A DNA stretch of 42,383 nt, from positions 1-42,383 of the forward strand of contig CAZYCR010000002.1 in the NCBI GenBank assembly GCA_964645815.1, written 5' to 3'. The number at the start of each line of letters is the position of its first letter. Positions within the stretch are counted from its first letter, which is position 1. Both the position numbers and the translations under genes were made by a program. The notes under the pieces are model-generated. The model had not been told where the DNA came from. It searched no databases and saw only the letters and a program-made list of their open reading frames with translations. The DNA is from an uncultured Gammaproteobacteria bacterium (GTDB lineage Bacteria; Patescibacteriota; Patescibacteriia; UBA9934). Shown here piece after piece: positions 1-42,383 of this stretch.

Positions 1-29
1 TTTTTAACTCCACCACTTTCGTTTTTATT

Positions 30-1481
30 ATGAAGTCTCTCTACATCACCACAGCCATTCCATACGTTAATGCCGAACCGCACATGGGTTTTGCTATGGA
101 ATTAATTCAAACTGATGCACTCGCCAGATACTGGCGTAATAAAATCGGACCAGATGATGTTCGTTTTCAAACCGGTTCAGATGAGAATAGTCTAAAAAAT
201 GTTCGCGCAGCTGCTGCAGCCGGTCAGGACGTGATGACTTTTGTAGAAAGTCTTGCGCAAAAATTTGCCGACCTCAAAGGCCTACTCGAACTATCCTACG
301 ATGATTTTATTCGAACCAGAGAAGACAGACATATTCGTGGCGCGCAAAAACTTTGGTCTGCTTGCCGACCGGAAGATATTTATAAAAAATCTTATAAAGG
401 TCTTTACTGCGTAGGCTGTGAGCAATTTTATACTGAGAAAGAATGTCCAGACGGTTTTTGTCCAGAACATAAAAAAGAGTTGGAAGTAGTTGAAGAAGAA
501 AATTATTTTTTCAAATTGTCGAATTACCAAAAGCAGTTGGAAGAATTAATCGAAAGTGATCAAATTAAAATCGTGCCAAAGGCTCGTAAGAATGAAATGC
601 TTAGTTTTATCAAAAGCGGTCTTGAGGATTTCTCAATTTCACGCTCTGTTGAACGAGCTGAACATTGGGGCGTACCGGTGCCGGGTGATCAGAGCCAAGT
701 GATGTATGTTTGGTTTGATGCACTTTCAAATTATATTAACGCCCTAGATTACGCCGACGAAGGAAAACTTTATAAGAAGTTTTGGAATAGTGAAGAAGTT
801 GATCGAGTTCATGTGATTGGTAAGGGAATTCTTCGTTTTCATGCGATTTATTGGCCGGCAATGCTTTTGTCTGCTGGCGTAAAATTACCAAATGAAATTT
901 TTGTTCATGGCTACGTCACTTCCGAAGGTGAGAAGATGTCCAAGTCAATCGGAAATGTTGTTTCACCAAAAGAACTTGTTGCCGAATACGGAGCAGAAGC
1001 AGTGCGGTATTATATTTTACGAGAAATTCCAGCGCATGGTGATGGAGATATTTCAAACAAGAGATTGGAGGAACGGTATGCTGAATTGGCCAACCAGCTC
1101 GGTAACTTGGTTAGCCGAGTGGCAGCAATGTCAGAGAAATATTTTAATGGCAAACTTGACCGTCCTGAACTCGACTGGGAAACACAGTACAATTTGCTTG
1201 ATTCGCATATCAAAAATTACGACTTCAAAGCATATCTGGATTTGGTTTTTGAAGTTGTGGCCAATGCCAATGAAATGACTGATAAAGAAGCGCCGTTCAA
1301 GCTGGTAAAAACTGATGAAGCCAGAGCAAAACAAGTTCTTTCTGAATTAGCAGAGATGATCAGGTTTGTTGGCAAGGCTTTATTACCAATGCTGCCACAA
1401 ACAGCAGAAGAAATTTTGCGTCGTTTTGAGGGAGATATTATTTTGAATGGTGAACCTTTATTTCCACGTCGTGATCAATAA
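30..1481 (+). CDS. metG: methionyl-tRNA synthetase (short form)
   Basis: 483-aa ORF with class I aaRS signatures: N-terminal PYVNAEPHMGF (HIGH-type), KMSKS (EKMSKSIGN), Zn knuckles CVGCEQF...CPDGFCPEH, and YVWFDALSNY. Confidence 0.95.
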   Translation: MKSLYITTAIPYVNAEPHMGFAMELIQTDALARYWRNKIGPDDVRFQTGSDENSLKNVRAAAAAGQDVMTFVESLAQKFADLKGLLELSYDDFIRTREDRHIRGAQKLWSACRPEDIYKKSYKGLYCVGCEQFYTEKECPDGFCPEHKKELEVVEEENYFFKLSNYQKQLEELIESDQIKIVPKARKNEMLSFIKSGLEDFSISRSVERAEHWGVPVPGDQSQVMYVWFDALSNYINALDYADEGKLYKKFWNSEEVDRVHVIGKGILRFHAIYWPAMLLSAGVKLPNEIFVHGYVTSEGEKMSKSIGNVVSPKELVAEYGAEAVRYYILREIPAHGDGDISNKRLEERYAELANQLGNLVSRVAAMSEKYFNGKLDRPELDWETQYNLLDSHIKNYDFKAYLDLVFEVVANANEMTDKEAPFKLVKTDEARAKQVLSELAEMIRFVGKALLPMLPQTAEEILRRFEGDIILNGEPLFPRRDQ

Positions 1482-1483
1482 TT

Positions 1484-2350
1484 ATGAATTTCGAACTTAT
1501 TGATTCACACTGTCACGTTCACTTCGAGGCCTACAAAAAAGACATGGACGAAGTTATCAAACGCAGCCTTGAAAACGGTGTGGCCATGATTACGATTGGT
1601 ACTCAATCAACAACCAGCGAAAATGCCATCAAAGTAGCAGAAAAATATGATGGTCTTTGGGCCACTATCGGGCTGCATCCAAATCATCTTCACGTTCAAG
1701 AATTTTACGACCAAGATGAGCTTCCGCCAGAAAAACAGGGAACTGAAAAAATTAAAACAAGAGCAGAGAAATTCGATGCTGACTTCTATCGAAACTTGGC
1801 CAATCATCCAAAAGTGGTAGGTATTGGTGAATTTGGTTTAGATTATTATCGACTTCCGCCAGGCGTTGATCGCGAACAAATGATCGCTGATCAGAAAGCG
1901 ACCTGTCTGGAACAACTCAAATTTGCTTCAACTGTTGAAAAACCGGTTATCATCCACTCACGTGATGCGTTCGACGATCAAATAGAGCTTATACGTCGAG
2001 AAATCGAACATGGCGGACTTAAATGTCGTGGAGTAATCCATTCATTCACCGGCTCAGCTAGGGAAGCAGCTGCATACGGTGAATTAGGTTTTTATATTGG
2101 GCTCAATGGCATTTTAACTTTTTCCAAAGATTTACAAAAAGAAGTTGCCTCAATTCCAATCGAACAAATCCTACTTGAAACCGACGCACCTTATTTATCT
2201 CCTCCACCACATCGAGGCGAACGTAATGAGCCCTGGTACGTGAAATTTGTTGCTGAAAAACTAGCAGAAGTTAAAGGTCTGAGCCTCGAAGAAATTAATA
2301 AAACAACGACTGAAAACACTTGTCGCCTTTTTGGTTTAAAATTATTATGA
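1484..2350 (+). CDS. tatD: TatD-family metal-dependent hydrolase/DNase
   Basis: 288-aa ORF. It starts LIDSHCHV and has further His/Asp metal-ligand motifs (IGEFGLDY, IHSRDA, ETDAPYL) typical of TatD. Confidence 0.85.
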   Translation: MNFELIDSHCHVHFEAYKKDMDEVIKRSLENGVAMITIGTQSTTSENAIKVAEKYDGLWATIGLHPNHLHVQEFYDQDELPPEKQGTEKIKTRAEKFDADFYRNLANHPKVVGIGEFGLDYYRLPPGVDREQMIADQKATCLEQLKFASTVEKPVIIHSRDAFDDQIELIRREIEHGGLKCRGVIHSFTGSAREAAAYGELGFYIGLNGILTFSKDLQKEVASIPIEQILLETDAPYLSPPPHRGERNEPWYVKFVAEKLAEVKGLSLEEINKTTTENTCRLFGLKLL

Positions 2351-3087
2351 CAAAAGACCCAAGCGTTCTTTATATTTCCACACGGCCCAAAACCTACTTC
2401 CAAGATCGTGGTTATGAAGAGCACTATCTTTGGCATGCGCGCGCATTGGGAATTGATCCGAATAAATTTCAGGTTTGCTATTTGCCAGATCAATCATTAC
2501 CGACCAAGGTTGACTCCGACCTGGTCATTATTGGTGGATCAAATAAGAGCGTTTATGACAATGAGCCGTGGATAAAACCACTGGAGCAGTTTATTGTTCG
2601 TCTGGTTGAAACTGAAAGGCCAATATTCGGTGTCTGCTTTGGCCATCAAATAATCGCACAAGCTTTGGGAGGAAAGGTTGAACCGGGTATTCTTGGTCCG
2701 GAAATCGGCTTAACAAAAGTTGAGTTATCTGAGTCTGGACGACGTGATCCGATATTTAAAAATCTCCCTTCTGTTTTTGAGGTTATGGAGTTACACAAAG
2801 ATGTGGTTGTTGAATTACCGCCTGTCGAAGTTGTTATGTTGGCCGCTAGTGATTTATATCCAAATCAAGCCCTGGCTTACGGAAATACTATCCGCACAGT
2901 ACAATTTCATCCTGAAATCACAGCTAAAATTATGGAAACAGAGGTACGGGAGCATTCTACCGAGATGCTGGAGTTGGGATATTTTGTAAATACCAAAGAA
3001 ATCGAACAGAAAATTGCCGGACTTCAAGAAAAAACATTTGAAACTGTAGCTGAGACGATTTACCGAAATTTTCTCAAATTTATTTAA
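2347..3087 (+). CDS. class I glutamine amidotransferase-like protein
   Basis: Nucleophile-elbow motif FGVCFGHQIIAQALGG and a later HPE motif (VQFHPE). ATG at 2347 overlaps the tatD stop (ATGA), so it is preferred over the 2320 start in the ORF track. Confidence 0.7.
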   Translation: MTKDPSVLYISTRPKTYFQDRGYEEHYLWHARALGIDPNKFQVCYLPDQSLPTKVDSDLVIIGGSNKSVYDNEPWIKPLEQFIVRLVETERPIFGVCFGHQIIAQALGGKVEPGILGPEIGLTKVELSESGRRDPIFKNLPSVFEVMELHKDVVVELPPVEVVMLAASDLYPNQALAYGNTIRTVQFHPEITAKIMETEVREHSTEMLELGYFVNTKEIEQKIAGLQEKTFETVAETIYRNFLKFI

Positions 3088-3101
3088 GTCTTATCTATAT
3101 C

Positions 3102-3130
3102 TTGACAAAAACGCGAAAATCTGCTAAATT
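3102..3130 (+). promoter_or_regulatory. sigma70-type promoter P1 (TTGACA-17 nt-TAAATT) for GC-rich gene 1
   Basis: TTGACA at 3102-3107, a 17-nt spacer, TAAATT at 3125-3130, about 55 nt upstream of the start codon. Confidence 0.6.
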
Positions 3131-3138
3131 TTCGCGTT
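3110..3138. promoter_or_regulatory. operator-like 11-bp inverted repeat overlapping the P1 spacer and -10
   Basis: AACGCGAAAAT (3110-3120) and ATTTTCGCGTT (3128-3138) are exact reverse complements, separated by 7 nt. Confidence 0.4.
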
Positions 3139-3185
3139 CTTCAAATTGAAGACAAGTTCCTTAACCAATTAGTATGGAGGCCGTG

Positions 3186-4220
3186 ATGGCCAGAAATGAT
3201 AACCCGGTGAAGCGCAGCATCTTCCTCACCCCGGTCGAGCTGGGCGTGTGGGAGAAGCTGATTGACGGTGACGAACACTTCGTCACCGACCTCAAGGGCA
3301 AGGGCAGGTTCGACCGTAAAGCGGTGTGCCGAGCTGTTGCTCGTTTCGCTGACGCGAAGCTGTGCCTGCTCGACGGTCCGTGCGAAAACGATGCTACGGT
3401 GGTGAAGCTCACGGTCGATCCGACTGACTTCTACGTCATCGACGTGATCGACGGAGAACGCCCCCTCGCCACGATCGAAGAAGCCTACCTCGATATCTTC
3501 CGGGCGGTCGAGATGAAGGCGGGGAAGACCGGCGATCCACCGGGATTCATTCCGACCAAGTCGGGCTTCCGTATGGAATTCCGCGAGTGGCTGAAAAACC
3601 TCAGGAGTGATCTCAACCCCGGAACGGTCGGCAACAAGGTCTTCAGCTACAGGTCATGCGCCGAGGGCCATGTGCCGGTGGACTCTTTTGGCATCGTCAT
3701 GGTGCTGAAGTATGTCACCTGCATCTGCTGGCCCGGCATGGAGCCGGTCGACTTCCAGCTTCGAGAGCGGCCTCCCAGGCGCTTTCCGAAGCGGGAGTAC
3801 AATGGGCGCAAGGTACCGCTGCGAGGTGGTGAGCAGCTGTTCGAGCTGCTCGGTAGCAGGGGAACGAGCGCCGGCGATCAACTGCCCGCCGTCGACCGCG
3901 CACCGGAGCCGCCGCCCGTCGTGAACGAGCCGGGGCAGTTCGAGACCTTCGAGCTGCCCATCTTCACGGCGGAGGGACTCAAGACCCTCCACGGCGACGA
4001 GCTCGGCCACTACGCGGCGCGTAACCTCGATGGTCGCCGTGTTCTCGAGGAGAACACAACACTCATGGAGGCCGAGCTGGAGCATCGGCGTTCCATGGTC
4101 GAGGAGCTAGACCGGCAGATCGAGGCTATCGGGAATAGCCTCACGGCGCTACAGGAGCAGATGCAGCTCCTTGCCACGCGGCTCAAGGAGATCCGGGAGG
4201 AACGCACGAAGCTCCTCTAG
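3186..4220 (+). CDS. GC-rich hypothetical protein A (paralog of 4348-5226) with C-terminal coiled coil
   Basis: Long ORF with G/C-dominated third codon positions. GGAGG at 3176-3180 lies 5 nt before ATG 3186; ATG 3174 is the alternative start. The C-terminus is heptad-like and Leu/Glu/Gln-rich. No known motif recognised. Confidence 0.7.
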   Translation: MARNDNPVKRSIFLTPVELGVWEKLIDGDEHFVTDLKGKGRFDRKAVCRAVARFADAKLCLLDGPCENDATVVKLTVDPTDFYVIDVIDGERPLATIEEAYLDIFRAVEMKAGKTGDPPGFIPTKSGFRMEFREWLKNLRSDLNPGTVGNKVFSYRSCAEGHVPVDSFGIVMVLKYVTCICWPGMEPVDFQLRERPPRRFPKREYNGRKVPLRGGEQLFELLGSRGTSAGDQLPAVDRAPEPPPVVNEPGQFETFELPIFTAEGLKTLHGDELGHYAARNLDGRRVLEENTTLMEAELEHRRSMVEELDRQIEAIGNSLTALQEQMQLLATRLKEIREERTKLL

Positions 4221-4231
4221 CTCTACGTATA

Positions 4232-4275
4232 GCCGGCCAATTCCCAGGGGGAGTTGGCCGGCGCAATCTTTATAT
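4232..4275 (+). terminator. GC hairpin downstream of gene A (weak T tract)
   Basis: GCCGGCCAA (4232-4240) pairs with TTGGCCGGC (4254-4262), followed by GCAATCTTTATAT. Confidence 0.45.
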
Positions 4276-4281
4276 AAATAC

Positions 4282-4310
4282 TTGACTTTTTTAGCGGATT
4301 CGACCATAAT
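4282..4310 (+). promoter_or_regulatory. sigma70-type promoter P2 (TTGACT-17 nt-CATAAT) for GC-rich gene 2
   Basis: TTGACT at 4282-4287, a 17-nt spacer, CATAAT at 4305-4310. Confidence 0.6.
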
Positions 4311-4347
4311 ATGCGGTCGCTTCTTTCACCAGCGACAGAGGTGTCAC

Positions 4348-5226
4348 GTGCCACACAAAAAAGTTATCAAGCCCAGGTATTTTGCCTTCATGACTCCCAG
4401 GGAGCGAAAGCTCTGGGAGCTGCTGCGCGAAGGCCAGAAGTTCGAGACGTCACCGTACCGCAAGCAGATCGAACGCTTCCGGGTCTTTGGTCTCTTGGGC
4501 AGGAGCGAGAAGATGAGTCTCAGGCTTCTCCTCAAGCCGGAGGAGCTCGAGATCTTCCCGATCGACAAGAGATTGGAACGCGAGATCGAAGCCGACTACT
4601 TCGCCATCATCAGCGCCATCGTGTCCGGCGAGTTCCACCATGAAGGCACCGGGTTGACCGCTTCCCTGATGAACTTCATCGGAGAGGTCGCACCCAGTCT
4701 CAACACTGTATCGACCTACCGCAAGATGATCGTCGCGTCGACCGAGAAGATCCGCCAGGGGAAGAAGCCGTTCGAGGTGATCACCTCTGACTCCTCCAAC
4801 GTTCAGCTCTGTTGGAGAGGCTTCACGCGCTACGAGTTCATCCCTGTCAACAAGCCGGTGCGCAAGTGGCGACACCGTCTCAACAAGCCCAAGCTTGAGA
4901 CAGGGGGAGAGACGTCAGAGAAGGAGATCGACCAGGTCGAAGAGGTCGTGCGGACTGCGAGCAACGAGGCCGACGAAACCAACCCGATCACCGATCTGCT
5001 CAAGAGCATCGAGCAGCGACCTCTCGAAGACCTCCTCCGGCTCGAGGCAGGGCTTCCCGGCGTGTTGGAGACTGTTCGACGTCTCGTCGAACAGCGACGG
5101 AACCAGCATATCCAGGAGCTCGAAGCGAAGCTTCTGGAGCTGCAGCAACAACAGAGGACGCTCGAACTCGAGCTCGATGCACTGCGTCAGACCCGTATCT
5201 TCCTGGTCGGTTCCGAAGTGGCCTGA
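4348..5226 (+). CDS. GC-rich hypothetical protein B (paralog of 3186-4220) with C-terminal coiled coil
   Basis: GTG at 4348 is preceded by GAGGTG (4338-4343). This start gives an N-terminus colinear with protein A (FMTPRERKLWELL vs FLTPVELGVWEKL). The 4171 start in the ORF track would run through the terminator and P2. Confidence 0.7.
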   Translation: MPHKKVIKPRYFAFMTPRERKLWELLREGQKFETSPYRKQIERFRVFGLLGRSEKMSLRLLLKPEELEIFPIDKRLEREIEADYFAIISAIVSGEFHHEGTGLTASLMNFIGEVAPSLNTVSTYRKMIVASTEKIRQGKKPFEVITSDSSNVQLCWRGFTRYEFIPVNKPVRKWRHRLNKPKLETGGETSEKEIDQVEEVVRTASNEADETNPITDLLKSIEQRPLEDLLRLEAGLPGVLETVRRLVEQRRNQHIQELEAKLLELQQQQRTLELELDALRQTRIFLVGSEVA

Positions 5227-5243
5227 CCAACAACCTTTCTCGA

Positions 5244-5288
5244 CCCGCCGGCAGGTGCCGACGGGTTTTCTTTTATTTTTTTTGACCA
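5244..5288 (+). terminator. rho-independent terminator
   Basis: Hairpin CCCGCCGGC-AGGT-GCCGACGGG (one mismatch), followed directly by TTTTCTTTTATTTTTTTT. Confidence 0.75.
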
Positions 5289-5344
5289 ACTGAAGTATCA
5301 AAAATCACAGAATCGACCTACGAAAAGTTGGAACGGATGAAAAA

Positions 5345-5557
5345 TTATAATTTTTCAATTTCTCTTAAATCCTTGTCCGGAAGGTAAAGGATAATTAAAC
5401 CAATAATAATCCCGCTCACAGCCGTATAAACATGACCACCGTCGAAAATCCATTTATCAATGCCGTCCAGAACATACCAAATGCCACGCCAAATTAACAC
5501 GAGACCGATAACGATGGATATATTCTTTGCGAGATATTTGAACGTAATTTTTTTCAT
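5345..5557 (-). CDS. small two-TM membrane protein, unknown function
   Basis: 70-aa ORF with host-like A+T-rich composition and two hydrophobic stretches. Confidence 0.55.
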   Translation of the reverse strand: MKKITFKYLAKNISIVIGLVLIWRGIWYVLDGIDKWIFDGGHVYTAVSGIIIGLIILYLPDKDLREIEKL

Positions 5558-5594
5558 ATACGAACGTCAGTTTTTAAAAAATAACTTTAATTTT

Positions 5595-6080
5595 TTATTT
5601 TTCTATTGTTTCAATATTTTGTGGCAAGTCATCAATAGTTACTTCTATCACCTCGATTGGCTCATTGGTTTCCGAACTTCGGCATTGCATGCCTTTAAAA
5701 TCTTGAAACTTCTGTTTGTCTAAGACATAGACTCTGCCGATTTTTGTCCTTGTTGCTTCAAGTATATTTTTTGTCGCTGAAAAATGTAGCTTATCGCCAT
5801 CTATTCCAAATTGACTTGTAGATTCTCCTTTTACACCCCTAGTATCTGTTAATGCTCTAAATATGGCTACATCGGCATATGGTGTGGCGAAGACCGCAGG
5901 TTCGCCGTCCTTTTCCATATTTCCAGTTTCTTTACTGCGGTTATACGCTTGTCGAGGTTCCAAAACTGTTATGGTATCCGGAGAACCGTGAAAAACATAT
6001 TTGCCCTCTTTTTCAAGTAACAAAAGTCTTTCTCTATTTTTTCCTTCATTTTCAATTATTGGTGGTTTCTCAAAATCCAT
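5595..6080 (-). CDS. hypothetical protein
   Basis: 161-aa ORF with host-like composition, upstream of and co-oriented with 5345-5557. No family recognised. Confidence 0.6.
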   Translation of the reverse strand: MDFEKPPIIENEGKNRERLLLLEKEGKYVFHGSPDTITVLEPRQAYNRSKETGNMEKDGEPAVFATPYADVAIFRALTDTRGVKGESTSQFGIDGDKLHFSATKNILEATRTKIGRVYVLDKQKFQDFKGMQCRSSETNEPIEVIEVTIDDLPQNIETIEK

Positions 6081-6166
6081 AATAATAGAAAATTAAATTT
6101 TCTCCGTTGTTTGTAGCAATAACTTTAAAATTTTCTAAAGATTAAAATTTATTTCAGCTAACGTAT

Positions 6167-6177
6167 CCGAGTATGCG
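6167..6177. repeat. outer inverted repeat, left arm (CCGAGTATGCG)
   Basis: Exact reverse complement CGCATACTCGG at 6766-6776. Confidence 0.85.
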
Positions 6178-6180
6178 AAG

Positions 6181-6263
6181 TCCCGCTCTTCGTTTTCAGT
6201 ACAAACTTCCACATCACGACAATCCTATTTTAACACTCCAAACCCTCAATTTCAAGAGCGGGA
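6181..6263 (+). other. stem-loop, 10-bp stem around a 63-nt loop
   Basis: TCCCGCTCTT (6181-6190) pairs with AAGAGCGGGA (6254-6263). It lies between the outer and inner left repeat arms and has no counterpart on the right side. Confidence 0.6.
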
Positions 6264-6273
6264 TTTGGGTGGA

Positions 6274-6300
6274 GCAAGAGACAAATTGTGCGGATAATTT
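6274..6300. repeat. perfect 27-bp inverted repeat, left arm (GCAAGAGACAAATTGTGCGGATAATTT)
   Basis: Exact reverse complement at 6734-6760. Confidence 0.95.
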
Positions 6301-6333
6301 CATTATTCAAAGGGCATTTTTTGTTTTTTCGCC

Positions 6334-6362
6334 TTGACAGAATAGATGATCTATGTCTAAAT
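6334..6362 (+). promoter_or_regulatory. sigma70-type promoter P3 (TTGACA-17 nt-CTAAAT)
   Basis: TTGACA at 6334-6339, a 17-nt spacer containing the palindrome ATAGAT-G-ATCTAT, then CTAAAT at 6357-6362. Confidence 0.5.
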
Positions 6363-6393
6363 GATAGCACCTCGAACCTTAAGGGGGTACATT

Positions 6394-6636
6394 ATGGAGT
6401 ACGTGAAAAGCGAGATTGAGATGGCGGTGCGCGGTATCCTGTCGGCTTCGGTCAGTGAGGTAGATGCGAGACGGTCGTTGCTGATCATGCACGGCCAGCA
6501 CCTGCCCCGTGGTGTGAGCTTTCTTGGCTCGCTCTCTGTCGTCTTCGGCAGCACGGGGCGTCGGGCCCACTTCAGCCTCGCTCGCGGTGGCGACGACCTC
6601 ATGCCGATGGAGATTAGCGTCGAAGTCATGGAATGA
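6394..6636 (+). CDS. GC-rich small hypothetical protein (80 aa)
   Basis: AAGGGGG (6381-6387) lies 6 nt before ATG 6394, and third codon positions are G/C-rich. The call is short, and several overlapping ORFs exist on both strands, so it stays tentative. Confidence 0.5.
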   Translation: MEYVKSEIEMAVRGILSASVSEVDARRSLLIMHGQHLPRGVSFLGSLSVVFGSTGRRAHFSLARGGDDLMPMEISVEVME

Positions 6637-6658
6637 ACCGAGCCATCTCGATCGACCT

Positions 6659-6692
6659 GCGCCGGTGATATCCTTCGGGATTGATCCGGCGC
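6659..6692 (+). other. GC hairpin capped by a C(UUCG)G tetraloop, downstream of the small ORF
   Basis: GCGCCGG (6659-6665) pairs with CCGGCGC (6686-6692). The inner stem ATCC/GGAT closes a TTCG loop. No T tract follows on the + strand. Confidence 0.5.
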
Positions 6693-6733
6693 AAGCTCCC
6701 ACTTCAAGAAAAAAAAGTCCAATCAAAAATGAA

Positions 6734-6760
6734 AAATTATCCGCACAATTTGTCTCTTGC
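6734..6760. repeat. perfect 27-bp inverted repeat, right arm
   Basis: AAATTATCCGCACAATTTGTCTCTTGC is the reverse complement of 6274-6300. Confidence 0.95.
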
Positions 6761-6765
6761 GTAAC

Positions 6766-6776
6766 CGCATACTCGG
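6766..6776. repeat. outer inverted repeat, right arm (CGCATACTCGG)
   Basis: Reverse complement of 6167-6177. Confidence 0.85.
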
Positions 6777-6951
6777 TGTTTTACGAAAGTTCCGACGGGT
6801 TCATCGATTTAACGAAAGGATTACTGCCGTTCTTTTTTATTTGCACAAACTTTCAATACACCTCATTTACTAGTCGGAATTTCGTACAATGATCGCTGGC
6901 TTATACGAAGTGGCGGGAGGACGACGCAGTCGTCAAACCAACATTTCGCAT

Positions 6952-6967
6952 AAGCCCGCGCCCATTA
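6952..6967. repeat. 16-bp direct repeat copy 1 (AAGCCCGCGCCCATTA)
   Basis: Identical 16-mer at 8810-8825. It is embedded in a 12-bp-stem hairpin (GGCTTATACGAA/TTCGCATAAGCC, one mismatch). Confidence 0.8.
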
Positions 6968-6987
6968 TATGATGTAGCTAAAATTTT

Positions 6988-7728
6988 TCAAAACTTTTTT
7001 AAATCCTTTCTATAAGTCACGCCACGACCTATTTCAAATAATTCTTTTCTGCTGGATGTAGGCATCAGGGTTTCCATAAATATATGACTGGCGTGAATAT
7101 CCTTTACTTCATGAGTCAAAACGACATCACAAATGTGACCCTTGCAACGATTGGGTATGAAGGCAACAAGATAAGATTGTTTTTTATCAAAATACCTTGA
7201 ATCTTCAATAAACTCCGTATATTCACGGGCGCAGGCGTTGTCTATTTTTTTTGTCGATGCACGCAATATCTTTTCTGAAAAGTATAGACAGTCAGATCGG
7301 CCATCTTTACCGTGGTCATGACGCAAAATATCGGCTTCTGAAAAACCATGTTTATTGAAAATCTTTTTATATTCATCAGGTAAAGATGCATCTTCACCGC
7401 TTCGAAGACTGTATAAAGTATCACGTCGTTTACTTCGCTCTCGTGGGTGAAGTTCGCTCATTTCCTCATGAGCATGGTCATCGACAAAAAAAATAAATTC
7501 CACTTTTTTTCCACATTTAACCGCATACTCACCAACCTCACACGCTAATTCTAGGGTATATGGCGAAAAATGCCCCCAATACGAAATGCCCTCTAATGCG
7601 ATATCATTATCTTTTGAGTAAAAAAGTGGAAAGTGACCTCCGAGAAAAACAATCTTATCTTGTTGACTGGTTTTGACATCGTTCTTTAATATTTTTAGCA
7701 AGTCGCTTTGACTCTGTATTTTTTCCAT
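6988..7728 (-). CDS. hypothetical protein
   Basis: 246-aa ORF with host-like composition. No family recognised. Confidence 0.65.
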   Translation of the reverse strand: MEKIQSQSDLLKILKNDVKTSQQDKIVFLGGHFPLFYSKDNDIALEGISYWGHFSPYTLELACEVGEYAVKCGKKVEFIFFVDDHAHEEMSELHPRERSKRRDTLYSLRSGEDASLPDEYKKIFNKHGFSEADILRHDHGKDGRSDCLYFSEKILRASTKKIDNACAREYTEFIEDSRYFDKKQSYLVAFIPNRCKGHICDVVLTHEVKDIHASHIFMETLMPTSSRKELFEIGRGVTYRKDLKKF

Positions 7729-7779
7729 ATTTTGTGATTAAAAAAGTTTTAAAAAATTTCAAATTTCTTTTTCTCCTTA

Positions 7780-16488: not shown

Positions 16489-19410
16489 ATGACTGATGAT
16501 TTACTCAAAAATCTCAACCCTGAACAGCTCAAAGCTGTCACTCATAAAAACGGGCCGCTGATGATTATTGCTGGTGCTGGAACCGGTAAAACAACCGTTA
16601 TAACTCAGCGAATTGCTTGGTTAATTGAGCAAGGTCTGGCTAAACCAGATGAGATTCTGGCTTTAACTTTCACCGAAAAAGCTGCCACGGAAATGGAAGA
16701 AAGAGTAGATCGTCTATTACCCATGGGTTATGTTGATCTCTGGATCTCAACCTTTCATTCTTTTTGCGAACGTCTTTTGCGGGAACATGCGCTCGAGATT
16801 GGCTTGCCACATGAGTTTAAACTGCTCAATGAGGTTGATACGCTATTGCTCATGCGTCGTAACTTCGATCGTTTTGAACTTGATTATTATCGACCTCGCG
16901 GCAATCCAACACGATTTCTTAAAGCTTTACTGCAACATTTTTCGCGAGTTAAAGATGAACTGGTGACTCCGGAGATGTACTTAAAATTTGTTGAAGAAAA
17001 ACAAGCTAATGCCGACAGTGCTGAAGGCGTAGCCGCGGAGGCACAAGGCGAAGAACTGGCAGAAATTGCCCGCCTTCAGGAACTGGCTAATGCCTTTCAT
17101 CAATATCAACAAATTCTTTTAGAAAACTCGGCTTTTGATTTTGCTGATCTGGTTTCTTATTGCATTGAGCTGTTACAAAAGCGACCAAATATTCTGAAGT
17201 ATTATCAAGATCAATTCAAATTTATTTTAGTTGACGAATTTCAAGATACCAATCATGCACAGTACGAATTAATAAAACTTCTGGCCCGACCAAAAGAAAA
17301 TATTACCGTTGTTGGTGATGATGACCAGTCAATTTATAAATTCCGCGGAGCATCTCTTTCAAATATTTTGCAATTCAAGGAAGATTTTCCAAAAGCTAAA
17401 AGTGTTGTTCTGAATCAAAACTATCGGAGTACAAAAGAAGTTTTAGACGCTGCCTATAAGCTGATCCAGAATAACAACCCGGAACGTTTGGAAATTAAGC
17501 AAAAAATCAACAAAGAGTTATTGCCAAATTCACCTGCAGCAGGTTTGGTTGAACATTGGCATTTTAATCAACTTGATGAAGAGGTGAGAGCAACAATTCA
17601 AAAAATACTTGATTTACGACAAGAAACCAAAGCTGCTTGGAGTGATTTTTGTATTTTAGTCAGAGCCAACGATAGTGCTGAACCGTTTACGACCATTATG
17701 GACAGGAGCGGAATCCCTTATAAATTCATGGCCATGTCCGGGCTTTACACCAAACCAATTATTCTCGATGCTTTGGCCTGGATGAGAGTTGTTGATCAGC
17801 CACACGACAGTCCTTCGATCTATCGAATTTTAAGCCACCCAGAAACCGGATTGCAGCAACACGAAATTGCTGAAATTACTTTGTTCAGCCGGCGAAAAGC
17901 CATGTCGCTTTGGGACACGCTGCAAAACTCTGGCCAGATTTTTAAACTTTCGGCCGATGCTCAAGCAAGAATCCATGAAATTATAAATATAATTAAAAAC
18001 TTGCAGACACTGGCAAAACGCTTGCCGGTGAATGAATTTTTTGTAGCTGTTATTAAGCAATCTGGTCTCTGGTCACATGTCGCCGGACTTTCAGAGGCTT
18101 TGCAAATTGAACAAAATGAATTGCTGAGACAATTTTACGCAAGACTGCGTAAATACGAAGCAGCCGCCGACGACAAAACGCTACATCACTTCCTGCTCGA
18201 ATTTGAACACGAACGTCAAGCTGGTGAAGTCGGGGCGCTTTCTCCTGATCAAGAAGCTGGGCCTGATGTTGTGAATGTCATGACCGTTCACGCTTCAAAA
18301 GGTCTAGAATACAAGTATGTTTTTTTGGTGAACCTTGTTGAGCAACGTTTTCCTTCGCAAAAACGGAGTGAACCTATCCCGATTCCGGAAGATCTTATTC
18401 CTGAAAGTTTACCTGAATCAGATCAACATCTGGCTGAAGAACGTCGTTTATTCTACGTCGGATTAACTCGTGCTCGGCATTCGGTTTTCTTGATGTCGGC
18501 AGACGATTACGGCGGCACCAGGAAAAGAAAAATTTCCCGCTTTGTTAGCGAACTTAACTTGGAAGCAAAAAAACAATCTTTTGCCTTACCACCAGAAAAG
18601 GTTGAGACTGGTGAAAAAACAGATAAACTAGAATTACCTAAAACGTTGAGTTTTACTCAGATTGCTGCTTTTTCGACTTGTCCACTGCAATACAAATTTG
18701 CTCACATTCTCAAAGTTCCGGTGTTTGGTCGACATAGTCTTAGTTTTGGAAAAACCATGCACAATACACTGCATCAGTTTATGAAAACCTGGAAGAATCA
18801 ACAGGCTCAACCGCAAGCTTCACTTTTTGAAAGTCAAAAAGTCACTGAAATGAAAATTCCGGCTCTGGATGAACTGTTGCAAATCTACCAAGAACAATGG
18901 ATCGACGAATGGTATCCAAATGAAAAAACAAAGGAGGAATACCGCGAAAAGGGAAGAGAGTCATTGACTGAGTATTGGAGGAAAATTTCTACTACACCAC
19001 CGACCGTCGAAGCTTTGGAAAAAGGATTTAGTCTAAAAATTGGCGGTGTCACGATGCGCGGTCGCATTGACCGAATCGATAAAGACGATGATGGTTACGA
19101 AATCATTGACTACAAAACCGGTTCAGCTAAAGACAAACTGGCCTGGCAAGACAAACGCCAATTGGTTCTCTACCAAATCGCGGCAGAAACTTGCTTTGAC
19201 CCTCCGCTCAAGATCAAACAACTCACTTATCATTATCTTGAGGATAATTCAACACAAAGTTTTTTGGCCACTGAAAAAGATAAAGAAAAGCCGGAAACTG
19301 AAATTATTGATACTGTTGAAAAATTAAGTAGCAGTGATTTTTCAGCCACCCCTGGTTTTCATTGCGGTTACTGCGATTTCAAAGACATTTGTGAATTTGC
19401 CAAAGATTAG
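16489..19410 (+). CDS. UvrD/PcrA-type superfamily 1 helicase fused to a C-terminal PD-(D/E)xK nuclease with Cas4/AddB-like Cys cluster
   Basis: Walker A AGAGTGKT, DEFQDT, and VHASKGLEY...VGLTRA. The C-terminus has GRIDRID...IIDYKTG and four Cys (CPLQYKF...FHCGYCDFKDIC). ATG 16489 is preferred, with an extended -10 (TGaTACATT) at 16469-16477. Confidence 0.9.
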   Translation: MTDDLLKNLNPEQLKAVTHKNGPLMIIAGAGTGKTTVITQRIAWLIEQGLAKPDEILALTFTEKAATEMEERVDRLLPMGYVDLWISTFHSFCERLLREHALEIGLPHEFKLLNEVDTLLLMRRNFDRFELDYYRPRGNPTRFLKALLQHFSRVKDELVTPEMYLKFVEEKQANADSAEGVAAEAQGEELAEIARLQELANAFHQYQQILLENSAFDFADLVSYCIELLQKRPNILKYYQDQFKFILVDEFQDTNHAQYELIKLLARPKENITVVGDDDQSIYKFRGASLSNILQFKEDFPKAKSVVLNQNYRSTKEVLDAAYKLIQNNNPERLEIKQKINKELLPNSPAAGLVEHWHFNQLDEEVRATIQKILDLRQETKAAWSDFCILVRANDSAEPFTTIMDRSGIPYKFMAMSGLYTKPIILDALAWMRVVDQPHDSPSIYRILSHPETGLQQHEIAEITLFSRRKAMSLWDTLQNSGQIFKLSADAQARIHEIINIIKNLQTLAKRLPVNEFFVAVIKQSGLWSHVAGLSEALQIEQNELLRQFYARLRKYEAAADDKTLHHFLLEFEHERQAGEVGALSPDQEAGPDVVNVMTVHASKGLEYKYVFLVNLVEQRFPSQKRSEPIPIPEDLIPESLPESDQHLAEERRLFYVGLTRARHSVFLMSADDYGGTRKRKISRFVSELNLEAKKQSFALPPEKVETGEKTDKLELPKTLSFTQIAAFSTCPLQYKFAHILKVPVFGRHSLSFGKTMHNTLHQFMKTWKNQQAQPQASLFESQKVTEMKIPALDELLQIYQEQWIDEWYPNEKTKEEYREKGRESLTEYWRKISTTPPTVEALEKGFSLKIGGVTMRGRIDRIDKDDDGYEIIDYKTGSAKDKLAWQDKRQLVLYQIAAETCFDPPLKIKQLTYHYLEDNSTQSFLATEKDKEKPETEIIDTVEKLSSSDFSATPGFHCGYCDFKDICEFAKD

Positions 19411-19412
19411 CT

Positions 19413-19784
19413 ATGAGTCAATTTAATTACCGTCCAGCCAGAAAAAAACCGACCAGATTTCATATGAAGCCAACTAGCCTGGCTAATTTGGCGGCCGGTG
19501 TTTTAGCGCGACATCGTATTACCCGCCAAGTAACTGCGGCCATGGTTATTCAAAGCATCAACCGTTATATCGAAGATAATGTTGGAGAGCCTCTAAAATA
19601 CGATCTGAGAGCGCTTTCGTACATCGATCAAGTTGTTCGTTTGGCTTGTAAAAATCCTACCGCGGCTTATGCAGCAAAAGATTTTTCTGAACCAATTCAA
19701 AATCATCTGAAAGCTGAGTTTCCTGACTTAGCCATTGTTGAAGTACGTTTTATTCTCAATCAAGATCCTTGGATGGAATATTAG
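19413..19784 (+). CDS. hypothetical protein, possibly DUF721/DciA-like
   Basis: 123-aa ORF. The call rests on general resemblance only and was not verified. Confidence 0.4.
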   Translation: MSQFNYRPARKKPTRFHMKPTSLANLAAGVLARHRITRQVTAAMVIQSINRYIEDNVGEPLKYDLRALSYIDQVVRLACKNPTAAYAAKDFSEPIQNHLKAEFPDLAIVEVRFILNQDPWMEY

Positions 19785-19803
19785 GAACTGCTATAATTCA
19801 TCC

Positions 19804-20190
19804 ATGAATCTCAAACAATACATCACACTATTTGCGATTGGCACAACGATTGGTTGGAGCGCTTGGGTCTTGGTTATCTTAAGTATTGATCCAAGTACCA
19901 CGGGTATTTTGGGTGTTTTAATTTTTTATGTTTCATTGGCGATTGGATTTGGCGGTTTACTAACAACCATTTCAACGATTATTAGATTTCTCAGATTTCC
20001 AGAACGTGATACAGAAGAGATCGTGTTAACCTCCCTCAGGCAAGCTTTTTTATTAACCGCTTTAGTAATTGGGGCCTTAATCTTGTCTAGTTATGGATGG
20101 TTAATTTGGTGGCGCATGCTGATTCTGGTTGGAGTTGTGATCTTGATTGAATTAGCCTTTATAATTCGCCATAAAAACGGCCAAAAATGA
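19804..20190 (+). CDS. integral membrane protein, unknown function
   Basis: Four hydrophobic segments. ATG 19804 is preferred over the upstream start, which overlaps the previous gene. Confidence 0.55.
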   Translation: MNLKQYITLFAIGTTIGWSAWVLVILSIDPSTTGILGVLIFYVSLAIGFGGLLTTISTIIRFLRFPERDTEEIVLTSLRQAFLLTALVIGALILSSYGWLIWWRMLILVGVVILIELAFIIRHKNGQK

Positions 20191-20194
20191 CGGC

Positions 20195-20223
20195 TTGAAA
20201 CATAGAACCCATTCAGTTAAAAT
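20195..20223 (+). promoter_or_regulatory. mreB promoter (TTGAAA-17 nt-TAAAAT)
   Basis: Hexamers at 20195-20200 and 20218-20223. The leader contains the hairpin ATAGGTACC/GGTGCCTAT. Confidence 0.5.
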
Positions 20224-20249
20224 AGGTACCTAGCCAAAAGGTGCCTATT

Positions 20250-21302
20250 ATGTTGAATAAATTTTTAGGGCGTTTTTCAGAGGATATCGGTATTGATCTA
20301 GGAACTGCCAATACTTTGGTTTATGTTAAAGGAAAGGGTGTTGTCATGAACGAACCGTCGATCGTGGCTCTCAACACTCGTACCAATCAAATCGTTGCTG
20401 TCGGACATACTGCCAAGGACATGCTTGGAAAAACTCCACCGCATATCATCACCACCAGGCCGCTAACCAAAGGCGTAATTTCTGACTTCGAAGTCGCTGA
20501 GAAATTACTGAAGTATTTTATCGATAAAATTCATGAGGATTCTTTTACCATTGTTCCAAGACCAAGAGTTGTCATTGGAGTTCCTTTAGAAATTACTGAG
20601 GTTGAAAGAAAAGCGGTCGAAGACGCTGCACTCGGGGCAGGAGCCAGAGAAGTGATTTTGGTGGAAAGCACCATGGCTGCAGCGATCGGTGCCAGACTCC
20701 CTATCACAGAATCGGTTGGTAGCATGATCGTCAACATTGGTGGCGGTACAACAGAAATTGCTGTTATCTCACTCAGCGGTGTTGTTACTTGGAAATCTCT
20801 GACCGTTGCTGGTGATGAAATGACAAAAAACATTTCTCAATACGCCAGAAACGTTTTCAACCTTCTCGTTGGTGAACGTGTGGCTGAAATGGTCAAATGT
20901 CGTATTGGAAGCGCCATTGAACTAGATGAACCAGTTGAAATTGAAATGCGTGGCCGCGACTTAATAACCGGTCTCCCAAGCCAAGTTTATATTAACGACG
21001 GTCAAATCAGAGAAGCACTGCATAAATCAATCAGAACAATTATCGATAACATTAAGGCGACTTTAGAAGTTACGCCACCGGAACTAGTTGCAGATATTTA
21101 TGAAAGGGGGATCGTTCTGGCTGGTGGCGGGTCGTTGCTCAAAGGTTTTGACCAGTTAATTTCGAAAGAAGCTGATATTCCGGTTCGCTTAGCTGAGGAT
21201 CCAATTACCGCTGTTGTCCGCGGTACCGGCGCTTTGCTCGATGACCCGGATCTTTTGCGTGATGTTACTTTGCCTTCAACTTCAGACGAACAATTTTCAT
21301 AA
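20250..21302 (+). CDS. mreB: rod shape-determining actin homolog MreB
   Basis: DIGIDLGTANTLVY, GGGTTEIAV and LAGGGSLL motifs. Confidence 0.95.
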   Translation: MLNKFLGRFSEDIGIDLGTANTLVYVKGKGVVMNEPSIVALNTRTNQIVAVGHTAKDMLGKTPPHIITTRPLTKGVISDFEVAEKLLKYFIDKIHEDSFTIVPRPRVVIGVPLEITEVERKAVEDAALGAGAREVILVESTMAAAIGARLPITESVGSMIVNIGGGTTEIAVISLSGVVTWKSLTVAGDEMTKNISQYARNVFNLLVGERVAEMVKCRIGSAIELDEPVEIEMRGRDLITGLPSQVYINDGQIREALHKSIRTIIDNIKATLEVTPPELVADIYERGIVLAGGGSLLKGFDQLISKEADIPVRLAEDPITAVVRGTGALLDDPDLLRDVTLPSTSDEQFS

Positions 21303-21311
21303 TTTCTTTCT

Positions 21312-22142
21312 TTGCCGATTCTCAATTTAAAAAAAATATTCGGATATCTAAATCAGCTGAGAGGTGTGACGATTTTTGTTTTGGTCATCTTAATTTTTAT
21401 TATCCTTAATCAATTTTCTTTTTTTAAACCAGTGACAAGTAATCTCCAGTTTGTCTTTTCAACAGTTTCCAGATTCACCAATGAAATCTATGAACGCGTT
21501 ACAACTTCACCGGATTCACTTCGTTCGCAGATGAACGAAATGCAGCGAAAACTAGTTGCCCAAAGTATTAATGCCTCTCGTTTGGCACAACTCGAAGATG
21601 AAATTCTCGAACTCGAAACAGAGCTGGGCTATCAGGAAAATTTATCTTCCCGCACAATCAGCGCAAAAGTTTTAGCCAGATCGGCTGATAAAACACAAAA
21701 TCTTTTGATTGATAAAGGTAGTCGTGACGGTTTACGACCAGGTTTAGCCGTCGTTGTTGATGATGGAGAATTGATTGGTATTGTGAGCGAGGTTGAAAAA
21801 AATACCGCTCAGATCAAATTGATTTCCGACCAAACAAGTAAAATTCCAGCCATGATTCTTAACGGAGAAAAAACTGTTGGGTTAGTGGAGGGGAAGGGCG
21901 GTTTTCTTTTAATTATGGATTTTATCCCGACCGAAACAGAGATTAATGTTGATCAAATCATTGTTACATCCGGTCTTGAAGGTCTTATTCCAGCCGGATT
22001 AGTTATTGGTTCTGTGAGTGAGGTTGATCGTGTTGATACTGAGTTATTTGTCTCTGCCGATATTGAACCATTCGTTGATCCGAATAATTATCGACGTGTT
22101 TTGATTATCGATCCTTTTGCCGATTCTGAGTATGATTCTTGA
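21312..22142 (+). CDS. mreC: rod shape-determining protein MreC
   Basis: N-terminal TM helix, then a coiled coil, then beta-rich domains (VVDDGELIGIVSEV, VTSGLEGLIPAGLVIG), directly downstream of mreB. TTG start as in the ORF track. Confidence 0.85.
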   Translation: MPILNLKKIFGYLNQLRGVTIFVLVILIFIILNQFSFFKPVTSNLQFVFSTVSRFTNEIYERVTTSPDSLRSQMNEMQRKLVAQSINASRLAQLEDEILELETELGYQENLSSRTISAKVLARSADKTQNLLIDKGSRDGLRPGLAVVVDDGELIGIVSEVEKNTAQIKLISDQTSKIPAMILNGEKTVGLVEGKGGFLLIMDFIPTETEINVDQIIVTSGLEGLIPAGLVIGSVSEVDRVDTELFVSADIEPFVDPNNYRRVLIIDPFADSEYDS

Positions 22143-22641
22143 AATCATTACAGCTTTTTTATTTATTCTGAGCGTTCTTGTCCAACTTAGCTTGGTCAAT
22201 TCTTTAATTTATCCCCTGGTGCTATTTCCTTTTCACTTTTTGATTGGCCTCCTGATTTTTCATCGAACAAAAATCGAATTTGGTGTTGCCTGGTTTATTT
22301 TGAGTGCCGTTGTACTGCCATTCTTTGGTTTTAACCAATTTTTCTGGTGGTCATATATAATTATTGCTTTTTGGGGATACTTTTTACTTAAAAAACTTTT
22401 TACTACTCGATCTGTTTATGCTTTGGAAGGATTTGGCCTAACGATGTATTCCAGCTTTATTTTTTTGAATGTGCTACCTTTTTGGCTCAGTCGTGTATTA
22501 ACAAACAGTGGTCAAACCAGTTTTATAACTGGCAGAAGTTTCTTAATAAGCTTGGCCATGCTTTTTGTAGCCTTGTATTTTGGTTTTCTAATTTCCAGAC
22601 TGTTGGAAAAGCTTACCAGCCAATTAATTCTCACCAAATGA
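22132..22641 (+). CDS. mreD: polytopic membrane protein, MreD by position
   Basis: Hydrophobic ~170-aa ORF between mreC and PBP2. Its start overlaps the mreC stop. Confidence 0.55.
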   Translation: MILEIITAFLFILSVLVQLSLVNSLIYPLVLFPFHFLIGLLIFHRTKIEFGVAWFILSAVVLPFFGFNQFFWWSYIIIAFWGYFLLKKLFTTRSVYALEGFGLTMYSSFIFLNVLPFWLSRVLTNSGQTSFITGRSFLISLAMLFVALYFGFLISRLLEKLTSQLILTK

Positions 22642-24587
22642 AATTTTTTCGCCGACAAAAAAGTGACTTGTTTAACATTCAACCAGATTTCCAACCTGAG
22701 AGTCTTTCGAATTCGTTAGAAGATGCGATTTTTGAAGAAGCCATAGCGGAACACCCACACTCGGCTCACGAACCAAACCGCTCCTTCGTTGGTCCAGTGA
22801 TTGAACGTCGACGCTTTGTTCTTTCATTTATTATCATTGCAGTTATTTTTTCTGTTTTTCTTATCCAACTCACATCAATGCAAATTGTCCATGGTGCCGA
22901 GTATCGCTTGCAAGCAGAAAATAATCGCACCAGAATTCGTACAATTCCGGCTAGCCGAGGTGTTATTTATGATGACCAAGGAAAAATTCTTGCTAGTAAT
23001 GAACCGACTTTTGAAATTACCACCTCAAAAAAACAACTCCCACCGCAAAAAGACGGAGCGCGAGACAAGCTTTTGACTAACTTGGCAATCCTTCTCGATG
23101 ATAAAGTTGAAAATTTCCAGGCGGCGATTGATGAAGCTGAAAGCATTGATGACCAGATACTCTTGGCTACCGACGTACCATACGATACAGCCATGGAACT
23201 TTATGCAACCTTAGACCAATATCCTGGCATCGATATCGAGCTTCGTTCACGTCGAACTTATGTGACAGATCTCATTCCATCTCTATCCCACGTTCTTGGC
23301 TATACTGGAATTATGAATGCCCAAGAATGGACTGAACTCAAAGATAAAGGCTATCGGTCTTTTGATCATTTAGGTAAGCACGGGCTTGAGAAGTCATATG
23401 AATCATATTTGCGCGGACAAAACGGTCAAGAAGTTTTAGAAGTTAATGCCTTGGGTCAATCCGAAAGAATTGTCTCTGTTACTTTGCCTGTTGACGGTGA
23501 AAATTTATATCTCTCACTCGATAGCGCTTTGCAATCCTACATCGAAGAAGTGCTAGCCGCTCGCATGGAAGGTACGGTAGCCAGTAGAGCCTCTGTGATT
23601 GTGATGGATCCGGCTGATGGTTCGATCAAAGCTTTGGTCTCCTGGCCAGCATATGACGCGAATCTTTTCACCGAAGGTATCGACAGCGAAAGTTATCAAG
23701 CACTTGTCAGCGATGAAAATTTACCGCTTTTTTCACGAGCTATTTCTGGAGAATTCCCGTCAGGCTCTACTATCAAACCTGTTTTTGCGTCAGGTGCGCT
23801 AATCGATGGCATTATCGATACTTCAACCACTTTTCTTTCAACCGGCGGTATCTCGGTTGGACCTTGGTTTTTCCCTGATTGGCGGCCAGGCGGCCATGGC
23901 ATAACTGATGTCTACTGGGCGATTGCAGATTCGGTTAATACCTTCTTTTACATGGTTGGTGGAGGTAATGAGTCTTTCACCGGTCTTGGTTTGGAAGGTT
24001 TAATGCGCTGGGCCAGAACTTTTGGCTTTGGCTCACCGACTGGCATAGATCTTCCGGGTGAAGCTGATGGATTTTTGCCTAGCAAAGAATGGAAACTCGA
24101 GACAAAAGGCGAAGTTTGGTACATCGGCGATACTTATCACGTAGCTATTGGCCAAGGTGATTTGATTGTTACGCCACTCCAGATAGCTCGAGCGACAGCA
24201 GTCTTTGCCAATGGCGGGTATTTAATAACCCCGCATTTAAACTCGCAACTAACTTATCCTGAAAATCAAGTAATCCAAGAAGAAGTAGCAGATATTGTAG
24301 CTTCGGCCATGCGCCAAACAGTTACTCATGGATCTGCCACTTCGCTTAATTCTGTCCCAGTTGCCGTAGCCGGTAAAACCGGTACTGCACAATGGAGCAG
24401 TAATGAAGCCAATCATTCTTGGTTTACCGGTTTCGCGCCTTACAAGGACCCAGAAATTGTTATCACCGTTTTAGTCGAAGAAGGTGGCGATGCTAGCCTA
24501 GCCGTACCTGTAGCTCGCGATATTTTGAACTGGTGGTTCGCTCCGGGACGAAATAGTTCGGATTTTATTGACAATTCGGCCAACTAA
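22638..24587 (+). CDS. mrdA: penicillin-binding protein 2 (elongasome transpeptidase)
   Basis: SxxK (SGSTIKP), SxN (DSVN) and KTG (GKTGTA) motifs. ATG 22638 overlaps the mreD stop (ATGA). Confidence 0.9.
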   Translation: MKFFRRQKSDLFNIQPDFQPESLSNSLEDAIFEEAIAEHPHSAHEPNRSFVGPVIERRRFVLSFIIIAVIFSVFLIQLTSMQIVHGAEYRLQAENNRTRIRTIPASRGVIYDDQGKILASNEPTFEITTSKKQLPPQKDGARDKLLTNLAILLDDKVENFQAAIDEAESIDDQILLATDVPYDTAMELYATLDQYPGIDIELRSRRTYVTDLIPSLSHVLGYTGIMNAQEWTELKDKGYRSFDHLGKHGLEKSYESYLRGQNGQEVLEVNALGQSERIVSVTLPVDGENLYLSLDSALQSYIEEVLAARMEGTVASRASVIVMDPADGSIKALVSWPAYDANLFTEGIDSESYQALVSDENLPLFSRAISGEFPSGSTIKPVFASGALIDGIIDTSTTFLSTGGISVGPWFFPDWRPGGHGITDVYWAIADSVNTFFYMVGGGNESFTGLGLEGLMRWARTFGFGSPTGIDLPGEADGFLPSKEWKLETKGEVWYIGDTYHVAIGQGDLIVTPLQIARATAVFANGGYLITPHLNSQLTYPENQVIQEEVADIVASAMRQTVTHGSATSLNSVPVAVAGKTGTAQWSSNEANHSWFTGFAPYKDPEIVITVLVEEGGDASLAVPVARDILNWWFAPGRNSSDFIDNSAN

Positions 24588-24603
24588 GCTATCATAACAA
24601 AGT

Positions 24604-25068
24604 ATGAATCAAGTTAATTATATTTCGGCCGAAGGCTTGGAAAAGCTCAAAGAAGAGCTTGAATATCGAAAAACAGCCTTGCGTAAACAAATCTCAAATG
24701 AGATCGCCGTTGCCAAAGAGCAGGGCGATCTTTCGGAAAACTTTGAATACCAAGATGCCAAAGAGCGTCAAGGAAGTAATGAGGTTAGAATTGGTCAATT
24801 GGAGCAAGAAATTTTGAATTCAGTAGTCGTTGAATCTAAGTCAGGTGAAACAGAAATTTCACTGGGCTCAACGTTTAAAGTTGAAATTGACGACGGAAAA
24901 ACACAAAGTTTTGAACTCGTTGGTTCCACCGAAGCTGATCCAATGCAAGGAAAAATCAGTAATGAATCTCCGATTGGTAATGCTTTTTTGGGCAAAAAAG
25001 TTGGAGACATTGTTGAAGTAGATGTTCCATCAGGCACCAAACAATACAAAATTCTATCAATCGAATAA
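24604..25068 (+). CDS. greA: transcription elongation factor GreA
   Basis: 154 aa with an N-terminal coiled coil containing GDLSENFEYQDAKE and a C-terminal FKBP-like domain. Confidence 0.95.
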   Translation: MNQVNYISAEGLEKLKEELEYRKTALRKQISNEIAVAKEQGDLSENFEYQDAKERQGSNEVRIGQLEQEILNSVVVESKSGETEISLGSTFKVEIDDGKTQSFELVGSTEADPMQGKISNESPIGNAFLGKKVGDIVEVDVPSGTKQYKILSIE

Positions 25069-25070
25069 TT

Positions 25071-26561
25071 ATGATCCCAGAAGAGATTGTTCGACGCGAA
25101 CGGCTGCACAAAATTCGTGAGACAAAAATTAATCCATATCCTGCACAGACCAAAAGAACGCACATGATTTCAGATGTGCTTTTGCATTTTGAGGAGCTGG
25201 AAAAAAGTCAGGAGGTGGTTACTATTGCTGGCCGCATTCGTACTCTTAGGAAACACGGCGGACTAACATTTTTAAATCTTGAGGATAAAACAGATAAAAT
25301 CCAAGTCGCACTTAAGAGAGATGTTATCGGCACCGAGAATTATTTATTTTTTCACGATGTTGTTGACGTCGGTGACTTTTTAGAGATTTCCGGCTCTGTT
25401 TTTGTCACGCAACGCGGTGAACAAACTTTAAATACCGACACATGGACAATGCTAACCAAATCATTATTACCTTTGCCTGAAAAGTGGCATGGGCTAACTG
25501 ACACGGAAAAACGTTATCGTTACCGCTATCTCGATCTTTTAGCAAACCCTTCTGTCATGAAAAATGCAAAGTTACGAGCTGAGATTGTAAAGACGATGCG
25601 ACAATTTCTAGAAGAAGAGGGATTCATCGAAGTTGAAACTCCAATTTTACAGCCAATCGCCGGCGGAGCAGCAGCTCGACCGTTTGTAACACACCACAAC
25701 ACACTACATCACGATTTCTACTTGCGAATTGCACCAGAGCTTTATTTAAAGCGGCTGATAGTTGGTGGTTTTGAAAAAATATTTGAGTTTGCTCGATGTT
25801 TCCGCAACGAAGGGATTAGTCCGCAACACAATCCGGAGTTTACTCAGGTAGAACTTTATTGGGCTTATGCCACAGTCGAAGACTTAATGGACCATATCGA
25901 AAGAATGCTCCAAAAAATCTGCAACGATGTCATTAAAACTGACACGATCGATTTAGACAATAAGAAAATTACTTTTTCATTTCCACTACCGCGCCGTTCT
26001 TTCCACGATCTCATAGAAAAAGAAACGGGCGTTGATTTAGACCAAATTAGAGACGAAGAAGCATTGAGAAAAATTCTCAAAGACCGAAACATGGATGTCG
26101 AAGATATTGTTGGTTATGCTGAGTTAGCAGATCACCTTTGGAAGACAGAAGTCCGGCCAAAAATTGTTGAACCAACTTTTGTTACCGATTACCCGGCATC
26201 GATGAAGCCTTTGGCTAAACGTCGTGAAGATGCTCATTATAGTGCCAGCGTACAACTCCTCATCAACGGCATGGAAGTTTGTAATGCCTTTAATGAGCAA
26301 AACGATCCAATTGAGCAGGAAGAAATTTTTGACGAACAAGAAAGCCTACGAGAGCGGGGAAGTGAAGAGGCACAAACAATCGATCATGACTTTTTGAAAG
26401 CCTTAAAGCACGGTATGCCGCCAATGGCCGGCTATGGCATTGGAATTGACCGCTTGGTAGCAATTTTAACTGGATCTGATAATCTCAAAGAAGTTATTCT
26501 TTTCCCAACTTTGAAGCCAATTCCTTATGAAGAAGATAGTGATGACCTTCGGGACGTTTGA
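25071..26561 (+). CDS. lysS: lysyl-tRNA synthetase, class II
   Basis: OB-fold N-terminus plus class II motifs (FIEVETPIL, FRNEGIS, GYGIGIDRL). Confidence 0.95.
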   Translation: MIPEEIVRRERLHKIRETKINPYPAQTKRTHMISDVLLHFEELEKSQEVVTIAGRIRTLRKHGGLTFLNLEDKTDKIQVALKRDVIGTENYLFFHDVVDVGDFLEISGSVFVTQRGEQTLNTDTWTMLTKSLLPLPEKWHGLTDTEKRYRYRYLDLLANPSVMKNAKLRAEIVKTMRQFLEEEGFIEVETPILQPIAGGAAARPFVTHHNTLHHDFYLRIAPELYLKRLIVGGFEKIFEFARCFRNEGISPQHNPEFTQVELYWAYATVEDLMDHIERMLQKICNDVIKTDTIDLDNKKITFSFPLPRRSFHDLIEKETGVDLDQIRDEEALRKILKDRNMDVEDIVGYAELADHLWKTEVRPKIVEPTFVTDYPASMKPLAKRREDAHYSASVQLLINGMEVCNAFNEQNDPIEQEEIFDEQESLRERGSEEAQTIDHDFLKALKHGMPPMAGYGIGIDRLVAILTGSDNLKEVILFPTLKPIPYEEDSDDLRDV

Positions 26562-26931
26562 TGGTTTGCATCCAGGACACCTTTTTTTGCTGACAAAGGC
26601 TAGGGAATTAGGTGATGAATTGACTGTCGCCCTGGCGCTCGATAAAACTGTTAAACAGCTCAAAGATAAACCAACAAAATTTAATTTCCGTGAACGACAG
26701 ATGGCTTTGGAAGATTCAAAATTAGTTGATCTGGTTATTCCGGCTGATAAAAAATTAGGCAGCTACAAGACAGTGAAAAAAATAAAACCAGATATTATCA
26801 CTCTTGGCTACGACCAAGTCGAACTCAAAAACGATCTTGAAGCGTGGATTCAATTAAACGATGAACCAATCCAACTTATTACGCTTCCAGCCCTAGAACC
26901 AAATAAATACAAATCTTCAATTCTCAATTAA
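26527..26931 (+). CDS. cytidylyltransferase-family nucleotidyltransferase (FAD synthetase/RibL-like)
   Basis: GTFDGLHPGH (HxGH-type) motif near the N-terminus. Overlaps the lysS 3' end by 35 nt. Confidence 0.7.
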   Translation: MKKIVMTFGTFDGLHPGHLFLLTKARELGDELTVALALDKTVKQLKDKPTKFNFRERQMALEDSKLVDLVIPADKKLGSYKTVKKIKPDIITLGYDQVELKNDLEAWIQLNDEPIQLITLPALEPNKYKSSILN

Positions 26932-26932
26932 T

Positions 26933-28198
26933 ATGATCGACCTAAAACTACTTCGCGAGCAGCCAAATGATATTTACGAAGCTGCTAAAGCAAAAAATAT
27001 CGAATTAGACATTGATCATATTTTAGAGCTCGACAAAAAAGTACGAACTCTGCAAGCAGAATTTGAAAGTATTGCCGCACAAAAAAATGAGGCTTCAAAA
27101 CAGATCGCCGGTGCTGGTGATGACGAGCGTCAAAAACTAATCAATGACATGCGCGTGATTGATCGCAAAGCCGATGAGCTCAAAGCTGAACTCACACCGC
27201 TTAAAGACGAGCTCGATGAACTGCTCTACAAAATTCCAAATCCGGCTATGCCAGACGTCAAAGTTGCAGCCAGTGAAGAAGAAAATGAAGTTGTCAAGAC
27301 AGTTGGTGAAAAAACTAAGTTTGATTTTGAACCAAAAGATCATCTTGAACTTGGCGAAGCTTTGGATATTATCGACATGGAAAGTGCTGCTCAAGCGTGC
27401 GGGGCAAGATTCACTTATCTCAAAGGAGATGGCGCGCTTTTGGAGTTTGCCTTGATTCAATATGCCTTGAGTGTCGCCCAAAAGCATGGTTTTGTTCCAG
27501 TGATCGTGCCACATTTGGTTAATCCAAAATCAATGCGAGCCATGGGCTATTTAGAGCACGGCGGACATGATGAAATCTACTTCTTGGCAAAAGACAACCA
27601 ATATTTGATTGGAACTTCTGAGCAATCAATCGGGCCAATGCACATGAATAAAACTTTTGATGAAAAAGAATTGCCACTCCGTTACATTGGTTTTTCTCCT
27701 TGCTACAGAAGGGAAGCGGGTTCGTACGGTAAGGACACAAAAGGAATTTTGAGAGTTCATCAGTTCGATAAATTGGAAATGTTTTCTTTCACTCATCCTG
27801 ATGTATCCAACGATGAACATGAATTTATTTTGAGCATTGAAGAAGAGCTAATGCAAGGTTTGGGCTTGCCTTATCAGGTTATTAAAATGGTCACCGGCGA
27901 TTTGGGACTTCCAGCAGCCAGAAAATACGATATTGAGGCTTGGATGCCGGCCCAGGATGCCTACCGTGAGACTCATTCTTGCAGCACAACAACAGACTTT
28001 CAAGCCCGACGCTTGAACACACGCTTCAAGGATAAAAACGGCGAAGTCCGATTTGTTCATACTCTCAATGGTACAGCTTTTGCCATTGGCAGAACTTTGA
28101 TTGCTATTTTAGAAAACTATCAGCAAGCTGATGGCAGCATTGTCATTCCGGAAGTTTTGCAACCGTTCATGGGTAAAGAAAAGATTGAGGCAAAATAA
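26933..28198 (+). CDS. serS: seryl-tRNA synthetase
   Basis: N-terminal coiled-coil arm plus a class II core (CYRREAGSYGKDTKGILRVHQF, TLNGTAFAIGRTLIAILEN). Confidence 0.95.
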   Translation: MIDLKLLREQPNDIYEAAKAKNIELDIDHILELDKKVRTLQAEFESIAAQKNEASKQIAGAGDDERQKLINDMRVIDRKADELKAELTPLKDELDELLYKIPNPAMPDVKVAASEEENEVVKTVGEKTKFDFEPKDHLELGEALDIIDMESAAQACGARFTYLKGDGALLEFALIQYALSVAQKHGFVPVIVPHLVNPKSMRAMGYLEHGGHDEIYFLAKDNQYLIGTSEQSIGPMHMNKTFDEKELPLRYIGFSPCYRREAGSYGKDTKGILRVHQFDKLEMFSFTHPDVSNDEHEFILSIEEELMQGLGLPYQVIKMVTGDLGLPAARKYDIEAWMPAQDAYRETHSCSTTTDFQARRLNTRFKDKNGEVRFVHTLNGTAFAIGRTLIAILENYQQADGSIVIPEVLQPFMGKEKIEAK

Positions 28199-28200
28199 CA

Positions 28201-29349
28201 ATGAAAGCACAAGGTTTTAAAACTTGGATCGAGATTAATGCCACGGCATTAAAATCAAACATTAACTCACTCCGGTCGCTTCTAAAGCCCGGGGTGACGT
28301 TTTGTGCTGTGGTCAAAGCTAATGCTTATGGCCATGAAACAGACACCATTGTCCGACTCTGTACAGTTGAAGGTATTAATCATTTTGCCGTTGATTCAAT
28401 CGACGAAGCTTTGATAGCTCGCCGACGGGCACCTGAAGCTACGATTTTTATTCTCGGCTATACAGTCGAAAAAAGACTGTCAGAAGTCATTGCCAATGGT
28501 TTTATCCAAACCGTCTACAATGAAGAAGACGTAGCCAAAATCGGCAGCCTGGCTTTATCCCAACAGAGAAAAGCCTTAATAAACCTAAAAGTTGAGACCG
28601 GCACCCAGCGACAAGGGGTTACCTTGAAGAAAATCGACCCGTTTTTACGCGAAATTCGGCGATATGAGCGGTTTTTGGAGCTTACAGGCATTTCCTCCCA
28701 TTTTGCCGATGCCGAGCACACCAGCGCCCCTAATTTCACCCACGAACAAACCGGGGTATTTGAAGAAGCCCTGATCATCTGCCAAGACCTTGGTTTTGAA
28801 CCAAAATACCAGCATATCGCTTGTTCGGCAGCAGCTGTCGCTTATCCGGAAACCCAAGGAACAATGACTCGCTTTGGCGTAACGCTTTATGGCCTTTGGT
28901 CATCGGAAGAATTAAGACGTACCAATAATGTCAGCCAAAGAACGATCGATCTAAAACCGATTTTAGCTTGGCGCACCACAGTGGCCCAAGTAAAAGATGT
29001 AGCTCCTGGTGTTTCAATTGGTTATGGCCGAACTTATGTTGCCGACAGACCGATCCGCATTGCAGTTTTACCGGTCGGATATTATGATGGCTATAGAAGA
29101 ATTTCATCGAGGCAGGGAAGTGTCTTAATTAAAGGTCAACGTTGTTCAATTTTGGGTACAATTTGTATGAACATGATGATGGTTGATGTTTCTCGACTGC
29201 CTAGTGTTAAAACCGGTGACACTGCAACTCTTTTGGGACGAGACGGCATGCACGAAATTTCCGCGGAAGAGCTCGCAGAAAATATGTCTACTATCAATTA
29301 CGAAGTCGTGACACAAATCAATCCTTTGCTACCTCGCATTGTCGTATGA
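28201..29349 (+). CDS. alr: alanine racemase
   Basis: PLP-lysine motif AVVKANAYGH and a C-terminal beta domain. Confidence 0.9.
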   Translation: MKAQGFKTWIEINATALKSNINSLRSLLKPGVTFCAVVKANAYGHETDTIVRLCTVEGINHFAVDSIDEALIARRRAPEATIFILGYTVEKRLSEVIANGFIQTVYNEEDVAKIGSLALSQQRKALINLKVETGTQRQGVTLKKIDPFLREIRRYERFLELTGISSHFADAEHTSAPNFTHEQTGVFEEALIICQDLGFEPKYQHIACSAAAVAYPETQGTMTRFGVTLYGLWSSEELRRTNNVSQRTIDLKPILAWRTTVAQVKDVAPGVSIGYGRTYVADRPIRIAVLPVGYYDGYRRISSRQGSVLIKGQRCSILGTICMNMMMVDVSRLPSVKTGDTATLLGRDGMHEISAEELAENMSTINYEVVTQINPLLPRIVV

Positions 29350-30242
29350 GCCGCCGAGACTATTTCAAAAAAACCAATCAACAATCCTGGCAAGGACGAC
29401 GTTTTCAAAATCCTTATTTTAACAGTGGTCCAAAGAACATTTGGCGTCGATTAATACCAATTTTTCTAATCCTGACGATTATAGCTGCCGGAGTTAGTTA
29501 TTTAATTTACGGCCCAGTTTTTAAAATACAATCAGTCTCTGTTTCTGGTTTGACAACTATTCCGCAAGAAGAAGTCGAAAATTTTGTACGCGATGAAATT
29601 AGTCACCAAGGACTGCGAATTTTACCAAAAGATAACCGTTGGTTTGTGCCAAACGATGACTTAAGTCAAAAACTAATGGATGAATTTGACCTTTCCAAAG
29701 CAGATATTTCAATCAATGGCGACCAAATCAATATTCAGGCTGAAGAAAGAATTTTGGAATTCGTTTGGCGTATTGATCGATCATTCTATTTTATTGATTT
29801 AGATGGTGTCATTACCCGCGAATTACGACAAAATGAACGAAATACCTTACTTAGCAGATTAAACATGGAACTAGACCCAACGATTGAAGGAGAAGAACGA
29901 GAATTTGCACCATTACAACCAACCATGCCGATTATCGAAGACAAAACAAAAACACCTGTAAACATTGGTGATAAACTTTTTGAAGCAAACATTGCCGAGA
30001 ATATTCTAAGCTTTGATTTAGGTTTGAGACAATTAGCCATTACGCCCTTAATCTACGAAACTGAGTCAAGGGTTGATCCTTGGTTTTCTGTTGTCATTAA
30101 TGCGCCATACAAAATTTTGTTCGATGGAGCAGGGGACACCACAAAACAACTAACGGCATTAGGTGTAACACTTAATGAATACACTGGCGTAATCAATAAG
30201 TACATCGATGTTAGATTTGAAAATAGAGCGTACGTAAAATAA
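29346..30242 (+). CDS. ftsQ: FtsQ/DivIB-like cell division protein (POTRA)
   Basis: One TM helix followed by a POTRA-like FKIQSVSVSGLTTIPQEEV. The start overlaps the alr stop. Confidence 0.65.
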   Translation: MSRRDYFKKTNQQSWQGRRFQNPYFNSGPKNIWRRLIPIFLILTIIAAGVSYLIYGPVFKIQSVSVSGLTTIPQEEVENFVRDEISHQGLRILPKDNRWFVPNDDLSQKLMDEFDLSKADISINGDQINIQAEERILEFVWRIDRSFYFIDLDGVITRELRQNERNTLLSRLNMELDPTIEGEEREFAPLQPTMPIIEDKTKTPVNIGDKLFEANIAENILSFDLGLRQLAITPLIYETESRVDPWFSVVINAPYKILFDGAGDTTKQLTALGVTLNEYTGVINKYIDVRFENRAYVK

Positions 30243-30292
30243 CCTCTATTTATTTTACGACGCAAGGGTAGATAATCAAAGGGGAAAGGGGA

Positions 30293-30340
30293 CGTTGGGT
30301 GTTGCAACTCAACGCTCTATTATTTTTTATAATTTTTTTT
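30293..30340 (+). terminator. rho-independent terminator of ftsQ
   Basis: Hairpin CGTTGGGT-GTTGCA-ACTCAACG (8 bp including G-U), followed by a T-rich run TATTATTTTTTATAATTTTTTTT. Confidence 0.65.
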
Positions 30341-30622
30341 GTCGCAAAAATAACTTAATTGCAAATAAAAAAATTTACTCATCATTAGAGTCAGAAGCCG
30401 TTTGAATAGTGTTGAGAACGACAGAAGTGAGAAGAGTGTTTTTTTGAATCAAAACCTAAAGGTATCCCAGGTCATGGACGATAAAAATCAAGCGTCGCAC
30501 AATATATCTTCTACGACTCTTGGCATATTTAAGCCCCGGGTTAGGTGATTCAACTACTATCTAGTAGTACTAAGTTCTAGTTTTTAAGGATTACACTTAT
30601 ATAAATAAATATCTGTCTTATC

Positions 30623-30648
30623 TATTTACAAATTATAATTTGTAAATA
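30623..30648. repeat. perfect 26-bp palindrome centred on TATAAT
   Basis: TATTTACAAATTA|TAATTTGTAAATA is an exact self-complement. Confidence 0.9.
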
Positions 30649-30783
30649 TTATTTTATAAAATATTTTGTCTCTAAACGAATTTACTATTAACAATTTTTT
30701 ATACCTGCTCGTTTGTTCAACCCTACTACCCCTTCCCTGATTACAAAGTCTTTGTGTCGTAAAATGAAAAACAGCCTAACCAC

Positions 30784-32046
30784 CTACAAGCCCGATACAT
30801 AAGACGCCGGATTAACTGGAATACCATTTAATCTGACTTCGAAGTGCAAGTGAGGTCCAGTTGAAAATCCTGTACTTCCCACATAGCCAATCACCTGTCC
30901 CCTTTCAACATAAGCGCCGGTCGAAGTATTAAAGCGACTCATGTGAGCGTATAAGGTGGCGTAACCTCCTTGGTGAATAACCATGACGTAATTACCGTAT
31001 GAACTGCCAGTCTTAGTCCAAGCCACAATTCCTGGTGCTGCGGCCTTAATTGGAGTACCGGTTGGTGCTGCCAAGTCAATACCGGAGTGCTCGAAAAGAT
31101 GACGGAAAGGATAAGTCGGATCATGGAAAGTTGCCGTTACTATGTAATCCATCAATGGTTTTGTAAAGAAAATTCCCTCTTCTGTTGAAGAGTCTTGGTT
31201 TTCAGCCAAACGACTTTCCAATTCACTTTGCAGTTGGCTGAGTTGAGAGGTGATGTATTGCTGATCCTGACGCAATTCACTCATCAAAACTCTGTACTGA
31301 GCTTCCGATGATTGCGTTTCATCGATCAAAACGTCTTTGGCTGACTTTTGTGAATCCAATTTAGCTACCTGCATTTTAAGCTCACCTTGCAAAGTAACCA
31401 ATTCGTCCAAACCATCTTCTTGAACCTCACGATTTTCTTCCAAATTATCTTTTGTATCTTTGGTGATGTCCAATGCTTGGTTTAACTCACGATTAACAGT
31501 TTCCAGATGATCCAATTCTTCAAATAACTCACTGAAATCATCAGCACCAAACATGACCTCAATAAAACCAATGTTGTCGCGTCGGTAAAGTGCGAAGATC
31601 ATTTCTTCGAGCATTTCTTTTTGAGTCAACAATTTCTCGTTTTCAGCCCTGATTTGCTCTTCTAAAATCTCAATTTCTAATTGCTGTGCTTCGATTTCGG
31701 CCTGAGTTGATTGAACGTCGAGTTCTGCCAGCGTTATTTGGTTTTCAATTAATGCTAAGTCATTCAAAAGACTGGCGGTTTGTTTTGAGTACTCATTTAC
31801 TTTCCGTTTGTACTCGTCCATTTTTTTATTGATTTGCTCAATCTCGGCCTTCTTATTGGCAATTTCGCTGTTCAAGTTATCCACATCGTCCGCCGCCAAT
31901 GCCTGTACTCCTGAAACAACAAAAAGACTAACAGCAAAAAATGCTGCCACAATTGCAAATAAAACTGAAATTCTCAGTATGTTTTTTCTCACACCTCCAT
32001 TATACCAAAATTTTGAAAGCCCGTTCCAGGCGAGCCAAACTTTCAT
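30784..32046 (-). CDS. M23-family (LytM/EnvC-like) peptidase with long N-terminal coiled coil
   Basis: C-terminal HSGIDLAAPTGTPI...GSTGFSTGPHLHFEV motifs, with a TM/signal segment then a coiled coil. The start is uncertain: 32100 (GTG), 32046 (ATG) and 31992 (GTG) are all possible, and the first two overlap the gltX 3' end. Confidence 0.8.
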   Translation of the reverse strand: MKVWLAWNGLSKFWYNGGVRKNILRISVLFAIVAAFFAVSLFVVSGVQALAADDVDNLNSEIANKKAEIEQINKKMDEYKRKVNEYSKQTASLLNDLALIENQITLAELDVQSTQAEIEAQQLEIEILEEQIRAENEKLLTQKEMLEEMIFALYRRDNIGFIEVMFGADDFSELFEELDHLETVNRELNQALDITKDTKDNLEENREVQEDGLDELVTLQGELKMQVAKLDSQKSAKDVLIDETQSSEAQYRVLMSELRQDQQYITSQLSQLQSELESRLAENQDSSTEEGIFFTKPLMDYIVTATFHDPTYPFRHLFEHSGIDLAAPTGTPIKAAAPGIVAWTKTGSSYGNYVMVIHQGGYATLYAHMSRFNTSTGAYVERGQVIGYVGSTGFSTGPHLHFEVRLNGIPVNPASYVSGL

Positions 32047-33460
32047 CTTTTCCAAGCACCCAAAGATATTCAAACGGGCTGGCAGATCTTTCTTGACCAC
32101 TCAAGGCAACACGCAAAGGCCAAAGAACATTGCCATTTTCCAATTGATTAGTTTCAATGTAGCTTCTTAGCTTGGTTTCAATACTACTAATCGAATCAAA
32201 GTCATTTTCCGACATTGTTTCAATAAACTGGTGAACATTTTTTAGCTGCGTCATGGCGTCTGCAGCGTCTGCCTTTTTCCAAATTAAAACTGAAGGGTCA
32301 TAAGCCGGCATTATCAGATAAGGCTCAATTTTTTCTTGCAGTTCATCTAATCTATCAGCTCTTCCCTTTTCCACCGCTAAAGCTCTTTGCACAACCGGGT
32401 TATTGAGATCAGCTTGAATAAATTTTTGAACAAACTTTATCAAATCTTTTTCAGACATCTTCTGCAAGTACTGATTGTTCATCCAACGCAACTTTTCTAG
32501 GTTCATCACTGCCCCGGACTTATTTACTTTTTTCAAATCAAATTTCTCAATCAGTTCTTTGAGTTCATAAATTTCTCTTTCACCACTTGGATTAAAACCA
32601 AGGGTGCCAACAAAGTTCAACAAAGCTTCGGGCAAATATCCTTGGGCTAGATAATCTTCTACAGCCGCGTCACCCTGACGTTTCGACAACTTGGTTTTAT
32701 CTGTATTTAAAAGAAGTGGCAGATGAGCAAACTTTGGCGCTTCAAAACCAAGCATCTTATAAAGAATCAGATGTTTTGGTGTGGATGGAACCCATTCTTC
32801 GCCGCGAATAACATGAGTAATTTTCATCAACGCATCATCGACAACAACAGCTAAATGATAGGTTGGAAAACCGTCTGATTTCAAAATAACCTGATCATCA
32901 ATTTCGGAGTTTTCAATTTTAATTGTTCCGCGAATTTCGTCTTCAAAAACCGTCTCTCCTTCCGGAACTTTCATTCTAACAACGTGAGGTTCACCGGCGT
33001 CGAGTAAAGTCTGGATTTCAGCTTCTGAGAGATGCAAACAAGTACGATCGTATTTTGGCGTTTGTTTGGTCGCCTTCTGTGCTTCTCTCATTTCTTCCAA
33101 TCTTTCTTTTGAACAAAAACAACGATAGGCATCGCCTTGCTCCAAAAGTTGATCGACGTATTGATGATAAAGATCCAATCTTTGTGATTGAATGTAGGGC
33201 CCAAAGTCTCCTTTTTCACCAATCACTCCATCGGCGTCAAGGAAAGGTCCTTCATCGTGCTCGATTCCAAGGTCTTGAAAAACCTGCAATAAATTCTCAA
33301 TTGCTCCTTCCACTAAACGTTCTCGATCTGTATCTTCGATACGAATAATAAAAGATCCTCCGGTTTGTCGAGCTAGAAAATAGTTAAATAATGCCGTGTG
33401 TAATGTGCCAATGTGCATGTAGCCGGTTGGCGAAGGAGCGATTCTTGTACGAGCTTGCAT
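32000..33460 (-). CDS. gltX: glutamyl-tRNA synthetase
   Basis: RIAPSPTGYMHIGT (HIGH) and KLSKR (KMSKS). ATG 33460 lies just after the upstream gene's stop. Confidence 0.95.
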   Translation of the reverse strand: MQARTRIAPSPTGYMHIGTLHTALFNYFLARQTGGSFIIRIEDTDRERLVEGAIENLLQVFQDLGIEHDEGPFLDADGVIGEKGDFGPYIQSQRLDLYHQYVDQLLEQGDAYRCFCSKERLEEMREAQKATKQTPKYDRTCLHLSEAEIQTLLDAGEPHVVRMKVPEGETVFEDEIRGTIKIENSEIDDQVILKSDGFPTYHLAVVVDDALMKITHVIRGEEWVPSTPKHLILYKMLGFEAPKFAHLPLLLNTDKTKLSKRQGDAAVEDYLAQGYLPEALLNFVGTLGFNPSGEREIYELKELIEKFDLKKVNKSGAVMNLEKLRWMNNQYLQKMSEKDLIKFVQKFIQADLNNPVVQRALAVEKGRADRLDELQEKIEPYLIMPAYDPSVLIWKKADAADAMTQLKNVHQFIETMSENDFDSISSIETKLRSYIETNQLENGNVLWPLRVALSGQERSASPFEYLWVLGKDESLARLERAFKILV

Positions 33461-33461
33461 A

Positions 33462-34271
33462 TTATTTCCCAATGAGTTGACGAAAAACTTCAATGATTAC
33501 ATTTTTAGTAGCCGAAAAAATTCGACCATGTTTTAGCGTATCATAGGCGACAATAGCTGGAAAGACAATAACCGCCCGGTAAATTCGTCCAATGCGTTTA
33601 GGTTGAAGTCTCAAACGCCAGAGCCATTCCAGACCGGTCATCCGAAACCACCGCGGAGCACGTGGTAAAACTCCGGCGATCATATCAAAAGCACCACCAA
33701 TACCAATCGCCATTTTTACAGTTGGACAGTGTGATAGATACTCGTTAATAAATTGTTCCTGACGTTTTTGACCAAGAGCCACTGCCAGAACATCTGGCTG
33801 ATGACTGTTGATTAATTCAATTAATTCCTGATTCAAATAACTTCCGTCTTCATTTTTTTTAATAACGCCTGGATTTAAACCAACCACTTCCAGTCCGGGA
33901 AACTGTTTTTTTAACTCTTCCCCTGCCCTTTTTGCAATATCTGCCTCTGCGCCAAATAATAATATTTTTTTCTTATTTTCTTGACAAAGTCTGGCCAGCC
34001 GAATAACTGTATCGGTTCCTGGATGACGAAAACGGAATTTCCCACCTTGCGCAGCAACGGCATAGCGAAGGCTAACTGAATCCGGTAAGACCATGTCTGC
34101 TTCATTTAAAAGTCGTTGAAACTCTTTATCTTTTTGAGCCGCTAAAATCATTTCTGCATTTGGCGTGACAATTTTTTTCTGTTGCCAACCAGAAAGCCAG
34201 CCTCGCAATATTGTTTCGAGTTGGTCTTCGGAAAAGTGGTCTATTTCAATATTAAGAATGGAAAATGACAT
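33462..34271 (-). CDS. WecG/TagA/CpsF-family glycosyltransferase
   Basis: 269 aa with a family-typical N-terminus (IVTPNAEMI...) and a C-terminal GLEWLWRL motif. Confidence 0.8.
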   Translation of the reverse strand: MSFSILNIEIDHFSEDQLETILRGWLSGWQQKKIVTPNAEMILAAQKDKEFQRLLNEADMVLPDSVSLRYAVAAQGGKFRFRHPGTDTVIRLARLCQENKKKILLFGAEADIAKRAGEELKKQFPGLEVVGLNPGVIKKNEDGSYLNQELIELINSHQPDVLAVALGQKRQEQFINEYLSHCPTVKMAIGIGGAFDMIAGVLPRAPRWFRMTGLEWLWRLRLQPKRIGRIYRAVIVFPAIVAYDTLKHGRIFSATKNVIIEVFRQLIGK

Positions 34272-34272
34272 C

Positions 34273-34698
34273 TTACTTTTTAATCAAAGAGTAAGCCGCA
34301 ACCACAGTCGCGCCCAAAAGATCCATGACTAAGTCGAACATGGTGTCCGCTAAACTTGGCTGCCGAACAATTTGATAAACACCATCGATCACGGCAGTAA
34401 AATAGTTGTCCATGACATACTCATAGATTTCCCAGGCAACTCCGACAAGAGCTACAAAACCAAAAATAAACAGCGGCACTAGCCACCACTCCAAATGTTT
34501 AGCGAGCCAACCTTTGAATCGAACTTCGACAATTCCCTCTTGCCAAAGAGCCAAGGCTAAAAGACCCATAGCTAATCCACCGGCGAAATGCATTGGGATA
34601 TCTAACCAGTGCCAAAGGCCATAGAGATGAAAAACAATGGCTAGAGCATGCGCAAAAAGAACAGCAATGATGGCAAAGAAAGCTTTTATTAAAGTCAT
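34273..34698 (-). CDS. integral membrane protein, unknown function
   Basis: ATG 34698 sits 10 nt downstream of a minus-strand TTGTCA-17-TATCTT promoter. The longer start in the ORF track would run through the clpB promoter and CIRCE. Confidence 0.55.
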   Translation of the reverse strand: MTLIKAFFAIIAVLFAHALAIVFHLYGLWHWLDIPMHFAGGLAMGLLALALWQEGIVEVRFKGWLAKHLEWWLVPLFIFGFVALVGVAWEIYEYVMDNYFTAVIDGVYQIVRQPSLADTMFDLVMDLLGATVVAAYSLIKK

Positions 34699-34730
34699 AA
34701 TATTCACCAAGATACTAGGTTTTTTCTGAC

Positions 34731-34760
34731 TTGACAAGAAGATTTTTAGCAGTCTATAAT
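34731..34760 (+). promoter_or_regulatory. clpB promoter (TTGACA-18 nt-TATAAT)
   Basis: TTGACA at 34731-34736 and TATAAT at 34755-34760. The -35 overlaps the -35 (TTGTCA) of the divergent minus-strand promoter. Confidence 0.65.
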
Positions 34761-34772
34761 GAAGAGTGCTAA
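34746..34772. promoter_or_regulatory. CIRCE element (HrcA operator)
   Basis: TTAGCAGTC-N9-GAGTGCTAA against the consensus TTAGCACTC-N9-GAGTGCTAA, one mismatch. The N9 spacer contains the -10 TATAAT. Confidence 0.75.
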
Positions 34773-34879
34773 GTATCAAATAGCGAAAGTTATAAAGTCA
34801 TAAAGTGGTAAAGTAAAATAATCAACTCCATCACTCAACCACTTCATCACTTTCTGATTTTATCACTTGCGAAAAACTT

Positions 34880-37534
34880 ATGATTCCTAATAACTTCACA
34901 TCCAAATCCCAAGAAGCCATCCAACAAGCTCAACTCTTGGCCAACGAAAATGGCCAACAAGGCATTGAGCCGATTCATCTTCTTTCTGCTCTCGTAAATC
35001 AAGAAGATGGCATCGTCCCATCAATTTTACAAAAAATTCATACCAATCTTCCGGCTCTACGCGGTGACATCGACGCCATTTTGAGTTCCCTACCCCGCTC
35101 CGAAGAAATTGAACTCGGCGACTTTGGTCAAGTTCTTTTGACACCTGGTATAGCGAGAGTTTTGCAACAAGCTGCTAAACAAGCTCAACAACTTGGTGAC
35201 GAATATATTTCCACCGAGCATCTTTTGTTTGGACTTTTAGTTGATAAAAATGTCGGCCGACTGCTTCACAACCATGGCGTTCAACCAGATGCTGTTATTG
35301 CTGCCTTAAAAGAAGTTCGCGGTAATCAAAGAATTGATACGGCTGATCCAGAAGCCAGAATGCAAGCTTTGGAAAAATACAGCATTAATCTAACTGATCG
35401 TGCTCGCCATGGAAAAATTGATCCGATTATTGGCCGTGACGAAGAGATTCGCCGCACCATGCAGGTCTTGGTTCGCCGCACAAAAAATAATCCGGTCTTA
35501 ATTGGTGAAGCCGGTGTGGGAAAAACTGCGGCCGTCGAAGGCCTGGCTCAGCGAATTGTAGCCGGTGACGTACCGGAAATTTTAAAAGAAAAAGAAATCG
35601 TTGCTCTTGATCTGGGCGCTTTAGTTGCCGGAACTAAGTTCCGCGGTGAATTTGAGGAACGCTTGAAAGCTGTTATCAGAGAAATTGAAGAGTCACAAGG
35701 TAATATTATTCTTTTTATCGATGAGTTACACACTTTGGTTGGTGCTGGTAAAGGAGATGAATCACCAATGGACGCTTCGAACATGTTAAAGCCGGCCCTG
35801 GCGCGTGGTGAACTTAGAGTTATTGGTGCCACCACAATTAAGGAATATCAAAAATACGTTGAAAAAGATGCGGCGCTTGAGCGACGTTTTCAGCCGGTAA
35901 TGATTGAAGAGCCAACAGTTGACGATACCATTGCTATCCTGCGAGGCATTAAAGAAAAGTACGAAATTCACCACGGTGTCCGCATTTCTGATGCGGCCAT
36001 TGTTGCGGCTGCTGAACTCTCACATCGCTACATCACTGACCGTCATTTACCAGATAAAGCAATTGACCTTATCGACGAATCAGCGGCAGCTCTCAGAATG
36101 CAAATCGACTCAATGCCGGAAGATTTGGATCGCTTGAAACGAGAAGAAATGCGCTATGAAATTGAAAAACAATCACTTCTAAAAGAAGAAGATAAGGATT
36201 CAAAAAAGCGTCTTCGCGAAATTGAAAAAACAATTGCTGATCTTAAAGAGCAATCAAGTGATTTGGAGTTGCGTTGGAAAAATGAAAAAAGCATTATTGA
36301 ACATATCCGCGAATTAAAAGATGAAATCGATAAACTAACAAGCGAATCTGAATACGAAGAGCGCAAAGGCGATTTGCAAAAAGTTGCTGAAATTAGATAC
36401 AGCCTCATTCCTCAAAAACGAGATGAACTACAAAATTCTCAAGAGGAGTTGAGAAAGTTTCAATCTGAGCGTGGTCTTTTGAAAGAAATGATTGGAGACC
36501 AAGAAATTGCCGCTGTAGTGGCTCGTTGGACTCATATTCCGGTTTCTAAAATGCTCGAGAGCGAACTTGATAAGCTGGCCAAGATGGAAGAGAACCTGGC
36601 TCAAAGAGTTGTTGGACAGAATGAATCAATCACAGCTGTCAGCAATGCTTTGCGTCGTTCAAGAGCCGGGATCTCCGAAGAACGTCGACCAATTGGTTCA
36701 TTTATTTTCTTGGGCCCAACCGGTGTTGGTAAAACAGAGTTAGCTAAAGCGTTGGCTGAATTCATGTTCAATGACGAAGAGGCTTTGATTCGCGTGGATA
36801 TGTCCGAATACATGGAAAAGCACGCGGTCAGCAAGATGATCGGTGCTCCTCCTGGCTACATTGGCTACGATGAAGCCGGACAACTTACGGAAAAAGTACG
36901 TCGACATCCCTATTCTGTTATCTTGTTCGATGAAATTGAAAAAGCGCATCCTGATGTCTTTAATATTTTGTTGCAAATCTTAGACGACGGTCATGTAACA
37001 GATGCCAAAGGACGCAAAGTCAACTTTAAAAATACTGTTATTATCATGACTTCTAACCTTGGATCAGAGGTACTCTTGAACGCTGATCGTCAAGGTAGCA
37101 TTGGTTTTGAGAGTAACAAAGAAGTAACTTCACAAAGCGAGGCAAAGAAAAGAGTCCTGGAACTTTTGAAAGAAAACTTTAAACCTGAATTTTTGAATCG
37201 GGTCGATGAAGTTATCTTTTTCCATGCTCTTTCCGAAGATAATATTGCCGACATTGTTAGCCTTCAACTAGAGATAATTTCTAAACGACTAAGTGATCAG
37301 AGAAGCATTAGCTTAAATGTAACTGAACGAGCTAAAAAACTACTTGGTAAAAAAGGTTACGATCCGCAATACGGCGCTCGACCTCTCAAACGAATTATTC
37401 AAAATGATATTCTTGATCCTTTGGCTATGAAAATAATCATCGGTGAAATCCCTTCTGAGGCTAAAGTTACCATCGACGCCGTTCAAGATGAGATTAAAAT
37501 TCGCGTCAAAGAATCAACACTTGTTTCTGCATAA
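34880..37534 (+). CDS. clpB: ClpB disaggregase
   Basis: 884 aa with Clp N-repeats, two AAA+ modules ([16 protein letters not shown]) and a long coiled-coil middle domain. Confidence 0.95.
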
Positions 37535-37560
37535 AAACAACGACCCGGCGCGCACTCTTA

Positions 37561-42383: not shown

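What the first reader, a model, noticed from the sequence alone, without database searches (positions are those of the whole stretch)
3102..5288. Tandem pair of divergent GC-rich paralogs with C-terminal coiled coils, each an independent transcription unit
Proteins A (3186-4220) and B (4348-5226) are colinear, distant paralogs:
- FLTPVELGVWEKL vs FMTPRERKLWELL near the N-terminus.
- DFYVIDVIDGE vs DYFAIISAIVSGE.
- CICWPGMEPVDF..RPPRRFPKR vs QLCWRGFTRYEF..KPVRKWRHR.
- Both end in a Leu/Glu/Gln-rich heptad-like segment (EELDRQIEAIGNSLTALQEQMQLLATRLKEI vs IQELEAKLLELQQQQRTLELELDALRQ).

Each gene has its own promoter, SD and GC hairpin terminator instead of forming an operon. I recognise no catalytic or DNA-binding motif. 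A duplicated coiled-coil protein of foreign composition, sitting in the accessory gap between core genes, is the best candidate in this window for an undescribed functional module.
Basis: partly seen in the sequence, partly recalled or inferred. Interest (0 to 1): 0.75.

Follow-up and report, generated by a model that had tools for sequence, protein, structure and literature searches.

The report
Orphan GC-rich coiled-coil paralog pair
Two neighbouring genes in a small, low-GC Patescibacteria genome are real, ancient paralogs of a protein family found almost nowhere else; their function is unknown, and they lie in a chromosomal slot that holds unusually GC-rich genes in many related genomes.

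Summary
ORF A (3186-4220) and ORF B (4348-5226) are intact genes with 62% and 58% GC (GC3 0.80 and 0.78) in a 40% GC Patescibacteria contig where host GC3 is about 0.31. Each has a sigma-70-like promoter, a Shine-Dalgarno sequence and a GC-rich hairpin after the stop codon.

The direct A-B similarity is marginal (E about 1e-3). A third member, E, in a related MAG links both (p about 1e-8 to 1e-9). E sits in the same place, downstream of metG-tatD.

The family has no other relatives. Searches of 5.8 billion clusters and 1.84 billion representatives found none. Pfam, PHROGs, NCBIfam, PADLOC, PDB sequences, phages, plasmids, viral contigs and metagenome contigs also gave nothing.

The architecture has three parts:
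- an N-terminal alpha/beta region of about 200 aa, fold unresolved;
- an acidic, Pro-rich linker;
- a C-terminal long helix with a leucine-zipper heptad run.

The function is unknown. My best guess, with low confidence, is an oligomeric and possibly DNA-binding accessory factor.

The wider surprise is the tatD-to-atp-operon slot. It holds a GC-rich island in 21 of 40 related genomes. The commonest occupant there looks vertically inherited, yet it has not drifted to host composition.

The parts
3102..3130 (+). Promoter-like site of A: TTGACA, 17 nt, TAAATT, with TG before the -10 (extended -10)
   Evidence: 10 of 12 matches. The same CTTGACA plus TGnTAnnnT layout lies upstream of E and D, and C has a near-variant.
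3107..3152 (.). Two operator-like inverted repeats over and just after the -10 of A: AAAAACGCGAAAAT/ATTTTCGCGTTCTT (3107-3141) and the perfect 15-bp palindrome TCTTCAAATTGAAGA (3138-3152)
   Evidence: (I7). E has a perfect 15-bp palindrome, TGTTGAAATTCAACA, at the equivalent place (L002:11838-11852). The function is inferred, not shown.
3176..3180 (+). Shine-Dalgarno GGAGG, 5 nt before ATG 3186
   Evidence: Read directly from the sequence.
3186..4220 (+). ORF A, 344 aa (protein P0001)
   Evidence: GC3 0.80. It is the only member of its cluster and the only hit in 5.8e9 clusters and 1.84e9 representatives.
3186..3800 (+). A N-terminal alpha/beta region (aa 1-205). It carries the family-conserved positions P16, E18, W22, E23, R53, F54, C181, W182, G184 and F190.
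   Evidence: Alignments A1 and A9. Secondary-structure order is H-H-H-beta-beta twice, but pLDDT is below 50.
3801..3968 (+). A linker (aa 206-261): Pro-rich, acidic, predicted disordered
   Evidence: pLDDT 22-36, no secondary structure; 8 Pro, pI 4.6.
3969..4217 (+). A C-terminal long helix (aa 262-343). The leucine-zipper heptads are aa 305-339 (nt 4098-4202).
   Evidence: pLDDT 86-95 over about aa 285-343; 10 of 10 a/d positions hydrophobic; 0 of 300 shuffles.
4232..4262 (+). GC-rich hairpin after A: 14-bp perfect stem, 3-nt loop, weak U tract
   Evidence: -29.1 kcal/mol, z = -4.86; I10.
4282..4310 (+). Promoter-like site of B: TTGACT, 17 nt, CATAAT
   Evidence: 10 of 12 matches.
4314..4341 (+). 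Inverted repeat in the 5' leader of B: CGGTCGCT (4314-4321) and AGCGACAG (4331-4338). The 3' arm overlaps the Shine-Dalgarno AGAGG (4337-4341).
   Evidence: Read directly from the sequence. Any role is inferred.
4348..5226 (+). ORF B, 292 aa from GTG 4348 (alternative ATG 4390). It is absent from the protein collection.
   Evidence: (GC3 0.78).
4348..4887 (+). B N-terminal alpha/beta region (aa 1-180), basic (pI 10, net +13)
5101..5205 (+). B C-terminal heptad coiled coil (aa 252-286)
   Evidence: 8 of 10 a/d positions hydrophobic; 0 of 300 shuffles.
5242..5283 (+). Intrinsic-terminator-like hairpin after B (5242-5267) followed by a U run
   Evidence: -17.1 kcal/mol, z = -2.1.

Best explanation
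**Shown.** A and B are genuine protein-coding genes. They are anciently diverged paralogs of an orphan family known so far only from two related Patescibacteria genomes. The full members are A, B and E. A fourth protein, F, shares only the C-terminal module.

Each gene is a self-contained unit:
- an AT-rich, host-type promoter;
- a Shine-Dalgarno sequence;
- a GC-rich ORF;
- a GC-rich hairpin.

The genes lie in a hypervariable slot between metG-tatD and the atp operon.

**Inferred.**
- The proteins are cytoplasmic. I saw no signal peptide or membrane segment on reading the sequences.
- They dimerise or oligomerise through the C-terminal leucine-zipper helix.
- A flexible acidic linker joins that helix to an N-terminal alpha/beta region of about 200 aa, which does the specific work.

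**Most likely function (low confidence).** The N-terminal region binds DNA or another nucleic acid and regulates accessory-gene expression, including its own. The secondary-structure order looks like two helix-helix-helix-hairpin (winged-helix-like) units, and perfect palindromes sit just after the -10 of both A and E.

**Composition.** The GC excess is not the mark of a very recent import. It is either maintained in place or renewed from an unsampled high-GC gene pool.
For: - **Coding and intact:**
- **Paralogy through E:**
- **Same slot in a relative:** E lies about 1 kb downstream of tatD in L002, where MetRS is 73% and TatD 67% identical to the window's proteins.
- **Shared C-terminal module with F** (L002:44-2107).
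- **Coiled coil:**
- **Disordered acidic linker:**
- **Secondary-structure order H-H-H-beta-beta twice** in both the A and the B models.
- **Promoters, Shine-Dalgarno sequences and hairpins:**
- **Palindromes after the -10 of A and E:**. About one such palindrome occurs per 2 kb in the window.
- **B's N-terminal region is strongly basic** (pI 10).
- **Slot variability and GC islands:**
- **Long-lived GC3 excess in the slot's other family:**
Against: **Against DNA binding.**
- No HTH or winged-helix profile matches, even at E <= 10 on isolated segments.
- No PDB sequence match.
- Both AlphaFold models have pLDDT about 45 over the N-terminal region, so the winged-helix reading rests on secondary-structure order alone.
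- Foldseek on the poor model is uninformative.
- The N-terminal regions of A (neutral) and E (net -8) are not basic.
- The palindrome argument is post hoc. No extra copies of the A palindrome occur beyond chance.

**Other limits.**
- There are no expression data.
- The family has only three full members, so conservation statistics are thin.
Confidence: 0.4

Rival explanations
1. Recent horizontal acquisition. A and B are cargo newly imported from a high-GC donor, such as a host bacterium of this presumed episymbiont or that host's phage or plasmid. They have no adapted role in the recipient.
For: - GC3 is 0.78-0.80 against 0.31 in the host. G+C at four-fold sites is 74-78% against 27-36%. There are no TTA codons.
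- The amino-acid composition is also shifted toward GC-rich codons (GC1 and GC2 are raised).
- The slot is hypervariable.
- Two other GC-rich single-gene units lie on the same contig (C and D).
Against: - No homolog exists in 1.84e9 representatives or 5.8e9 clusters covering sequenced high-GC taxa. None exists in phages or plasmids.
- The only relatives are in another Patescibacteria genome, at the same slot.
- The promoters are AT-rich and of the same type as those of other genes here.
- The GC step coincides exactly with the ORF borders.
- No integrase, tRNA or direct repeats lie at the borders.
- Family X in the same slot keeps its GC3 excess while co-diverging with core genes.
Confidence: 0.2
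2. A and B are not DNA-binding. They are fast-evolving scaffold, adaptor or effector-type proteins involved in conflict or interaction, for example symbiont-host contact or phage defence and counter-defence. A variable N-terminal recognition domain would hang on a shared C-terminal oligomerisation or targeting module.
For: - Divergence is extreme. A, B and E are about 21-29% identical, depending on the alignment, while the flanking TatD is 67% identical.
- Net charge of the N-terminal region varies widely among members: +13, 0 and -8.
- The C-terminal module is shared with protein F, which has a different N-terminus.
- The genes lie in a hypervariable island, the usual home of conflict genes.
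Against: - No PADLOC, PHROG or Pfam match.
- No signal peptide or secretion-associated neighbours were seen.
- No neighbouring enzyme or toxin genes were identified.
- The idea is not directly testable with these tools.
Confidence: 0.25
3. A and B are non-functional: spurious long ORFs in GC-rich DNA, or decaying pseudogenes.
For: - GC-rich DNA gives long ORFs in several frames. Antisense ORFs of 128-143 aa overlap A and B.
- B is not in the protein collection, so it was apparently not called as a gene.
- The family is tiny.
Against: - Only the A and B frames show the coding pattern GC3 > GC1 > GC2. The antisense ORFs do not.
- Protein-level similarity to E in another genome is significant in this frame.
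- Tryptophan, cysteine and glycine positions are conserved.
- Each ORF has an intact Shine-Dalgarno sequence, start codon, promoter and hairpin.
- The heptad register is perfect.
Confidence: 0.05

Closest known systems
Winged-helix / HTH transcription regulators that dimerise through a helical extension (for example the MarR and PadR classes)
   Same: Possible three-helix-plus-hairpin units in the N-terminal region, a dimerising helix, and palindromes at the gene's own promoter. These are inferred.
   Different: There is no profile match to any HTH family. There are two putative units plus a 50-aa disordered linker and a terminal leucine zipper. The N-terminal regions of A and E are not basic. 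Membership is not established.
Iteron-plasmid initiators with tandem winged-helix domains (RepA/RepE/pi, Pfam Rep_3) and KfrA-type plasmid proteins (N-terminal DNA-binding domain plus coiled-coil tail). The resemblance is from my own knowledge.
   Same: The overall layout is a DNA-binding-like globular head plus a coiled-coil or leucine-zipper oligomerisation element. The genes are accessory and possibly mobile.
   Different: There is no Rep_3 or KfrA_N match. No iterons or direct-repeat arrays lie nearby. There are no plasmid hits by tblastn. The coiled coil is short, about 35-80 aa, unlike the long KfrA tail.
lgr 'large GC-rich genes' of Protochlamydia amoebophila (PMC2216083, listed)
   Same: A paralogous gene family whose members are conspicuously GC-rich inside an AT-rich genome of a host-dependent bacterium.
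   Different: By that paper's title and abstract, the lgr genes are about 5.6 kb and encode leucine-rich-repeat proteins. A and B are about 1 kb with no repeats and no sequence relationship. This is an analogy of composition only.
Integron gene cassettes
   Same: Compact single-gene units, each ending in a strong hairpin, stacked in a variable region.
   Different: Each unit here has its own promoter. The hairpins are perfect stems without the attC R''/R' core: the sequence reads GTTGGCC where the consensus is GTTRRRY (read). No integrase was found among the ORFs scanned.
Classical horizontally acquired genomic islands with orphan genes
   Same: Atypical composition, patchy presence at a fixed chromosomal site between conserved genes, and genes without known function.
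   Different: There are no integrase, tRNA or repeat borders for A and B. The compositional step is gene-by-gene rather than island-wide. AT-rich orphan genes (5345-6080, 6988-8730) lie in the same gap. In relatives, the GC excess of the slot's occupants persists through core-genome divergence.

Membership tests
HTH / winged-helix DNA-binding regulators | Significant match to an HTH-clan sequence profile | tested here: not met
   Pfam on the full proteins and on nine isolated segments at E <= 10 gave no HTH family. NCBIfam gave none.
HTH / winged-helix DNA-binding regulators | Three-helix bundle followed by a beta-hairpin wing in a confident structure | tested here: inconclusive
   The secondary-structure order H-H-H-beta-beta appears twice in the A and B models, but pLDDT is below 50. 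Foldseek found no match with E <= 0.001.
HTH / winged-helix DNA-binding regulators | Sequence-specific DNA binding, typically to a palindrome at the regulated promoter | not testable with these tools
   Perfect 15-bp palindromes lie after the -10 of A and of E. They are suggestive only, and no further copies occur beyond chance.
Iteron-plasmid Rep (Rep_3) initiators | Rep_3 profile match, with iterons next to the gene | tested here: not met
   No Pfam hit. No direct-repeat array in 2900-5500. No plasmid tblastn hit.
KfrA-like plasmid proteins | KfrA_N DNA-binding domain, with a coiled-coil tail making up most of the protein | tested here: not met
   No Pfam hit. The helix covers only about 80 of 344 aa in A.
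Leucine-zipper coiled coil (structural class) | At least four contiguous heptads with hydrophobic a/d positions in a continuous helix | tested here: met
   A 305-339 has 10 of 10 and B 252-286 has 8 of 10. None of 300 shuffles reaches these values. The A helix has pLDDT 86-95.
Integron gene cassette | Promoterless ORF followed by an attC site with R''/R' cores, with IntI nearby | tested here: not met
   Each gene has its own promoter-like site. The hairpin is a perfect stem without the GTTRRRY core. No integrase was found among the ORFs scanned. Not every ORF of the window was scanned.
Recently acquired genomic island | Atypical base composition | tested here: met
   GC3 is 0.78-0.80 against 0.31. 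G+C at four-fold sites is 74-78% against 27-36%.
Recently acquired genomic island | Mobility hallmarks at the borders (integrase, tRNA, direct repeats) and an identifiable donor lineage | tested here: not met
   No tRNA lies near 3-5 kb. There are no flanking repeats. No integrase was found. No homolog exists outside Patescibacteria.
Known anti-phage defence systems (PADLOC) | Match to a defence-protein model | tested here: not met
   One search gave only a 10-bit coiled-coil hit to LmuB, E = 0.05.

The most novel reading that the evidence does not exclude
The tatD-to-atp-operon slot of a whole Patescibacteria clade could be a dedicated site for stand-alone gene units, each with its own promoter and hairpin, whose GC content is actively kept far above the host's. 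Candidate forces are biased gene conversion, selection on the mRNA or DNA, or constant re-supply from an unsampled high-GC gene pool. A, B and E on one hand, and the unrelated X/Y genes on the other, would be alternative occupants of this compositionally insulated accessory compartment. A and B would be its oligomeric DNA-binding factors.
Probability: 0.2. Interest if true: 0.75.

Novelty: new variant of a known kind. Interest (0 to 1): 0.5.

Why it matters
Taken alone, A and B are a new orphan protein family with a simple, testable architecture: a globular head, a flexible linker and a leucine zipper. They occur in a lineage, Patescibacteria, where much of the proteome still lacks a known function.

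The larger point is compositional. Genes with GC3 of 0.74-0.97 sit at one fixed chromosomal slot in many genomes whose own GC3 is 0.3-0.7. In closely related genome pairs, the commonest occupant diverges together with the core genes. Foreign genes are normally expected to drift to host composition. If the excess is really maintained, it offers a natural system for asking what holds base composition in bacteria: biased gene conversion, selection or gene flow. It would also warn against reading every GC island as recent transfer.

Tried and rejected
- **Homolog searches.** A alone, B alone and the A/B/E profile found nothing except A itself and one low-complexity hit (P0003). B is not even in the collection. 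The exact-protein contig look-up for A failed.
- **Family libraries.** Pfam, PHROGs, NCBIfam and PADLOC gave only sub-threshold coiled-coil noise. PDB sequence searches with the full and the N-terminal profiles gave noise only.
- **Mobile-element origin.** tblastn against phages and plasmids gave no match. Viral-contig scans with the profile and with E found none. A metagenome pattern scan found none.
- **Structure.** Two AlphaFold jobs could use only A and B as the alignment. The N-terminal region stayed at pLDDT about 45. Foldseek on that model was meaningless.
- **Relationship to the slot's other GC-rich families.** hhalign of A1 against family X (2 and 16 sequences) and against family Y gave probability <= 0.2%, so this was rejected. 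jackhmmer and HMM searches over six-frame ORFs of 86 loci added only F, through the C-terminal module.
- **Structured RNA instead of genes.** Rfam found nothing in the GC islands. The codon-position GC pattern supports coding.
- **Integron cassettes.** Rejected because of the genes' own promoters and the absence of attC cores.
- **Assembly chimera.** Rejected. The GC steps coincide with ORF borders in three separate units on this contig, and similar islands recur in many independent assemblies.
- **LuxR/GerE-type reading of the 'LTPxE..L' motif.** No profile support.
- **Extra binding sites for the A palindrome.** None beyond chance.
- **Correlation of X with core-gene identity over all pairs.** Uninformative. 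Only the close pairs were informative.
- **Viral-contig scan with the X alignment.** It could not be run because the alignment has no conserved stretch.
Full report
**What the window is.** The 42,383-bp window is a complete NCBI contig. It has about 40% GC and carries ordinary chromosomal genes:
- metG, tatD and a class-I glutamine amidotransferase at 30-3087;
- an F-type ATP synthase operon from about 9.06 kb;
- an AddA-like helicase-nuclease, PBP2, GltX, ClpB and an M23 peptidase.

The closest genomes found are Patescibacteria MAGs, one of them labelled Candidatus Uhrbacteria.

**Checking the observation.**
- ORF A (3186-4220, 344 aa) and ORF B (4348-5226, 292 aa) are intact.
- The region 3.2-5.25 kb has 58-69% GC, and the steps up and down coincide with the ORF borders.
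- The A and B frames have the codon-position pattern of real genes from a GC-rich background. GC1/2/3 is 0.66/0.41/0.80 for A and 0.60/0.37/0.78 for B. Host genes have GC3 of 0.28-0.35. The overlapping antisense ORFs lack this pattern.
- G+C at four-fold degenerate sites is 78% (A) and 74% (B), against 27-36% in host genes. A and B use no TTA leucine codons.

**Paralogy.**
- BLASTP aligns A and B over 193 residues at 21% identity, E = 0.001. Smith-Waterman against 1000 shuffles gives p about 1e-3. Alone, this is borderline.
- The decisive evidence came from synteny. I anchored on TatD in GTDB species representatives. That search found locus L002 (JBDRFP010000006.1), where MetRS is 73% and TatD 67% identical to the window's proteins.
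- About 1 kb downstream of tatD in L002 lies a third ORF, E (L002:11880-12773). It runs off the contig end.
- E matches A at p about 4e-9 and B at p about 2e-8.
- jackhmmer started from any one of the three recovers the other two.
- Alignment A1 has invariant P16, E18, W22, E23, R53, F54, C181, W182, G184 and F190.
The pair DFYVIDVIDGE / DYFAIISAIVSGE is out of register.
- A, B and E are about equally distant from one another. The A/B split is therefore old, not a recent tandem duplication.

**Orphan status.**
- A finds only itself among 5.8 billion clusters.
- An exhaustive phmmer run over 1.84 billion representatives also finds only A, apart from a low-complexity hit to a 2485-aa protein.
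- B finds nothing, and B itself is not in the collection.
- The A/B/E profile adds nothing.
- Pfam, PHROGs, NCBIfam, PADLOC and PDB sequences give no credible hit.
- Phages, plasmids, viral contigs and a metagenome pattern scan give none either.
- An HMM search over six-frame ORFs of 86 related loci adds only F (L002:44-2107, more than 687 aa). F shares the C-terminal linker-plus-helix module (domain E = 3e-5) but has a different, repetitive N-terminus.

**Architecture.**
- AlphaFold could be given only A and B as the alignment. It leaves the N-terminal 200 aa or so at pLDDT about 45.
- It places the same order of elements in both proteins: helix-helix(-helix)-strand(s), then helix-helix-helix-strands.
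- Residues 206-261 of A are predicted disordered. That segment is Pro-rich and acidic.
- A 262-343 is a single helix, with pLDDT 86-95 over its last 60 residues or so.
- Heptad analysis gives 10 of 10 hydrophobic a/d positions in A 305-339 and 8 of 10 in B 252-286. None of 300 shuffles reaches these values.
- The coiled-coil claim is therefore confirmed, while the fold of the head is unresolved.
- The 'two winged-helix-like units' reading is my inference from secondary-structure order and from motifs such as LTPxExxxWExL followed by RF...L.G. No profile supports it.
- B's head is basic (pI 10), but A's is neutral and E's is acidic.

**Expression signals.**
- Both genes have good sigma-70-type sites: TTGACA-17-TAAATT at 3102-3130 and TTGACT-17-CATAAT at 4282-4310.
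- Both have Shine-Dalgarno sequences at the right distance.
- The promoters of A, E and D share CTTGACA and an extended -10 (TGnTAnnnT). C has the same -35 and a near-variant of the -10.
- A is followed by a 14-bp perfect hairpin (-29 kcal/mol, z = -4.9) with a poor U tract. B is followed by a hairpin plus a U run.
- Perfect 15-bp palindromes lie just after the -10 of A (TCTTCAAATTGAAGA, 3138-3152) and of E (TGTTGAAATTCAACA). Such palindromes occur about once per 2 kb in the window. This fits autoregulation, but the argument is post hoc.

**Genomic context: a hypervariable slot.**
- I fetched 80 more TatD loci from metagenomes. Of 40 loci where the whole tatD-to-atpB interval is present, 21 contain a GC island at least 12 points above the flanking core genes.
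- Slots with an island have a median length of 3.3 kb. Slots without one have a median of 0.84 kb.
- The window's slot is the longest, at 6.9 kb. It mixes GC-rich units (A, B, C) with AT-rich orphan ORFs (5345-6080, 6988-8730). None of these has a homolog in the other loci.
- The usual occupant elsewhere is an unrelated family, X, of about 480-650 aa (for example L005:12228-13826). It often comes with a second family, Y.
- Neither X nor Y is related to A/B/E by profile-profile comparison. X has no Pfam or PDB match, and a Y representative has no Pfam match.

**Composition is long-lived.**
- X has GC3 of 0.74-0.97 wherever it occurs, against 0.36-0.72 for the adjacent metG, tatD and atpB.
- In closely related genome pairs X diverges together with the core genes, only faster: 90% against 89%, 72% against 82-85%, and 56% against 80%.
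- That pattern looks like vertical inheritance without amelioration.
- By analogy, and because E sits in the same slot of a diverged relative with GC3 0.73 against host 0.45, the GC excess of A and B is unlikely to mark a very recent import.
- What maintains it is unexplained.

**Mechanism.** I commit to the following, with stated uncertainty.
- A and B are expressed, cytoplasmic proteins that dimerise or oligomerise through a C-terminal leucine zipper. This part is well supported.
- The head of about 200 aa, held on a flexible acidic linker, most likely binds nucleic acid and regulates accessory genes, including its own. This is an inference at about 25-30%.
- A non-DNA-binding adaptor or effector role in some conflict or interaction is about equally possible.
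- Simple recent transfer with no adapted role is less likely.
- Non-functionality is unlikely.

**Comparison with known systems.** The layout recalls winged-helix regulators, tandem-winged-helix plasmid initiators and KfrA-type proteins (from my own knowledge). Every membership test that could be run failed or was inconclusive (see the table). The stacked single-gene units recall integron cassettes, but they have promoters and lack attC cores. The nearest published analogy for GC-rich paralogs in an AT-rich, host-dependent bacterium is the lgr family of Protochlamydia (PMC2216083), which is unrelated in sequence.

**Verdict.**
- The family is new at the sequence level.
- The function is unknown.
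- As a pair of orphan genes, the interest is moderate.
- The persistent GC-rich slot raises the interest, because a specialist would not expect it and it is directly testable with population data.

Noticed in passing
Loci L004, L005, L026-L029, L031, L033-L035, L038-L040, L046, L051-L055, L058, L060-L062, L066, L068, L075 (slot downstream of tatD); for example L005:12228-13826: An unrelated, uncharacterised family X of about 480-650 aa occupies the tatD-to-atpB slot in many Patescibacteria. A second family, Y, often accompanies it. X has GC3 of 0.74-0.97 against 0.36-0.72 in the flanking core genes. It co-diverges with the core genes in close genome pairs. It has no Pfam or PDB match.
   Followed up: partly
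window 6274-6760: A perfect 27-nt inverted repeat (6274-6300 / 6734-6760) brackets a third GC-rich unit. This unit is an 80-aa ORF, C (6394-6636, GC3 0.75), with its own TTGACA promoter and a GC hairpin. It looks like a small cassette bounded by terminal inverted repeats. The repeat is absent from the 86 related loci.
   Followed up: partly
window 39267-39934 (- strand): A fourth GC-rich unit, ORF D (39267-39821, GC3 about 0.90), is lipoprotein-like. It has the lipobox LVALTGC and a 21-nt tandem repeat inside the signal-peptide region (about 39745-39800). It has a TTGACA-17-TATTAT promoter (39906-39934) and a 14-bp hairpin. It lies directly after tRNA-Ala.
   Followed up: partly
window 38912-39093: Two tandem 91-nt repeats (99% identical) lie immediately upstream of tRNA-Ala(GGC) (39095-39171). 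Each begins with the first 12 nt of the tRNA. Each folds into a 9-bp closing stem with three arms (-38.7 kcal/mol, z = -3.5). Neither ARAGORN nor Rfam calls them.
   Followed up: partly
window 6981-7002/7738-7759 and 7746-7781/8753-8788: AT-rich inverted repeats bracket each of the two AT-rich orphan ORFs of the slot (6988-7728 and 7780-8730). They may be shared bidirectional terminator or promoter regions, or cassette borders.
   Followed up: no
L002:44-2107: Protein F (more than 687 aa, GC-enriched, cut by the locus edge) carries the same C-terminal acidic linker plus coiled-coil module as A, B and E. Its N-terminal part has several repeats of a 'TPxE...L ... G(Y/V)L' unit.
   Followed up: partly
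L002:11643-11754: Three perfect palindromes lie in a row just upstream of E's promoter: GCGACCTAAAGGTCGC, ACGGTCTGAAGACCGT and a hairpin with arms of about 16 bp. The 1 kb between tatD and E is GC-rich, contains a promoter-like site (TTGACA... at about 11187) and has no Rfam match.
   Followed up: no
window 3138-5091: Five of the window's roughly 22 perfect palindromes (arms of at least 7 bp) fall inside the 2-kb A/B island. Four of them lie inside the coding sequences: 3269-3285, 4040-4056, 4774-4787 and 5075-5091.
   Followed up: no
window 16254-16347 (- strand): ARAGORN calls a 94-nt tRNA-Asn with the unusual anticodon ATT. Rfam scores it only 41.5 bits. It may be an intron-containing or mis-called tRNA.
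   Followed up: no

What the first reader, a model, noticed from the sequence alone, without database searches (positions are those of the whole stretch)
6167..6776. GC-rich mini-gene with its own promoter, enclosed by a perfect 27-bp inverted repeat nested in an 11-bp outer repeat
GCAAGAGACAAATTGTGCGGATAATTT (6274-6300) is exactly reverse-complemented at 6734-6760. A second pair, CCGAGTATGCG (6167-6177) / CGCATACTCGG (6766-6776), brackets it.

The 433-bp interior contains promoter P3, an SD, an 80-aa GC-rich ORF and a GC hairpin with a C(UUCG)G tetraloop. With the interior removed, the two 27-mers would form a seamless 54-bp perfect palindrome, as if the cassette had been inserted at the centre of a palindromic site.

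The left side alone carries an extra ~95-nt insert with a 10-bp-stem hairpin (6181-6263). Its loop (CTCCAAACCC) could pair with the downstream GGGTGGAG. No transposase, invertase or integrase is nearby, and I see no target-site duplication.

Options include a non-autonomous TIR element carrying a passenger gene, an invertible segment, or a palindrome-targeted insertion.
Basis: seen in the sequence. Interest (0 to 1): 0.7.

Follow-up and report, generated by a model that had tools for sequence, protein, structure and literature searches.

The report
Small gene nested in structured repeat
The perfect 27-bp inverted repeat is real: it is the stretched third arm of a conserved, roughly 95-nt three-armed DNA/RNA fold found repeatedly in related candidate-phyla (Patescibacteria) genomes, and in this copy that arm carries a complete small gene. 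It is therefore not a flip-switch or a jumping element of a known type.

Summary
The arms 6274-6300 and 6734-6760 are 27/27 complementary (0 expected by chance). The 11-bp outer pair and the left-side hairpin also exist.

The outer pair, the "extra" hairpin, GGGTGGAG and the GTAAC spacer are not separate oddities. Together they make one copy of a lineage-specific three-helix repeat:
- AAC-P1-H1-GGGTGRAG-H2-CKKAACC-P1'-GTT.
- I found it in four related metagenome contigs.
- The stems covary: 14 of 26 pairs carry compensatory changes. One G.U pair is invariant.

In the window, H2 is replaced by the 27-bp stem plus a 433-bp unit made of a promoter-like site, an SD, ORF80 and a hairpin.

- **ORF80 is a real gene.** It shows GC3 periodicity, has homologs at 44-54% identity, and gives a confident fold.
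- **The association is old.** A relative (L011) has the same repeat-plus-cassette in the same orientation at 72% DNA identity.
- **Other cassettes look the same.** Two more GC-rich mini-genes in L008 are bracketed by their own, different inverted repeats.
- **The repeat attracts mobile DNA.** An IS110-family element inserts at its 3' end in 3 of 3 copies.

The window contains no recombinase, there is no target-site duplication, and I found no second copy of the 27-mer. The inverton and classical TIR-transposon readings are therefore weak. The "inserted in a palindrome" reading is closest. What the fold does, as RNA or as single-stranded DNA, remains inferred.

The parts
6156..6166 (+). 5' boundary of the structured repeat: AGCTAAC-GTAT, with the conserved AAC(GT).
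   Evidence: Homology with L011 starts at window 6159. The same AACGT start is seen in L007, L008 and L001 copies.
6167..6177 (+). P1 5' strand, CCGAGTATGCG.
   Evidence: 11/11 complementary to 6766-6776 (I19). It is homologous to the covarying closing stem of the repeat in L007 and L008.
6178..6266 (+). H1: a 13-pair stem (6178-6190 with 6254-6266) and a 63-nt loop. The base of the stem is A-A-G-U / A-U-U-U with the conserved G.U.
   Evidence: (I14). H1 is present with different stem sequences and the same G.U in 7 of 7 copies. The loop carries a minus-strand promoter-like site, 6255->6227.
6267..6273 (+). Conserved junction, GGGTGGA of ATTTGGGTGGAG. GGT (6268-6270) pairs with ACC (6764-6766). 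GGA is one side of a purine-rich internal loop.
   Evidence: TGGGTGRAG is conserved in the L001, L007 and L008 copies. MFE folds agree.
6274..6300 (+). Left arm of the perfect 27-bp inverted repeat. It takes the place of the 5' strand of helix H2.
   Evidence: It is homologous to L011 5150-5176 at about 60% identity.
6312..6329 (+). Inner, degenerate inverted-repeat arm, GGGCATTTTTTGTTTTTT, just upstream of the promoter-like site. Its partner is 6706-6720.
   Evidence: Read. It corresponds in position to the 18-bp perfect repeat GGGCTCTTTTCAATTTTT / AAAAATTGAAAAGAGCCC of the L008 mini-gene.
6334..6363 (+). Promoter-like site: TTGACA, 18 nt, TAAATG.
   Evidence: Read. It was not called by the consensus scan. 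The -35 is TTGGCA in L011.
6381..6636 (+). SD (AAGGGGG, 6381-6387) and ORF80 (6394-6636, 80 aa).
   Evidence: GC3 periodicity. Homologs P0125, P0128 and P0129. Alignment A2 has 15 invariant columns. AF2 pLDDT is 84.5.
6658..6693 (+). 3' stem-loop of the ORF80 unit, with a C(UUCG)G loop.
   Evidence: It folds identically in the window and in L011, with a compensatory A-U to G-C change and a G.U possible only on the + strand. There is no T-run.
6706..6720 (+). Inner degenerate inverted-repeat arm, AAGAAAAAAAAGTCC. It lies in a block homologous to the 3' flank of an L008 mini-gene (TTCAAGAAAAA..CCAATCAAAATG..AAATTAT).
   Evidence: Sequences.
6734..6760 (+). Right arm of the perfect 27-bp inverted repeat. 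It takes the place of the 3' strand of helix H2.
6761..6780 (+). GTA (internal loop), ACC (pairs with GGT), P1 3' strand CGCATACTCGG (6766-6776, the outer repeat's right arm), then TGTT (3' boundary).
   Evidence: CKKAACC, P1' and (GC)TGTT are conserved in L007, L008 and L001. The IS110 insertion point in relatives is right after ..GTT.
6890..6965 (+). A second, simpler copy of the same repeat family: GGCTTATACG-AAGT-hairpin-CGCATAAGCC.
   Evidence: Folds with z = -5.2. Its 16-mer AAGCCCGCGCCCATTA recurs at 8810-8825.
5583..8788 (-). Context: three neighbouring minus-strand orphan genes, each bracketed by its own inverted repeat. The 161-aa gene has 5583-5602 / 6081-6100. The 246-aa gene has 6981-7002 / 7738-7759. 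The 316-aa gene has 7746-7781 / 8753-8788.
   Evidence: own-flank scores are 11, 16 and 19, against a maximum of 14 in 1640 cross-gene controls, while other genes score 5-9. The block containing the 246-aa gene plus its arms is the unit of homology with L001 and L002.

Best explanation
Window 6156-6780 is one copy of a lineage-specific structured repeat.

**The empty repeat.** In its empty form it is about 81-94 nt and folds as a three-way junction:
- a closing stem P1;
- hairpin H1, with an invariant G.U pair at its base;
- a conserved strand, ATNTGGGTGRAG;
- helix P3/H2, with a purine-rich internal loop;
- CKKAACC and then P1';
- the whole framed by AAC...GTT.

**This copy.** The tip of H2 carries a self-contained gene cassette: an A/T-rich upstream block, a TTGACA promoter-like site, an SD, the 80-aa ORF and a conserved 3' stem-loop. 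The 27-bp perfect inverted repeat is the stem that joins the cassette to the repeat. The stem lets the two halves of the repeat, which lie 487 nt apart (6273 to 6761), still come together.

**Shown:**
- the anatomy;
- its conservation and covariation in relatives;
- that ORF80 is a real gene family;
- that related GC-rich mini-genes also carry their own near-perfect flanking repeats with unrelated arm sequences;
- that an IS110-family element targets the repeat's 3' end.

**Inferred:**
- The arms are kept complementary by selection, or by arm-to-arm conversion, because the element acts as a folded single strand.
- The acting strand is the + strand, as shown by G.U and G.A features that would be C.A and C.U on the other strand.
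- The acting form is either a read-through RNA, with the long stem as a processing or insulating duplex around the ORF80 message, or single-stranded DNA recognised by a structure-specific recombinase.
- The repeat is a landing pad at which accessory cassettes and IS elements accumulate.

The element is non-autonomous. There is no sign that it is currently inverting or transposing.
For: - **Inverted repeat.** The 27-bp repeat and the outer pair are real and non-random.
- **Same fold in relatives.** Four complete copies fold by MFE to the same three-way junction: the window copy (with its interior replaced by a GAAA loop), L008 4188-4278, L007 341-434 and L008 2180-2260.
- **Model search.** A covariance model built from the single L008 copy finds L007 (E 5e-11), L001 (5.5e-11), L008a (4e-8) and L007a (0.007). 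It finds nothing in 9 unrelated loci.
- **Covariation.** On that alignment 94.6% of cells pair and 14 of 26 pairs have compensatory changes. 0 of 500 shuffles reach this, and slid controls give 31-47% pairing.
- **H1.** The H1 base keeps G.U in 7 of 7 copies, with the neighbouring pair switching between A-U, C-G and U-A.
- **Window copy.** It has every conserved piece in order: AACGT, P1, AAGT, H1, ATTTGGGTGGAG, [27-bp stem], GTAACC, P1', TGTT.
- **Age and orientation.** L011-L014 carry the same left half, promoter-like site, ORF and 3' hairpin in the same order and orientation at 72-80% identity.
- **L008 cassettes.** The two L008 mini-genes have an 18-bp perfect and a 23-nt (1 mismatch) flanking repeat with different sequences.
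- **ORF80 is coding.** GC3 periodicity, homologs and a confident model.
- **IS110.** Its insertions sit right after ...GTT in L001, L007 and L008.
Against: - No + strand promoter is predicted upstream of the repeat in the window. An RNA containing the left arm is therefore not supported by sequence signals.
- Two L008 cassettes lie between repeat copies rather than inside H2. The flanking repeat may therefore belong to the cassette rather than to the repeat.
- The covariation alignment has only 5 sequences and was fitted to the model.
- The repeat on its own (6160-6305) is not thermodynamically unusual: z = -0.65 and -0.11.
- In L011 the right arm is reduced to a 13-nt partner 1.5 kb away, beyond a Fic gene. 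The long stem is therefore not indispensable for persistence.
- I have no expression, read-level or whole-genome data.
Confidence: 0.6

Rival explanations
1. This is an integron-like system. The three-helix repeat is an attC-type, structure-specific recombination site acting as folded single-stranded DNA. The region 3090-8830 is a cassette array without a nearby integrase (CALIN-like). The ORF80 unit is a cassette lodged in the variable terminal structure of one site.
For: - The repeat is framed by AAC...GTT. Some copies match RYYYAAC and GTTRRRY exactly: ATTTAAC...GTTAGGC in L008 4184-4285, and ACCTAAC in L008c.
- It has unpaired 4-nt spacers next to P1, its structure is conserved while its sequence varies, and the empty copies are 81-94 nt long.
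- L008 shows repeat-cassette-repeat-cassette-repeat, all in one orientation.
- IS110/IS1111 relatives are known to target one end of attC sites and REP sequences (PMC11187229).
- The cassette genes are orphans of deviating GC content.
Against: - None of the 39 ORFs scanned in the window is a tyrosine recombinase.
- The window copy's ends are AGCTAAC and GTTTTAC, each off consensus.
- The cassettes carry their own promoter-like sites, and three neighbouring genes lie on the opposite strand to the repeat.
- The asymmetry favours folding of the strand that corresponds to the attC top strand, whereas integrons recombine the bottom strand (PMC5027507).
- No attC site is known to hold a gene.
- I could not run an attC model.
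Confidence: 0.13
2. This is a non-autonomous transposon (MITE-like, with a passenger gene). The 27-bp arms are terminal inverted repeats recognised by a transposase encoded elsewhere.
For: - The terminal repeats are perfect.
- Cassettes in L008, L001 and the window share short similar ends (..CGGATAATTT / AAATTATCCG....AAATAATT.. / ..AATTATTT..) and homologous sub-terminal blocks.
- The genomic context differs between the window and L011.
Against: - There is no target-site duplication.
- The 27-mer is unique in the window and absent from GTDB species genomes, JGI metagenomes and IMG/VR.
- The arms differ strongly between cassettes and between the window and L011, while staying complementary within a cassette. 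That is covariation, not a conserved transposase-binding site.
- The junction with the repeat is shared with L011, so the insertion is old.
Confidence: 0.12
3. This is an invertible segment (inverton) flipped by a recombinase, or by homologous recombination between the arms. Flipping would switch read-out towards the 161-aa gene or against the 246-aa gene.
For: - Perfect 27-bp inverted repeats enclose a promoter-like site.
- Arm identity could be maintained by flip-flop recombination.
- The flanking genes lie on the opposite strand.
Against: - There is no recombinase in 42 kb.
- The orientation is identical in the window and in four contigs from four samples.
- The promoter-like site is followed by a complete ORF and a conserved stem-loop inside the segment.
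- The arm sequence is not shared by the other bracketed cassettes, so there is no common recombinase site.
Confidence: 0.08
4. This is a chance repeat, or an assembly artefact that joined foreign GC-rich DNA through a shared k-mer.
For: - The source is a metagenome-assembled contig.
- The interior is GC-rich in a 42% GC contig.
Against: - Zero matches are expected by chance.
- The GC shift occurs at the ORF boundaries, inside the interior, not at the arms.
- The same architecture was assembled independently in L011-L014 and L008.
Confidence: 0.02

Closest known systems
Integron attC sites and cassette arrays (including CALINs)
   Same: - A structure-defined site of about 60-140 nt, framed by AAC...GTT, with a variable sequence and a conserved fold.
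- The sites alternate with orphan genes of odd GC content.
- The site is a target of an IS110/IS1111-type element.
   Different: - No integrase was seen.
- The fold is a three-way junction with a conserved internal strand.
- The genes have their own promoter-like sites.
- One gene sits inside the site.
- The strand asymmetry points to the other strand.
REP / REPIN / BIME interspersed palindromic repeats
   Same: - Short GC-rich intergenic hairpin repeats with compensatory changes.
- Natural targets of IS110/IS1111 elements (ISPa11 targets REP; PMC11187229).
   Different: - A branched fold rather than a simple hairpin.
- No RAYT gene was seen.
- Copy number in the genome is unknown.
- REPs are not known to carry a gene in a hairpin tip.
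Phage morons (autonomous promoter-gene-terminator units with deviating GC content)
   Same: - ORF80 and the other GC-rich islands are single genes with their own promoter-like site, SD and 3' hairpin, set in AT-richer DNA.
- The ORF80 homolog in L009 and L010 heads a tandem row of such units.
   Different: - The units are not in a recognisable prophage. There are no PHROG hits and the neighbours are housekeeping genes.
- Morons are not known to be bracketed by inverted repeats.
Invertons (phase-variable invertible promoters)
   Same: Inverted repeats of 10-30 bp flank a few hundred bp that contain a promoter.
   Different: - No invertase.
- Only one orientation was seen.
- The regulated gene lies inside the segment.
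ORFs housed in peripheral loops of structured RNAs (group I/II intron ORFs), and rRNA processing stems
   Same: - Cargo is tolerated at the tip of a helix of a conserved fold.
- A long stem brings the distant flanks together.
   Different: - No intron or ribozyme core was detected. Rfam gave no hit.
- The cargo has its own promoter-like site.
- Transcription of the whole fold has not been shown.

Membership tests
Inverton | Inverted repeats flank a promoter-bearing segment. | tested here: met
   27-bp perfect arms. TTGACA lies inside at 6334-6339.
Inverton | Both orientations are found in a population. | tested here: not met
   The same orientation is seen in the window and in L011-L014, which come from four samples. 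This is assembly-level evidence only. Reads were not available.
Inverton | An invertase (serine or tyrosine recombinase) is encoded nearby. | tested here: not met
   Pfam scans of 39 ORFs covering the window found none. The rest of the genome could not be tested.
TIR transposon / MITE | A target-site duplication flanks the terminal repeats. | tested here: not met
   The flanks are ..GGGTGGA|arm and arm|GTAACC.., and for the outer pair ..AACGTAT| and |TGTTTTA.
TIR transposon / MITE | Multiple copies share the same terminal repeat. | tested here: not met
   The 27-mer occurs only as this pair in the window. It has 0 hits in GTDB genomes, JGI metagenomes and IMG/VR. Related cassettes have different arms.
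Integron attC site | RYYYAAC ... GTTRRRY termini with the conserved AAC/GTT. | tested here: inconclusive
   AAC...GTT is present in all complete copies. The full consensus is met in L008b (ATTTAAC / GTTAGGC). The window has AGCTAAC / GTTTTAC.
Integron attC site | A hairpin of 57-141 nt with extrahelical bases, an unpaired central spacer and a variable terminal structure. | tested here: inconclusive
   The empty copies are 81-94 nt, with 4-nt unpaired spacers and a branched variable part. Extrahelical bases were not identified. The window copy is 625 nt.
Integron attC site | An integron integrase (IntI) in the locus or genome. | tested here: not met
   There is none in the window. The rest of the genome is not available.
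REP / REPIN | Many dispersed copies per genome and a cognate RAYT (Y1) transposase. | not testable with these tools
   Only single contigs are available. Three contigs totalling 9.2 kb hold seven copies, two of them cut by contig ends (L001 two, L007 two, L008 three). L011 adds two more. The 42-kb window holds two copies plus a fragment. No Y1 transposase was seen.
Phage moron | A single gene with its own promoter and terminator and a GC content unlike its surroundings. | tested here: met
   The promoter -10 is weak and the 3' hairpin lacks a T-run.
Phage moron | Located in a phage or prophage genome. | tested here: not met
   There are no PHROG hits, no phage blastn hit and no relative in IMG/VR. 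The neighbours are ATP synthase, aaRS genes and similar.
Any Rfam RNA family | A covariance-model match. | tested here: not met
   Only tRNAs reach gathering score. Nothing credible appears at E up to 10 on 5900-7100, or on L001, L007 and L008, which hold empty copies.
IS110-family element | A DEDD transposase with a long non-coding end. | tested here: not met
   It is present in L001, L007 and L008 next to the repeat but absent from the window.

The most novel reading that the evidence does not exclude
Patescibacteria of this lineage may have a structure-defined gene-cassette system. Autonomous promoter-gene units would be carried at the tip of, or between, copies of a conserved three-helix single-strand fold. 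The cassette's flanking arms would co-evolve to stay complementary.

The fold would be the recombination or processing site. In function it would be analogous to an integron attC site or to an rRNA processing stem, but it would be unrelated to either. The fold also serves as the safe-harbour target of an RNA-guided IS110 recombinase.
Probability: 0.2. Interest if true: 0.8.

Novelty: new variant of a known kind. Interest (0 to 1): 0.6.

Why it matters
Candidate-phyla-radiation bacteria have tiny genomes, and how they gain accessory genes is poorly understood. This locus shows a recurring, structure-conserved repeat at which three things accumulate: orphan genes of foreign composition, a Fic toxin gene and IS110 elements. 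It also shows a gene kept inside one arm of that fold by a perfectly complementary stem.

If the fold is a recombination site, it would be an integron-like capture platform in a phylum where my searches of the held literature found none described.

If the fold is an RNA, it is a new structured RNA class that tolerates a whole gene in a helix tip.

Either way it gives a concrete, searchable signature (AACGT..GYGANGT-hairpin-ATNTGGGTGRAG-hairpin-CKKAACC..GTT) for finding variable regions in these genomes.

Tried and rejected
- **Exact 27-mer scans.** GTDB species genomes, JGI metagenomes and IMG/VR gave no hits.
- **blastn of 6100-6990.** No hit against phage or plasmid collections.
- **Exact-protein look-ups.** Look-ups of ORF80 and of the 161-aa protein found no contig.
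- **Rfam.** No hit at gathering score or at relaxed thresholds, on the window or on L001, L007 and L008.
- **Folding the left part alone.** It is not exceptional: z = -0.65 and -0.11.
- **Loop-to-junction pseudoknot** (CTCCAAACCC with GGGTGGAG). Rejected, because other copies and L011 lack it.
- **Hammerhead-like reading of GCGANGU.** Rejected: the junctions are 1/1/0 nt, there is no GAAA strand, and Rfam gives no hit.
- **Empty site by synteny through the 246-aa gene.** This failed. Neighbours differ even at 88-89% DNA identity, and at 74% amino-acid identity.
- **Flanking repeats around the large GC islands 1 and 3.** None found.
- **Function of ORF80 and its neighbours.** No Pfam, PHROG, PADLOC or NCBIfam hit, no PDB sequence or fold match, and no relative in viral contigs.
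- **MAFFT plus RNAalifold on four copies.** It recovered only H1, because indels shift P1 and H2. I therefore built a covariance model from one copy and aligned the others to it.
- **Literature searches.** Searches for integrons or attC sites in CPR or Patescibacteria, and for similar bracketed cassettes, gave nothing relevant.
Full report
**1. The observation**

- The arms 6274-6300 and 6734-6760 are 27/27 complementary with 433 nt between them.
- The outer pair 6167-6177 / 6766-6776 is 11/11 complementary.
- A hairpin lies between the outer and inner left arms.
- The 27-mer occurs only at these two places in the window, even with 3 mismatches, and never in 100 shuffles.
- In the whole window there are only four dispersed perfect inverted repeats of at least 15 nt. 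All lie in 6274-8776. Composition-preserving shuffles give 0.07.

Minor corrections:
- The hairpin stem is 13 pairs (6178-6190 with 6254-6266), not 10.
- The promoter has a perfect -35 but a weak -10, and the scan did not call it.
- The GC hairpin (6658-6693) has no T-run.
- The suggested loop-to-GGGTGGAG pairing is not conserved elsewhere.

**2. Setting**

The window is a 42% GC contig of a Patescibacteria (CPR) bacterium. The nearest source-named relative of a neighbouring gene is annotated Candidatus Uhrbacteria. The contig is full of housekeeping genes: MetRS, TatD, the ATP synthase operon, an AddA-like helicase, MreBC, PBP2, GreA, several aaRS genes and ClpB. None of the 39 ORFs scanned is a recombinase or transposase.

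The element lies in a variable stretch, about 3090-8830, between a glutamine amidotransferase gene and the atp operon. That stretch holds orphan genes only. Three islands in the window are GC-rich: 3174-5226, 6394-6700 and 39267-39818. All three show strong codon-position periodicity, with GC3 of 0.75-0.90 against about 0.3 for host genes. They are therefore coding, and compositionally foreign.

**3. ORF80 is a real gene**
- A word-indexed search of 5.8 billion proteins found only the protein itself.
- An exhaustive phmmer search of 1.84 billion representatives found a small family: P0125 (78 aa, 54% identity, E 1e-16), P0129 (80 aa, 44%), P0128 (104 aa, 47%) and P0131.
- The alignment has 15 invariant columns and a motif AVR.IL..AR..IMHGQ.LP.G.
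- A single-sequence AlphaFold model is confident: pLDDT 84.5, two helices and a three-stranded sheet.
- The model matches nothing in the PDB. No function can be assigned.

Contexts of the homologs:
- In L009 and L010 the homolog is the first of four tandem small genes. Each has its own TTGAC-type promoter and terminator, in a 36% GC contig, and there is no inverted repeat.
- In L017 the homolog sits in a 63% GC contig.

**4. The key result: the outer features are one conserved structured repeat**

A close homolog of the neighbouring 246-aa gene led to contig L001. There an IS110-family transposase sits next to sequences resembling window 6160-6276. Using that transposase as a probe gave L007 and L008.

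These contigs contain several copies of a motif with the order: AACGT, P1 strand (..GTATGCGA), NGT, hairpin H1, ATNTGGGTGRAG, hairpin H2, CKKAACC, P1' strand (CGCATA..), (GC)TGTT.

The window has every piece in the same order:

| Piece | Window coordinates |
|---|---|
| AACGT | 6160-6164 |
| P1 = the left outer 11-mer | 6167-6177 |
| AAGT + H1 = the "extra" hairpin | 6178-6266 |
| GGGTGGA | 6267-6273 |
| GTAACC | 6761-6766 |
| P1' = the right outer 11-mer | 6766-6776 |
| TGTT | 6777-6780 |

Only H2 differs. It is a 3-8 bp hairpin elsewhere. In the window it is the 27-bp stem plus the 433-bp interior.

Evidence for the fold:
- Independent MFE folds of four copies give the same three-way junction.
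- A covariance model built from the single copy L008 4188-4278 recovers the others (E 5e-11, 5.5e-11, 4e-8 and 0.007). It finds nothing in nine unrelated loci.
- On the resulting alignment 94.6% of cells pair and 14 of 26 pairs carry compensatory double changes. No shuffle out of 500 reaches this, and slid controls pair at 31-47%.
- Caveats: there are five sequences, and the alignment was fitted to the model.
- An independent MAFFT/RNAalifold run recovers H1, with 6 of 10 covarying pairs.
- The base of H1 keeps a G.U in 7 of 7 copies while its neighbour switches between A-U, C-G and U-A.
- P3 contains a GAAG/CUGA or GGA/GUA internal loop, of the tandem G.A type.

These asymmetric features exist only on the + strand, which is also the sense strand of the mini-genes. 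The fold therefore matters in a single-stranded form of that strand. Rfam has no such family.

**5. The cassette-in-repeat arrangement is old and has a fixed orientation**

Contigs L011-L014 come from four JGI samples. They carry a DNA-level homolog of the element:
- Window 6159-6351 aligns to L011 5036-5225 at 72% identity, and window 6646-6704 to L011 5518-5576 at 80%.
- The order and orientation are the same: P1 strand, H1 with its long loop, GGGT..AG, left arm, promoter-like site, ORF, UUCG hairpin.
- Homology begins exactly at ..TAAC|GTATCC.

The L011 copy is decaying:
- The -35 is TTGGCA.
- The ORF has an in-frame TAG.
- H1 has mismatches.
- A Fic gene follows the hairpin.
- Only a 13-nt (1 mismatch) partner of the left arm remains, 1.5 kb away.

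The 3' hairpin of the ORF80 unit is conserved, with one compensatory change and a G.U that only the + strand allows.

Two conclusions follow:
- The window's perfect arms are not explained by a recent insertion.
- The left arms of the window and L011 are only about 60% alike, yet in the window both arms are identical. This points to selection for pairing, or to arm-to-arm conversion.

**6. Bracketing inverted repeats are a regional habit**

- In L008 two further GC-rich mini-genes (95 and 81 aa) each have TTGACA-17-TATAGT or TATTAT, an SD and a terminator.
- Each is bracketed by its own repeat: 18 bp perfect, and 23 nt with one mismatch. The arm sequences are unrelated to each other and to the window's.
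- Their sub-terminal blocks are homologous to the window's (..ATAATT.., GGGC.TTTT.., TTCAAGAAAAA..CCAATCAAAATG..AAATTAT).
- In the window, the three neighbouring AT-rich orphan genes (161, 246 and 316 aa) are also bracketed by their own repeats. None of the other 38 genes tested is.
- The block made of the 246-aa gene plus its arms is exactly the unit of homology with L001 and L002, whose flanks all differ.
- L001 rc 1-100 and L008 4866-4931 are cut by contig ends. Each shows the 5' half of the repeat running into a long arm ending ..CGGGATTATTT or ..GCGGTATAATT, like the window's ..GCGGATAATTT. This suggests that cargo in H2 recurs, but it is not proven.

**7. An IS110 element targets the repeat**

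In L001, L007 and L008 the IS110-family element (long non-coding end upstream of the transposase gene) begins immediately after ..GCTGTT at the 3' end of the repeat. L008 4188-4290 shows the uninterrupted site..GCTGTTAGGCGAGGG. IS110/IS1111 elements are known to target one end of attC sites and REP sequences (PMC11187229). The repeat is therefore a recognised landing site for mobile DNA in this lineage.

**8. Explanation and rivals**

Best supported: the finding is a non-autonomous gene cassette held in the third helix of a conserved three-helix repeat. The 27-bp repeat is the stem that keeps the split repeat foldable.

What the fold does is inferred. There are two possibilities.
- **A read-through + strand RNA.** A 27-bp duplex would be an RNase III-type substrate around the ORF80 message. 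However, no upstream + strand promoter is predicted.
- **A structure-specific single-stranded DNA site, like attC or REP.** AAC..GTT framing, partial RYYYAAC/GTTRRRY matches, cassette-repeat alternation in L008 and IS110 targeting all fit. However, there is no integrase, the cassettes have their own promoter-like sites, and the asymmetry is on the strand corresponding to the attC top strand (PMC5027507).

Less likely readings:
- The inverton reading lacks a recombinase, lacks a second orientation, and has no out-reading promoter.
- The TIR-transposon reading lacks a target-site duplication, further copies, and conserved arms.
- Chance or misassembly is excluded by statistics and by independent assemblies.

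**9. Novelty**

The individual ingredients are all known kinds: interspersed structured repeats, IS110 targeting, and moron-like genes. Three things are not described in the libraries and papers I could search:
- a three-way-junction repeat with covarying stems in CPR genomes;
- a complete gene kept in one of its helices by a perfect stem;
- neighbouring cassettes that each maintain their own complementary flanks.

I rate it a new variant of a known kind, of moderate to high interest. The mechanism is still open.

Noticed in passing
window 38912-39171: There are 2.1 tandem copies (99% identical) of a 91-nt unit that starts with the first ~13 nt of the adjacent tRNA-Ala (39095-39171). Directly downstream of the tRNA lies a GC-rich (GC3 0.90) orphan lipoprotein-like gene with its own TTGACA-17-TATTAT promoter (39267-39818, minus strand). 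This looks like repeated integration at the tRNA 5' end.
   Followed up: partly
window 3090-5300: GC island 1 has two distant paralogs (348 and about 281 aa, 21% identity), about 60% GC with GC3 of 0.79-0.80. A search with the first paralog found only itself, so it has no homolog elsewhere. The promoter TTGACA-17-TAAATT is overlapped by a perfect 11-bp palindrome, AACGCGAAAAT..ATTTTCGCGTT (operator-like). A classic terminator lies at about 5235-5280.
   Followed up: partly
window 6988-7728 (246-aa gene): The coding sequence itself contains long-range perfect inverted repeats: 7164-7184 / 7645-7665 (21 nt) and 7243-7259 / 7479-7495 (17 nt), in addition to the bracket outside the gene. They are conserved in L001 and L002, and absent in homologs at 74% identity or lower. 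They were never reached in 300 synonymous-codon shuffles, where the maximum was 15. The protein family spans CPR bacteria and DPANN archaea.
   Followed up: partly
window 6227-6255 and 6964-6991 (minus strand): There are two strong promoter-like sites. TTGAAA-17-TGtTAAAAT lies inside the long loop of hairpin H1 and points at the 161-aa gene. TTGAAA-16-TATAAT (11 of 12 matches) lies just after the stop of the 246-aa gene and points antisense through the whole element. A transcript from the second site would contain both 27-nt arms.
   Followed up: no
L001 897-2309, L007 435-1767, L008 2261-3581: These are IS110-family elements (DEDD_Tnp_IS110 + Transposase_20) with a non-coding end of roughly 275-380 nt upstream of the transposase gene. 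That end contains the strings TGCTGTTA and CGCTGTTGG, identical to the target ..GCTGTT. These are candidates for the guide segments of a bridge or seeker RNA.
   Followed up: partly
L011 5524-6560: A Fic / 'mobile mystery protein B'-like gene, with a 14-bp perfect palindrome upstream of it (6519-6559), lies between the ORF80 homolog and the remnant of the right arm. It is another accessory gene gathered at the same repeat.
   Followed up: no
window 16254-16347: The tRNA gene is unusually long (94 nt). ARAGORN calls it Asn with anticodon ATT. Rfam scores it 41.5 bits. It may be a mis-typed class II tRNA or one that contains an intron.
   Followed up: no
window 6952-6967 and 8810-8825: A perfect 16-mer, AAGCCCGCGCCCATTA, is shared by the second structured repeat (6890-6965, fold z = -5.2) and a GC-rich fragment upstream of the 316-aa gene. 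The same repeat family therefore punctuates both ends of the cassette region.
   Followed up: partly
L017 480-640 and 990-1120: In the 63% GC contig that carries an ORF80 homolog, consecutive small genes are each preceded by a repeated motif, TTTATG(A)GTGGACGA..N..GATAMG. It looks like a distinct promoter type, and the contig is a possible high-GC source of these mini-genes.
   Followed up: no
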